Part shown: positions 1 to 64,000 of the stretch, in pieces
Layout: the number at the start of each line of letters is the position of its first letter
Position numbering within the stretch: position 1 is the first letter of the stretch
From: Dimorphilus gyrociliatus
Lineage: Eukaryota > Animalia > Annelida
Length of the DNA: 64,000 nt
Direction: 5' to 3'
NCBI GenBank assembly: GCA_904063045.1
Contig: CAJFCJ010000001.1
Location: 868,001 to 932,000, forward strand
Translations under genes and position numbers: made by a program
Notes under the pieces: generated by a model
The model's input: only the letters and a program-made list of their open reading frames with translations
What the model was told of the DNA's origin: nothing
The model's database searches: none

Positions 1-327
1 CTTTGCCTAAGAAAGTAACTTCAATTGGATAAGTATTGCAATAATCATTAATGACGTAGGAAAAGGATTTTATCAAAAAAATACCCACAAGACTGTTAGT
101 TTGGCTTTTAAGAAATTTTTTGAAATGCCAATAGAAGTTTTAAACAGCGAAAGAAATAAAATAATAAAATAAGAATTCTAATTATTTCAATTAAAGAGCA
201 CTGGAGATTTTAATTTCTTATTTGACAGGTCAATTTTTACAAATTTAGATGTTCGATGATCCTTCATTTTGCATAATATATAGGACAATTACAGATTAAC
301 AAAATCGACTTTTATATATACAAAAGT

Positions 328-3300
328 TTAATTTTTAACTTTCTTTTTCTGTATCCTCTCTTCGCTGGAATCTGCGGAGGAATTTCGTTTTCTTGGTTCT
401 TTACCTACTCCATTCATTTTTCCCATAGTTTTATTTGTTTTTAAAGCTTTCTTTCTTAATTGTTCGAAGCCAAGTTTTGCACATTTTCTCCTGAATTCAG
501 CAAATGGTAATTCTAATTCCTCATCGCTGACTGTTTCAGAAACTCCTGCTTGCTTTCGCCATATCTTTTTTAATTTTTTCATTGGCTGTTTAATTATTAA
601 CAAATTTTTTAATAGAGTTAATCATATGTCGATTTTTAAATACAATCTTACCGGCTCTGGAAAAGACTTTGCAAATTGTTTGAAATTTGGACAATTTCTT
701 ATTTTTTCTGTAACACCGCATATATCTATGAACATTTTCGGTTTGTCATTCATAAGTGTGGTAGCCAACTGGAAACAAAAAAATTTCAATGAGCGAAATA
801 AATAATCTTTTTGTTAAGTTTAAGATAACGAACATTGTATAGTCCTTGAAGTAGTTGAGCGATTCTCTGACCAAATACAATATTCTGATTCTGTTCAAAA
901 AGCATTAAAATAAAAAAAAACACTTTATAATTGACTGATCTGGCTTTTAAATTTTGTGAAAGGTAACCTTTGATTCATTCACGAGGCTTACATGCAAAAG
1001 ATTCCTGATTACCATGTACTGAAAAAAAAAACGTTTATCTTTCAATTTCTGTTATTTACGGAAGATTTATTCTCACCGCGTATGGTTTTCTGTGTGTTTC
1101 TAGCACATTGATTATTGTTGGCCAAAGGAGAAGGGTTAAATTCTGCAGTTTACGTCAAATAAAACATTAAAATTCACTAGAATATGCATTTAAAAAAGAT
1201 AACAATTACCATACTCCTTTCCAAGAATTTACTCAGAGAAACTCTAATAATATTACTAGAAAGAATTAAGGAAAGTATATTAGCACTAAAGGAGATAGGG
1301 AAGTGTTATGAACTTACTTTTTTGATAGCGCGATAGGGATTAAATCAGTAACTAATTGAACGTAATTCTCCATTCGCTCTTCAAAGTGCTGGCCATGCTC
1401 CTCTTTTGTTGATGAGCATATTGTACTACTTAGTAATTCGATAACCTTCATATAATCATTAAATGGCTCTCCCTCAATTTTTGCTGGGGCTAAGATATAA
1501 AAACAAAAGTTATTTCCAACTATATTCTAATTGAAAGGTGTTTTTCGACATACAATGTGTGAAAAAGTCGAATAGATTGCGAATGAAAGTATACACTTCG
1601 CCTGAGAGAGTTTCGTCGATAACAGTTTGCTTGGATACTTCTGCAGAGAATTTCTTTACCAACTTAGTAAAGGTTTGAATAAAAAAGATATTTCTATCCT
1701 TAATGGAAATATTTGTGCACCTCTTTAACAAAACATTGCATATTTCCTATAGATAAAAAAAGTAGTCCTTAATTTTTTGTATAATTAGCTAACTTATAGA
1801 ACTCACCAAGGCGAAGAGGGGGTCTAATGAAGTTTCACCACAAAATCCTCTTGAAATAATTATGAGGAATCTAAAGATACATAACATGTATTTAGTACAT
1901 ATAATATATAAATTTGCTTTAAGGTAAACTAATAAAACTACCTGTTCATGAAGTTAGGGTAAAATGTTTTCAGTTTACGCTCTTTTTCGTTCTGAATGGA
2001 TTTTACCATCTGTCCTAATTGTTTGTTTACTTCGTCCTTCAAAATTAAAACAAATGAAAGGTTATGCTTTTAAAAATAAGAAAATTACATACCGGATCTA
2101 ATTGATCAGCATCTATATCCGACTCTGAACTGTTATCGTCTGATTTTGTTTCTTCGTTATCGGAGGCTTCATTGTTTTCTTCTTCAGCCTCATTCTGAGC
2201 TTTATCGTTTGTAGCATCATCCATTTCTTTATCATTACTTTCATTGTCATTGTCATCATCGTCATCATCATCGTTATCCTCATCACTTTCATCTTCATCA
2301 TCAGACTCTTCATCTGATTCTTTTTCAAGAATTTTACATTCATTCCATAATTCAGCTGCACTTTCCCAATCTTCTAAATGCTCTTTGAAAAATACTGTGC
2401 TAAACTCTTTGAATGATAGAACAGAATCTAATAATTCACAAATTCTTGAACATTGATTATTTCTCTCCTTCAGATATAATCGAATGGGTATTGTAGCAAT
2501 ATAGTGATCATCCTCGAAGCCTGTTGAACTCAAAAAGACAACACAGGCCAACAAAGCGTCGCAGAAGGTTTTTTCGGAAGGGTTTGATTGTAATTCTTCA
2601 ATCAGATTGTGTGCAGTCTAATGAAGAAGAGTGAAAATGTAAGTTGAAATACAGCATAGAATTTAATCCGCTTACTTTAGTAATATTTTCGTATATCATA
2701 CGTTCGTATGGCTTAATAGATTTATCATCACATCTTGATTTGCAATAGGTTAAGAGAAGGTTTACAGATATATAGGATTGACTGGCTTTTAATAGCTCTT
2801 TATCCCCTTCGCATGAATATAATAAGAAATTTGAGTCAGCTGTGAATAATAATTAATTTTTATACGTACACACAATGAACAATTTGAAAGTTAAACTAAA
2901 TACCATATTGAGATATCCATGAGAAATATTGGCTAAATAATGAATGAAAGGAAACTTTACACGAGAGGGACTTTTCTAATGCTTTCATTGATGGATAATA
3001 ATGATCTTGAAAGAAATTCTTAGTCAAATTTTCATCGACTTCTAAGCATTTTTTTGACGATATAAAAGCAGTTAAAAATAATTTTGAGAGTCCTTTGATA
3101 GTTTCTTCTGCGTTGTCGCTGAAAAATGTAGATTAATATAATTATGCCAAAAACTGCTATAGTTAATTTATAATAAAGCTTACGTTGGTGAACCCGAAAG
3201 ACTTTTAGCCAAATCACTTAATTTTTTGAATATTAAAATGAAAAAATCTCTTGACTCATAATTAGATTGCACTTTAATTCTACTAAACAAAGATGAAATA

Positions 3301-4566
3301 ATGTTGACATTTTCATTTTGAGCTCCATTTATAAAAAACTCAGAGAAATGAGGTTGAAATAGATAAGGTATATTCTTCCAGTAAATGCTATTTGTTACTA
3401 ATTCCACATCCTCTTTTTTTTTAATTCGAAGTCCTTTTATTAAATTTTCAGTAAATTTTGAAAGTACTATATCCTTTTTATCTTTTGCTTTGTTTAAAGA
3501 ATAAAACGTTCCACAAGCCTCTAAAAGTAAACCTAAAAGACATAACTTGAATTTAAACTTCTTCTCCGAGTCATCAAATTTCTTTATGGTATTATTTAAT
3601 GTATTTGATAGATCTTTAATATTAGCAACTGATCCCAATATGAGAATATTAAAAACTCCTTTAGCAAAATAAGGAATAAGGTCATCTCTTACATTCTAAG
3701 GAAGAATTTATATCTTTAATAAAATAACAATTTTAATTGTCAAATTTACCTCAAAATGATCAGGTAGTTTAGAGAATTCTATTTTCTTGTAATAACTTGA
3801 AAGTTTATTTTCATCTCCATATCTTATTAATACCTATAAAAAGAATAATATTGTATATTTCAATGTGTAATACAAATGGACGTTTTTTGCATGTATTTAC
3901 CTCACTACTAAGGAAATTTATCAATAAAGTTTCTATAGAGCTGGATTGTGAAGAAAGGAATTCCAGTTGATTATAGTTGATTTTCTATAAAAAATCAAAA
4001 CAATAACATCGTTCTAGAACTTTTACTATTAATTGTAGTATAATTAATTATCTTACCTCATAACTCGAAATATCCGATATAAGTAGTGAGGCTAGGCGAA
4101 ATATTGCTAAAGTTATTGAATTCTCACTCCAAAAATCATCAGGTAGGCAAGAAATGTGTCTAAGAACACTAATTCTTTCTTCCTGTATTCGAAATACACA
4201 TGTTCTAATACGCAGTAAAAACGTAGTAATTGACTAGGCCACATATTTAGTTTTAATCATATAGATAGAAATTATATGTAATCAACTAATGCTTTTTGCA
4301 TTTCTTTTAGAACTAGTTAATTTTTTTCTTAAATTTATTCATTGACCATTCATATATATGAAAGAAGTTGACTATCAAAAGCACGCGGTTCATTACTTGT
4401 TGAGGCCGGGTATGATCGTGAATTTTTACTGATTATTACTAACCTGGCTTTTACTTAAGCAATGAAAGGATCGAAAGATATTGAGGTGAGCAAATTTCTG
4501 AAAGAAATTTGAATTTATTAACGTTTCAGAATCATAAAATCCATCAATTTGGAATTTTTTAGGCAT
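328..4566 (-). CDS. Unidentified multi-exon protein, mostly helical-looking with a central poly-D/E tract and a basic C-terminus; 5' end uncertain
   Basis: Minus-strand ORF pieces (3180-3638, 2045-2554, 1510-1731, 328-603 and smaller ones) are flanked by GT-AG sites and join in frame, e.g. ...SSYE|KINYNQLEF..., ...GLYN|LATTLMNDKPK..., ...SFPEP|PMKKLKK.... Candidate ATG at 4566 (MPKKFQIDGF). Family not recognised. Confidence 0.6.
2238..2320 (-). repeat. Low-complexity GAT/GAC/GAA tract encoding poly-Asp/Glu
   Basis: Encodes ESDEESDDEDESDEDNDDDDDDDNDNESND in ORF 2045-2554. Confidence 0.8.
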
Positions 4567-5212
4567 CTTGAAATATCGTTCAGGCCTATCGATATTTTTC
4601 AATTTCGATAATCGACATCGCCGATGAGTATATCCGTTTCAAAATTTCCGCTACTTTGCGCATGCTCGTCATACGGGTATCTTACAAAACGCGGATATTT
4701 ACAAACAACTTTAATTTTTTTTTTAACAAAATCTGAAGAATGCAGACTTTCAGCTATGTGTTTTATAGAATCAGTTCTAATAAGCATTTTATAAGAATAC
4801 ATGAATTTGATTCTATGAGTTATTAGACCTTAAAATTCATTTTCCCTACTATTATTATCAACAATATTCGTTGGGCTTCCAGACTAGAGAAATTGACTGA
4901 AAAGTAGAAATTACAGAAAATTTTTTCCCTAATAACATATTTCGAAGCTATTGCTACATATAACCTTATATCTTACAAAACAATCAGATGTTTGAAAATT
5001 TTAAATCTCAATAAAAAATGTGTTCGAATATTGAGTATTATCCACATAATGCATCTGCGGAGCTGCTTTAAAGCCTAAGTATGGTGGATACATCAGGAAC
5101 GTTGCTTGATGGATCAAAACGTTAAAAACAAGTCATTGCATTTCAATTATTCTATGTTGATATGTATTTTCTTTCATGTAGTTGATTAAAAAATAAAGGG
5201 ATTGTAAATAAA

Positions 5213-8200
5213 AGTGAGTTGTACAAAACATATTGTATTATTGCTTTAATTTAAATATAGAATTAGCAAATTTTGAGAATTAATTTTTAAACTTTTAAAA
5301 ACAAATTTTCACGTTACGAATACTATCGATTTATAGTGTCTGAAGGTTCAGTTGAGAAAACTCAACGAGAAGCCAATGTTCGGATTAAGGAAGAAAGCAA
5401 GAGCGATGATAGCTCAAACGACAAAGAAACGACGTCAGTTAGTGATAAAACTAAGGGGAAACCAACGATTGATACTGATATAAAAAAAGAAAAAAATTTA
5501 TCCGATGGGGAATTATCTCCTGAATTCGAAATGATTCCTCCTAACCTTATTAAGAAAGAGCCAAGATCCCCAATCCATTCTTCTAAGAAAAAACGTAAAT
5601 CTAGCTCTGGAGATGATGAAGTTCAGCAATTAAAGAAAGTAAAAGAGTTAGAAAAAACTCTTAAAGAAAAAAGGGAGCAAGCTAAAGTTGTCGATGATTT
5701 ATTTAAAAAATTTATTACATCTAAGATGAAAGAAGTTGAACAGGAACGCAAAAAGAAAAAAAAGGTTAAAAAAGAAAAGAGAAAAGGATATCCTGATGAA
5801 ATGAGTGGTCTCAACGAAGATGCAGGTAACGAACGTAAAAAGAAAAAAAAGAAAGTAAAGGTTAAAAAAGAAAGAAAGAGCAAAAGTCCGGACGAACACT
5901 TGAACATAGAAATTAAAAGCGAAAAAGACAACTGGGGAAGCGAAAATCAGAGAATTTATGATGAAGAATTGAGGGAAAATGAAGCTTCTAATTACTATAG
6001 ATACTCAAATCGATTTGAAGATTCATATGATTGCGAGAATAGGGATTCAAGAAGTCATCATAGTCAACATAGTGAGAACGCTGAGAGAAATCGAGAGTAC
6101 TTTCAAAGAAGAGAACGAGAAAGAGATAGGGATAAAGAGAGAGATTGGAATAGAGAGAGAGATCGAGATCGAGATCGAGAGCGAGATGAATACTCAGAAG
6201 ATTATTATGAAAAAAGGCGAAATTTGAGTCGTAATCACTATTCAAGACTTGACAAACAACAATTGAGTCAAGATGATCGATATGAAAATTATAAGGAATA
6301 TTCAAATGTAAAAAGAGGGATGGAAAGTAGACGACAGCTGGATGACTCTCATAGAGGGTACGGAGGTGATAGAGAGATGTTTACTAATGAACACTCAATA
6401 AATCGTCGAGAACCGACACGATACAAAACTAGTCAAAATTACGATAGGGATGAATATAATAGGGAAGACGATGCAATCGAGCACAGTGATCGAAGATCCA
6501 ATTATCATCGTTCCCGTATTGAGAATGAAAGAAATCACGATTATGAAAGTTTGGATAGAGGCTATTACGATTCTAGAGATGATAGAGAGAGATGGAAACG
6601 GCATGAAAATTCTGATTCTCGACAAGATTACGATGGGTATGAGAAAACAAAACTTAGAAATTATGACAACTTCGGTGATTCACGAAATAGTCATTCTCGC
6701 AAATACCCGAGAGATCAACAGGAGGCATCAGATAATTTTCAACGAGAGTATCGCAGGGATCAGAGAGGACGTACGAAAGAACAATATCATCGTGAAAGTC
6801 GAAAATCACTTGAGAAAACGAGTTATCGTGACGATTGTAAAAGAAAAGAACGGTCGGATAGTTCGTATAGAGTGAGATCAAGAGAAAGTTCAGAAAAGAG
6901 AACCTCTTCAGCTTTTGAACATAAAACTCGCAGAGGCGATCATAGCAATCCCCCCCTCTTCCCACCAGTCAAACTCCTTCCACTTCACTCAGGTAGAAAG
7001 AAAGAGCAGGATTACTCCGCTGTTCCACCATGTGGTTATGAAAACATAATAATAAACCAAATTAATAATCAGTGTGACGATAGTGCACAAACTCAGAAAG
7101 AGGATAATCAAACATCAGACGACCAACAAGTTATTAATAATTCTGAATCGAATGAAACCAAAGAAGAACAATTAAAGAAGTGCGAAGAGTTTGTCAATTT
7201 ATGTCTTGAAGAATCCAGGCGATTAGAAGCCAATAAAAGCCCTGTAGAAAAAGAAAATACAGAAAATTTTGATACGAACACACAAGAACCAAATAACGAA
7301 AAGAAGCAAGCCCCTTCTCCCGAAAAAGATATCGTGAAATCGTCTGAAGAAGAAACAGAGAAGGTATATTCGTCAAATGATGCACAAATTGATGAAGTTG
7401 AACGTACAACTGAAGAAGCAACTAAAACAGAGGTTGAACAAAATGAAAAGAAGGTTTCAAATGAAAATGGAAAGCAACAAGAGCAGGGAAAGACTGAAAA
7501 AACAGCTTCCAAAGAAAAAACTATTGAGAACGAAGCAGTGAAGACGTCAGAGAAGAAAACGGGCAAAAGTAGACGAGAGAGATCAAAAGATAGATCTTCC
7601 AATAGAAAAGAGTAAGAAAAATATAAGCTTATTTGAGTACTTACATTAATAATTTTTTTATTAACTAGTAAAAAGCATCATCACCGAAGTAGAAGCAGAT
7701 CAAGCTCTAGGCGCAATCAAAGCTCTTCTCGATCATCAAGGAGACGTCGACGTCATCGGTCTGACTCGGAAGAAAAACCTCAAGGAAAATCTGGTTGGGA
7801 TCGCAATCGTCCTCGAAGTAGAGATAGACAAATGATATATGAATTTCAAAGAACCCGGTCGAACAAAAGAAGAAGATCGTCTAGAAGTAGTTCTGAAGAA
7901 AAACACAGAGAGAGGCACAAAGAAGAGTATTTTGAAAAACAATTTTCACGAGCACCTCCGGAAGGGATAATTGCAATAGATAAAGATAAATTACGTGAAA
8001 TTGCGATGTAAGCTAATTTTAGATTTATAATTTTCTTTTAACTTCTCTATTTTTTACTTTATAGCAAAAATGCGCACAAATATGCAAAAAAGGCGGCTCT
8101 CAAACCTGAAGAAATCGCCAAACTAACACAAGGAAAGAGTATTGATGAATTAACGTCTTTCTGTAAAACAATAGCTGATACAAGATTATCATCTAGTGAG

Positions 8201-10187
8201 GATGAAAAACAAGAAGTGTCCGATGACGATATGACTGCTTCAGTTAAAGTTAAGGAATCCAACTCTATAGTCATGAATATTAGAGTCAGTTATTAAATAC
8301 GTTATAAACTTATTATTAATTGTTATTCATCTGTAGAATGCTAGGCAGTTACCTGCTTTGACACCTGCTGAAAAAGCCCACTATGCTGCAACTTTAAGAT
8401 TACAGTTTCCTGTTTCCAGTGGCAATCAGCATCGAACGAAGGAGCACGAAGAAGTAGTACCTTCAACAGAAAACGTTCCAGGTGATGCAGACAAAGCTGT
8501 TGAAGATATTTTAGACAAAGAAAAATCTAGTGAAAGTCAAGTTGACAAGCCAGACGAACAAAACACAAATTTTTCAAATACTGAAACCAGCGTCTTCCCT
8601 GATGTTTCATCGGAAGTACGTTTCAATTATTACTTATTAATTAATCAATTTAATTTCTAAATTTATCTTTTTGTCTGATAGAAAGTGGATATATCAAAAG
8701 TAGTCGCTGAGAGGCTTTCAGCAATGAGAAAATTACAACAAAATCCAAATGATTCGCAAGCCATATCGGAAGTCTACAAATCTCAAGAGAAGGTATCTCT
8801 TTGGGCGCAATCTAAAAACCTACCTGGACAATTTTTAGGGAGTACAGGCGTTCAACCATTATCTGCAAAGGAATTAAGCGCCAATTCACATCAGGCTTGG
8901 CTGAAAAAGGTGAAAATTTTAGTGCTACTGGTTTAAAAAATGATTAATTTCAAAAAATAATCGTTTCCAAATATTTGGTATGTAAGAATAAAATTTGTTT
9001 AATCATTATGTATTACAACCAAGTATTTGGATGCGAAGGATGGCAAAAAGTTGGATACTGAGATAAAATATAAGAAGAAACTTGACTATTAGCCATCAAC
9101 AAAAGTAAGAAACATTCAAGCATAATTTTCTGACATAGAAAAACTATTTATTGAAAAATTATTGAAAAATAATTTATTTAAAAAGTTTTAACTAAAGACG
9201 CTTCACATTTCCTTCCCTCGCAAACGTTTATAAGAAGTATTACAAATATATCAGATTTTAGCTTATATAATTGAACAAAGCGAAGATATATAAATATATT
9301 ACATGAAAGTATATGAATAGAACGTTTATTCACTGAATAATATTTAATATTAATTGTAAGAAACTAGGAGTTTATAACAATTAAGTTAGTCGAAAATTAT
9401 GATTGAATATTTCGTCCTTTTTGAGAAAAATTCATGGAAATCTCTTAGTTAATCTTCATTTTGATGAAAATTGTTATTTAATGTCTATTAGATGGTAAGT
9501 CGAAAGGTATTTGAAATTGATGCTCTATTTTCAAAAAGTTTTTATTTTCCAGTTTAATCCTAAGATACATTGGCTTTTTATATTTAAGTTACTTATTACT
9601 ATACAGGACACTTTTTTGAAAGCTGGCCCCGTAAGAGGTGGAATAGGAAAAGCATTGCTATGCAAGATGGGTTGGCGGGAGGGTACTGGATTAGGTAGGC
9701 ATGAAGAAGGTAGCCTCGAGCCCCTTTTGTTAGATTTTAAAGTGGATAGAAAAGGTATGAAATATAAATTAATCGTTATTCTTTAATAACTAACGTTCAA
9801 TATCTTATTAGGGCTTAATACGGAAGGTGAAAGGAAAAGTAGTCAAATTCAGTCAGTCGCTCATAATTCAGCTTCTATCATGAAAGATTTGTCAGGTATA
9901 GCCGCTTCATCATTCTGGCCTAGATATTTTAATAATTCTGATATTAAAAAAATTTAGGAAAGCATCCTGTCTCTGCTTTGATGGAGCTTTGTACGAGAAG
10001 ACGATGGGGCGCACCCAATTTTGAGCTAGTCCAGCAAGGTGGCCCACCTCACAAGAAAAACTTTTTGTATAAAGTAATAGTAAATGGTGTAGAGTACGTT
10101 TCGTCTACTGGAAGCCCTAATAAAAAGAGTGCTAAGGCTCAGGCAGCTACTCTCGTCCTCCAAGAATTAGGTTTACTGCCAAAATAA
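5213..10187 (+). CDS. SON: SON DNA/RNA-binding splicing cofactor: K/E- and RD/RE/RS-rich low-complexity region, G-patch and C-terminal dsRNA-binding motif
   Basis: G-patch GIGKALLCKMGWREGTGLGRHEEGSLEP; DSRM GKHPVSALMELCTRRRWGAPNFELVQQGGPPHKKNFLYKVIVNG...KKSAKAQAA; SON-type blocks NLPGQFLGSTG and LRLQFPVSSGNQHR; RS exon after intron 7612-7668. The start is probably a split A|TG (see findings). Confidence 0.9.
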
Positions 10188-10455
10188 TGCAAAAAATATT
10201 CTGTGATTCGTTTAACATTGTTATTGTTGTTTATTTAATTAATAGTAATGAAGATTGATGTATAATGTGCATGAAAAGCGATTTATTCGTAAGAGGAATA
10301 GCAGTATTTTTGGTGAAATCAAATCCATTCACAATTCCTCCTTGGTTAAAAATTTTTTATATATGTTTCAAATGCTATAATGTAACAATTTCCGAATGAA
10401 GTCTTGTTTTAAAATAATAATTTTTCAGTACAAAGATGACGCTTACATTGAGAAT

Positions 10456-10470
10456 TCGATAGATGGCGCT
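10456..10470 (+). promoter_or_regulatory. CTCF-like motif (TCGATAGATGGCGCT) between the SON stop and the TMTC2 start
   Basis: TAGATGGCGC matches the 3' half of the CTCF core consensus; it lies in a GC-richer patch about 140 bp upstream of the TMTC2 ATG. No PWM score computed. Confidence 0.35.
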
Positions 10471-10608
10471 TACCACCGCGCCTCACTTAGATAAAAACCC
10501 TGCTCGCCTATAGAGCTAACAGTCTATGGAGCCCGTGCGCGCGCAGGCACGGATTCTCTAAGGGTATTTCCAGTCATTTGTGCGGTTGACGATGGAAAGA
10601 GCAAACTT

Positions 10609-13600
10609 ATGGATTTTCTGTCATTATTACCGTCTCTTTGCGCTTTAATTGTCTACAGCAATACTTTTAAAGCTGGTTTTGTATACGATGATAGGTAATT
10701 ATAAATAATTTACTTTATATATGTATTTGGACAATAATAGTTTAAAGCGATAAAAATATCGTCTGCTAATACGCGGCAAACACGTGAAATTCGATACCTT
10801 TTCAAATGTTAAAACGGTTTGTAGACCGTCAGACGCTAACATACTAATTCGATTCAAGAAAAACGGTCACTTTTTATAGACTTTTCCATGCTTTTCTTTT
10901 AATATTTACATAAAGTCTTAAGTTTAAAAGTCTGTGTGTTGTTGAGATAAAATCTTCGTTTGCATAACGTCTTTATCTGTCTGTTTGCAGACGCATTTCG
11001 GGGGCAAATATACAAGTGACCTTTAATCTTTAACTTATTATGATATTCACCTAAACATTTCAATCTAAAAAGGATAAGAATTCATTGATCTTTATAGATT
11101 GACATAGTCTAATTGCTTCCTATAATTAAAGAACTGTAAGGTAAATTCCAACCACGTAATTATCGATTGAAGTATATTTGTTTAGGCCGCAGCTATTTTT
11201 CCTCATGAATAAGAAAAACAAGACGAAACTTTGCAAGAATAGATTATTTTGCGCGGATTATTTATATACTTTGACTTATTAACATATTCATTCTATTGTT
11301 GTATTGATCATATAATTCTATATATTTTTAAAGTAGTTTATTGTAGTTTAAGGTTAGCTTTTGTAAGAATTAATATTCCTTGGTCGAATGGAAAGAGAGA
11401 ATATGTTAAAAATTCTCTAGTGATTTTATAAACAAATAGTTAGTAAAACTAGTTGGTTCCCTCAAATATTATGATTGGCATAATAATTATTTCTGTTGAA
11501 TTGTCTTCATTAACCATTAAATGTAAAATGACTGAGACGAGTTGCTTTTTAAACTAGTAATAAGTTTTAAAATTTTGTGACTGTTTAAATTGAATTGCGT
11601 CTAATTATTGTATTATTTTATTTCGTATCCATCTAGCGATATGTTAAAATATACGGCTAAAAAATATAAATAGCTTAATTACACCTCCATAACACGACTA
11701 CAATAAAGCATTATTGATTCATATTTATTACTAGTAAGCTTAATTAGGCATTAATTCAATATAGGAAAAATTTACCAATACCTATTTTTATATAAAATCA
11801 TTTTCTTCTTCTATCATCAGGAAGATGATTCCTTTTATTTATAATTTTTTATGACTTTATCGTTTCGTCATATTTCATACGGTTAACGTATTTATGGTGC
11901 GTGCTAATTTTTTCTTCGTATTACGCTTCTACAGTTTTTCTATTGATCTATCGATTTCTCCAACTTATTTTTTTTGTTTACAGCCGAGCGATTGAGAAGA
12001 ACAACGACGTCCTTCTTAAAACTCCATTGACAGCTCTATTTTTCAATGATTTTTGGGGAACGAAATTAACGGATCCTGGATCTCATGGATCGTATAGACC
12101 ACTATGCATCTTAACGTTTAGACTTCAAGTTTATCTTCATGGCTTAAATGCAAGCTTCTTTCACATAGCCAATGTTTGCCTTCATGGAGTTGTTTGCTAC
12201 TTATTAACGATACTTGTACAAAGTTTGTCAAGGCGGAAATGGCAAGGAATTCTCTGTGGACTTCTATTCTCTGTCCATCCTATCCATTCTGAAGCGGTTG
12301 CTGGTATCGTTGGGCGGGCTGATGTATTAGCAGCCATATTCTTTCTTTTAACTATTATAAACTATGTAAAATATTTGAAAGTTCGAGAACATGAAAATGG
12401 CTTTAAATATCTATTTTTAGCCTTTCTGTTTACAATTTGTAGCCTGTTATCAAAAGAGAATGGAATCTCAGCGCTTGGGGTTTGCCTTATCTTCGACATA
12501 TTGTCTTGGCAAGGACTCGATTTGCAAACTATAATGAACAGAGAGGTTGGAATCTTTTTAAAAAATTTTTCCCACATCACTTTATAGAATAGTCGTAGAG
12601 TGTTCCATCTTTATTCCTTTTAGTCGGCTTCCTATAAGAAATTGCATGTAAATGCCCAATTTATTAACGGCCTGGGTCACTGAATAATGAGTGCATAAGA
12701 TGGGAAAACACGTTCCGTTAAATTCTAAATTACCCTACTTTTTTTTTTCTAGAAAACTAGAATTGAATTCACTTCCACTTTTATAGATATAACTTTCTCT
12801 TGCGTTTGATTCGAGTTATTTGCGCAAATAACTTCTTGATAATGATTAATAATTATTCAATGCGATTGTTGGTCGAATAAGTTTATCTCATATTTGATTA
12901 TCTCTAATTGTTTAGGGAATAACTTTTAATTCAATTGATTATTGATCAAGTAACAAAATATTTTGTTTTACTTTCTAGCATAGAAGAAAGCCGAAACGGG
13001 TGTATTACAAAGGCTCATTATTCCTAATCTTCTCAGCTTTAACTCTAATACTCTTCCGAATGTCAATCATGACCAAAACGCCCGACTTCTCGCCAGCCGA
13101 TAACCCAGCAAGTCACGAAAATTTTTTAACCAGATCTCTAACCTTCACCTTCCTACCTACGCTCAATTTTTGGCTTTTACTATTCCCCTCCAAATTAAGC
13201 TTCGACTGGTCAATGAATGCAGTCCCTCTGGTTGAATCTATCTCGGATTATAGAAATCTCTTCAGCTTATCTTTCTATTCAATTTTAATATATTCAGCAG
13301 TTGGGTTTATGACGGGAAAATTCTCTGGAAGAGATTGCAAATTAGTCGTTTTATCAGCCTCGATTTTAGTACTATCATTTTTTCCCGCTGCTAATCTATT
13401 TTTCTACGTTGGTTTTGTGATTGCCGAGCGTATTTTATATATTCCTTCAATTGGTTATTGCATTTTGGTCTGTTGGGGTTTGGAAAAACGGCGAATAGGA
13501 ATAGCTGCCTTTTTCTTATTAATTTTAATACTTTCGGCAAAAACAGTTATTAGGAATTGCGATTGGAATGATGAAGAATCCCTATACAAGTCCGGTATCG

Positions 13601-16600
13601 ACGTAAATCCTGCTAAAGGTTAGTATCTTCTTATCTGTATTACGCATGCGCAATTCCGTGTTCTTTCTTCCATAAGTGGAACCTTAGAAAATTTTCAATT
13701 TCTGTCCAAAACATAATATTTCGGATAAATATTTTCAGTCGGAATTCAAAATATACTTAGTTTATTTGTAAGAAATATCTCTATTTGAAAGTTTTACAAG
13801 CATATGGCATATACACTAACAATAAGTCTTTAAGTGTCTTTCTCAACGGAATTCTGTGTTAGATTTAGACTATTCTTAATTTTGTGTAAGCAAATCACTT
13901 CTGAAAGAGTTGATTGCTTGCATAACCCTATAATTTGTCTAAAATGAGATTTTTCATTAAAAAAAATACTTAATAATATTTGTAAATGATCTTTTAACAA
14001 AGAATGAGAATTGAAGGGGTTGTGACCTTCTTGTCCCGCCCAAAATATCAAGTTACATTATTTAATTATAATATACAGATAGGATTTTTTTATATTATAT
14101 ATATTAGTAATATGTATATCTGTAAGAGATGTAAATATTTAACCTTTAATACGGTATTCCTTCTAAAATATTAATAATTGACGAATTAAACTAATCACTT
14201 AATGCGCTTTACCCCTCTTAATTGCACAATATTTATCTAATAACTTAAATACGACAACCGCGACGATAAATTTCCTTTACAATACCCGTTTAGAGTATTA
14301 TCTTTATTTATATTGCTAAATGATTTAACTAAACGCCCTTTATTTTATATTTTTCATTTTAAAATTTATTGCATTTGTTTAATAAGTCAATAGTAAATGA
14401 ATTATACTTTAATCTTGTTTATGTTTTGTCTTTTAGCCTGGGGAAATTTGGCAAACGTTCTGAACGCTAAAGGGCAGACAAAATTGGCAGAATACGCCTA
14501 CAGAAAAGCTTTATCTTATAGATCGAATATGGCTGACACACATTATAACTTGTAAGTATTCTTGAAAATTTTAATTTTATTTGAAAATATCTTTTTTTAT
14601 CCATTCACAAGTTTGACTCTTTTCCATTCTCGTCTTCCGCCCACATCTTCCGTTTTTATTGCTCATTTCCAACCTTTTCTCCTCCCACCCCATACCCTCT
14701 ATTTTACTTGAGACTTATTGAAAGAAAATATTACTGTTTAGGCTTTTAAGAAATGGTTCTTTAAGATATACTGCTCAAAATATATAGCGGAGCATTCACG
14801 CTTCCTCCTGGGAAATTGTATAGTTAGGGTGATTGATGTAGTCGGAATTAATTACGAGGGAGCGCATTTATCTTGCCATTTACAGCCTTTTATCAACAAC
14901 TTTTAATTATAGGCGGGTGGCGCCCGAACGTCTGCCACTATTCCCCTTTTGTTTAGCACGGTCACGTGATTCAACTATTACGACTGGAAAACTATTTAAA
15001 TTGCCCTAAATCATTAAATAGGAAAAGAAGAAAAACAAAAATGTATTAACTCTCAAAACGTAAAAAATTATTCCATTAAGCCGGATTTAAAACAATTTAC
15101 GGCTAAACAAACATAAAAGAGTACAACCAGTCGCACGATTGAAAAGTCCATTAAATTAGCATCTATAAGAATATTGGAGTGTCAATTAATTTATTGGACC
15201 TCATAAAACTAAATAAGTCCCTGAACTGCTGTGAAAATTTACCATAAGAATTCCAAAAATTGATCGATTATATAATAAAAGCTGTTTAAAGACCGCCTCT
15301 CGCTCTCCTTCACTTGATCTCTTTTTGTATAAAATTTCTAAAAGAGAAAGATACTCACTCTGTTTTATGAAAGGAAAAAGATAACAGACGGGAGTTGAAC
15401 ACGATTCATTAAATCGTTTAATTATAGAATTAGGTTTTAACACGACAACGAGAAACAATTAATATTCAATACGTTTTCTTCGAGTGGTCTTTCTCCTCTC
15501 TATTCTCTTTTTATTCTCATACTATCTATATAAAATTTTTCTTTATTTTCCCTTTTTTTTTCGATATATTGAAATTGAATATACAAATACTTTTACTGCA
15601 TTCCAATTGTTTAGTCGGTGCTTACAGGACAGAAGAAAATGTGTACTAACTCTCGAATAAACTTTAAGAATTCGGTCACCTGACAGATTTAGGTTGTAAA
15701 TGGAAGTGCAAGTTCCTTTTAACTGTAGGTTTGAATACGAAAGGTGCCATTAAGTGTCCCTTTTAAGGTGTAGTGTTCTTTTTTAGAAGAACAACCATAT
15801 TAATTTTCTTCAATTTCGTTTTATGACCATCTTCTAAAGATAAATATATCTTTTACCTTCCTAAAGAGAATTTACAATCAATAAAATGAGAACAGAAGGA
15901 AAAAAAAACGAGAAAGCAGAAATAAATCAGCCAGTCATTAACACTTATTTGGTTTAGCAAAATTGCGTAATCACGGTTTATTGAATGAAGTTCTAGACGT
16001 CGTGCTTTTCTCGATCTAAATTATATGCACAATAGAAGAAAAGAAGCGGTCGATTTCCTTTAATTTTAGCTATTAGGGGTCATTCAAGCGAGATGATGGG
16101 ACGGAGGTCAATGATTGTATTATTCTACATATTTTCCCTTTAATGCACTAATAAAAAGGAAATGTTGTTAAGACGTCGGAGGAATTTCTTATTTAAATAG
16201 GAGTAGCATATATTTTTAGGCCCTAATAAATATTTACGAGATGGGAAAAAGGAAAAGATTCGAAATCGATCTGATAAATTCTCTTAGGCATATTCTGTCT
16301 GGACATGGTCATTGATAATTGTTAAGCTAACATACTATAGAACAAACCATTTACCAGATCAACATCAAGACGACTGAACCTTAAAGCCTCTGTTTGATTT
16401 CCCTAATTTAATCACGTGCCCAAGATTATAAAGGCAAGAGTAGCCCTTTTACTTTCGCATACTGTATCCAACGTACTCTCACATTATTGACCTAACAGTG
16501 AAAACAATACGCAGGGAAAGATGTGACATATCAACATTAAGTGAAAAATACATTAGTATTAAAGAGAAGTTGATATTTTAAGAGCCTGTTGTTTCCTTAT

Positions 16601-19600
16601 CATCCATCATTTTATTGATGTATTTTCATTGCCTGCCAAGTACAGTAGCATAAGATTTTTAGCTATTAGCTATAATTAAAAGAGGGGCTATGTAAGGGAT
16701 ACTGTGCGGACGATTAGTTTATACTAAAAACACACGCTGTATATAATAGGCTTATACTGCGACGTCAAATTTCATTTCAAATGTCTAGCGTCATGCGAAA
16801 TTAATCGGGTCTCTCATAAGCATTTATGATTAAGACGGAAACAGATCATTCATGATGCATTACGTATTGTTCCAATATTCGTTTTTTCATGTTGACGATA
16901 TATCTTCGATGGATCTCACCCTTTGATCGATTATCTTTAAACAATAAACAATACCTTTTTTCTATTTTAGATCCCTTACCTATATTAATTATTTGCTTCT
17001 TTCTTTTTTTTTTTTTGTTATTTTTATACCTGTTGATTTAGATCTGTTTCTAATTCTTTCGAAATAGGGGAATATTGTTACAAAATCAAAGAAGATATAC
17101 AGAGGCGTTGAACAGCTACGAGAATGCTATTCTCTTCAGACCAAAGCTAAGTCGTAAGTTCGATACATTTTTTTATTATCTTTCTTAAGGGTAAAATTTT
17201 TACAATCACTAATGGTCTGTTACTTAAAAACTTAAAGGGAAGTAAAAAAAAATAAGTAACAAACTGTAGAGAGAAATGAGTATGTCGTTTAAGAAAAAGA
17301 CAATTCAATATCATGAAATGAGATTGTTCTTAAGGATTTTCTATTTTTGATCTAATGCTATAAGCCTTTTTTTTTTACTTCGTTTTAGCTTTATTCAACC
17401 ATTTCTTGCTTTTATTTTTTGAATAGTTATATTTCAATAGAATCACTTTTTAAAGGGCATGTGTCATTCAGTAAAATAACTTAAATAGACGTTTTAAAAA
17501 GGAAACTATTACACATTTGTACAAAGTTGAAAATGATGAATTTATTAATAATCTTCACAAATAAGAAAAAAGAGTTACAGTATCATTCATAAAACCACGG
17601 ATGATTAAAGCTTTTTTCCTACGCCTTTTTATCCTCTTTTCTTTATTATTAATATCATATTTAAAATTAAAGTAGAGCGAATATTAACGAGGATATAAAG
17701 CGTTCGAATAGAAAATAGTGTTATTTGCCTTTAGCAAACAATAAACGAAATCGACAAGTTTCATAGCTTTTTATCCTTACATCAATAATCGATCTATATT
17801 ATAAAATCCGTAAAAACAAGAGATTATTTGATATAACGGAAATTACAGCATTCTGCCATATTATACCTTAGAAGGTGAAAGTTCTATCAGAATATAAAAT
17901 AGAGTTTTTAACACACTATCATATTCAATATTCATTGAGTTAATAAATATATTTTCATTCCTTCAGTTGCCTATTTAAATATTGGAATAGTTTTATCGAA
18001 GCAAGGGAAATATGAGGATTCTTTAAAATTCTATAGAAAATGTGCTGATCTAGATACAAGCGGTTCAAAAGATCCAAAATTACATTTATCAACTAAAATA
18101 TCGGCACTATTCAATATGGGTCGGTTATTAACTGAACAGAATAAATTAAAAGTAAGTTTATCTTATTCTATTTTAGTTCTAGTATAAAGAACTATGCTTT
18201 TAATTAATATTTTTGAATCGTTAATATTTTAGGAGGCTTTGGAAATTTATAACGAAGCTTTACGGCGAAGACCAGATGATTACGCTCCTCAGAGCATTTA
18301 TAATATGATAGGTAAAAATTTAATTAAAATTACTCATTGAACCAAATGAACCATTGAAGTGAGAACTTTCGTTTAGTATCGTGCATCTTTCAATATCCTT
18401 CCTTTAGGTAATAAGGATAATAAATTTAAATTTGTTCTACTTTTGCATTTCAACAACACCCTACAGTTGTAACGGTATTGTCGATGCACGAGATAGTAAT
18501 TCCTTTACAGCAAGTTTAATTCATTTGATTAAACTTGTAGAAACAGCTGAATGCTCAGTGAATACACTGGATACTTTTCTTGAAGATATTGTACTTAGCA
18601 ACAGCTATTAATTGTGAAGCTTAATAAAGGAGAAAGAAATTAATTACTAATTTTTACTAATTATAGGAGAAGTGTACTCAAAACTAGGGAATATGCTTGA
18701 GGCAGAGAAATGGTATCGAAAAGCACTGCAGGCAAAAGCAGATCATATTCCAGCTTTTTTGACTCTGGCAAGACTCTATCAGCATCGAGTAAGCTTAAAA
18801 GAAATATTTCTTTTATAATTTAATAACAAACATAAATATGACATGTCTTTAAGAAATTTTTTCCTCTTTTCTTCATAATTAACAGGGAAATTTTGACAAG
18901 GCTGAAGATTTATATAGAAGCGCTTTGACACTAGCTCCAGATGATTATTCCGTATACGAACACTATGGTAAAGAAATTATTCTCCTATTTACATTTTACA
19001 ACACATTGTTAGTCCGTTTCGGTGCCGTGACCCTGAAAAAAATATTCTTAGGCTATGATACCGCTATTTTTCAAGTTAGAACACAAACAAAATTCTACAA
19101 ACTCATTTATAAATCTGGCCAAACAGTACTGTTTTCTAGTTGACAGGTGAATTGATATATCAACAGTTAATCACGTTATTTTAAGCCCAATCGCATTAGC
19201 CTGTCTCCTGTTATTAGAATAAAATGTGTATAACCTTTTCCCAAAAGATTCCCAGTGATATACGAAATCTGAAAATCATTTCCCTAAAAGAAAGTAAAAC
19301 CTCTATACTAAAAGAGTACTTAATAATACAGAACTCCTAAATTGCAGTTTAATTTATAGTACACTCTGCAAAATCCATAGAAAAAAATTAAACGTATATT
19401 AAAAAAATCAAAAAAAGCAAGAGGGTGGAGAACTTTCTAAGCTAAGAAACATTTTCTTTTCTTTCAGTCTGCAGCTATTCTGAAATGGTACAAAAAAAAA
19501 TTAATTAGCTATACTTCTTTAGAAAAAAAGTTTCTTTAAATTATGATGTAAACAAGCTCATGTTAGGGATCTATTGATTAAAAGTCATATATGCATATAT

Positions 19601-20576
19601 CTAAGATTAGAAAACGTAACCTGGCACTTTATAAAGCGGAGAACCCTCAAGCGCAATTAGCTTTGAAATGTTGCGCAACGCTTCTTTGATGAACTAGTAG
19701 AAAAACGAGGGGAACTTTCAAGAATTCTTTTCAAGTTGACATCTATCAATAGAGTATATTAAGCTTTAATGTATTTAAAAAGAACTTAAACAGATTCTTA
19801 TCATGAATTGAACTCTACCTCTAATGTTCTAAGTATGCTTTCGACTTCTTAAAAAATGCCTATATTTTACACTAAAAACGTTTTAAAAAGGATAAAAAAT
19901 ATATAATACTATACAATATCTCTCTTCATTAAAAGAGATCTAATTAGTGCACCCAGAAGTTTTTGTTAAATAATCAATAATAAAGGAGTTTTTTTAAAGA
20001 AAACTGAGAAGATTTGAAATGATTAAAACACTTTTTATTCTCTTTTTATCTAGGTCAGTTTTTAGGAGATATGAATCGCTATGCAGAATCAGCAAAGATT
20101 CTTGAACAGGCCATTGGATTAGGAAACAACGATTTTCAGTTAGTCTTCAATGCAGCCAATACCTTAAGGTATAGACAATATAACTAAATATACATTGCTC
20201 ATCAATTAAATATTTAAAATTATAGTTTTGATAGTTTATTTTATAGACCTAGTGACCTTCACTATGTTGTTTTTTTCCAGACAAGCCAACGATAATGAGA
20301 GAGCCGAAGAGTATTATATTAAAGCGACAAAAATCAGTCCTAAAGTTCGTTTATACTCTAAAAATATTCTACGTAACTTTGATGAATTTTTTCCTTTCTT
20401 TAATTTTATAGGAAGCGGCCGCTCATATGAATTTAGGCGCCATCTATCATTTAAATGGCAAGCTCCTGAAGGCCGAAGAAAGTTATCTAGAAGCGTTACG
20501 TTTAAAACCAAATGACTCTGTTACTTTATCAAATCTTAAGAAATTACGCAATCTGATAGCTGCCAAAAAATTATAA
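10609..20576 (+). CDS. TMTC2: Protein O-mannosyltransferase TMTC2 (transmembrane region + DUF1736 + TPR repeats). Exons approx. 10609-10694, 11984-12545, 12979-13618, 14437-14551, 17068-17153, 17967-18150, 18233-18311, 18667-18788, 18886-18967, 20054-20168, 20281-20344, 20412-20576
   Basis: FVYDDS|RAI, NDFWGT..SHGSYRPLC, HPIHSEAVAGIVGRADV, SFDWSMNAVPL, NLFFYVGFVIAERILYIPS, VNPAK|AWGNL, APQSIYNM|GE, MNLGAIYHLNG all match TMTC2 as remembered; every junction is GT-AG and phase-compatible. Confidence 0.93.
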
Positions 20577-21059
20577 ATAAAAATAGTTGTTACAGAGAAA
20601 CGCAACGAAAATTCAGTGTAAAAATCATAGATAATAAAATATTCAATATTAAAAGAAAGTATAAAAAACAGCCGCATGCACTAATAGCGATGTAGAAATA
20701 GAAAGACGTAGAGAGAGAGAAGAAACGATGATCTATCTCTACGAGAAGGCTTTCTTTACCGTGCCAAATCATATTTTGCTCTAAGAAGATTGTTCTTTTT
20801 CTATCTGGTCACAACGTATTAAGATTTTAAAAATAGAAGTTATTAACATTTAAAGATAATCCTAATCGTTATAAAGAAAGAAACCGTTCAAGCTGAAAGA
20901 ATAAAGGACTCTCTCCCTCTTATTACTAATATTTTTTCCCAGTTTAAGGAATTAGACTTAAAGCGGCTTGATAAACAAAATGAATTTATATATTTAAAAA
21001 AAACCATGTACACATCATTAAATACTGTTTAAAATGTATTTATTGCGTGTAAACATGCC

Positions 21060-24000
21060 ATGGAAGAGATGACAAACAAAAATAACAATAGTTGTAATGG
21101 TATATTAATGAAAATAAATATGCATAAAATAACATTATTTACAATTTTAACTTGTATTTTATTGAAAAAATATAAAGTTGATTTATTAAGAATAAGAGTA
21201 GGCGTTGTTGGAAAATTCAAAAGGGATCTAAGGAACATTGCTAAAGAATTTAATATAGATTTGTACTATGGACAATGTAGTAATAAATGTTCTTTTCCCC
21301 AAACGATTACAGATATAATTGATATGTATTATGATGACGACATTAAAATCTTTTTGGGATCTTTATATCTGTTAGATAGCAGTTTTGCAACACCGTTTAT
21401 TTCAGCAGCAAACCTTATACAATTCGGTTTAAAGGAAAGGATTTGTGAAGGCAAAGAGGATTTAAGGAATTTTGTTCAATTAGGACCGGAATTAATATCG
21501 TCTATTTACAGTTCGAAAGGATTCCTCTTGGATTATTTGAATAATCAAAAATGGTGTAGTCTTGCTATTTTGTACACTGCAAAAATTCCAGCAGTAAAAT
21601 GTATTGTTAAAAAATTGTCATTGGCATTAAAGAAAGATAAATCGAAAGATGTTCGAACTCGGATAATTAAAGAGTACTTTCAAATTTACGATGACCTTAA
21701 ATACTTTAAATCCGAAGGTATAAAGATTTATATTTTATTATTAAATGAAATAGAAGAAGAGATTCTCTTCAAAAAGATAAATATCCTTAAAATGACAAGT
21801 GGAGATTATACATTTATTGGTAGCCGTCTAATCGATAATCATCAATTCGCGAATAAGCCAAAAAATTATAAAGTGATAATAAGACCGTCAGTTCTTTAAC
21901 TTGAAAATATTAGAGATATAGATATTATTATACCTTATCTATTACTTTTTCTATTATCATTTATTATCACTTTTTTCTTAGTATTTTATAATTAGAAAAC
22001 CTCAATATTGGCGAAATATTTATAGGAATGTTCTAAAGGCTATTGCTGAAAGTTATAAAAATCTATATTCCAGTACTGAACAGTCATCTATGAACTTTAG
22101 CGGCACAGATTTTAATGATTACTTATTATCCTTATATAGAATAGAACAGCCAACTTACTCGTTGATGAGCTATAGTGATACTTATATGAGGCATATAGAA
22201 ATCACTAGTTACGATAATTTAAATATTTTACAAACAATTGAAAAGAATGACCTATTCGATTCAAATTGTCTAGTCAAATTGAAGAAAGATAACGAATATA
22301 ACGATTCTAGCTTATTAATCATTCTCATGGTTTTATTATTTGCATCAGCGGCTACTCTGTTTATTATTACACGAATTAATTGTTCATCTTTCAACGAGGA
22401 CAAGTGGATAATATCGCAGAACGAGTTAACTTCTATACCTCTTGAGCCAAATGATTTTACTTCAAAATATAGGCTTTATAAGAGAGGTAGCAGTTTAAGG
22501 AGAAAACATAGCGATATCAGTAAGGCTTCCAGTGCTCTACTTAGCGGTGGAAGTTATAGTAAAGCAAGTGCGGCTAGTTTGGCCAGTAGTATGTCTAATG
22601 AGAATATACTCTTTCCAGTTCTACTCCAATTAAGGTTCTATAGTACTACTCAACTTGAAAATAAATCTATTTGTTTTTAATGTTTTCTCAGAACTCAGGC
22701 GACCATCTATCTTTATCGGGATGAGGAGGTTGTCCTTCGGAAAACCGATAAATATACTATTGTTAAAACTCGACATCTCATTAAAGATATTAGCATAAAT
22801 GCGGGTCTTAGACAACAGAATCTTGCTAGATTCTTTGGTATTACAGAAACTGATGCAGGAGTTCGAATAGTTATGGAATGCTGTATTAAAGGGGATCTTT
22901 CAAGTGTCCTTTTAAATACAGATATCGAATACGAACCAAGATTTAAATACGCCTTTATTTACGATATTGCAAACGGTCTTAAATACATTCATAAAAGCTC
23001 ATTAAAAGTTCACGGTAATTTATCCAGTTCTACTTGTCTTGTTGATCATAGAATGACTGTTAAAATAAGCGATTATGGATTTTTAAATAGTTTAAAAGAT
23101 ACTAATGGAAATTCTCCAAAAATGTTATTATGGTCAGCACCGGAAGTTCTTGCAGGTCAACTTCCAACGGCTAAAAGTGATATTTATAGTTTCGGTATTA
23201 TAATTCAAGAAATAATGACTCAGGTATGTCTTTTCTTTTTCATTTTACTATACATATATATACTGTATATATATGTATAGTATATACTGAATTAACTAAA
23301 TGAATCATTGATCAAAAGGAGTTGCCTTATTTCAATAAACATTCATCTGATATAATAATAACTCGAGTTAAAAGTACTGAGACCCCACCCTTTAGACCTG
23401 CGTTTAGTGCTGAGTATTGTGACGATGCTCTCTTCGCCTATACAATAGCTTGTTGGGAACAAGAACCAGATTTAAGACCTACGGCTAAAGAGGGTAAGAA
23501 AATTGTTAAAACAGGAAGCAATTTTGTAGAAGAACTACTAGAGTCATTACAACAATATACTTCCGGTCTGGAAAGTGGAGTTGAAAAATCATCTAATAAA
23601 TTAAAGGAAGAACAAGCTAAAACACAAAAGTTATTAGATTTGTTAATGCCTAGAAAGGATGTTGAAAAATTTAAAAGAGGACTCTTTATTGAGCCAGAAG
23701 CCTATGATTGTGTTACAGTGAGTTTCATCGATATAAACGGCTTTCAAGAATTTTGTAACGAATCCGAACCAGTGAAAGTTATACAATTATTGAATGAATA
23801 CCATTCAAAAATTGATAATCTAGTTGCGCAACATAACGTATTTAAGGCTGAAAGTATTGTTGATACTTACGTTATCGTTGCTGGTTTAAATGAAAAGAAT
23901 GAAAATCATGCCTCAGAAATGGCTACAATTTGTACTACTATCCTTGAAATATCTAAATATTTCAATATTTCAAAGAATAACCTCAATCTTAAAGTAAAAA

Positions 24001-24328
24001 TAATCAAATTAATAATTAAAATAATCAATACAATGTTAACTTTTAGGTTAAAATAGGGATTCATAGTGGGCCTATGGTATCTTGTGTTATGGGTGTGCTC
24101 TTGCCAAAGTATTTTCTAGTTGGAGATACAATAAATACAGCGTCTAGAATGGTTTCGAATGGAGAACCGCTAAGAATACACATTACTGGAGAAACAAGGG
24201 CCCTCTTGAAGAATGACGCCGCTTTTATCATAGAAAAGAGGGGGGAAATTCCCATAAAAGGAAAAGGTGAAGTAACTACGTACTGGTTAACTAGAAATCC
24301 CAAGACTGATTCTAAAAGTCAACATTGA
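21060..24328 (+). CDS. Receptor-type (NPR-like) guanylyl cyclase, highly divergent: signal peptide, ANF-receptor-like ectodomain, transmembrane helix, kinase-homology domain, coiled coil, cyclase domain
   Basis: TM SLLIILMVLLFASAATLFII; KHD HGNLSSSTCLVDHRMTVKISDYG, LLWSAPE, DIYSFGIIIQEI; cyclase SFIDINGF, KAESIVDTY, KIGIHSGP, GDTINTASRM. Inferred introns ~21873(or 21891)-21981, 22635-22691, 23224-23318, 23994-24046. The true start may be a later Met (MHKITLF). Confidence 0.88.
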
Positions 24329-24364
24329 AGACATTGATAATAAATAGAATGATAAATAGAAGCA

Positions 24365-24367
<3 letters not shown>

Positions 24368-24401
<34 letters not shown>
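24368..24401. repeat. (GA)17 microsatellite
   Basis: Perfect dinucleotide run between the convergent stops of the cyclase (24328) and WDR6 (24538). Confidence 0.95.
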
Positions 24402-24404
<3 letters not shown>

Positions 24405-24537
24405 ATCCTTATAGATAGATAAAGATTAACAGACAAAATAGGAGAACTTGTAAAAAGTGTATATTCTTATTATATTATATATTTATATTCCAAAGAAAAG
24501 CCAAAAAAAGAAAAGTTTAAATATCTGTATGATTAAT

Positions 24538-27500
24538 TCAGAATAGTTTAGATTTGATAACTGTGCAACCGCACCCAGCTAAGGCTGCTAAAGAATAATT
24601 ATCGCTTATCCAAGTAGCTGACGATGACACGTCGGCAATTGGTATATATTTACAATCCTGCGAATGATATTCCCATGTGTTTTTGTTCTTTCTCTCGAAA
24701 GACCATGAACGGATTCTTTGATCGATTGAGGCGGATATTATATTTTCCATAGAGTAGGTGACGCTCGTTACAGACGAATTATGACCACCCCACTTACAAA
24801 GCGTTTTTAGCGTTCTACAGCAATCGTTTGAAGTTTTTAAGAGAGAGCAATCGATAAATCCACTATCGGATCCAGTTATTAGTAAAATTCCATCGTCCAG
24901 ATATTTAACAAAGATGGCAGTAATTCCATTTTCATGTACTTGAGCTGTTATTAAATCTTCTAAAGCGACAGATTCATCCTCATAGTCATCCGTATAGTTC
25001 GCTAATAGTTCTTGAAGGCTATAAATAATTACTTGCCCATTCGCCGTTCCGCATCCAGCTAGAAAGTCATTTGATGTGTTTACGAAAAAGGCTTTCATTA
25101 AACAATTCTCCAATGTTACTGTATTCAATTGTTTAATTTCGTTTGTTTCCATATTATAGACGAATAATCTTAATAATCCATCACTACAAGCTGCAGTTAA
25201 TAAAACTGATTCCTTATCGGAGAATTTATATCCGCAACTTTTAACATCAGATAAATAGATACTATCTATATCCATAATTCTTGTTTCGGGATTGGATGAA
25301 TTACTATCGTCGTTCACTTTAATACTTAGTAGGTCTCTAGTAATTACATTATTCATTTTATAACTGAATTCTATTTTATAAATTTTCATTTGAGCTCTGC
25401 CTCCACCGCTTATTAGAAGACAAGACGAGTCCGATTCTCTCAGGACGGAAAGGCACCTTATATTCGATAAATGTCCTTGCAATACTTCACAAATTTCATA
25501 AGAAAAAGAATTATCCCGATTCTCAGCTATTTTTAGAACGTTTATAAAATTCTCTTCCCCTGCTGTTACGCAGTAATGATTCGAAATATCGCCCATCCTC
25601 CATGTAAAGCAATATTTAATTGCCTCAATTTTACTACAGTAGTTAGGTTTCTTTAATATATACTGCAATTTCTTTAAATCAGTCTTACATCTAAGTACGC
25701 TTCGATTTTTTATAAAAATAATTTCAACTGGCCCGTAAGTGGGTCTCCCATTTTCATCTAAAGTAAAATCTATGTCCCAAGCTCTATGTCCACCCCCGCA
25801 AAGCACCTTCAATAATATCTCGCTAGTTTTCACATTGAAAACGATTAAGTGTTCGTCGTAAAAGCCTATTATACATAGATTATTATCTATCGTTACAATC
25901 TTGCTCAGCCACTCGAAATTCTTGAAACATTTACACTCTTTCATTAGTACTAGATAATTGATTGGATCCAGGTTCCAAAACTTATACGATCCATCTCTGC
26001 CACAACTGATAATTGAATCATAATTAGAGAAATATGAGATAAAAGTAACGCCCACTCGTCCATGAACTTTATGATAGGATTTAGAAGGAGATAAATCCTG
26101 CGAATACAATAGCCGTAAGTAATCAATTAACAAATAATTAATAAAAAATAAGCTGTTAGGAGTACGAACCGTACAATTAAGGTCATAAACGTGAATCGAC
26201 CCACTCCTATCTCCGCAAATAAGAGATTTTAGACCAGTTTCAGCAGAAATATTTAAACAACCGCACGTAATCCATCTTTGTTTACACTTTGGCAATATGA
26301 AATTATGTAACTCAACTAATGATAGATTAGAAGTTATTTCTAATCGATACATTATCATTTTTCCTTCATCTCCGTTAGCAATGAAAAGACACTCCTCTTC
26401 ATCCGACGAAATCATTGTTAGACTATAGATTTTACTATTGAAGATCTTTTTTCTAATATTATCCTTTCCATATATTACAATTATCTCTCCTTTGATATTA
26501 CCTACAATTACAATACCATTGCTAGAATCTGTGCACAAAACGCTATACGATTTGAAAGCGTCATCTTCAAAAAGAGGCCTACTATCTCCCTTGTGATAAA
26601 ACATTAGCTTCCCTTCGTCTGTAGTTACAATAACACTCCTTGCATCTAGATAGCTTAAACTCCGAGGAAAATACTTTTCCAATTTTGTATGCAGTATTGC
26701 TGGTTTATTATCCTCCCCTTGATCAATAGAATTCAAGCTCCATAATCTTACACTTGAATCATTACCACCAGTTGCTATTAGATTATCGTTCTTTGCAGAC
26801 AATGACCAAATATTTCGTCCTTTATGACTTTTTAATTGCTTAATTAATTTACCATTATAATCCCAAATGCAACAAATGCCATCCTCTCCTAGGAACATTA
26901 ATAGGAATACAATAATTCGAAAAAGATGTTAATTAAATTTGATTTAATCTACCTATTGAAACGAATTTATTGGTGAGAAAGATGCAATCCCATACTCTGG
27001 AACCATGTCCGTATAGTGTATGGATACAAGCTATATCATTTCCCAACCAATCTTCTATTGTAAAATCTTCAAAGTTCTTATCTTCCTTTGGACATTTCCA
27101 TAATCTTATACTTCGATCATCAGAGACTGTACTTATCCATTTTCCTTTTACATTAATGGAAAAGATAACCCCGTCGTGATTTTCTAAAACTCTCAGCGAA
27201 TTTTCAATTACCGATTGTTCATATTCGACCGGCCAAATTAAAACCTTATTATAAACGGTACCAGCCAATAACACAACATCATTGACAGATGATCCAAACA
27301 ATTTGGCCGAATATAATATACAATTATCTTCGTATTTGACGATTTTCTTTAATTTATACTGATTTTGACTTGTAAATTCCCATATTTCTACAAAATTGTG
27401 CGCTGTTGCAACGTAAAGGTAATCAAGATCATTTATAAAAGAGCAGTTCTTTATCCAGTCTGTCACCTCGATTCTTTGTTGTTGTTCAATTGAGCTATCG

Positions 27501-27727
27501 TTCAATTTAAATAAAACTAATTCTTTTCCACCATAGGCTAGTATTAACTCTTTTTGTTCAAGAAATCCATGAATATTATGGGAATCAAGTAATCTTTTCT
27601 CGAATAATTTACTTTTTGAATTTGTGCAGTAAAGGGAAACGTTATAAGCTTCTCCAACTAATAAATAATCGGTATTGTCAATAAAAGCTAAAGCAGTTAT
27701 GGGACAAATAGTTAGGATTTCTTCCAT
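24538..27727 (-). CDS. WDR6: WD repeat protein 6 (Trm734 homologue, tRNA 2'-O-methylation cofactor); introns 26889-26952 and probably 26098-26169
   Basis: About 1030 aa of WD40 repeats with WDR6-type motifs CPITALAF, HDGVIFSI, LYGHGSRVWD, SIG|EDG, CGDRSGSI, CGGGHRAWD, ISGGGRAQM, ASIDQR, PIADVSS. Confidence 0.8.
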
Positions 27728-27958
27728 TTCCTCGATATAAAAGAACCTTTCGAAAATACCAAATTTTTAAAAACTTGATATATCTTCCAAAGGATATAGA
27801 CTCTTTATCCTAAATGAAAAATCAACAGAATAATAATACTTATTGATGTTAAATACTTAATGTAATTGAATAAAAATTACGTGTTGAAACGGATATGGAC
27901 AACTTCAAACAACACGTGTTAATATTTTTCAAGAAAACTACAGTATATATCACCTACA

Positions 27959-27973
27959 ACAAGAGATGTCGCT
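27959..27973 (+). promoter_or_regulatory. CTCF-like motif (ACAAGAGATGTCGCT) between the WDR6 start and the Serrate stop
   Basis: AGATGTCGCT resembles the CTCF core 3' half; palindrome AACACGTGTT (E-box) at 27911-27920 is nearby. Confidence 0.25.
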
Positions 27974-28103
27974 ACCGTATGGTAATGTTTCACAATATCA
28001 AAGAAAACAAAAAATCGTTTTACAAATAAATTGACAAACAAAGTCAAAATTGAGTTTGTTAACAGAATAAATTAGTAATTATTTTATTCACAGTCCACTT
28101 TTC

Positions 28104-31100
28104 TTAAGCAATTAACTGTCTTTTTACAGTTTTCTTTACGCTATCATCCAAAAGAGAAACAGTTGTACTACTATTCGAAGACGCGCATTCGTAAATGGGG
28201 TTTCTTATCACATAATGGCAATCATCGGAAAAACTCTCTGATAAACTCCTTCTTCTTCTTTTCTTCTTTCTCCTTCCTATATTTACAATTATGATACAGA
28301 AAACTGCTATCATTGTGATGAGGCAAATTGCAGTTATTATGAGAATTTTTGCAGATGGATTCATCACGCTCGTATTATTTCTTGTTCGGACTATTCGATC
28401 TATCACGAGTTTCGAGAGTATATTCATTTCCAAAGTGGAATATTTTAATAATAAAAGAGTCAACTTTTTCAAATTATTTCCGTCGTCTTCTAGTACTATA
28501 ATCTATAAATAACGGACACTATTTAAATTTCTATTTAGATAAAAGGTTTCACTTACGAATTCAACTGTTAAGCATTTATCGAAAGAATTTTGCGGAATGG
28601 AACATTTGATATATAATGTAGAGGAGATTTCTGTTTTCCTTACAGCGTACATCTTCCTTATTCTATCACAAGTGTCTTCAACGCTTAAACCCTGTTATTT
28701 AAATATATTATATGTATTTTTTTTAAAAAAAAAAAAAAAGAAGAGAAATTTAATTTACAGGCGTTAAAAATTCTTCTTTGAAGCAAAAATGTAATTTTGT
28801 ACAGTTGAATTCACCACATGCAACAGAATTTTTTAACTTATCCATTTTATTTAGTCTAGTACAAACTCCTCTAAGTTTACAATTTTTTGTTAGGCATTTT
28901 GTTGGTCTTAAACTACATATTTCTCCACTTTTACAGGAAACTTTGGCACAATTTTCTTCAGGGCAGTATAACTTCAATAATATGAAAGGTTAGAGAAATT
29001 GTTCATATTCATTAACTTGACCTGTTACCTTGCTACATTCGACCTTTCCTTTGGAACAGTAACATAAATTACAATTATCTTCCCACTCTTCATCATTCCT
29101 ATATACTTTATTTTTGTAATGGCAATCGATAGAGCTGCTGATTTCCACCGGAACTATGAAAAGATTATCTTGTTTCATCTGCAAATTTAATAAAGTAAAA
29201 AAAACACCTACTATCACACAGGAATCCTGTTCTTGCCAAGGGACATATGCATTTAAAAGAAGCATTTTCATCAACGCAGGTAGATCCCCACGAACAGGGA
29301 AATGACAAGCATTCATTGATATCTATTATATTAAAATTTTTAGCTATAGCTATACGTTAAGGTAATTATAGATGTGTACTTTGTTCGCATAATTTTCCCA
29401 TGAAACCTGGCTTGCATTCGCATGAATAATATTGAATATTTTCTATACATCTACCGCCATTCTGGCAAGGAGAAGATAGACAGTGACCAGTTAACTTCTC
29501 ACAGAGTGACCCGTCAAATCCACGTTTACATATGCAAATGAAATCGTCATTGCCCACAATTAAACAAGTTGAACCGTGTAGGCAAGGAGAGCTGAAGCAA
29601 GACTTGTTTGATAGATTGTTCTTAGAATTTCCACTTGGATTGCTTCGTCCATCGCAAAGTGCTCCAGTAATATTTGTAGGGCATTTACAGGTAAAATTGT
29701 TAAAACCGCTAATACATGTGCCTCCATTTTTGCATGGCTTCTCCAAACAATTATCTCTCTCTGAATTAAACAGATGAGATAATTCGTCTAACGCTTTTTC
29801 ATTATTAAAAAAATAAATCAACTTACCATCTTCGCACCTGGAACCTTCCCAGCCTGATTGACATATGCATTGGAATGTAGATAAACTGTTTATACAAGTA
29901 CCATCATTTAAACAAGGATTTGAATCACAAAAATTATCGCCTGGAATAAGAAGAAGTAACCAATTCTTAATTAATATTTAACATTCTAAATATAGATAGA
30001 GTTAATAAATATTTAAATTCACTACTATGGTAATTTATTTCCTGTACCGGAGCTGATAAAGATAATTAACTTACTCCTACTGCAATTCTTTCCGGAAAAT
30101 CCATTGCGACAAACGCACTTCCCGTTGAAACACTGCTCGTTTTCGTTGCAGTTGCAGGGCGGTTGTGTAAGACTTAACAAAGGCTTTGGTATTGAACAAT
30201 TTTTTCCCGTAAATTCAGTCGGACAACGGCAAAAATAGTCGTAAGCTGTTTGAAAAGTTAATTATATTTCATAAATGTAACTAAAAACATTTTTCTAAAT
30301 GAGAAGAAGATTTTTCTCTTCTCCCTGCTTTTCTCCATCTTTCTATTTCCTTTATAACCTTCTTCTATTTCCTACATGTTATATTATCTTACTTACTATC
30401 CCAATTATAACATCTTCCCCCATGTAAACAAGGATTAACTTTGCAATTATCGATTCTATGTTGGCAATATTCTCCGTAGTAATTTTGGCACAAGCATTTA
30501 ACCGTAAAATTTGTACGATGGCAACTGCCACCGTTCAGACACCAGCAATAATTTTTTGTTCCGCTACAATCTTCCCCTGAGCACCGTCCTTTTCATTAAA
30601 TTTTAAAAAATTAATGATAACTATCATTAGCGGAGAAGTAGTTTGGGAATAACTATCTTACCATTTTCGCAGTTAATTCCATAAAATCCTTTCGTACATT
30701 CACAAACGTACTGACCCACTTCGGTATTTTTGCAGAGGCCACCGTTCTGACACGGTTTATGAGTTCCACAATAATCTAAATCTATAGTTATTAAGGGAAG
30801 AAAAAAAACACATTTTATAGTAATATTAATATTTTTGGGCAGAATAGAGGTATAATAGGAACCTTCATTGCATAAGCTGCCACCCCAATTTTTTTTGCAA
30901 ATGCATTGCCAGGGTTTGTCTAGGCAATAACCGTTCTTGCAGTTTGGAAACGGTTTGCATCTGTCGCATTTATCGCCTTGCCAACCCGGATCGCATCTAA
31001 AAGGAGCCAATGAAAGGATCACGTGACAATTATACAGAGTAAGTGTTGTCTTAATTAAAACCACCTGCACTCTCCAGGTCGGTCACAGAATCCGTGAAGA

Positions 31101-32689
31101 CAGCCAGTCTTGCATATCGCTACAAAAGCATACATTTTCTTTAAATCAGAACAAATATTAATAAAATCAAGAATTAATTCTCCGAGGAGTGATAAAGGAT
31201 ATAAAGTTATTTTTGGCTTATTTACAAAACGATGGAAAGTTGCTGTCAGTCAATACTTGAATATCGGAGAATTACTCCGGTATCCAATAGTATGTATAAG
31301 CTTAAAGTCGATCAACCCTTTTCGCTAAACATGCGATGCCTATTATATAAGATATACCTCTCTCGCAATATTTTCCATACCATCCATTTAAACATATTTT
31401 ATTTCCACCTGCATCGCAATTATAATGGCCAAATTTGTCATTTCTCGCCTTGCAATAAGTCAGACAATTACTATCGTAATAATATTGATCACAGACAACT
31501 CTTATTCTGTATCCAAAGAAGCTTTTAATTGCTTTTTGCTTTATATTGAACCATTTTCTGTTAGGGAGGATTAAACCATAGTAATAAGTTCTTTCTATCC
31601 ATTCCGAGTCTTTTTGAATTTGTATAGTCAAAGTGAAAGTTTTCTGTTGAGAGATGCATGACATTTTTAATCTTTTACCAATAAATAATTTAACGACAAT
31701 ATGTTTAGAATGAGATAAGTTAGACAAACGGAAAGAGGTGCCAGGTGCAGATGGCGAATATCCCAAACGGGAATAGGCTCAATCTTAAGTATATTTTACA
31801 AAAAGATCGAATATAATGAGTCCTAGTGTTTTTGCTCTTTCTTCCTATTCTAAAAACAGTAAAAAAAAACGGAAAAAAAAGAGACGCTCACTAGACGTTT
31901 TCATGCAAGTCCCAGAGGGCAAAGAACCGACCGGGTGTTCTCTTATTCTTTATAAAAACAGCATCATTTTCTTCTAAGAACGCAATATAAGAAGAGACTA
32001 TTATTTAAAAGTAAGATGTGAAAGATGAATAATCCTTAGATCTGGATGAACAATCGCTAATAGAGGCCAAACATTTTTTTTTCAAATCTGTTTTATCTCT
32101 GTCTCTTTCTCTGTCTCTTTGTCTTCCCTTATTAGAAGAATAGTTACTGTTAAAAATAAACATCTTTAGATTGTTTATCTATTTAGATGTTTCTCTTTGC
32201 TTTCTTATGTTGAGCATATTATTTTCAGTTTGTTCACTTATAAAAGAGAAGAATTAGATCCACATGCTGCTAATTATTCTAATTACCTCCCAGAGAATGA
32301 GATGGATAAATTAATTAATTAACCCTTATAACATATTTATGTAAAATTAGTGATTTAATCCTTTTTTGTGTAACGAATTTAATTGAAATTCATAATAACA
32401 TCAAAATATTATGCTTATCTATCGATTTTATTAAACTAACCTTCCAACCAAATTCAAAGTGAAAGGTGACAAGAGATGACCATTCCTTAGAGAAAAGAGA
32501 GGAGTTTCCGAAGGAGCAACTTCCTTCGTATCTTATTTTAGGTTGAAGTTCTTTTAAACAAACCGTAAGATGCGTTGTATTTCCTTCTTCCACTGGTGAG
32601 TTTAAGAGCATAAATTCAAAAGAACCACTTGCAAAAACTTTTGCAGTTAAATACAATATAAGAATAGATTGAGAACATAAGAATTCCAT
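28104..32689 (-). CDS. Ser: Serrate/Jagged-type Notch ligand: MNNL(C2), DSL, about 11 EGF repeats, VWC/cysteine-rich region, TM, short tail
   Basis: MNNL HLTVCLKELQ...GSCSFG; DSL YRIRVVCDQYYYDSNCLTYCKARNDKFGHYNCD; EGF repeats such as DLDYCGTHKPCQNGGLC; VWC CHYKNKVYRNDEEWEDNCNLCYCSKGKVECSKV; Jagged-like juxtamembrane NCTKLHFCFKEEFLTP. The VWC domain separates it from Delta. Confidence 0.88.
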
Positions 32690-33726
32690 AAGGGTTGTTT
32701 CGCGTATAAGAACCGAATGGAATTAATAGAAAGGACGTCGGCGGATGGAGTACGCATGCGCGTTGATGATATACAAATGAAAGGCGTTTGTCTCTTTTTT
32801 TTCTCTACCCTCAATAGGCTTAAAACAGGCTTCGCCTATTTATTGTCTTTCCTTGAAATTGGTGACTTATATACGATGATGTTTCATCATATGCAAATTT
32901 GATTGGTGACAGTATTCCAAGTATTGCATTTCTCTTTCAGCATATTCAATGCTCTCTTTTTTTGTTAATAGCATTTTAAAATAAAACTGCTTTATTTAAA
33001 AGTAAAATTTAAATAGGGAATTTCAGCAAAATATATCACAGATACCTTTTAGTTTAAAACATATAATCATTCTCTATCCAATTCATCTTAGAAAAAGCAA
33101 ATCTCATTATTCTGATACAGCAAACACGTTTGTTCTTATTATCCTATATTATCTTTTGGAAACACGTACCTAATACATAATTTAGTACTTTTTGTATGTA
33201 TTTATAATTGTAATTTATATACAATTCGCTGCGAGTTCTAATTTTATTTGTTTTATTTCTAGCGACAAAAAAAAACGTTCCAATTGCAAATTGTTCTATT
33301 TCGAATGATCTTCATTGAAATCGATTGTTTCAAAATTTATACACATTTTACATTGTACATAACATTAACTTCTCTAATTTAACTTGATGAAATGTTTTAC
33401 CCGTGTCACTAGTTTGATTATTATATTGATTGACTCTTTTAGAGAATTATTACCTTTAAAAATTTAATTCTTTTAATGAAGTATTTTGGCGCGTTTCTCA
33501 GCTAAAAATATTATTTTGTAATTTTTTCTCATTTTTGTCATAATTAAGTTGCTTTTTTTAAAATTTGTTATTTGATCAAAAATATTTCTTTTATAATAAA
33601 AAAAATACATATTTTTAAATATGCTAAGTTTAAATAACTTTGTAAAATATATATCTGTTGAACAAAAACGGGTATAAAAAATACATATTTCGCATTTCTA
33701 TGCGCTTGCTTAGAAACCAGTAGAAA

Positions 33727-35207
33727 ATGTCGGATATACTACTTTTAAAAGCACTTAAATCTCAGCCCAAAAATGTTAACTTAAATAATAAACATTTAAA
33801 AAAATTACCTAAACTTGTTGGTAAATTAACGTCAGTTTTGCAATTGGAATTAAAGCATAACCAATTGAGTGAATTGCCTGATGAATTTGGTCAACTTGAA
33901 CAGGTTTGTCATAACATCTATTTTAAAATAAAATTTTATTTATTAATGTATGATTAATATTTGATTAATAAAACTAAAAAACACAGTTAGAAGTTTTAAA
34001 TATCGGAAATAATAAATTCGAAGATCTGCCATCAGCTTTAAGACATTGTATTAATTTACTCAAATTGCATGCCTTTTCCAACAATATAACATCTTTAAAT
34101 CCAATTGTTTTAAGTAAGATTCCATAATTTCTTAACATGAATTAATAAAAACCCTTTAAAATATAGATAATCTTGATAGATTAACAGTTCTTAACCTCAA
34201 TCATAATCTATTGAAAACATTGCCGCCAGAAATTTGCAGGTAATGACTAAAGAAAGTACAATCGGGATGTATCTTATATAAATTTGTTACAGATTAGCTA
34301 ATTTAGAAGTATTAAGTGTTGAACATAATGAATTAGTTGAATTACCATTTGAAATGTGTGCCTTAATGAATTTAAAAGAATTCCGTGCTAATTGTAATAA
34401 ACTACAAGCTTTACCATTAGAATTTGGATTTCTAATGAATTTAGAACAACTTCACTTAGCAATGAATAAACTAAAAGAATTGCCTGAGGTTAGTGATTCC
34501 ATAATACAACTAAGAAGTGTATACATTTTTATGTCTTCCCTTAGAATTTAGGTAAATGCTACAAGTTAAGAGTATTAGATATTGCTGCTAATGAACTTCG
34601 GATATTTCCAACAGAAGTAAAATAATATTTACTAAAATAATATCTCCATTAATTGATTACTGAATCCCTATGTTCTTTTAGTTTATTGAACTTCCTTTAA
34701 AAGAGTTTTATTGGGAGGAAAATCCCCTTTTGAAGCATATGCCTGTCAAGAGCATCCAAGAAGAGGAAGTTCTGTCTTTAAAGGTTTTAGAGAAGCCTGC
34801 TTTGAGCATTTCACTAAACTTCACATAACTTTTTTCAATAGGAAATTGCGGCTCGTTTCGTGATGAAAGAATTAAAAGATAGATGGTCATATCTTCGCAG
34901 GAGTATTAGACATTATCCAGCTATTAGAGAGATGCTTTCTCAGAGTTCACGATGTGCTCTATGTGGTGAAGCATTCCTTAATACATGGCTTGAGTGCGTT
35001 CGATTCATAGATTCAGAGCAGGTAAACAATTATAACTATGTCTTATTAACATAAATAAATCAACTTCTGCAGATAAATACATTAAAAATTACCCCAAGAC
35101 ATGGGGGAAATAAACCACCTCTCTTGCCCGTAAGAGCCTTACTCTGTTCGTATAAATGCTTTAACAGTAGTGGTCATAAGTTCTATGGAGTAGCATTTCC
35201 CCAGTAG
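33727..35207 (+). CDS. LRRC69: Leucine-rich repeat-containing protein 69
   Basis: N-terminal MSDILLLKALK...LNNKHLKKLPKLVGKL, LRR exons, and a C-terminal C-ALCGEAFLNTWLECVRF...LLCSYKCF box characteristic of LRRC69/LRRC58-like proteins; stop TAG 35205-35207. Confidence 0.82.
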
Positions 35208-35529
35208 TGAGTTATCTGTAGATGTTCATTGGGATGAAAAATTTTAAGTCAAAGTATACACCTGAGAGAAGACTTAATAGAAAAATCCATTATAAAAAAA
35301 TATATGTCTCTGTCGACAATGCTCGACTTGTACAAAGAAAATCAATAAATAACTGTGAAAATATATATGAAATTATTTATATATTTTATGGATATATTAC
35401 TGTTGTATTTTACATAATTATATATCAGTTTGTACATTCAATGTGTGTGTGATAAAACATATATTTTCACATGTTCTTCTGATTACAAAAATACAAACAA
35501 AAAATGGACGATATTTTTTATGTTAAAAG

Positions 35530-36207
35530 TTATTTCATTCCCATTATTTGCTTTATTCTATCGAGTCTAGTAACTAACAAATAAGCTGATGACAATCCAA
35601 ATCCAACAAGACCTCCTCTAGCACAACTTCTAAGGCCTCCTGACAACTTAAATAAAGTACCGGTAAGTGTAGCTGCAGCAACCGTATTCATTTCATCGTC
35701 AGCTCCTCTGACTTTTGATAAGATGACACCTATTCCACTGTACATAAAAGCAACGACACCAAGTGTTTGAGCAGTGGAAGCTCCTTGTTTCGTTACATAA
35801 TTCAAGAGTTGAGTTCGACGAATGGCTCCTTGTAATTGAGAAGTATTTGAAACTCCGCGAAATAAACCTGTAGTTGCTCCAACAACAGCTCCACCAAACA
35901 CGCTTCCACCAATTTGACTAAATGCCATCTCGAAACGACCTCTAGTGTGACTCTGTCCTTCAGGGAGAATAAACTGAGAGTCACCACCGACACCAAGAAT
36001 ACTTGGATCGACATTTAAGTATGGGGAAACAACAGACGAAGCTGGAGAAGAGGTAACTGAAAAATGACGTCGCATCGAAATTAGAGAACCGTACGCACTT
36101 AGAGAATCATTTTGATATTTTTGCTTACCTGGAACATTCATCATTGGATCGGAGGATGAATAGCCTCCAAACAAACTTCCAAATGTACCTTTATTTTCAA
36201 ACGACAT
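35530..36207 (-). CDS. TIMM23: Mitochondrial inner-membrane translocase subunit Tim23, single exon
   Basis: SPYLNVDP, FILPEG...RGRFEMAFSQIG, LLNYVTKQGA...LGVVAFMYSG, RGADDEMNTVAAATLTG. Confidence 0.93.
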   Translation of the reverse strand: MSFENKGTFGSLFGGYSSSDPMMNVPGKQKYQNDSLSAYGSLISMRRHFSVTSSPASSVVSPYLNVDPSILGVGGDSQFILPEGQSHTRGRFEMAFSQIGGSVFGGAVVGATTGLFRGVSNTSQLQGAIRRTQLLNYVTKQGASTAQTLGVVAFMYSGIGVILSKVRGADDEMNTVAAATLTGTLFKLSGGLRSCARGGLVGFGLSSAYLLVTRLDRIKQIMGMK

Positions 36208-37111
36208 TTTTTTTTATATTTAACTACGAAATGACTTAATTCAAACTGTCATGTGCTGTTGAGGAAGCGGAATATTTTCAAGGACAAATTAGACTGGTTA
36301 CCAGCTCAGTCTGGTTTCGGGAACTTTCGATCATTTTAGATTTTGTTTGTGATTAAAACTAAGCCATTAGGAATTGTAAGAATATAGAATTCAGTTAAAG
36401 GTAAATAAAGAATTCTTATTTATAAGAATGATTGTATAATGAAGATTAGTTTTTTTGTTACATAATCTGGAAAAATTATTTTATTAATTTTATAGATGTC
36501 GTTGACAATTCATAAATAAAACATATTAAAAATTGAGCTAATGTAATTAATAATGCTCACTCAAAGAAATAGAACGTCATATATATCTTACTATATCAGG
36601 CAATAAAGATTTTCAAACTATGACGTAAAAGAAACTAGCAAGTTAGGATAATGGATTTCGAAACAAAATCGATTGTTTTTGTTAGTCGCTAGCATTTATG
36701 TTCTTTATATTACCATTAAAAAAATCTGCAATTAGAACAGTTAAAAATTCAATCATATGTTCTAGATTTTAGTAGAGTTTCGTTAAACGACCTGGTGTTG
36801 AATACAAATCAGTAATACTGTGAACAAAAACCTTTTGGCTACAAAACACGTGGTACAAGTTTTCCCATAGTCAGAAAATTTATTGTCCCAGATCTTTAAC
36901 TCAAATCTAAGTCTACCTTGACCTTAATGTTATGAATCAGTATTTGAACTGAATGCAAGTACAGTTTGAGAATCTTATACGCCTTAGGGCTATTAATACA
37001 TGCTTGTTGCACATAAAACATCAACGTTGTTTTTAACTTAATTTATTGCATGATGTTGAATAAAGGAAAAAGTTTGTCCCTTCTCCCCCGAGCGATAAAG
37101 AGAGAAAATTA

Positions 37112-38820
37112 ATGAATGTAAAATGGGAGCATCTTGCCGCTGGAGTAAGTGGTGGAGTGTTATCAACTCTTGTCTTGCATCCTTTAGATCTCATAAAAAT
37201 ACGATTTCAAGGTTTGTACTAGTTTGATATTGGCTTAGTTACAAGAAAGAATAAAATCTAAAAATAATATATGAAGTACAAAATACGTCATTTTAAGGCC
37301 AATTTATAAAGAATTGATAATTCTTTCAGTTGATGAAGGATGGTCTACATTACAACGACCCCAATATAGAGGAATTTTACATGCAATAACTTCAATTGCC
37401 AGGCAAGAGGGATTGAGTGGACTATACAAGGGAGTAACTCCAAATGTTTGGGGTGCAGGATCCAGCTGGGGATTATATTTTTTATTGTAATTCATGATAC
37501 TCTTATCAAATTGAAAGCTAACAGCTTTTTTTATTAATTAGTTATAACTCCTTCAAATCACACCTTATGGAAAAGAACCAAGTTCAAACTCTCTCCGCTC
37601 CATCTCATATGCTAATTGCCAGCGAAGCTGGTTTGTAGCTTTCTATATTTTCCCTATTAAAAACAATACATATTATTTAATTTACCATTTAGGCTCATTA
37701 ACCTTACTTCTGACAAATCCAATATGGGTTGCAAAAACTCGTTTGTGTTTGCAATACGATGCTCTCGCAAGACCAACGATGGGAGAAAATAAACATACTA
37801 AATTTATACAGTATAGGGGATTGTTCGATTGCGTAAAAAAAATTTACAAACACGAAGGTGTTAAAGGCCTCTACAGAGGCCTGATACCTGGTTTATTTGG
37901 TGTTTCTCATGGTGCTCTTCAGTTTATGGCTTATGAAGAATTGAAAAAATTTTATAATAAACAAAAAAATGCCCCTCCCGATGCAAAATTTGTAAGTTTT
38001 TTTTTCAAATTTCATCTAAAGAAGCTATGTTTAACAAATTTATTTCTTTCTTGTAGACTTCTGTAGAATATCTAACTTTTGCCGCTCTTTCCAAAATCTT
38101 CGCTGCATCTACTACCTATCCATATCAAGTCGTGAGGGCAAGATTACAGGATCAACACAGGGAATATGCTGGAGTTATGGATGTTATTAGACAAACCTAT
38201 AAGTAAGTGTAATTTCCGTAATACTTTAGGTCTATCCAATATTTTAGGATATTAGTGATACAAACATCGCCTGTGTAAATCATTTTTCAGGTTGGAAGGT
38301 TTACGAGGCTTCTTCAAGGGACTATCACCTTATTTGTTACACGTTACTCCTAATATTTGCATTGTGTTTCTTGTTTACGAAAAAGTAACAAGCAGGAAAT
38401 GATTCTATAAATTGACCGAAAACATTTTTCTCGATCTGATTTATCGCTTTAGGAAATTTAAGTAATTGGGCGAGAGATCCAAGATGCAAAATAATATCGA
38501 AATAACTTTACTCTTTTTAAGTAAATTGTTTAGTTGTCTCCGTTGTTGGAGTAGATATCGTATACTCTCTAATAAAATACACTTATTACGTTGCGAAACA
38601 AAATGACTTGACTTTTAGAAATTATATTTATCAAAAAATTTATATTATGAAAAACTTCTACTGGCTAAATTATCTTATATATTTTTACAGGTTGGAAGGT
38701 ATAATCGGTTTCTATAAGGGCATAGTTCCAGCTTTGTTAAGAGTGACGCCTGCATGCTGTATAACATTTGTTGTTTATGAGAAAGTTTCTGATTTTCTAT
38801 TGAACAGAAATGAAACCTAG
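37112..38820 (+). CDS. SLC25A32: Mitochondrial folate/FAD carrier with two alternative last exons; an extra 5' exon is possible
   Basis: [96 protein letters not shown]. Confidence 0.93.
38291..38402 (+). CDS. SLC25A32: SLC25A32 alternative terminal exon A ([36 protein letters not shown])
   Basis: Acceptor ttttcag at 38284-38290; in phase with the donor at 38203; homologous to exon B. Confidence 0.85.
38571..38576 (+). terminator. AATAAA poly(A) signal candidate for the exon-A isoform
   Basis: Canonical hexamer about 170 nt after the exon A stop and before the exon B acceptor. Confidence 0.5.
38691..38820 (+). CDS. SLC25A32: SLC25A32 alternative terminal exon B, canonical form ([42 protein letters not shown])
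   Basis: Acceptor ttttacag at 38683-38690; same phase as exon A; [14 protein letters not shown] matches the vertebrate carrier. Confidence 0.88.
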
Positions 38821-38850
38821 TTTTTTTAATGTTTCCTCTAGTTACTTCAA

Positions 38851-38856
38851 AATAAA
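38851..38856 (+). terminator. AATAAA poly(A) signal candidate for the exon-B isoform
   Basis: Canonical hexamer 30 nt after the exon B stop. Confidence 0.45.
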
Positions 38857-39008
38857 ATGAATTTTTATATATATATGTCTAAATCGTATAGAGTACCTTA
38901 GAAACAAATATGCAATATATTTAGATATAGTATATTAAGATTAGTTCCAAATTACAGAATAGCTGAAAAGTATATAAAGTATTATGTTTAAAAAAAGAAA
39001 TGAACAAA

Positions 39009-39127
39009 AGAATACGGCACCCAGTGTTCCCAGGCGGTCTCCCATCCAAGTACTGACTGGGCCGTACGTCATTTAACTTCGGTGATCGGACGAGAACCGG
39101 TGCTTGTAACGTCGTATGGCCGTATAC
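39009..39127 (-). rRNA. 5S rRNA: 5S rRNA gene, single copy in this window
   Basis: Reverse complement GTATACGGCCATACGACGTTACAAGCACCGGTTCTCGTCCGATCACCGAAGTTAA...AGTACTTGGATGGGAGACCGCCTGGGAACACTGGGTGCCGTATTC followed by a TTTT Pol III terminator; box C intact; helices I, II and IV pair. Confidence 0.96.
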
Positions 39128-39360
39128 ATCAGGTAACTAAAAATATGACTACTTAACCTCTATTGTTTTCTATCATGTACAGGTATACATTTACTTGCAT
39201 AATTCTTAAATTCTTAAAATATCTAATTTATAGGTATCGTGTAATTATATCTTAAAGAACACATTGCTTCACTAGTATATTGACCTTCGTGTTTTTAAAA
39301 TAACATATAGCATATTTGCAGTAATGTGCTTGGTATTTTTCTTTGATTTTCTCTTTACTT

Positions 39361-41034
39361 TCATAAACTTAAACGTTGAAGCCATCTTCCGTTTAGTTCC
39401 AATGTCTGTTTGTTGCTCGTCCTTTCAACGAGCAAAGACCTATTATAAAAGTTATAGTTTATCATTTTTAGTTCGAGTTTGTGTGCTTGTATGAAAGCTA
39501 ACCTAGCAAGGTCCTGATAAGATATTGATTTGGAAGCAGCCGATAAGAGAATTAAGTGAAAGATATCTCGCTGAGCATTACTTCCACCACACATCCAAAT
39601 CTCATAGCGAACAGGAAGGAGGAGTTCGACTACTTTATCATATTCTTCATTTTCATATTCAACAATAGCTTTTAAAATATGCGTTCCAACTTCTCTAGCA
39701 ACTACTTGCTGATACTTTCCCGAATTTCCTCTATTTTAACGATAAAAATTAATGATAGCATAATAATAAAATTATCTTACTGTATGAAATTCTCCACACT
39801 GTCAAGTATTTGATTGCAAAACTCCTTATCTGAACCACAAGTTAGCAATAGATGAGCATCATCAAACATACTGGTATGTTTAAAAGCGTGTTGTTTAAAT
39901 ACTTCGCATATTTTTATAGTTTCTTCTTTAACATTTAACCCTTCCATTTTTAACCTAAATAGGAGGGAAGCTGCGTCGTTCAGAAATAACATGGCTTCAT
40001 TTTTACAAGCTTCTATACAAATCTAAAAAATTATCAACAAAACGAATAAAACATTAAACAGTTTCTTAATTTTTACCGTATCATTAAACAATTCCAAAGC
40101 TTCTTCGTACATTCCTCTTTCAACGTAAAAAATACCTAAGTGCCAGGCGTTGTGTCCCAAAAACATGTCCCCTTTACGCCAATCTGCTTCTGTACTACGA
40201 AGAAAATGAATACCTTCGGCCGATCTTGAGGAATCTAATAGGACGTGGGATACAGCATGGGTTGCCCATGGATCTCGACCGTTGTTTAAATCTAATCCTT
40301 TTCTTGCCCATTTCTCTCCTTCTGAATTCTTATTACATTCATTTAAGGCAAATCCGTACCTGCCTAATAGATAGTTATACAGCGGTTTTTTTTCGCTATA
40401 CGCATTAACTGCATAGCCAAGGGAATTTTTCATTTGTTCACTATATCCAGTATTAATGTTTAAGACGAATAAGCGGCTGATGGAAAATATTTCGTTCGGA
40501 TTCAGCATAGAGTTTCGTTCGTAAATTCTGGATGCCTCTAGCTGCCTCCTAAAAAGGGAATAACCTTTACTTAATTACTACTATAAATCAGTTTCGTAGC
40601 GCACCCATAAATTTGGTGTTCAACAGCCTCAAAGCATAATTTTTCCCAGCTTGCAACTCGATTAGATTGAGCAATGACTCGTAGTCGTTCTAGATTTTGA
40701 ATCGTCTCCTCACCGGGTGTTACAACATCAATCGAAGACATTTCTTTAAATAATTGACCCATTAGGAAATTAGGATCTGTTTCCACCATTCTTTGTATAG
40801 TTGATGGGAGGCCTCCTAAACTTGGATCATTTGTTAAACTCATTATTTGATGGAGGGCTGCATCGTACAGTTTTGCAGTTTCATTATTGGTTGTTGATAG
40901 CTCAATTCCGTCAGCTTTCCAAGCCTTTTTAAAAAACTTTAGTTTAATATTGAGACTAACTTTTCATAACTGCTAAGATATGATATATTAATTTAACAAA
41001 CTTGACAATCTCTCCAAGAGCCTGGAATGACCAT
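39361..41034 (-). CDS. TTC38: Tetratricopeptide repeat protein 38
   Basis: SWRDCQ|AWKADGIELSTTNNETAKLYDAAL, DPNFLMG, YGFALNECN, DPWATHAVSHV, HNAWHLGIF, DAASLLFRLKMEG, CGGSNAQRDIF. Confidence 0.9.
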
Positions 41035-41118
41035 TATCTTATTAATTTAGCTTTGAAATAAAATACTGTATTGCAAGAGAACTTATGATAAGATTAGTAG
41101 TTTGGTGAACTGAAACTT

Positions 41119-41132
41119 CACCTCTAGCGGCT
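41119..41132 (-). promoter_or_regulatory. CTCF-like motif (AGCCGCTAGAGGTG) in the TTC38/NOC3L bidirectional promoter
   Basis: CCGCTAGAGG matches the 5' CTCF core; it lies between divergent ATGs about 230 bp apart. Confidence 0.3.
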
Positions 41133-41263
41133 GAACCAGTTGTTACTGAAAGAGTATTGCGCTTCATTGTTTATTCAAGCTTCACCTAGGTGGTGCTGAT
41201 TCCAAAATATGACAAAATGATGTTCCGAATTTAGAGCTACCTTTTCGTGCGAATAATCTGAAT

Positions 41264-44200
41264 ATGGTCGGTATTTGCTATTGTTTTTTTTGTAGTTTTC
41301 TTCAAATAATAGAGCTTGAAATAATATAATATTTAATATTGTAATATAACAATAAATTTCTGCAAAGTGTTCAATTAACTTCTCAAATTAAACCATACTA
41401 TTTACAAAAGTATAGTATGAGCGATAATTAGGTAGTTTCTCCACGTGTTGTATATACTGAATCAAACGTCAAAGCATCTTCCCAGTTATTGCTATTGATC
41501 TTAACATACTTTTATTAAAATATATTTGTATTAATAATTTGCCTTATGCTATTGTCATTGCACATTCGATAACCACTTTGAAGATCATTAAATTTATATT
41601 CAAAGATGTCGATTAATTGTTGTGTTTCTTTTTGGCCTTATTATCATGACTTGCTATATTAAATAAATTAAGTGGTATTTTTAAAGAATTAAGATAGTGA
41701 TTAATTTACTTTTTCTCTCAGAAGCGAAAAGCGAAATCATTTGGAAAGAGGAAGCAAACAAAAGTATCAGCAGCAAAACTCTCCAATAAACATCTTAATA
41801 AATTAGCCAAACAGGGAAAACTAAAAAAAAAATTACCCAAAAATAAGCTAATTAGACTATTAAAAGAACGTATTAATCCAAATGCAAAGCCTGAGGAACA
41901 GAGGGATACGAGATTAATTGAACCACTTGCTGAGGATATTCCGCTTCAGGAGGCTGATTATGAATTTTTTGATTCAAAGAACAGAAACTTGGATTTTTTA
42001 TCTGCTATTTCGTAAGTTTTGTTCATTTTCATCCACAAAAAACAGCTATCAAAGAGTTCTTAATTTACAGCACGGAGCAAAACTCTAATAAACGTAAGAG
42101 GAAAAAGAAAAAAGATGAGGTAGAAAACGACTCGAATTTGGAAGATAAGTATGAAAGTAGGCGACTAAAACAACCGCGTTTAGAGACGAAAGCTCTCCTT
42201 CCGATAAAGACTAGCAGAGGTCTTAAAGAACGTACAGAAGAAGTTGAAGTTGAAGAGCATGAAGAGTCTGGTCTGTAATTTATTAAGAAAAGTAATTAAA
42301 TACTGTGAATTAATTATTCTTTTTAAGATGCCGAAGAAAAGGATAACACGGAAGAGGAGAAAGTTGAAATTGATGATGAGATAGGATTAAGTAGCGCGCA
42401 AATTTATGCTCTGAGAGCGAAGAAAGTTCAAGCAATAAAAATAAACGTTGCTAAATTATCGCTTTCTGTTATAGAAAATCCTGAGGAGAATGTAAACTAA
42501 ATATTTTTAAAACTAAATCTCATTTTTTATCATCTTAATTAATTTAATATAGATAAAATCTTTGAGAGAATTAACAATGATGTTGGACACAACTCATTAT
42601 CGAATTCGTACTCAAGTTTATAAAATTGTTCTATTATCTTTGTCGGAAATTTACAAAGATATTACACCTGGATATAGAATTCGAAGAGCGACATCATCTG
42701 AACTTAGACAAAAGGTATTAAATATAAAGATTTTTTTAAAATTAAAAGGTTACTCATCTTTGATTTTTTTCTTAAAAAGGCCAAGAAAGAAACTAAAAAA
42801 TTATGGTCATTTGAAGATCAACTTCTTAATCTCTATAAGAAATTCTTAGATGTTCAATTTAATTTAATGCGCGGGCAAAATCCAGTTAAGAAGAAAAAGA
42901 GTAAAACTGAAGAAAAAGATTTCTCCCCGGAAGATTATAAGGTTGGCATCTTCGTTATAAAATTGAATTAATTTGTATTTCAATTGAAATTTATTCTCTA
43001 GACTTTGAAAGGGATAGCTCTTCAATGCTTAGGTGAAATGCTTGTCAATCATCCTCACTTTAATTTTCGGACTGAAATAATTTCAACAATTGTTCCAGTA
43101 TGTTCTATTTCAAATGCAAAGGTTATACAAACAGGTTAATTAAGGTGAATTTTATATTAATAAAGTAACATTTTTCAGATGGCCACAACAGCTTGCGAAT
43201 ATATAAAGAAACTGTTCAAGCAAGATAAAAGTGGCGAAGTAACACTAGAAGTAAATTGATTTTCATTGATAAAAAAGATAAACCTGTTACTCTTGAAACA
43301 TATATTTATTTTAGGCTGTTAGGTTTATTGGAAGAGTAATAAAGAAAAGAAATTTCAATATTCATCCTCGAATTCTTAATGTTTTTCTTTCTCTTCGCTT
43401 ATCCGAAAGTATTATTAAGGAGAGTCAAGAAAAGGAGACGAAAGAGGAACGACTTAGGAAAAAGAAAGCTATGTCTAAAAGAGAGAGAAAGGTACATTCT
43501 CTTAAATCCATTAGCCTTTAATACAAAAGTTTTGTGTTTTATAGAGGCAGAAAAATTTTCAAGAATTAGAAAAACAACTAGAAGAAGCTGGTGTTGAAGA
43601 AAATAATAAAAGAAAGGGAAAAATTGTAAGTGATTTATACAATTATTTCCTGCACGACATGAAATTCATTAAAATATTTTCTTTTTATTTTTTTAAAGCA
43701 AACTGAAACTATTCAATTGGTTTTCTTAACTTATTTTCGCATTCTTAAGTTTCACGTTAAATCGAACTTGTTAGCAGCTGTCTTAGAGGGCTTAGCGAAG
43801 TATTTAATTTATTTAAATTTACTTTAGTGTTTATAACCTATTGGAATATATTTTTCTTCTATTAGATTTGCTCATCTAATAAACTTGGACTTCTTTGATG
43901 ATTTATTTAATCTTCTCAAACAATTGATAGAAGAAGTAGTAAGTTATTATTTTCAGTGCCTTTAAAATAATACAACTTGAATATCTTACAAAGGACCTTG
44001 GATTAACTGAATCGTTGCATTGTATTCATACTGCAATGACTATTCTATCCAGTGTCGGAGATACTTTAAATATTGATCCTATTGCATTCTACGTTCATCT
44101 GTATATGTGTTTGCCGAAAGTAAATGATTGTAAGTATTGATTCTAAAATATTTACTTTTCACGTTGCAAGTTGATTAAATATAGTGAGTAAATCTGACAT

Positions 44201-45007
44201 CTCGGATGTTCTTCTAAACTGCTTCGAACAAATGATATGTAAAAGAAGAAAACAAGTAAAGCATTTTTGTTTATGGCAGATAGATAAGAATAATTATTTT
44301 CAACTAAATTTCCAGGTACCACTGTCAAGATTTTTGTCTTTCATCAAAAGATTTTCAACTGCTAGTTTGCAACAAGATTGTGGAGTTACTTTTAAAATCA
44401 TTCAAAATTTACACAACGCTCTGAACGTATGTACATCAAATAGATAAATGAATTGCAGCTCATTCATATTTTACATACAGTTGGACTCAAGGGCCTTACA
44501 TCTCCTGCAAACTGATAATGAGTTGATAGGTTCTAATTATACCCCTGAATCCGATCATCCAGACTATTGTCATCCAGAGAGTACCGCTTTATACGAAATA
44601 GGCCTTTTGCAAGTAATAATTGTTTTTAATTTGTGATTTTACTTCATCAAAAAATTATTTATAGAAACATGTAAATGAAACAATAAGACAGTACGTGTCT
44701 TTCCTCGCTGGTGAAGGGTCAACTACAGCTGCTAGATTAAAATTCAATCAGTAAGAAGGTTTATACGTACAGAATACACAACTAACTTATTTCTTAAAAA
44801 AATAGAATTGAAGAAAACCTTGACGAAAGAATTTTTAACTTTTTAGAATGGAATAAGAAAACATTGAACTTATCCAACAAGCAAGCTAGAATTGTAAGCG
44901 ATCATTTGTTTTTTACATTTAATATCTTACTAATTTCCTTTACGTAGATTTCAAGCCAGGAATCAAAAGTCTATAAGAAGTTAGAAGATGAAGTTAAAAA
45001 CCTCTAA
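41264..45007 (+). CDS. NOC3L: Nucleolar complex protein 3 homolog (NOC3p + CBF domain); many short exons; first coding exon probably only ATG
   Basis: YKDITPGYRIR, HPHFNFRTEII, QTETIQLVFLTYFRILK, LLAAVLEGLAK|FAHLINLDFFDDL, LNIDPIAFY, YTPESDHPDYCHPESTALYEI. The start ATG|gtcggt at 41264-41266 is inferred from the phase-0 acceptor at 41721. Confidence 0.9.
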
Positions 45008-45286
45008 ATGTGCGTTATGAAATGTTTAATGAGAGTAATAAACAATTAATTAACAAATTTCCAAACGTGAAAATGTTTTAATCGTTTGTCAAAAGATATC
45101 ATGCATTCTTAATTCAAAAATATCACAAGTAGTGACAATTTGCCTCTATATACATAAAAATGGACAGTATGGTCATGCATTCGAAATAAAAAATCATAAC
45201 AGTTCATCGGGACTACTTTTCAAGAGTTATATAGTTTTCTATTCTAGTTAAAGATATCACACTCGCAACACCTGCTACCTCTTGAG

Positions 45287-46509
45287 TTAAAGCAAGACGA
45301 ATCGACCACCTCGACCTTTTGGCTGAGATCCATCAGAGAAACGGTCGTTTAAACTTGTCCCGGTCTATTTTAAAGAGTTTATTACTTCATATGTAATTTT
45401 AATAAAATGTAAAGACTTACGTGGGCTCGACCAAAATCGCTTCGTTTGTATGAGAAATTTTCTGACCGACTACCTCTTGAGCTGAGCTCCATAACTTGTT
45501 GCTTTATTCTAGTAATACTACCCCTACTGAGACGGCCTCCTCGTCGACCTCTACCTCGTCCTCTTGTTCTATCTTGTACTCCTCCTCTTGGACTGGCACC
45601 TCTCCCCCTCATTCCTCGACCACGTCCTCTTGCTCCTCTTCCTCTCCAGTTTCGTGAGTTGAGCTGCACATCAATTGATGGTCTAGAGACAACATTTGAA
45701 ATTTAACTTTTACAATGACTCTTGAGATCATACGGAATTCTTAAGGAACAAACTTGGTGTTGTTTATGTTAACAGTCATGAGACGTCCTCTTCCTCTGGA
45801 TCTACCTCTTCCTCTTTGGCCTCTTACAATTGCATCTGATCGCATTCCTCCTACTGACTCTCTCATTCCGCTTGTCTACAATATGTTCTTAGTAAAATTT
45901 CTCTCATTTAAAAAAAATAGTCGTACTTGAAGACCCCTTTGAGCAGCTAATATTTTTTGTCGAGCATCCTTAACACGACTGCCAGCTTGAGGCTGAACAG
46001 TCTTAGATCCACGACCCATTCGTCTTCTAGTTGCAGCTACTACTCGCTTCCTGGCCACAATTTGTGCAGCCGATGCTGTCTTATTTTGGGTTCCACCGCG
46101 TCCTGCCCCACGTCCACGTCCTCTGCCTCTTCCCCTTCCTTTACCTCTACCACGAGCTACATGTTCTCCAGCAGACGATGATCGAATCGGACTTTCCGAG
46201 GTGTCCATGTTTTTTGATGCACCCCTTCCTCTACCTCTTCCACGAAAGGATCTACCTCGACCTCTGGTGCCTCTAACATTCTGGCCCCTTCCTCCTCTAC
46301 CACCTCTGCCTCTAGAGCTAGATGCACGTTCTCTTCCACGCATTCTTCCTCTACCTCTGCCTCTACCTCTTTTCGATCCGGGCTTCTTGTTCATCTTTAT
46401 TATCTCATCTAAGGGAAGCGAAATTTTTAACCCTCACGAATTTTCGATCGGCTTTCGAAATTTCCGTACCTAATGACATTCCAACTTTATCTGCACCTTC
46501 GGTCGACAT
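45287..46509 (-). CDS. FYTTD1: UAP56-interacting factor (UIF/FYTTD1)-like mRNA export adaptor, RG-rich
   Basis: N-terminal UAP56-binding motif DKVGMSL|DEIIKMNKK (intron 46409-46469); GRLMTVNINN resembles FYTTD1 GGILTVSIDN; C-terminal TGTSLNDRFS...GRGGRFVLL resembles TGMTLNERF...GGSRFVTVG. No RRM, which argues against ALYREF. Confidence 0.75.
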
Positions 46510-46788
46510 TCTGTATCTTTGTAGCCTTATCACACCCTCGACTGAACACAATTTTCGAAATCGTCACTGCTCAACAAAGTTACCTAGTATGTATAAATAG
46601 CTACATGTAAACGATAGAACCAAACAACGCCTGTCGTAAAAAATATTTTCATTATAGTTGTATTTTATTAATTTAGTATTAATTTTAATTAATTAAATAT
46701 TTTTTGCATAGAGTAAACAATTTTTCAATTGAAATTATATTTTTTATCTAGTAGTTGTAAGATCATTGATGATTCGTTTTCTTTACCT

Positions 46789-46834
46789 TGCTAAACCGGA
46801 AGTCTTCTAATTGGTGCTAAACCGGAAGTCTTCT
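46789..46834. promoter_or_regulatory. Perfect 20-bp direct repeat (TGCTAAACCGGAAGTCTTCT x2, 26-bp period) giving tandem ETS (CCGGAAGT) sites
   Basis: Copies at 46789-46808 and 46815-46834, inside the FYTTD1/POLR2H bidirectional promoter. Confidence 0.75.
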
Positions 46835-46929
46835 GTTCCCGGCCAAAACGCCGTGCACTCTCAGAATAAGTGTTATTCCTAATTTCAAAAGCCTAAAATC
46901 TTAATAACAAGTGATTCGTATCGAATAAT

Positions 46930-47439
46930 ATGTCCAGTTTGTTCGAGGATATTTTCGAGGTAAGATCCTTCTAATTGATATCAAACATGTAAAAAGAAAA
47001 CAATAATTAAGTAATATTGGGAAATTGACTATAGATTAAAGATTTGGATCCTGATGGCAGAAAATTCGACCGCGTTTCAAGGATATTGGCTGAATCTGAG
47101 TCGTTTAAAATGGACTTAATTCTGGACGTCAACACTCAAATATACCCATTAGCATTAGGAGATAAATTTCGTATGGTTCTTGCCAACAGCTTAAGAGAAG
47201 ATGGAACCATAGACGACGAATATGATCCATCAGATAATAGACCTTCCAGAGCTGACAGTTTTGAGTATGTTATGTTTGGAAAAGTATATAGAATTGAAGG
47301 AGACGAAGACAGTGGAAGACTAGCAGCTTATGTTTCGTACGGTGGACTTCTTATGAGATTGCAAGGCGATGCAAATAATTTACACGGTTTTGAAGTAGAT
47401 GCAAATATTTATCTATTTTTAAAGAAAGTCGCTTTTTAA
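46930..47439 (+). CDS. POLR2H: RNA polymerases I/II/III subunit RPABC3 (RPB8); exons 46930-46959 and 47035-47439
   Basis: LFEDIFE|[65 protein letters not shown]. Confidence 0.97.
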
Positions 47440-47957
47440 GTACTGTTGTTCTTTTGTATATATATGTTGATTTCTTTATATATATAATATATGTACAGTT
47501 AAATCGTACGTAATCATTACAGAACGAAATACTATGGAATTTCTTATAAAACATACATTTTTGTAAAGAAGCTGGAAATTCATGTAGAATTCTAAAAACA
47601 AATCATCGAAATGTTTATAAATCAGCTTATAGCATCCAAGTCAAGTTGAAAAATGTGATCTTAATTATTAATACTAAAATTCTTGTTGAGAAATAAACAA
47701 AGTTCTGATCAGCGTTTAGTAAAAAACCTTACAAAATATGCATATCAAGAATATCAAGTTTAATATAATATGAACATAACTATTAATTAAATATCATATT
47801 TTTAGCGCCGTAATATTACCTCCGCCCCACTTTTAGGTAGTCTCTGTCGATCGGCGCATACCACTAGATTCTATTTATGAAATTTTTTCGAAGACTTTTA
47901 AATGCGGATATAATCGAAAATTTTTAAGAAAGTGTTTAGATTTAAAAGATAAGAAAT

Positions 47958-50900
47958 ATGCCGTCCGGAAAGGTTTGTATCCTAATGTTAAAAGCCTTTC
48001 ACTCATTTAAGAATAACATAAGCTCTGCCTTTCAAAACGATTTTTATGTTCGCACTGTTTTCTTCCATTAATACTCAACAGAGGTTGGATGATACTTGGA
48101 AAACAGATGAATTGAAGAATTCGTTAAAGGTAATTCGTATGGACTAGGAAGACTTTAAAATCAAGTCTTTGGGGGGAAATTGACGGATGCTTTCTTTCAG
48201 TTGCTTATAGTTTATAATATTCACTGTTTACAAAAGAATAATTACATAAAAGTAATCAAAGTCCAATTTTGGAATAGAATTTTGTTTAGTGCCTATTAGT
48301 TGTTGATATTTAGGGTAGTTACTTCTTTCAGATAAAAATACGAAACAATATTTTTTTTGTTGTCATGGAAATACTATAAAATAGTAAATAGAATTTTCAT
48401 TCATGAAACTCGTTGATTTTAGAAATATTACGAGGACGAAAGCGATGAGGAATACGATTATGAGAGACGCAAAAGGGTCCGATGATTGCAGTATATAATA
48501 TAGACTTAGCTCTTTAAAACAATATAACAAACATAATTTTTTTCAAGTGTTTTACCAGTTTAAATCTTTTTTTCTATAGTTAATTTTAATCTAGTGAGGT
48601 TTATTAATTGTTTGATTGAATTTTTAACATTGCACTATGGGAAATTTGATCTTAAAATTTGTTTGCCTTTAACAGAAAGATGAGAAAAAGAAATCTTCAA
48701 AAGATAAAGAAAGAAAAGAGGACAGAGATAGGGAAAAAAAAAGAGATAAGAAGAAAGATGAAGTAGTTTGTTTTTCTTTAATTTCTTTAAAATATTTCAT
48801 CTATTTTATTTGATTTTTTAGGATAGGGATAGGAAACGGGATAAGGAGAGACGAAAAGACGAAGATTCCGACAGAAAGCATAGAAAAGATGTATAAATTT
48901 TGTTTTAACAGTACTGTCTTCTAGATGTTATCAATCTCAATTTTCAGGATGGAGAAAGGGAAAGGAGGCGTCCCAAAGAAGATGAAGATGAGGGAGAAAG
49001 ACAAAGGAGAAAAGAAGAAAGAAGAAAACGAAAGGAGGGGGGAGAAAGTGAAAAGAAAGAGCGGAAATATAGAGACGAGGTGTGTATCCTATGCTTTTTT
49101 TTACGATAAACATTCTTACGGTGAGATAGATATGAGTTAAAAATTTTTAAATGAAAGGATGATGACGAGAAAAGAAGGAGAAGGAAGGATGAAACGTCTC
49201 AAGAGCGCGATGAACGCAGAAGACGCAGAAAAGAGGAGACTTCTCAAGAAAGAGAAGAGCGAAGGAGACGAAGGAAAGACGAAACCTCTCAAGAAAGAGA
49301 CGAGAGACGAAGACGAAAGAAAGATGAAACATCTCAGGAGAGAGATGAACGACGGAGAAGAAGGAAAGAAGAAACATCTGAAGAGAGAGAAAAAAGAAAA
49401 AGAGAGGAGAGACGTAAGCGAAAAGAAGATAAAGAAAATGAAGATAATGATGACAGGAGACGGCATAGGAGAGATGAAGTATTAAATTCTAAAGAAATAA
49501 ATCTCTACCATTCGATAAATTATTAATATTTTTCTTAGACAAGCGAAGAGCGTAGAAAAAGGCACGAAGAGAAGAAAGAGAAACGTCGAAAGGAAAAGGA
49601 AGTAAGTTGAATATATTTCATTACAGTAAGAAGATGAAACAACTTTTTGAAAAGCAACAATTTTTCATACATAAACTTTTTCAATCAAGAATTTTGAATT
49701 GATATTTTTGAAAGCTTTTTCTTTTATCCTTAAATTATTATCACATCAAGTTTTTTGCATTTTTTTTTCTTTTTTTTATTATCATATCTCTACTATACTT
49801 TACATTTTTTTTATTATCACAAAATTTGTCACAAATCACACTTGTTTCTCATTTTGCTAGGAAAGAGAAAGGCAAGAGGAAGAGGAGAGGAGACGACAAG
49901 AAGAACTAGCAAAAGTTTGTCATAATTGAAGAAATTTATCACAATGCTATAGTTTTTTTTGCACTCGCTTTCAATTCACAGCAAAATAATGAGGATGAAA
50001 ATAATTATGATAATTACGAAGATGATTTTGAGGTAAATTGATATTTTTTGTTCTTTTTTTTCATAGCAGCCAGCAGATAATTATGACGTAAGTAGGAATG
50101 ATATACATTAGCTATTCTTCATTCACTCATTTGTCTACCATATGTAGTTTTTTGTATTTATATCTCGTAGGATTACGATGATGATTTCGAGGATGATGCC
50201 GGAGGTGGTGATGATTCGGCGAATGATGAGCAGGTATGTTATAAATTTGACAGGCAAAAAGAAACTATTTATTCATTATAACACTTTCTATTAAAAGAAT
50301 AATGAAATGAGTGATTTAATGAAAGCAATGAACGACGAAAATGAACGATTGCTTAAAGATTCAAGAAAAAGAGATAATGATTATGTTAATAGACTATAAC
50401 TTGAATACATTTTTATCTAAAGATATTTCTGTTACGTTTGAATAGGACGACGACGAAGAATCCGGAAATGAGAGTGATACAAGACCCGAAAAATCTGGGT
50501 CAACTTTTATTAATTTTGTTTCTGCTAAACAAAGAGTGATATCAAACGCGGCAATGAGTAAGACGAAGAAGAGAGGACAAGAACTTTTAAAGTTAATTGA
50601 GTTAGATTGCTCAAACTTGGATATGTTTGATATGCCTCCAGTCAACGAATACGATCTGTATATTAGAAGTTTTGGTAGAGCTGATACACAACAAGTAAAC
50701 ATTGAAGCTTAAATAATAATTTATCTTAAATCTTGACATCTGTAGGTTTATATACAAACTAATGAAGATAATGCGGATAAAGATAATCAAACTGAAGAAA
50801 TTGATTATAGAGACAAATGGTCTCAACACCCTCCTGAAGGCTTTAAAGCATGTGGTACTGGAGATGGCAACGACGAGAATGAAATAAGTACCAAGCCCGA

Positions 50901-52925
50901 CGATATTAAAAGATTAAATAAATTTTTAAACACTGCTTGCCAAGTATTTATCATTTCTCTTATAATCAACAAAAATCAAAATCTCATTTATGATATATAA
51001 TTTAATATAGGCTGTTCTAACTCTTTTGGAAGAAAATTTAATGGAAACAAAATCCGAAGAGGATCCGGGAAGAAAAAAGAGTAGAGTTGTAGTTTCTGAA
51101 GAATATATTCAATTAGCACAGCTGGAATTTCTTAAAGGTGACATATAGCCAAATCAAATGATTCGTAAAGTAAAATTATATTCCTGTCCTTCTATTCACA
51201 CTCTAGATTTTCCAGTTCGATATGCAACTTTTTCGCCAACTCAAAGTAATCTACTAATAATTGTCCATGAATTTTCATCCAAAGTTTGTCATTGTTTTGT
51301 TTTTTTTTTCGCGTTAAAATCTTTTGGTCCTCTCTGCAAATTCCTTTTTCAATTTCAGAAAGAAGAGGCAAATCATAATTATCAAAAAGGTCTAATTTGC
51401 ATGTGGAACGTAGGAGAACCATCTTTCCCACAAAAGTAGCTTAATTTGTTTTTTCTTCATTATTGAATATTTTTTTAAAACAACAAATGTAATTTTTAAA
51501 TGATAGAATTTTAACTTGTGAAAATGAGCCTATGTGCGCGTGTTTCTCACCTAATAAAGCAACTCTTATATTCGCTGGTTTGTCAGATGGATCATTAGTT
51601 GTTTGGGATTTAAGAGAAGCGTCAAATTTTCATAAAACTTTCAAAGATGAATCAGTAGAGTATGTTTTGAGAGGTCCAACGTATAATACAGGTAATAAAA
51701 ATACATAAAAGTGTTAATTAACTATTTTATTTTCATGAGTGAGAGTATAAAATTTGTTTTGTTCCTTAGCTGCTATCTTAGAAAATGATAATCATTATGC
51801 GCCAATAAAGTCAGTTACTGCAATAATTTCTCCAGACAATACGTATGTTTTCATTTTCTTATTTTATTCTTTGTTTATCTAATTTCTCTTTGTTTGTTTG
51901 TAAACGTTTATAGTGCAGATTCTGGTTTCACCAAAAATGGATCTAGTATTGAAGGTTTAACATTTCAAATAGCCACCTTAGACGAATCAGGTGTAGTTAG
52001 TTTGTGGGTTGTCGCCGAAATCTCAAATCCTGATCCTGCCGGAAGTCAAACAGATTTTGGGCTTGCACCTGGAGGGAGGGTTAAATTAATTAAAAGCTCA
52101 TCAATATACCTTGAATCACCTTTGCGGGATACCAGATTACGTAGTACTCTACAATGCACAGATTTTGCTGTTTTGCCTTCTGATCCAAGTCATTTTTATG
52201 TTACAACAAATACAGTAAGTTCCTCATGATACTTTTCCAACAGTTTCTTTACTTTAATTTTATCAAGGGATGCATAATTCATGGAATAAGATATGGAGGC
52301 AAGGCTCCACCGAAAGCCTATCGTAATATGCCCGATTTACCAGTAACAGTAACCTGCATTGACTTTTCACCGTTTACTGAACCAGTATTTTTAACTGGTT
52401 CCGAAAATGGAGAAATTCATTTATACCATACAAGATCAGGTAAATAAAATTAAAGATCAAAGTATGAGATAAAAAAGAGTACATTTCTATTTTCTCAATT
52501 TTTAGAAAACCCCCTTTTATCATGGTCTGATACAACTGAAGGACGTGCCATCAAGTTCATCAAATTCTGCAGATCTAGGCCTTCCGTTTTTTTTGTAGTT
52601 GATGAAATGAATACGTTATATATATGGGATTTATCTATGCTTGATTCAGGGCCAGCTAAAACTGAGAAAATTTCTGAAATAAAGTATACCGCTCTAATTA
52701 TATTCATCATATTTTGCTATTATTCTTTTTTATTGCAGTCTAAAAGCCTTTTGCCTTTCAAATGATCACTCTGCAACTGGACAAGGCTTACCTGGTAGAA
52801 AACCTCAGATGATTTTAGCATTTGAAGATTCTGTAGTAGAAGTTCATACAGTTAGTCAGAAATTTTCTGCGTTATTTCCTGAGGAAGTGGACCAATTTGC
52901 AGAATTAATTAATAATTCTCTATGA
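47958..52925 (+). CDS. DYNC2I1: Cytoplasmic dynein-2 intermediate chain 1 (WDR60): charged N-terminal tail plus WD40 domain
   Basis: MPSGK|RLDDTWKTDELK resembles the WDR60 N-terminus; YEDDFE|DYDDDFE; LDMFDMPPVNEYDLYIRSFG; QTNEDN; AGLSDGSLVVWDLRE; IATLDESGVVSLWVV; DFSPFTEPVFL. Confidence 0.9.
49185..49409 (+). repeat. Five tandem 45-bp (15-aa) coding repeats, consensus KDETSQERDERRRRR
   Basis: KDETSQERDERRRRR/KEETSQEREERRRRR/KDETSQERDERRRRK/KDETSQERDERRRRR/KEETSEEREKRKERR, translated directly from the exon starting at 49158. Confidence 0.9.
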
Positions 52926-53281
52926 AATTAATATTATTTTTAGTCACCGAACAAGAAAATATCTTCTTCTCTTCTTCTAAAATTATTCCCTACATGCCTG
53001 TGATATTTCTATCAATGTTATCTTAAGAAGTATTATAATAATAAAGAGCATCACTGAATGAGTTTGAGCGAAAGTCTCTTCTGTTTTTTTTTATTTAAAA
53101 AATTAATAAACATTTGTTTTATAAATTAAATTCTTTGATATTTTCATTGATTTATGTTTTTCTTTTATGTCTTTATTTATAAACTAATCTATATTCTTAA
53201 TTATTCTCTCGTAACTAAAGAAAAGTAGAAAAGAGATACAACGAAACTAACATATTCTTATATTGAAAGATCTTCTCTGTT

Positions 53282-53767
53282 CTATTTTTTTAATCTTGTC
53301 TTTAATTGTTCATTTTCGTTTTCCAAAACTTGCCTATCAGCTTCAGTTTGAGCCATCTGTTAAAAAACAAGAAGCAACAAGAAATTATTAGAATTTCAAG
53401 TTTTTAGATTAAAGACTACCTACCAAATCTATAAGAGTATCAAGTTTTAATTGCAGTAAGTTATTCTCTGCTCTTAATCTGTCATTTTCTTTCTTAATTA
53501 ACGACGAATCTCCACCTCTACCACTCTTTGAACCATCATCTAATAATCCGTTAGATATAAATTTCGATACTAAATAAATTATATTGGCCTACCTAAAATC
53601 CATTGTCCATTTTCGAATATCATATTTTGGCCATTCAAAGTCATTTTAATTGGACCAGAGTCGAGCTCGTTACGTTTATCACTGGAGTCTAAATTCAAAT
53701 TCGATAGAGAGGGCCATTTCCTTGCTTGAGTTTTCTTCGTCGTAAATTTGTTACCGAATACAGGCAT
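53282..53767 (-). CDS. CBY1: Chibby (basal-body/transition-fibre protein); 3 exons
   Basis: MPVFGNKFTTKK...SLSNL, MTLNGQNMIFENGQWI, ENNLLQLKLDTLIDL|MAQTEA; stop TAG at 53282-53284. Confidence 0.92.
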
Positions 53768-54092
53768 GCTGAATCACGCTTTTTCTTTAAATATGCAAGA
53801 AATTCAATCAAAAGTTGTTTACAGAGAACTTTCAATAAAGATACTCTGATTAGATTTATGTTACTCTTGTAAGACGGTAATTAAAAGTTGCAAATAATTA
53901 TTCGTTCACTCTAACTCAGATGAGAGGAACGTTTCTATCGAATTGTTTACTGGAATTCCGGAAATGTTGAATGGGATATCCCTTTTAAAAATTAAATAAA
54001 CTAAATTTTAAAATGATAAATATAAATTTATCCTACAAACTATATTATTTATAAAGAAAATAATTTGTACGAAAATATTTTTATATAGTTTA

Positions 54093-54108
54093 CAGCGCCT
54101 CCTGGCGA
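54093..54108 (-). promoter_or_regulatory. CTCF-like motif (TCGCCAGGAGGCGCTG) in the CBY1/MOSMO bidirectional promoter
   Basis: Close match to the CTCF core; an isolated GC island in very AT-rich sequence, 85 bp upstream of the MOSMO ATG. Confidence 0.45.
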
Positions 54109-54192
54109 CATATAATTGTTAGAATATTTTAATAAATAAATTTAACTATAAGGTTTGTCAATAAATTTTAGTCAATTTACAATTATTTTCCC

Positions 54193-54765
54193 ATGGAGAA
54201 ATTAAACATAATTTCGGGGGCTCTTTTTTTTATGGCTGATGTTTTTGCTATAGCCAGTTTATCAATGCCCAATTGGATAACTACAAATATTGGTGAAGGT
54301 AAAATCGTTGTATATGAAGTAAAGTTGAATTTAAAATCTAAATTCTTTTATCTAGGAAGCACAAAAATTGGTCTACTACAAACCTGCTTTCAATATGCCT
54401 ATAACAATTATACAGAAGAGTGTTTTATGCAACCAATAATACGACCAGAATGGGTTATATCATTTATTGCTATTTGTGGTGGAATAGTTTTAATCACTGT
54501 GACCATAGGACTCTTGATTGCCACTTACTATCAGTATAAAGTTGTTAAAGTTGCTAGATGGTTAGGTTTTAGTGCTATGGTTTGTTTTTGCTTGGCTGCT
54601 GTTCTCTTTCCTGTTGGATTTGACATGGATTTAATTGGGGGAAAGGCGTATCAACTACCAACTAGCTATACCGTTGGTATATCTTATATCTTCTTCATTC
54701 TCTCACTTTGGATCACAGTTATATCTGAGTTATTTGCAGGAAAAGTTTGTTTACCCCATTTTTAA
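54193..54765 (+). CDS. MOSMO: Modulator of Smoothened (C16orf52/ATTHOG), claudin-like tetraspan; one intron 54299-54355
   Basis: MEKLNIISGALFFMADVFAIAS, PEWV, ARWLGFSAMVCFCLAAVLFPVGF, IGGKAYQLP, LFAGKVCLP match MOSMO along the full length. Confidence 0.92.
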   Translation: MEKLNIISGALFFMADVFAIASLSMPNWITTNIGEGKIVVYEVKLNLKSKFFYLGSTKIGLLQTCFQYAYNNYTEECFMQPIIRPEWVISFIAICGGIVLITVTIGLLIATYYQYKVVKVARWLGFSAMVCFCLAAVLFPVGFDMDLIGGKAYQLPTSYTVGISYIFFILSLWITVISELFAGKVCLPHF

Positions 54766-55211
54766 ATGCAGAACTATATTTTTAGTAACCACACTCTGAT
54801 ATAGAAATTCTTTTCTAACATAATTTTTATCTAGTCATTAGTTCTTAAATAATTTATTATTGAGAACTCAATATCAATGAATTTTTTCTTTTTTTATTTC
54901 CAATTTCTGAGTAACCTGTTGAGTATATTTAGCTGTATCCAAAACCATACTCTGTGTAAAACTGTTAAAAATCTTCTTCCTTGTGTTTTTTTATACCTTA
55001 TTTATTAAGTTCAAATTGATTTGTTTTAAAAAAAATTAGAACTGATTACTTCATTTCAATAAATGATTTGATGATATTCTGTATATAGAATGTCTATTGG
55101 ACCCTTTTTATGAAAAGAGATATAAAGAATTAAATGGCTCACTCATTTTATTTTTGTAATGAATAACACTTTTATTACTCAATATCGTTTTAGCGAAATT
55201 TCCACTGTAAC

Positions 55212-57211
55212 TTAAGGAGTTAGTCTCTTTGGATCGCGGGGAAACATACTTGTTTTACGAATGTTGTCCAGACCAAGGTACAGCATAACAACTCTTTCCA
55301 TACCGATTCCGCCTCCGGCATGAGGTGGACATCCGTATCTAAAGCTATCAATGTATGCCCGAATTTTCTCCAAGTCTACGCCGTGGTGCTCAGCTCTCTC
55401 TGATAAAAATTTGGGATCGTGAATCCTCTGAGCTCCAGACAATATCTCCTCTCCTCTCATAAACATATCGTAAGAATTTCCCCATTTAGGGTCGTTGGGA
55501 TCAGGCATTGTGTAGAAAGGTCGAATAGCCAATGGAAACTTGTCTAGAATGTAGAAATCGGTGTCATACTTTTCTCTAACCAATCGTCCCAAAAGTTTTT
55601 CGTTTGGAGTACTTAAATCATCTTCGTCATCCATTTCGACTCCTGCTTCTCTCAGCATCTGAACCCCTTCTGAGAAGTTAAGAACGAGACTTGGTTCAAT
55701 GAATTTGAAATCTTCCGCAGGATATTGTCGATGTACTGCATCAATCTCTTCTTGATAATGTTTTTTGAGACCTTTGAACATTTGAACAAAGAGATCTCCT
55801 ATTGTTTGTACGACTTCATGGTAATGGTAATTAAAAGCCATCTCTAAATCAAGTCCAACGAATTCTGTCAAGTGCCGATGAGTGTTTGAGTCTTCTGCTC
55901 TAAAGACAGGCCCAACAGTAAAGACTTTATCAAAATCAGCAGCTATTGCCATTTGCTTGTAGAGCTGAGGACTCTGAGCTAAGTAGGCACTTCTCTTGAA
56001 ATAGGCAACTGTAAAAAAGTTAGCACCTCCCTCGCTTGCAGCCGAGATAATTTTAGGTGCGTGTATTTCAACAAAACCTTTCTCGGTTAAGATATCTCTA
56101 AAGAGTTTACAAACTCCAGCTTCTACTCTAAATATAGCTTGATTCGTAGGCGTTCTCAAGTCAAGTATTCTGTTATCAAGTCTGGTATCCTGATTAACAG
56201 TTGACAATCCATCTTTTTCGCTAACTTGTCTGGCTGCGTCTTCAATTTGTAAAGGCAAGGTAGGTTCAGAAGGATGGATTACCCATACCTGGCGGAGATG
56301 TAGCTCCACATCTTTCTGCGTACAGCCTTCAATTTTTTCAGGAACAGCCATAACTTGACCATAAACATCAATCAGAGCTTCTTTATTAACGTGCTTGCCA
56401 AACTTAACCATTTGAGAAGAGACATTCTCATTTACAAATAGTAGAGCTTGAAGTGTAAAATGTTTTTGTCTCAGAACCATAAAACATTGTTTTCCGGTAG
56501 CTCTAGAATTATGCAACCTGGCCCTAAGCCATATATTCTCCCCAACATTACTAGCATCTAGAGAACCGATATTATGCATTTTCCTCTGAGGTTTTTCGCT
56601 TGATTGAATTAATTTCATCTGGCCATATAATCCGGCAGATATATCTTCTTTAGCAGCTTCCTCGCTAGCTTGAGCGTCTTCCCTCTTTAAAACGAAATTA
56701 AGAATTGAATAAGAAAATAGATTTAATTTTTAATGTAACATTTTTTTCCAGATATTTCTATTTAATTATAAATTATTTGTATAATACCTGTTGTTTGCGT
56801 TCCATTTTTTTTGCTGCCTTTTCAGCTTCCTTTTGTTGCTTCTTCAAGGCTTTTTTAGAAATGCCAGTCTCACTGAAAGAAATCTCTTATATAACTCAGG
56901 TGAATGGTTATTATTGCATAAGGCGCATTTCCTTCAAATCTGACGCAATATTACTCATTATTAATTTCTTTAGTGTTTAATGTTGATTCAAAATATTATA
57001 TTTCTGCGCAATTATATTGATCTATAATTGGAATTAACCAAGAAAACATGGTTGTAAATCCAGTTTTTGGGTATTCTATGACTTTTGAACAGCTATTCAA
57101 AGTTGAAATTGTAAGCTTATCATTAGTTATAAAATTACTACAACTTATGATAATTTTATGAAAACTCAATTAAGATAATATTTACCCTGGTTGCGCACTG
57201 TTATCAGCCAT
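55212..57211 (-). CDS. DARS1: Cytoplasmic aspartyl-tRNA synthetase; two small 5' exons plus one long exon 55212-56684
   Basis: [84 protein letters not shown]. Exon 1 MADNSAQPG|, exon 2 [15 protein letters not shown]. Confidence 0.96.
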
Positions 57212-57498
57212 TTTACGTCAAAAGCAGGGATTTTTCAGAGTATCCTTTAATGCAACGTGACCACTTTCAACCAAAGTGAGATATGAAACTATTGTAGTAT
57301 TAAATATGGCAGTTTTGAATCAAACTGTTACACATCATTTGCAAGCGCAGATTTAGTATGACTCTAAAAATGAGACAGCTCACTTTCAATGCTGATATGG
57401 AATATCTTTCGATTCAACCGCAGAGCAGACGACAATTAAGTAGAGAAAACTGATAGTGTTTTTTACTATTAAAAGCATGGTCCAATATTACAAAAGTT

Positions 57499-60400
57499 AT
57501 GAGTTATATATGTCAGTTTCGGAAAAACCATGTGTTTAATATTGGGAGAAAAGTATACCACTATAATGTTCTTACTAATAAGTTGCATTGCTCAAGAACA
57601 TTCTCAAATCAATTAAAATTGCGAAATGAGCGATATCGTATTAACTCACAGTTTAACATTGCCTATGGTAATTTTTTTATTTTACCTGTCAGGAGATAAT
57701 ATCTTATACTATAATTTTAGGACAAGCTGTTGCAAATTATAGTCAACATGCACAAGTGGAAGAAACTGGTGATTTAAAAAGGATAACTGAAGAAGAAGAA
57801 CTAATTAATAGTAAGTAGAACGACGCATTTTGCGATTCATTCGAATATGTAAAGTTACTTCATTGATTAATATCCAATTATTTCCCTTATTTAATTTTAG
57901 TTTCAGAATATTATGAATCTCATGTAATTCATACTTCTGAAAAAAATCATGCCAAACCAAAGAAAAACAAAGCAAAACAGCAAATAAAACGTCGTAAACG
58001 CTCAAAACCTGAAATAATTTTTGATGAAAACTGGATATCCGAATTTCCTGCAGAATCAACAAACTTTGACCGCTTTCGTGAAGATGATGTTGAATTCCAT
58101 CCAACAGATTTGACAACATTACTTACATCTAACTCAAAAACCCTAAAACCTCTAAGTAAATCTGATTTAAATAAAGAGATGACAGGCTTGCGTTCAATTC
58201 TTGAAGCAAATGAACAGTTAACATCCGAAAGTGTTCAACAACACCTTAAGTTGTTTAAACGGTTAAGAAGTTTGAGTGATGTGCGGAAAGCTTCCATCAT
58301 TGATGCTGTAAATCGTGAGATAGAAAGGAGAAAAAACTCCTTTAATGCAGAATTGAAAGCATACATAGACGTCTGCATAAGCTGTGGCCTGGTAGGCTTT
58401 AATAATAGTTGTTAATTGTTTCATTGAAGATATCTTTACTGTGCAGACAAAGAAAGCTAGTTTTGCAGTTGTTGGGGGAGAATACGCAAGAAGTAAAAGT
58501 AAAACCCATAGCCTTATTCAAAAGCAATATCATATAACTGACATTAACGTGTATGAAACGCTTTTGCATGCCCTAGCCAAGAAGGTAAACAAAGTTTTAA
58601 ACTGAAATTTTAGATAAATTAGTACAATTTTACAGAGGGATACAAGCCATATGAAAAATGTTTTTCAATGTCTAAAAAGTAATAAAGATATAAAAACGTC
58701 TCTACAATGTTATGCAGCTTACTTGGAATGCTTTGGCCGAATGTCCATCAATGGAAGCGAAGAAGAACAAGAAACTCTTTTAGATGAAATTCGCCAATGT
58801 TTAAATGATATTCAGGAACAAGTAAATTAAAATATACCTCGTTTTCCTTTCTATAATTAAGACTATTTTGTTGCTCTATTCTAGAACTTTGATTTGGAAA
58901 ATATATTAAGAGATTGTACCTTTCAAGGAGAAGAATTAGACCATATTCTTTTAGTAAATATATTTTACTATTAAGTGACTTATATACATGTTATACATTT
59001 ATTTCAGGCAATTCGTCTAGTATTACCTTCGTTTTCTCCTAAATTTCCGGAAAAGTCTAATGATGGGCTCGCTTATGAACCAGAAATATTAGAAGGATTG
59101 GCATTGAATAAGGTAAATTATTTTTTAATGTTTCCCTTCTGAATATATAGCTAATCTTAACATTTGCTATAGGATATTGATAATCCTCATTATGGTGTCT
59201 TAAGAAAAGCTGATTTGAATACTTTAATATCGGATCAAATAAAAAATGAATTAGATTCCAGTGTAACTGTGTCATCAATTCAACCTCAAAGTGAACCTGA
59301 TGAAATAATGATACATGCTGTTTGTAAAAGTATTATATTTATGGATAACTTATTATTTTAAGTGAAATTTACAGAGAAATTTGTTGGAAAAATCGCAGAA
59401 AGAATGGAGAAAAGCTCTAAAAAAGTCTTTCAAACGTTTATTAAAACAACTATGGGAACAACACAAAGGTATACGAAAATATAATACCCCTTCAATATTC
59501 ATAAACTTTATATTGCTTTTTAGGTGACTTTAAACCAAATTTACTACCTTATTTTAAACTCTTTCCTGCGGATGTTTATGTTGATTACATGATGCAGGTT
59601 AGACATATTTTTATTCAAAGAGCTGTAAAGTTAAAAAGCTTGAATTTTTTCTTTCCTAATAGGAAATAAACTTGCTGTCTTTATTCTCGGGGTACAGTCC
59701 TGCTTTGCCATCATTACAACGAAGCCTGGGTAGAAAGCTTTATGACAAATATCAAGCTCTTAAAAAGACTCAAAATGAAGTTCTAAATTACGTAGGACAA
59801 ATTTAAATTTCACAAATTAGACTTAGGTAATTTATTTTCAACAATAGATGAATCAAGCATACGAAATCTATAGTGGAAAATTGTGCGAAGAAAAGCTAAA
59901 CAGCGCTAGTCTTGCTCAAATTTGGAACGAAAGTTTTGATCAAGCTTGCTGTAATATACCATTGGTATGTGAAACATATATATATGTATAGATGGATTAT
60001 CATTATCTTACAGATTAAGATTATAACCATTAAATACAAATATCACAGAGAAATATTAACGTTAAATGGCCAGATTCTGTTACAAGACAAGTTGGAAAAC
60101 TTCTCTATTCAATAATCCTAGCAGACATTCATGTTGATGCCAATATGTTTAGGGAACCGTCATCAAGGCAGGAAATTCCAGCATTTTATTCGGTTCAAAT
60201 TCAAAAGCCCGGTGAAGCGTACAGCAAGGAAGAGATCAGGGTTTGTTCCTCTATATATTAGTATATCTTTTTCAAGGTGATTTATTTGTAAATTTTTAAT
60301 TAGCCTCATCCTACTTTGTTACGTTTATACGAAAGAGTAAATAACAGAGAATTAATCTTTAATTCTCGTGATATGCCGACCATGATTCCTCCGATTCCAT

Positions 60401-62561
60401 GGACAAGCCTAAATAATGGAATAAGTTTCTTATCAACGAGTACGTAGTCAAAATGTTGATATAAATAGGAGTGAAGAGAATTAATTTTTCAGCTGAACTA
60501 GTAAAGAATGCGTGGTCCTCACCAACGCATCAAGAACTACTACAATCCACGCCTACGAAAGCATATCAGCCTGTTTTAGACTCTTTAAGTTCTCTTAGTT
60601 CAACACCTTGGCGCATCAACAACACTGTTTTAGATATAATTATTGACTTATTCAACAAAGGAGGAGATGCATCTTTGGATCTTCCTCCTCCTTCATCGTC
60701 ATGTCCTCTCCCACCAGAAATACCAAAGTAAAATAATATTAAAACTCATAATTAGTTATCTAACAATGAAGTTTCAAACAGTAAAGCAAGTCCAGCCGAA
60801 AAGAATCGAATTTTACGTGAAAGGCAAAAAATACAGCAGCAAAGACACGATATGCATGGATTGTGGTGCACAGAACTCTATAGATTATCTATAGCTAATA
60901 AATTTAGAGATAAAGTTTTTTATTTCCCACATAATTTGGATTTTCGAGGACGCGCTTATGCTGTACCACCTCATTTTAATCACTTAGGAAATGATTTGGC
61001 TAGAAGTATTTTACTTTTTGCTAAAGGAAAAGAATTAGGAGAGTATGGACTTGATTGGTTAAAAATACACCTTGTCAATCTTACTGGACTACGCAAGCGT
61101 AGTTCTAATAAAGAACGTTTACAATTTGCTGATTCAATAATGGAAGATATTTTAGATTCGGCGCATAACCCATTTAAAGTATTTACATATTGTTCTCTTC
61201 GACTTTTTTTAAAATTAATGTTAATGTAAAAATAATAGGGAAAACAATGGTGGACAAAGTCTGATGAACCCTGGCAAACTCTGGCATGCTGTATTGAAAT
61301 TGCAAATGCCATCAACTCCAAGAATCCTAAAGAGTATCTTTCATATTTTCCCGTACATCAAGATGGTTCATGTAATGGACTACAACACTACGCTGCCCTA
61401 GGACGGGATCAAGGAGGAGCTGAATCGGTCAACCTGGCTGTATCAGATAGACCTAAAGATGTTTATAGTGACGTTTTAGACTTGGTTTGTTGTTTTCGAA
61501 ATATTTATCACAGGAATTGTTGAATAAATAATTTAAAAACAGGTTGAAGAAGAGAGAAAGAAAGATTTAAAAAACGGCATGGAAATAGCCAAATTACTTG
61601 AAGGGTTTGTTTCGAGAAAAGTAATAAAGCAAACCGTCATGACGACGGTTTACGGAGTTACATGGTACGGGGCATGGAATCAGATAATGCGTCAATTAGA
61701 TGATCTATCTGATTTTCCCCAATCGCACAGCAAATCAGCATCTCAATATTTGGCAACAAAGACTTTGCTTTGCATTCAAAAGATGTTTTCTGCCACGAAG
61801 CGTATACAGGATTGGTTAACATTGAGTGCAGATATAATATCGGTTATAGCAAACAAACCGGTAGAATGGCAAACTCCTTTAGGCTGGCCTGTTGTCCAAC
61901 CATATATGAAACCGTCAACAATGCCCAGCAGTCTATTAGAGAAACACGCGAAGGGTTTACGTTTAAATAATTTAGAGTAAATAGAAAATTTACTATAAAA
62001 TACATATCCTATAAATATATTTTAATATAATAATTACTGCAATAAATAGGAAGCCGGATGCTAGAAAACAGAAAAATGGTTATCCTCCAAATTTTATACA
62101 TTCTTTAGATTCTACACATATGATGTTGACAGCTTTACAGTGTTTTAGAGCCGGAAGGACATTTGTATCAGTGCATGACTGCTATTGGACACATGCAGCA
62201 GATGTGTCCGTAATGAATAAGGTTAGCTACTACCTATTATCAGTGAAGTATTAAAATTGAACTGTAAAATCATATATCTTTTATTAGATTTGCCGTCAGG
62301 AGTTTGTTAGATTACATAAATATCCTATTCTTCATAATCTATCGGAACAAATGACAACTAAATCCTCTGTCGTTGGGTTTAATGTGAATCAAAGAGAAAT
62401 TTTCGACGATGTAATGAAAGCAGTATTAAAGGATGTACCGGAAAAAGGTTGATAATTTATTATATTTTTCTTGCGCATTGTAAACATTTATACCTTAACT
62501 TTGCTATTTAGGTGACTTCAATCTTGACAAAGTTCTGGAATCTGAATTCTTTTTCAGTTAA
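57499..62561 (+). CDS. POLRMT: Mitochondrial single-subunit (T7-like) RNA polymerase, many exons
   Basis: [53 protein letters not shown] (motif A), [16 protein letters not shown] (motif B), [25 protein letters not shown] (motif C), VLESEFFFS*; basic, acid-poor N-terminus like a targeting peptide. Confidence 0.96.
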
Positions 62562-64000
62562 AGATGAATTACGAAATATTATTTTCTCAGAATAATATGC
62601 AAATACGCCCGTATTTTTTTCCTACCAATGTCAGTTTGACGGTTTTATCTAGCGTGCAAAAATTGGTCAATTGCCGTTATTCCGTCCTAATACAACCTCA
62701 GCAAAAATAAAAAACAATCTTGTTAAGAATCGTTCTGTAATTAATCGTTTGTTTTGTATATTTGTTAATATATTTTAATAGGAAATATATCTTTACAAAA
62801 TTTTATAAATGAACAAAAATAAAAGGAAAGTTTATAACATTTTAACGTTTTTTTTGTCGTAGAATGTTTAAGTAAAATTAATAAAAGTCTATCGATTTCC
62901 CTTGCATACTAGAGCAAATATCTCAAGAATTTTTCTACTGTAATCAACAAACTAAACGAAAATTGATCTTTTATCAACTAATTCGATAGAGGGGAAAAAA
63001 AGGCTAAAGAAATCGTTGAGTTCCCCGAAAAAATAAACCTAAAAAAAGGCAGTACAATGATAAATACAACATTCTTTTATATATATTATACTATATATAT
63101 ATGATATATTCATTCAATGTTTATCAAGTATAAACTACATTTGAAACCGATTCTGGACAGGTTTTACAAGATAAAGTTTTTTTCTTTAGTATTTGGCAAT
63201 GTAAATTGATAATCATTTTTCTTATTAAATATTTATAAAAAAAAATCAAAAGTTATGGACTAGACTCAATGAATATATTATTGTAAATCCATTTCCAACA
63301 ATATCCTAAATTAATAATCATTCTGATTTTAGTTCGCCTACTATATTGTTTTTTTTAAAAGATAATGAAAATCTTTATATAAATAGTAAATCCCATCTGC
63401 GTAATATAAATTTTTAGATATCTAAATATACAGTTGCCATATAATATAATCTTTATACTGTAAGCATATTTAATAATAAATGTTTTTACCTACATTGTAC
63501 TGTATATTGTATGCAATATATTATATATCTTTCAACGTACATGCTGAATGGCTTTGCAATATCATCATTTTTATCTGCTTTTAAAAATAATTTCTAGTTT
63601 ATAGGCTTATCTGCTAATATTAATCGATTATTTTAGACTTTGTTGCCTACGATGATTTGAATGTAAAGAAATTAATTAGCTATCAAAAAAATTTCTTTTG
63701 GATAATCGGACACTCGAAACCAAAAGCGAGTTGTAGATTTGTAATCACCTCAAATATATCGCAAGAAGATCTTGACTATTTATAAAGATAAGGTACAATG
63801 ATTTTTCTCTTCGAATCCGCATGTTTTCCATTGTTGTAGATGATTGTTGTATTTATTTGTTTGACAAATACTTTTTAACCTTGATTAATTAGATATTAAT
63901 ATATTTTAAAAATTGATTAGACCTTGTAACTTACCATCGGCGGTTCTCTAGGATATGTCTTAGGAAAGCAAAATTGAAATAGGAATACTGTAGGCTTTTT

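Follow-up and report, generated by a model that had tools for sequence, protein, structure and literature searches.

The window analysed here is a 64-kb stretch of contig CAJFCJ010000001.1 from the annelid Dimorphilus gyrociliatus, and all coordinates are positions within it. On its plus strand, at 37112–38820, lies a mitochondrial carrier gene with five constitutive coding exons followed by two alternative terminal exons. Coding exon 1 (37066–37211, with the ATG at 37112) encodes helix 1 and its motif PLDLIK, and the junction 37211>37330 is found in a spliced contig; coding exon 2 (37330–37486) likewise has GT..AG junctions in the contig, and the joint between coding exons 3 (37542–37630) and 4 (37693–37991) is present in both of the sequencing runs described below. 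Exon 4 encodes helix 3 (PIWVAK) and contact point II on helix 4 (Gly-Val); exon 5 (38057–38202) encodes helix 5 (PYQVVR) and ends at the donor GT, 38203–38204, that both endings share.

The endings themselves are two homologous exons. Exon A (coding part 38291–38402, plus strand) opens after the acceptor AG at 38289–38290, stops with TGA at 38400–38402, and encodes a His-type helix 6 with the His codon cac at 38340–38342. Exon B (coding part 38691–38820, plus strand) opens after the acceptor AG at 38689–38690, stops with TAG at 38818–38820, and encodes an Arg-type helix 6 with the Arg codon aga at 38740–38742. Both begin cag|gttggaaggt in equal phase, the split codon AA|G encoding Lys, and the resulting isoforms A (300 aa) and B (306 aa) are identical to residue 264 and differ only in helix 6. 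Over 35 residues the two exons share 60% protein identity (tblastn E 2e-11), which, together with their match to the same part of the Mito_carr profile, argues that the likeness is not due to chance; tblastn found no third copy of the alternative exon within the 64-kb window.

Being adjacent and alike in phase and acceptor context, A and B are tandem-duplicated homologous exons. They are not internal exons spliced on both sides, as in a classical mutually exclusive cluster—they form an alternative-last-exon pair, each with its own stop and downstream AATAAA. The block 3' of the exon A stop (38403–38585, plus strand) is the probable 3' UTR of the A mRNA, with AATAAA at 38571–38576; the 3' UTR of the B mRNA (38821–38871, plus strand) has AATAAA at 38851–38856 and contig coverage to 38871. 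An earlier interpretation of this DNA from its letters (hereafter the sequence-only reading) had proposed two homologous last exons after the donor at 38203; all of the elements it named were found where it had placed them, and its exon A and B peptides were reproduced exactly.

Upstream, the gene has a 5' non-coding exon at 36141–36400 (plus strand) with a firm end, an approximate start, and a donor GT at 36401. The exon is based on the 255-letter loose end of a contig before 37061, which matches the window up to 36395; TAAAG, the five letters that come after, would suit either side of the joint, and an exon ending at 36400 is spliced to 37066. The contig over this exon may extend into the 5' end of the neighbouring gene, a single-exon ORF of the Tim17/Tim22/Tim23 family (35530–36207, minus strand, 225 aa, Pfam E 1.4e-21). 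The Tim17-family gene stands head to head with the carrier, whose 5' exon appears to reach into the 5' end of its neighbour; the two genes, both for mitochondrial inner-membrane proteins, may therefore share a promoter region or have promoters that overlap. In Haliotis, Capitella, and Lineus it is a V-ATPase subunit H gene that stands head to head with the carrier, and in Dimorphilus the Tim17-family gene is found instead. On the other side, about 140 nt beyond the poly(A) region of exon B and in the opposite orientation, is a complete 5S rRNA gene (39009–39127, minus strand; Rfam RF00001, 107.6 bits, E 1.2e-22).

RNA Evidence for Both Endings

Two public runs, X2 and X1 (the latter an RNA-seq library from a separate study), were mapped to 36700–38990, a region of 2291 letters. 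In run X2 a contig of 3055 nt spans exons 1–5 with the four constitutive introns gone at the predicted GT..AG sites; the removal of all four introns indicates that this run is RNA-derived. A separate X2 contig joins 38202>38291 (GT..AG) and extends to 38487, and another joins 38202>38691 (GT..AG) and extends to 38871. Run X1 contains the joint 38202>38691 as well, with 36 letters on the short side. The two junctions for which the sequence-only reading had proposed an RNA check are thus both present in spliced contigs, and its proposal that one gene gives rise to two full carriers through the choice of terminal exon is borne out by the gene model and both junctions. No joint from A to B occurs among the contig joints of X2 and X1, a set from which rare forms could escape.

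Contig depths were 457 for A, 217 for B, and 474 for the constitutive part, values that cannot be read as isoform ratios; by contig depth, however, neither ending is a trace form. Coverage of the exon A contig ends at 38487, short of the AATAAA at 38571. Contig coverage stops between A and B; we infer that the A transcript has a poly(A) site of its own at which it ends. Run X2 also holds an unspliced contig at 36700–37087 (depth 63) that covers the intron separating coding exon 1 from the 5' non-coding exon; it could represent an alternative start, a retained intron, or a different transcript.

Carrier Identity and Fold

Isoform A is identical (100%) to the deposited Dimorphilus gyrociliatus protein DgyrCDS200, which carries the UniRef name Solute carrier family 25 member 32; isoform B, the Arg form, was not among the deposited proteins returned for Dimorphilus. 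The named relatives, drawn from annelids, molluscs, arthropods, one echinoderm, and vertebrates, all bear the name SLC25A32 or mitochondrial folate transporter, with 57–70% identity at 97–100% coverage. Dimorphilus gyrociliatus has this one SLC25A32-type gene (mitochondrial folate/FAD carrier), its transport role being assigned by homology. The substrate of SLC25A32 is itself disputed, folate having been set against flavin (PMC7611780).

The three repeats expected of the family are present: Pfam PF00153 (Mito_carr) matches isoform A in three stretches (226 bits, E 2.4e-68). Taken alone, exon A matches profile positions 58–89 of 96 (E 2.3e-6) and exon B positions 58–95 of 96 (E 1.8e-10), in both cases the part covering the second helix of a repeat. 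Helices 1, 3, and 5 carry the Px[DE]xx[KR] signature, PLDLIK in canonical form and PIWVAK and PYQVVR as variants; in 42 orthologues the Trp and Gln of these variants differ hardly or not at all. Helix 4 reads ...PGLFGVSHG and so contains the G[IVLM] motif, which by published rule marks a nucleotide-type contact point II (PMC9311062). In cross-repeat alignments of homologues the Gly of this motif falls at the position of the helix-6 Arg.

An AlphaFold model was built for isoform A only. It has six long helices (mean pLDDT 87.6, pTM 0.84), with a pLDDT of 92–94 in helix 6 (residues 275–298), and can be superposed along its entire length on human UCP1 (TM 0.81–0.83) and on the ADP/ATP carriers (TM 0.70–0.79).

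Residues Exchanged in Helix 6

In the even-numbered helices of mitochondrial carriers the binding site comprises triplets 77, 80, 81, 84, and 85, and prolines are common at triplets 76 and 83 (PMC7611780). In either exon type Pro stands at −4 and +3 relative to the His/Arg (position 0); these prolines correspond to triplets 76 and 83, which fixes the register and places His/Arg at contact triplet 80. In an exon-level alignment the Arg of exon B also falls on the Arg that UCP1 and UCP2 have in helix 6. Residue equivalence was taken from the exon alignment and the proline register; full-length phmmer searches against the PDB put the repeats out of register.

To compare the two types we assembled 109 His-type and 109 Arg/Lys-type segments from two full-length homologue searches; a word-index search with the His-type C-terminus alone had given just 9 candidates. 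Classes were set by the position-0 residue alone, and classes set by motif regex gave identical discriminating columns. At five positions of helix 6 the two types have no residue in common across the 218 segments. At triplet 77 (position −3) the His type has Tyr and the Arg/Lys type Asn, Ser, or Gly; at triplet 80, the contact point, His stands against Arg or Lys; at triplet 84 (+4) Asn against Ala; at triplet 85 (+5) Ile against Cys or Thr; and at triplet 88 (+8) Val against Thr. Four of these five triplets are published even-helix binding-site positions, and leaving aside the position that defines the classes, the fraction is three of four (hypergeometric P 0.005). When every partly discriminating column was put into a helical-moment test, the result was not significant, with 747 to 1569 of 5000 permutations reaching the observed value.

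Since the discriminating columns fall on binding-site triplets, the switch would replace the helix-6 wall of the pocket and not a single residue, and the view that the two isoforms have different substrate pockets is well supported by these alignments. The sequence-only reading had described an exchange of Arg for His at the helix-6 contact point. The alignment to UCP1 and UCP2 and the prolines at triplets 76 and 83 uphold that placement, and the swap is real; it is, however, not confined to His and Arg, as a set of pocket positions changes with it.

Selection on Exon A and the Block That Follows

The transcript of a close relative (L009, 90% protein identity) served as the comparison sequence. 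Exon A differs from it at 12 nucleotides and one amino acid, the last residue, giving dN 0.012, dS 0.67, and dN/dS 0.018; for the constitutive exons dN/dS is 0.059. Judged by these ratios, exon A is under strong purifying selection. Across a wider span, the His exons of annelid and spider share about 80% identity, and both exon types are maintained under purifying selection. The sequence-only reading was to be abandoned if exon A proved unused in RNA or if it evolved neutrally; it is used, and a dN/dS of 0.018 is not that of a neutral sequence. Exon A was also considered as a pseudo-exon, a candidate rejected by the spliced contigs together with the dN/dS value.

The block of 183 nt at 38403–38585 is 84.5% identical to the relative, compared with 59% at third codon positions, 81.3% over the coding sequence as a whole, and 50% beyond 38585. 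Conservation ends about 10 nt past the AATAAA at 38571, as would suit an A mRNA whose 3' UTR is under constraint; the block may be a 3' UTR or an element in the choice of splice or poly(A) site. RNA folding of 38403–38585 showed no unusual stability (z 0.26).

Age and Distribution of the Two Exon Types

The same layout recurs in the mollusc Haliotis rufescens, where A precedes B and the intron lies at the identical codon position. There the His exon is 1.3 kb after the penultimate exon and the Arg exon about 5.7 kb further, and the RefSeq isoforms X1 (His) and X2 (Arg) are 100% identical upstream. In the flies Drosophila simulans and Ceratitis capitata, no intron divides the His-type coding sequence from the exon before it; where the ancestral intron lay there is an internal donor, TGGAG|GTACGA, which leads to an Arg exon about 0.9–1.9 kb downstream (positions 8354–8488 and 9367 in D. 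simulans, L010; 10133–10267 and 12146 in Ceratitis, L011). By this comparison Diptera have lost the ancestral intron before exon A and kept both endings; the choice in these flies lies between using the internal donor and reading on. In the His version the dipteran donor AG|GTACGA is read as Arg-Tyr codons, so that one set of nucleotides is both coding sequence and splice site. For Ceratitis, deposited proteins of both types exist and are 100% identical upstream. The sequence-only reading had suggested a His/Arg pair in Drosophila (CG8026), and such a pair is indeed found in the genomes of D. simulans and Ceratitis.

Public gene models in which the two endings are fused, in A-then-B order, exist for Anopheles christyi, the copepod Tigriopus, Cotesia congregata, and Trachymyrmex zeteki; with their doubled helix 6, these models (P0250, P0213, P0233, P0300) are likely annotation errors. 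His-type proteins were found in Capitella, Paralvinella, many bivalves, gastropods, and many insect orders, and among other arthropods in crayfish, millipede, scorpion, spiders, mites, and ticks. The vertebrate sequences returned are all Arg-type, and exon B is 77% identical to the gar orthologue segment over 31 columns.

In an exon tree of 52 segments all His-type sequences split from all Arg/Lys-type sequences with 98/98 support. The tree rests on 31 columns and its inner branching is unresolved, and the deep split is consistent with one origin of the two exon types. As both types are shared, the duplication predates the split of annelids and molluscs from arthropods. The exon tree and dN/dS analysis suggested by the sequence-only reading thus separated the types and showed constraint on exon A (dN/dS 0.018). 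Its phrase "ancient protostome switch" holds insofar as the pair occurs in molluscs, insects, and a copepod, with the His-type exons forming a single group; it needs qualifying in that some lineages have only one exon type in the gene. No Arg-type exon was found in the gene of the tick Rhipicephalus (about 6.4 kb searched downstream) or in that of Capitella (about 4.9 kb searched downstream), and no His-type exon was found in this gene of the nemertean Lineus or the sea urchin Diadema. Tropilaelaps has the His exon, its contig ending 1.5 kb after it.

The Lys-type protein of Nephila pilipes (P0284) is 92.5% identical upstream to one Trichonephila His-type protein, and two Trichonephila His-type paralogues (P0153 and P0154) are only 82% identical to each other; these identity patterns suggest that spiders retain the alternative ending and have duplicated the gene. 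The freshwater mussel Sinanodonta woodiana has at least seven paralogues of 322 aa in one 90%-identity cluster, whose representative (P0034) has a helix 6 like the His type with Gln at the contact point (QSVPNICIVF); two members of the cluster have locus tags adjacent to that of an Arg-type gene.

A Proposed Explanation and Its Alternatives

The explanation that we favour is that of a two-ended SLC25A32 gene. Exon 5 is spliced to the proximal exon A or, with A skipped, from the same donor to the distal exon B, the products being two complete six-helix carriers; the proximal 3' splice site and poly(A) site would compete with splicing to exon B, and the outcome would set the ending. The two exon types would have arisen once, before annelids, molluscs, and arthropods diverged. 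The switch would exchange the helix-6 wall of the binding site and leave contact points I and II constant. On this proposal the Arg form would be the vertebrate-like carrier, and the His form, without a fixed positive charge, might accept a flavin- or folate-type substrate that is less negatively charged or differently shaped, or might bind in a pH-dependent manner. A difference between the isoforms in substrate selectivity or in charge/proton coupling is suggested by three features taken together—the changes are non-conservative, they are invariant within each class, and they lie in the binding site. We consider the explanation as a whole, including such a functional difference, to be rather probable. 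A narrower version, in which the isoforms divide the disputed activities of SLC25A32 between them, flavin cofactors against reduced folates, or in which one of them is proton-coupled, is offered as speculation and is on the doubtful side.

Several observations speak against a functional split. The isoforms have contact points I and II in common and could thus transport identical substrates; vertebrates, sea urchin, and nemertean have only the Arg type in the gene, so that for some animals the Arg form is sufficient; and the helical-moment test gave no significant result. The main alternative is that both isoforms carry the same substrates and are set apart by kinetics, regulation, or tissue use alone. 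A precedent has been reported in the A and B forms of the mammalian phosphate carrier SLC25A3, and the existence of one-type lineages and the common remainder of the protein agree with it. Purely kinetic or regulatory divergence sits less easily, however, with swaps that are fixed by class and non-conservative (the charge at the contact point is lost, Asn becomes Tyr, and Ala becomes Asn) and that fall mostly on published binding-site triplets. We regard this alternative as possible, though not what we would expect.

It could also be supposed that the His isoform does not transport at all and has a regulatory or other role. One of the two spliced isoforms of Drosophila CG4241 is inactive in reconstitution (PMC7504413), and Arg or Lys is the rule at the contact point among the relatives found. 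However, in the stretches searched the tick and Capitella genes carry only the His exon, so that in these animals the His form would have to serve as the carrier unaided; its conservation from annelid to spider, the dN/dS value, and the normal carrier fold of the model likewise make a non-transporting protein improbable.

High conservation of the 183 nt after the exon A stop, at 84.5% against 59% for third positions, raises the idea that selection has acted mainly on the alternative 3' UTRs, through stability, localisation, or translation, with the coding differences secondary. This is very improbable, given that the class-specific residues are invariant across phyla, that Diptera changed the exon layout yet kept both coding versions, and that RNA folding predicts nothing stable for the block. 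Splicing noise and a duplicate in decay can both be practically discounted as accounts of exon A, since the contig depth of the exon is similar to that of the constitutive exons, the deposited protein model is isoform A, and the exon is conserved across three phyla with a dN/dS of 0.018.

For the two-ended carrier gene that we favour, the interest lies in the age of the switch, in the pocket positions that are swapped, and in the open folate-versus-flavin question for SLC25A32. The discriminating positions are a small, defined set of residues for swaps in transport assays, and isoform-specific genetics is possible in Drosophila. If the activities do split, protostomes would hold a natural pair of pockets pinpointing the residues that decide between folate and flavin recognition. 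There is a consequence for annotation as well—among the deposited Dimorphilus proteins only the His isoform turned up and not the vertebrate-like Arg isoform, and several public arthropod models wrongly fuse the exons.

Comparison with Known Systems

Vertebrate SLC25A32, the human protein included, is the orthologue of the Dimorphilus gene, with about 60% identity over the full length, a shared PIW motif on helix 3, and a helix 6 almost identical, in the vertebrate sequences returned, to that of exon B. Those sequences differ in having the Arg type only, and the sea urchin gene likewise yielded no His-type exon. The same His/Arg pair is present in RefSeq as X1/X2 entries named "mitochondrial folate transporter/carrier-like" from molluscs and insects, which are automatic and uncommented. 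These entries, and the existence of homologous alternative exons in carrier genes such as that of the phosphate carrier, are already known; a full-text literature search found no published description of His/Arg isoforms of the SLC25A32 carrier. A review of Drosophila mitochondrial carriers omits the folate/FAD carrier altogether (PMC7504413).

Two Drosophila genes offer partial parallels. The isoforms A and B of CG4241 (dPCoAC) differ in transport assays, dPCoAC-B being inactive (PMC7504413); this too is a mitochondrial carrier gene with two spliced isoforms, although it belongs to another carrier subfamily. For the immune receptor PGRP-LC, a choice of alternative homologous 3' exons changes the ligand-recognising part and is governed by competing RNA pairings (PMC6191721). 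The carrier differs in that no such RNA structure is predicted in its block (z 0.26).

A further parallel among mitochondrial carriers is SLC25A3, the phosphate carrier, in which the mutually exclusive homologous exons 3A and 3B give two carriers that differ in kinetics. In both genes tandem homologous exons change one membrane segment of a mitochondrial carrier. The SLC25A3 exons, however, are internal, lie near the N-terminus, and belong to a vertebrate gene, whereas those of Dimorphilus are terminal, each bringing its own stop codon and its own poly(A) signal, and the helix 6 that they encode has a changed contact-point residue.
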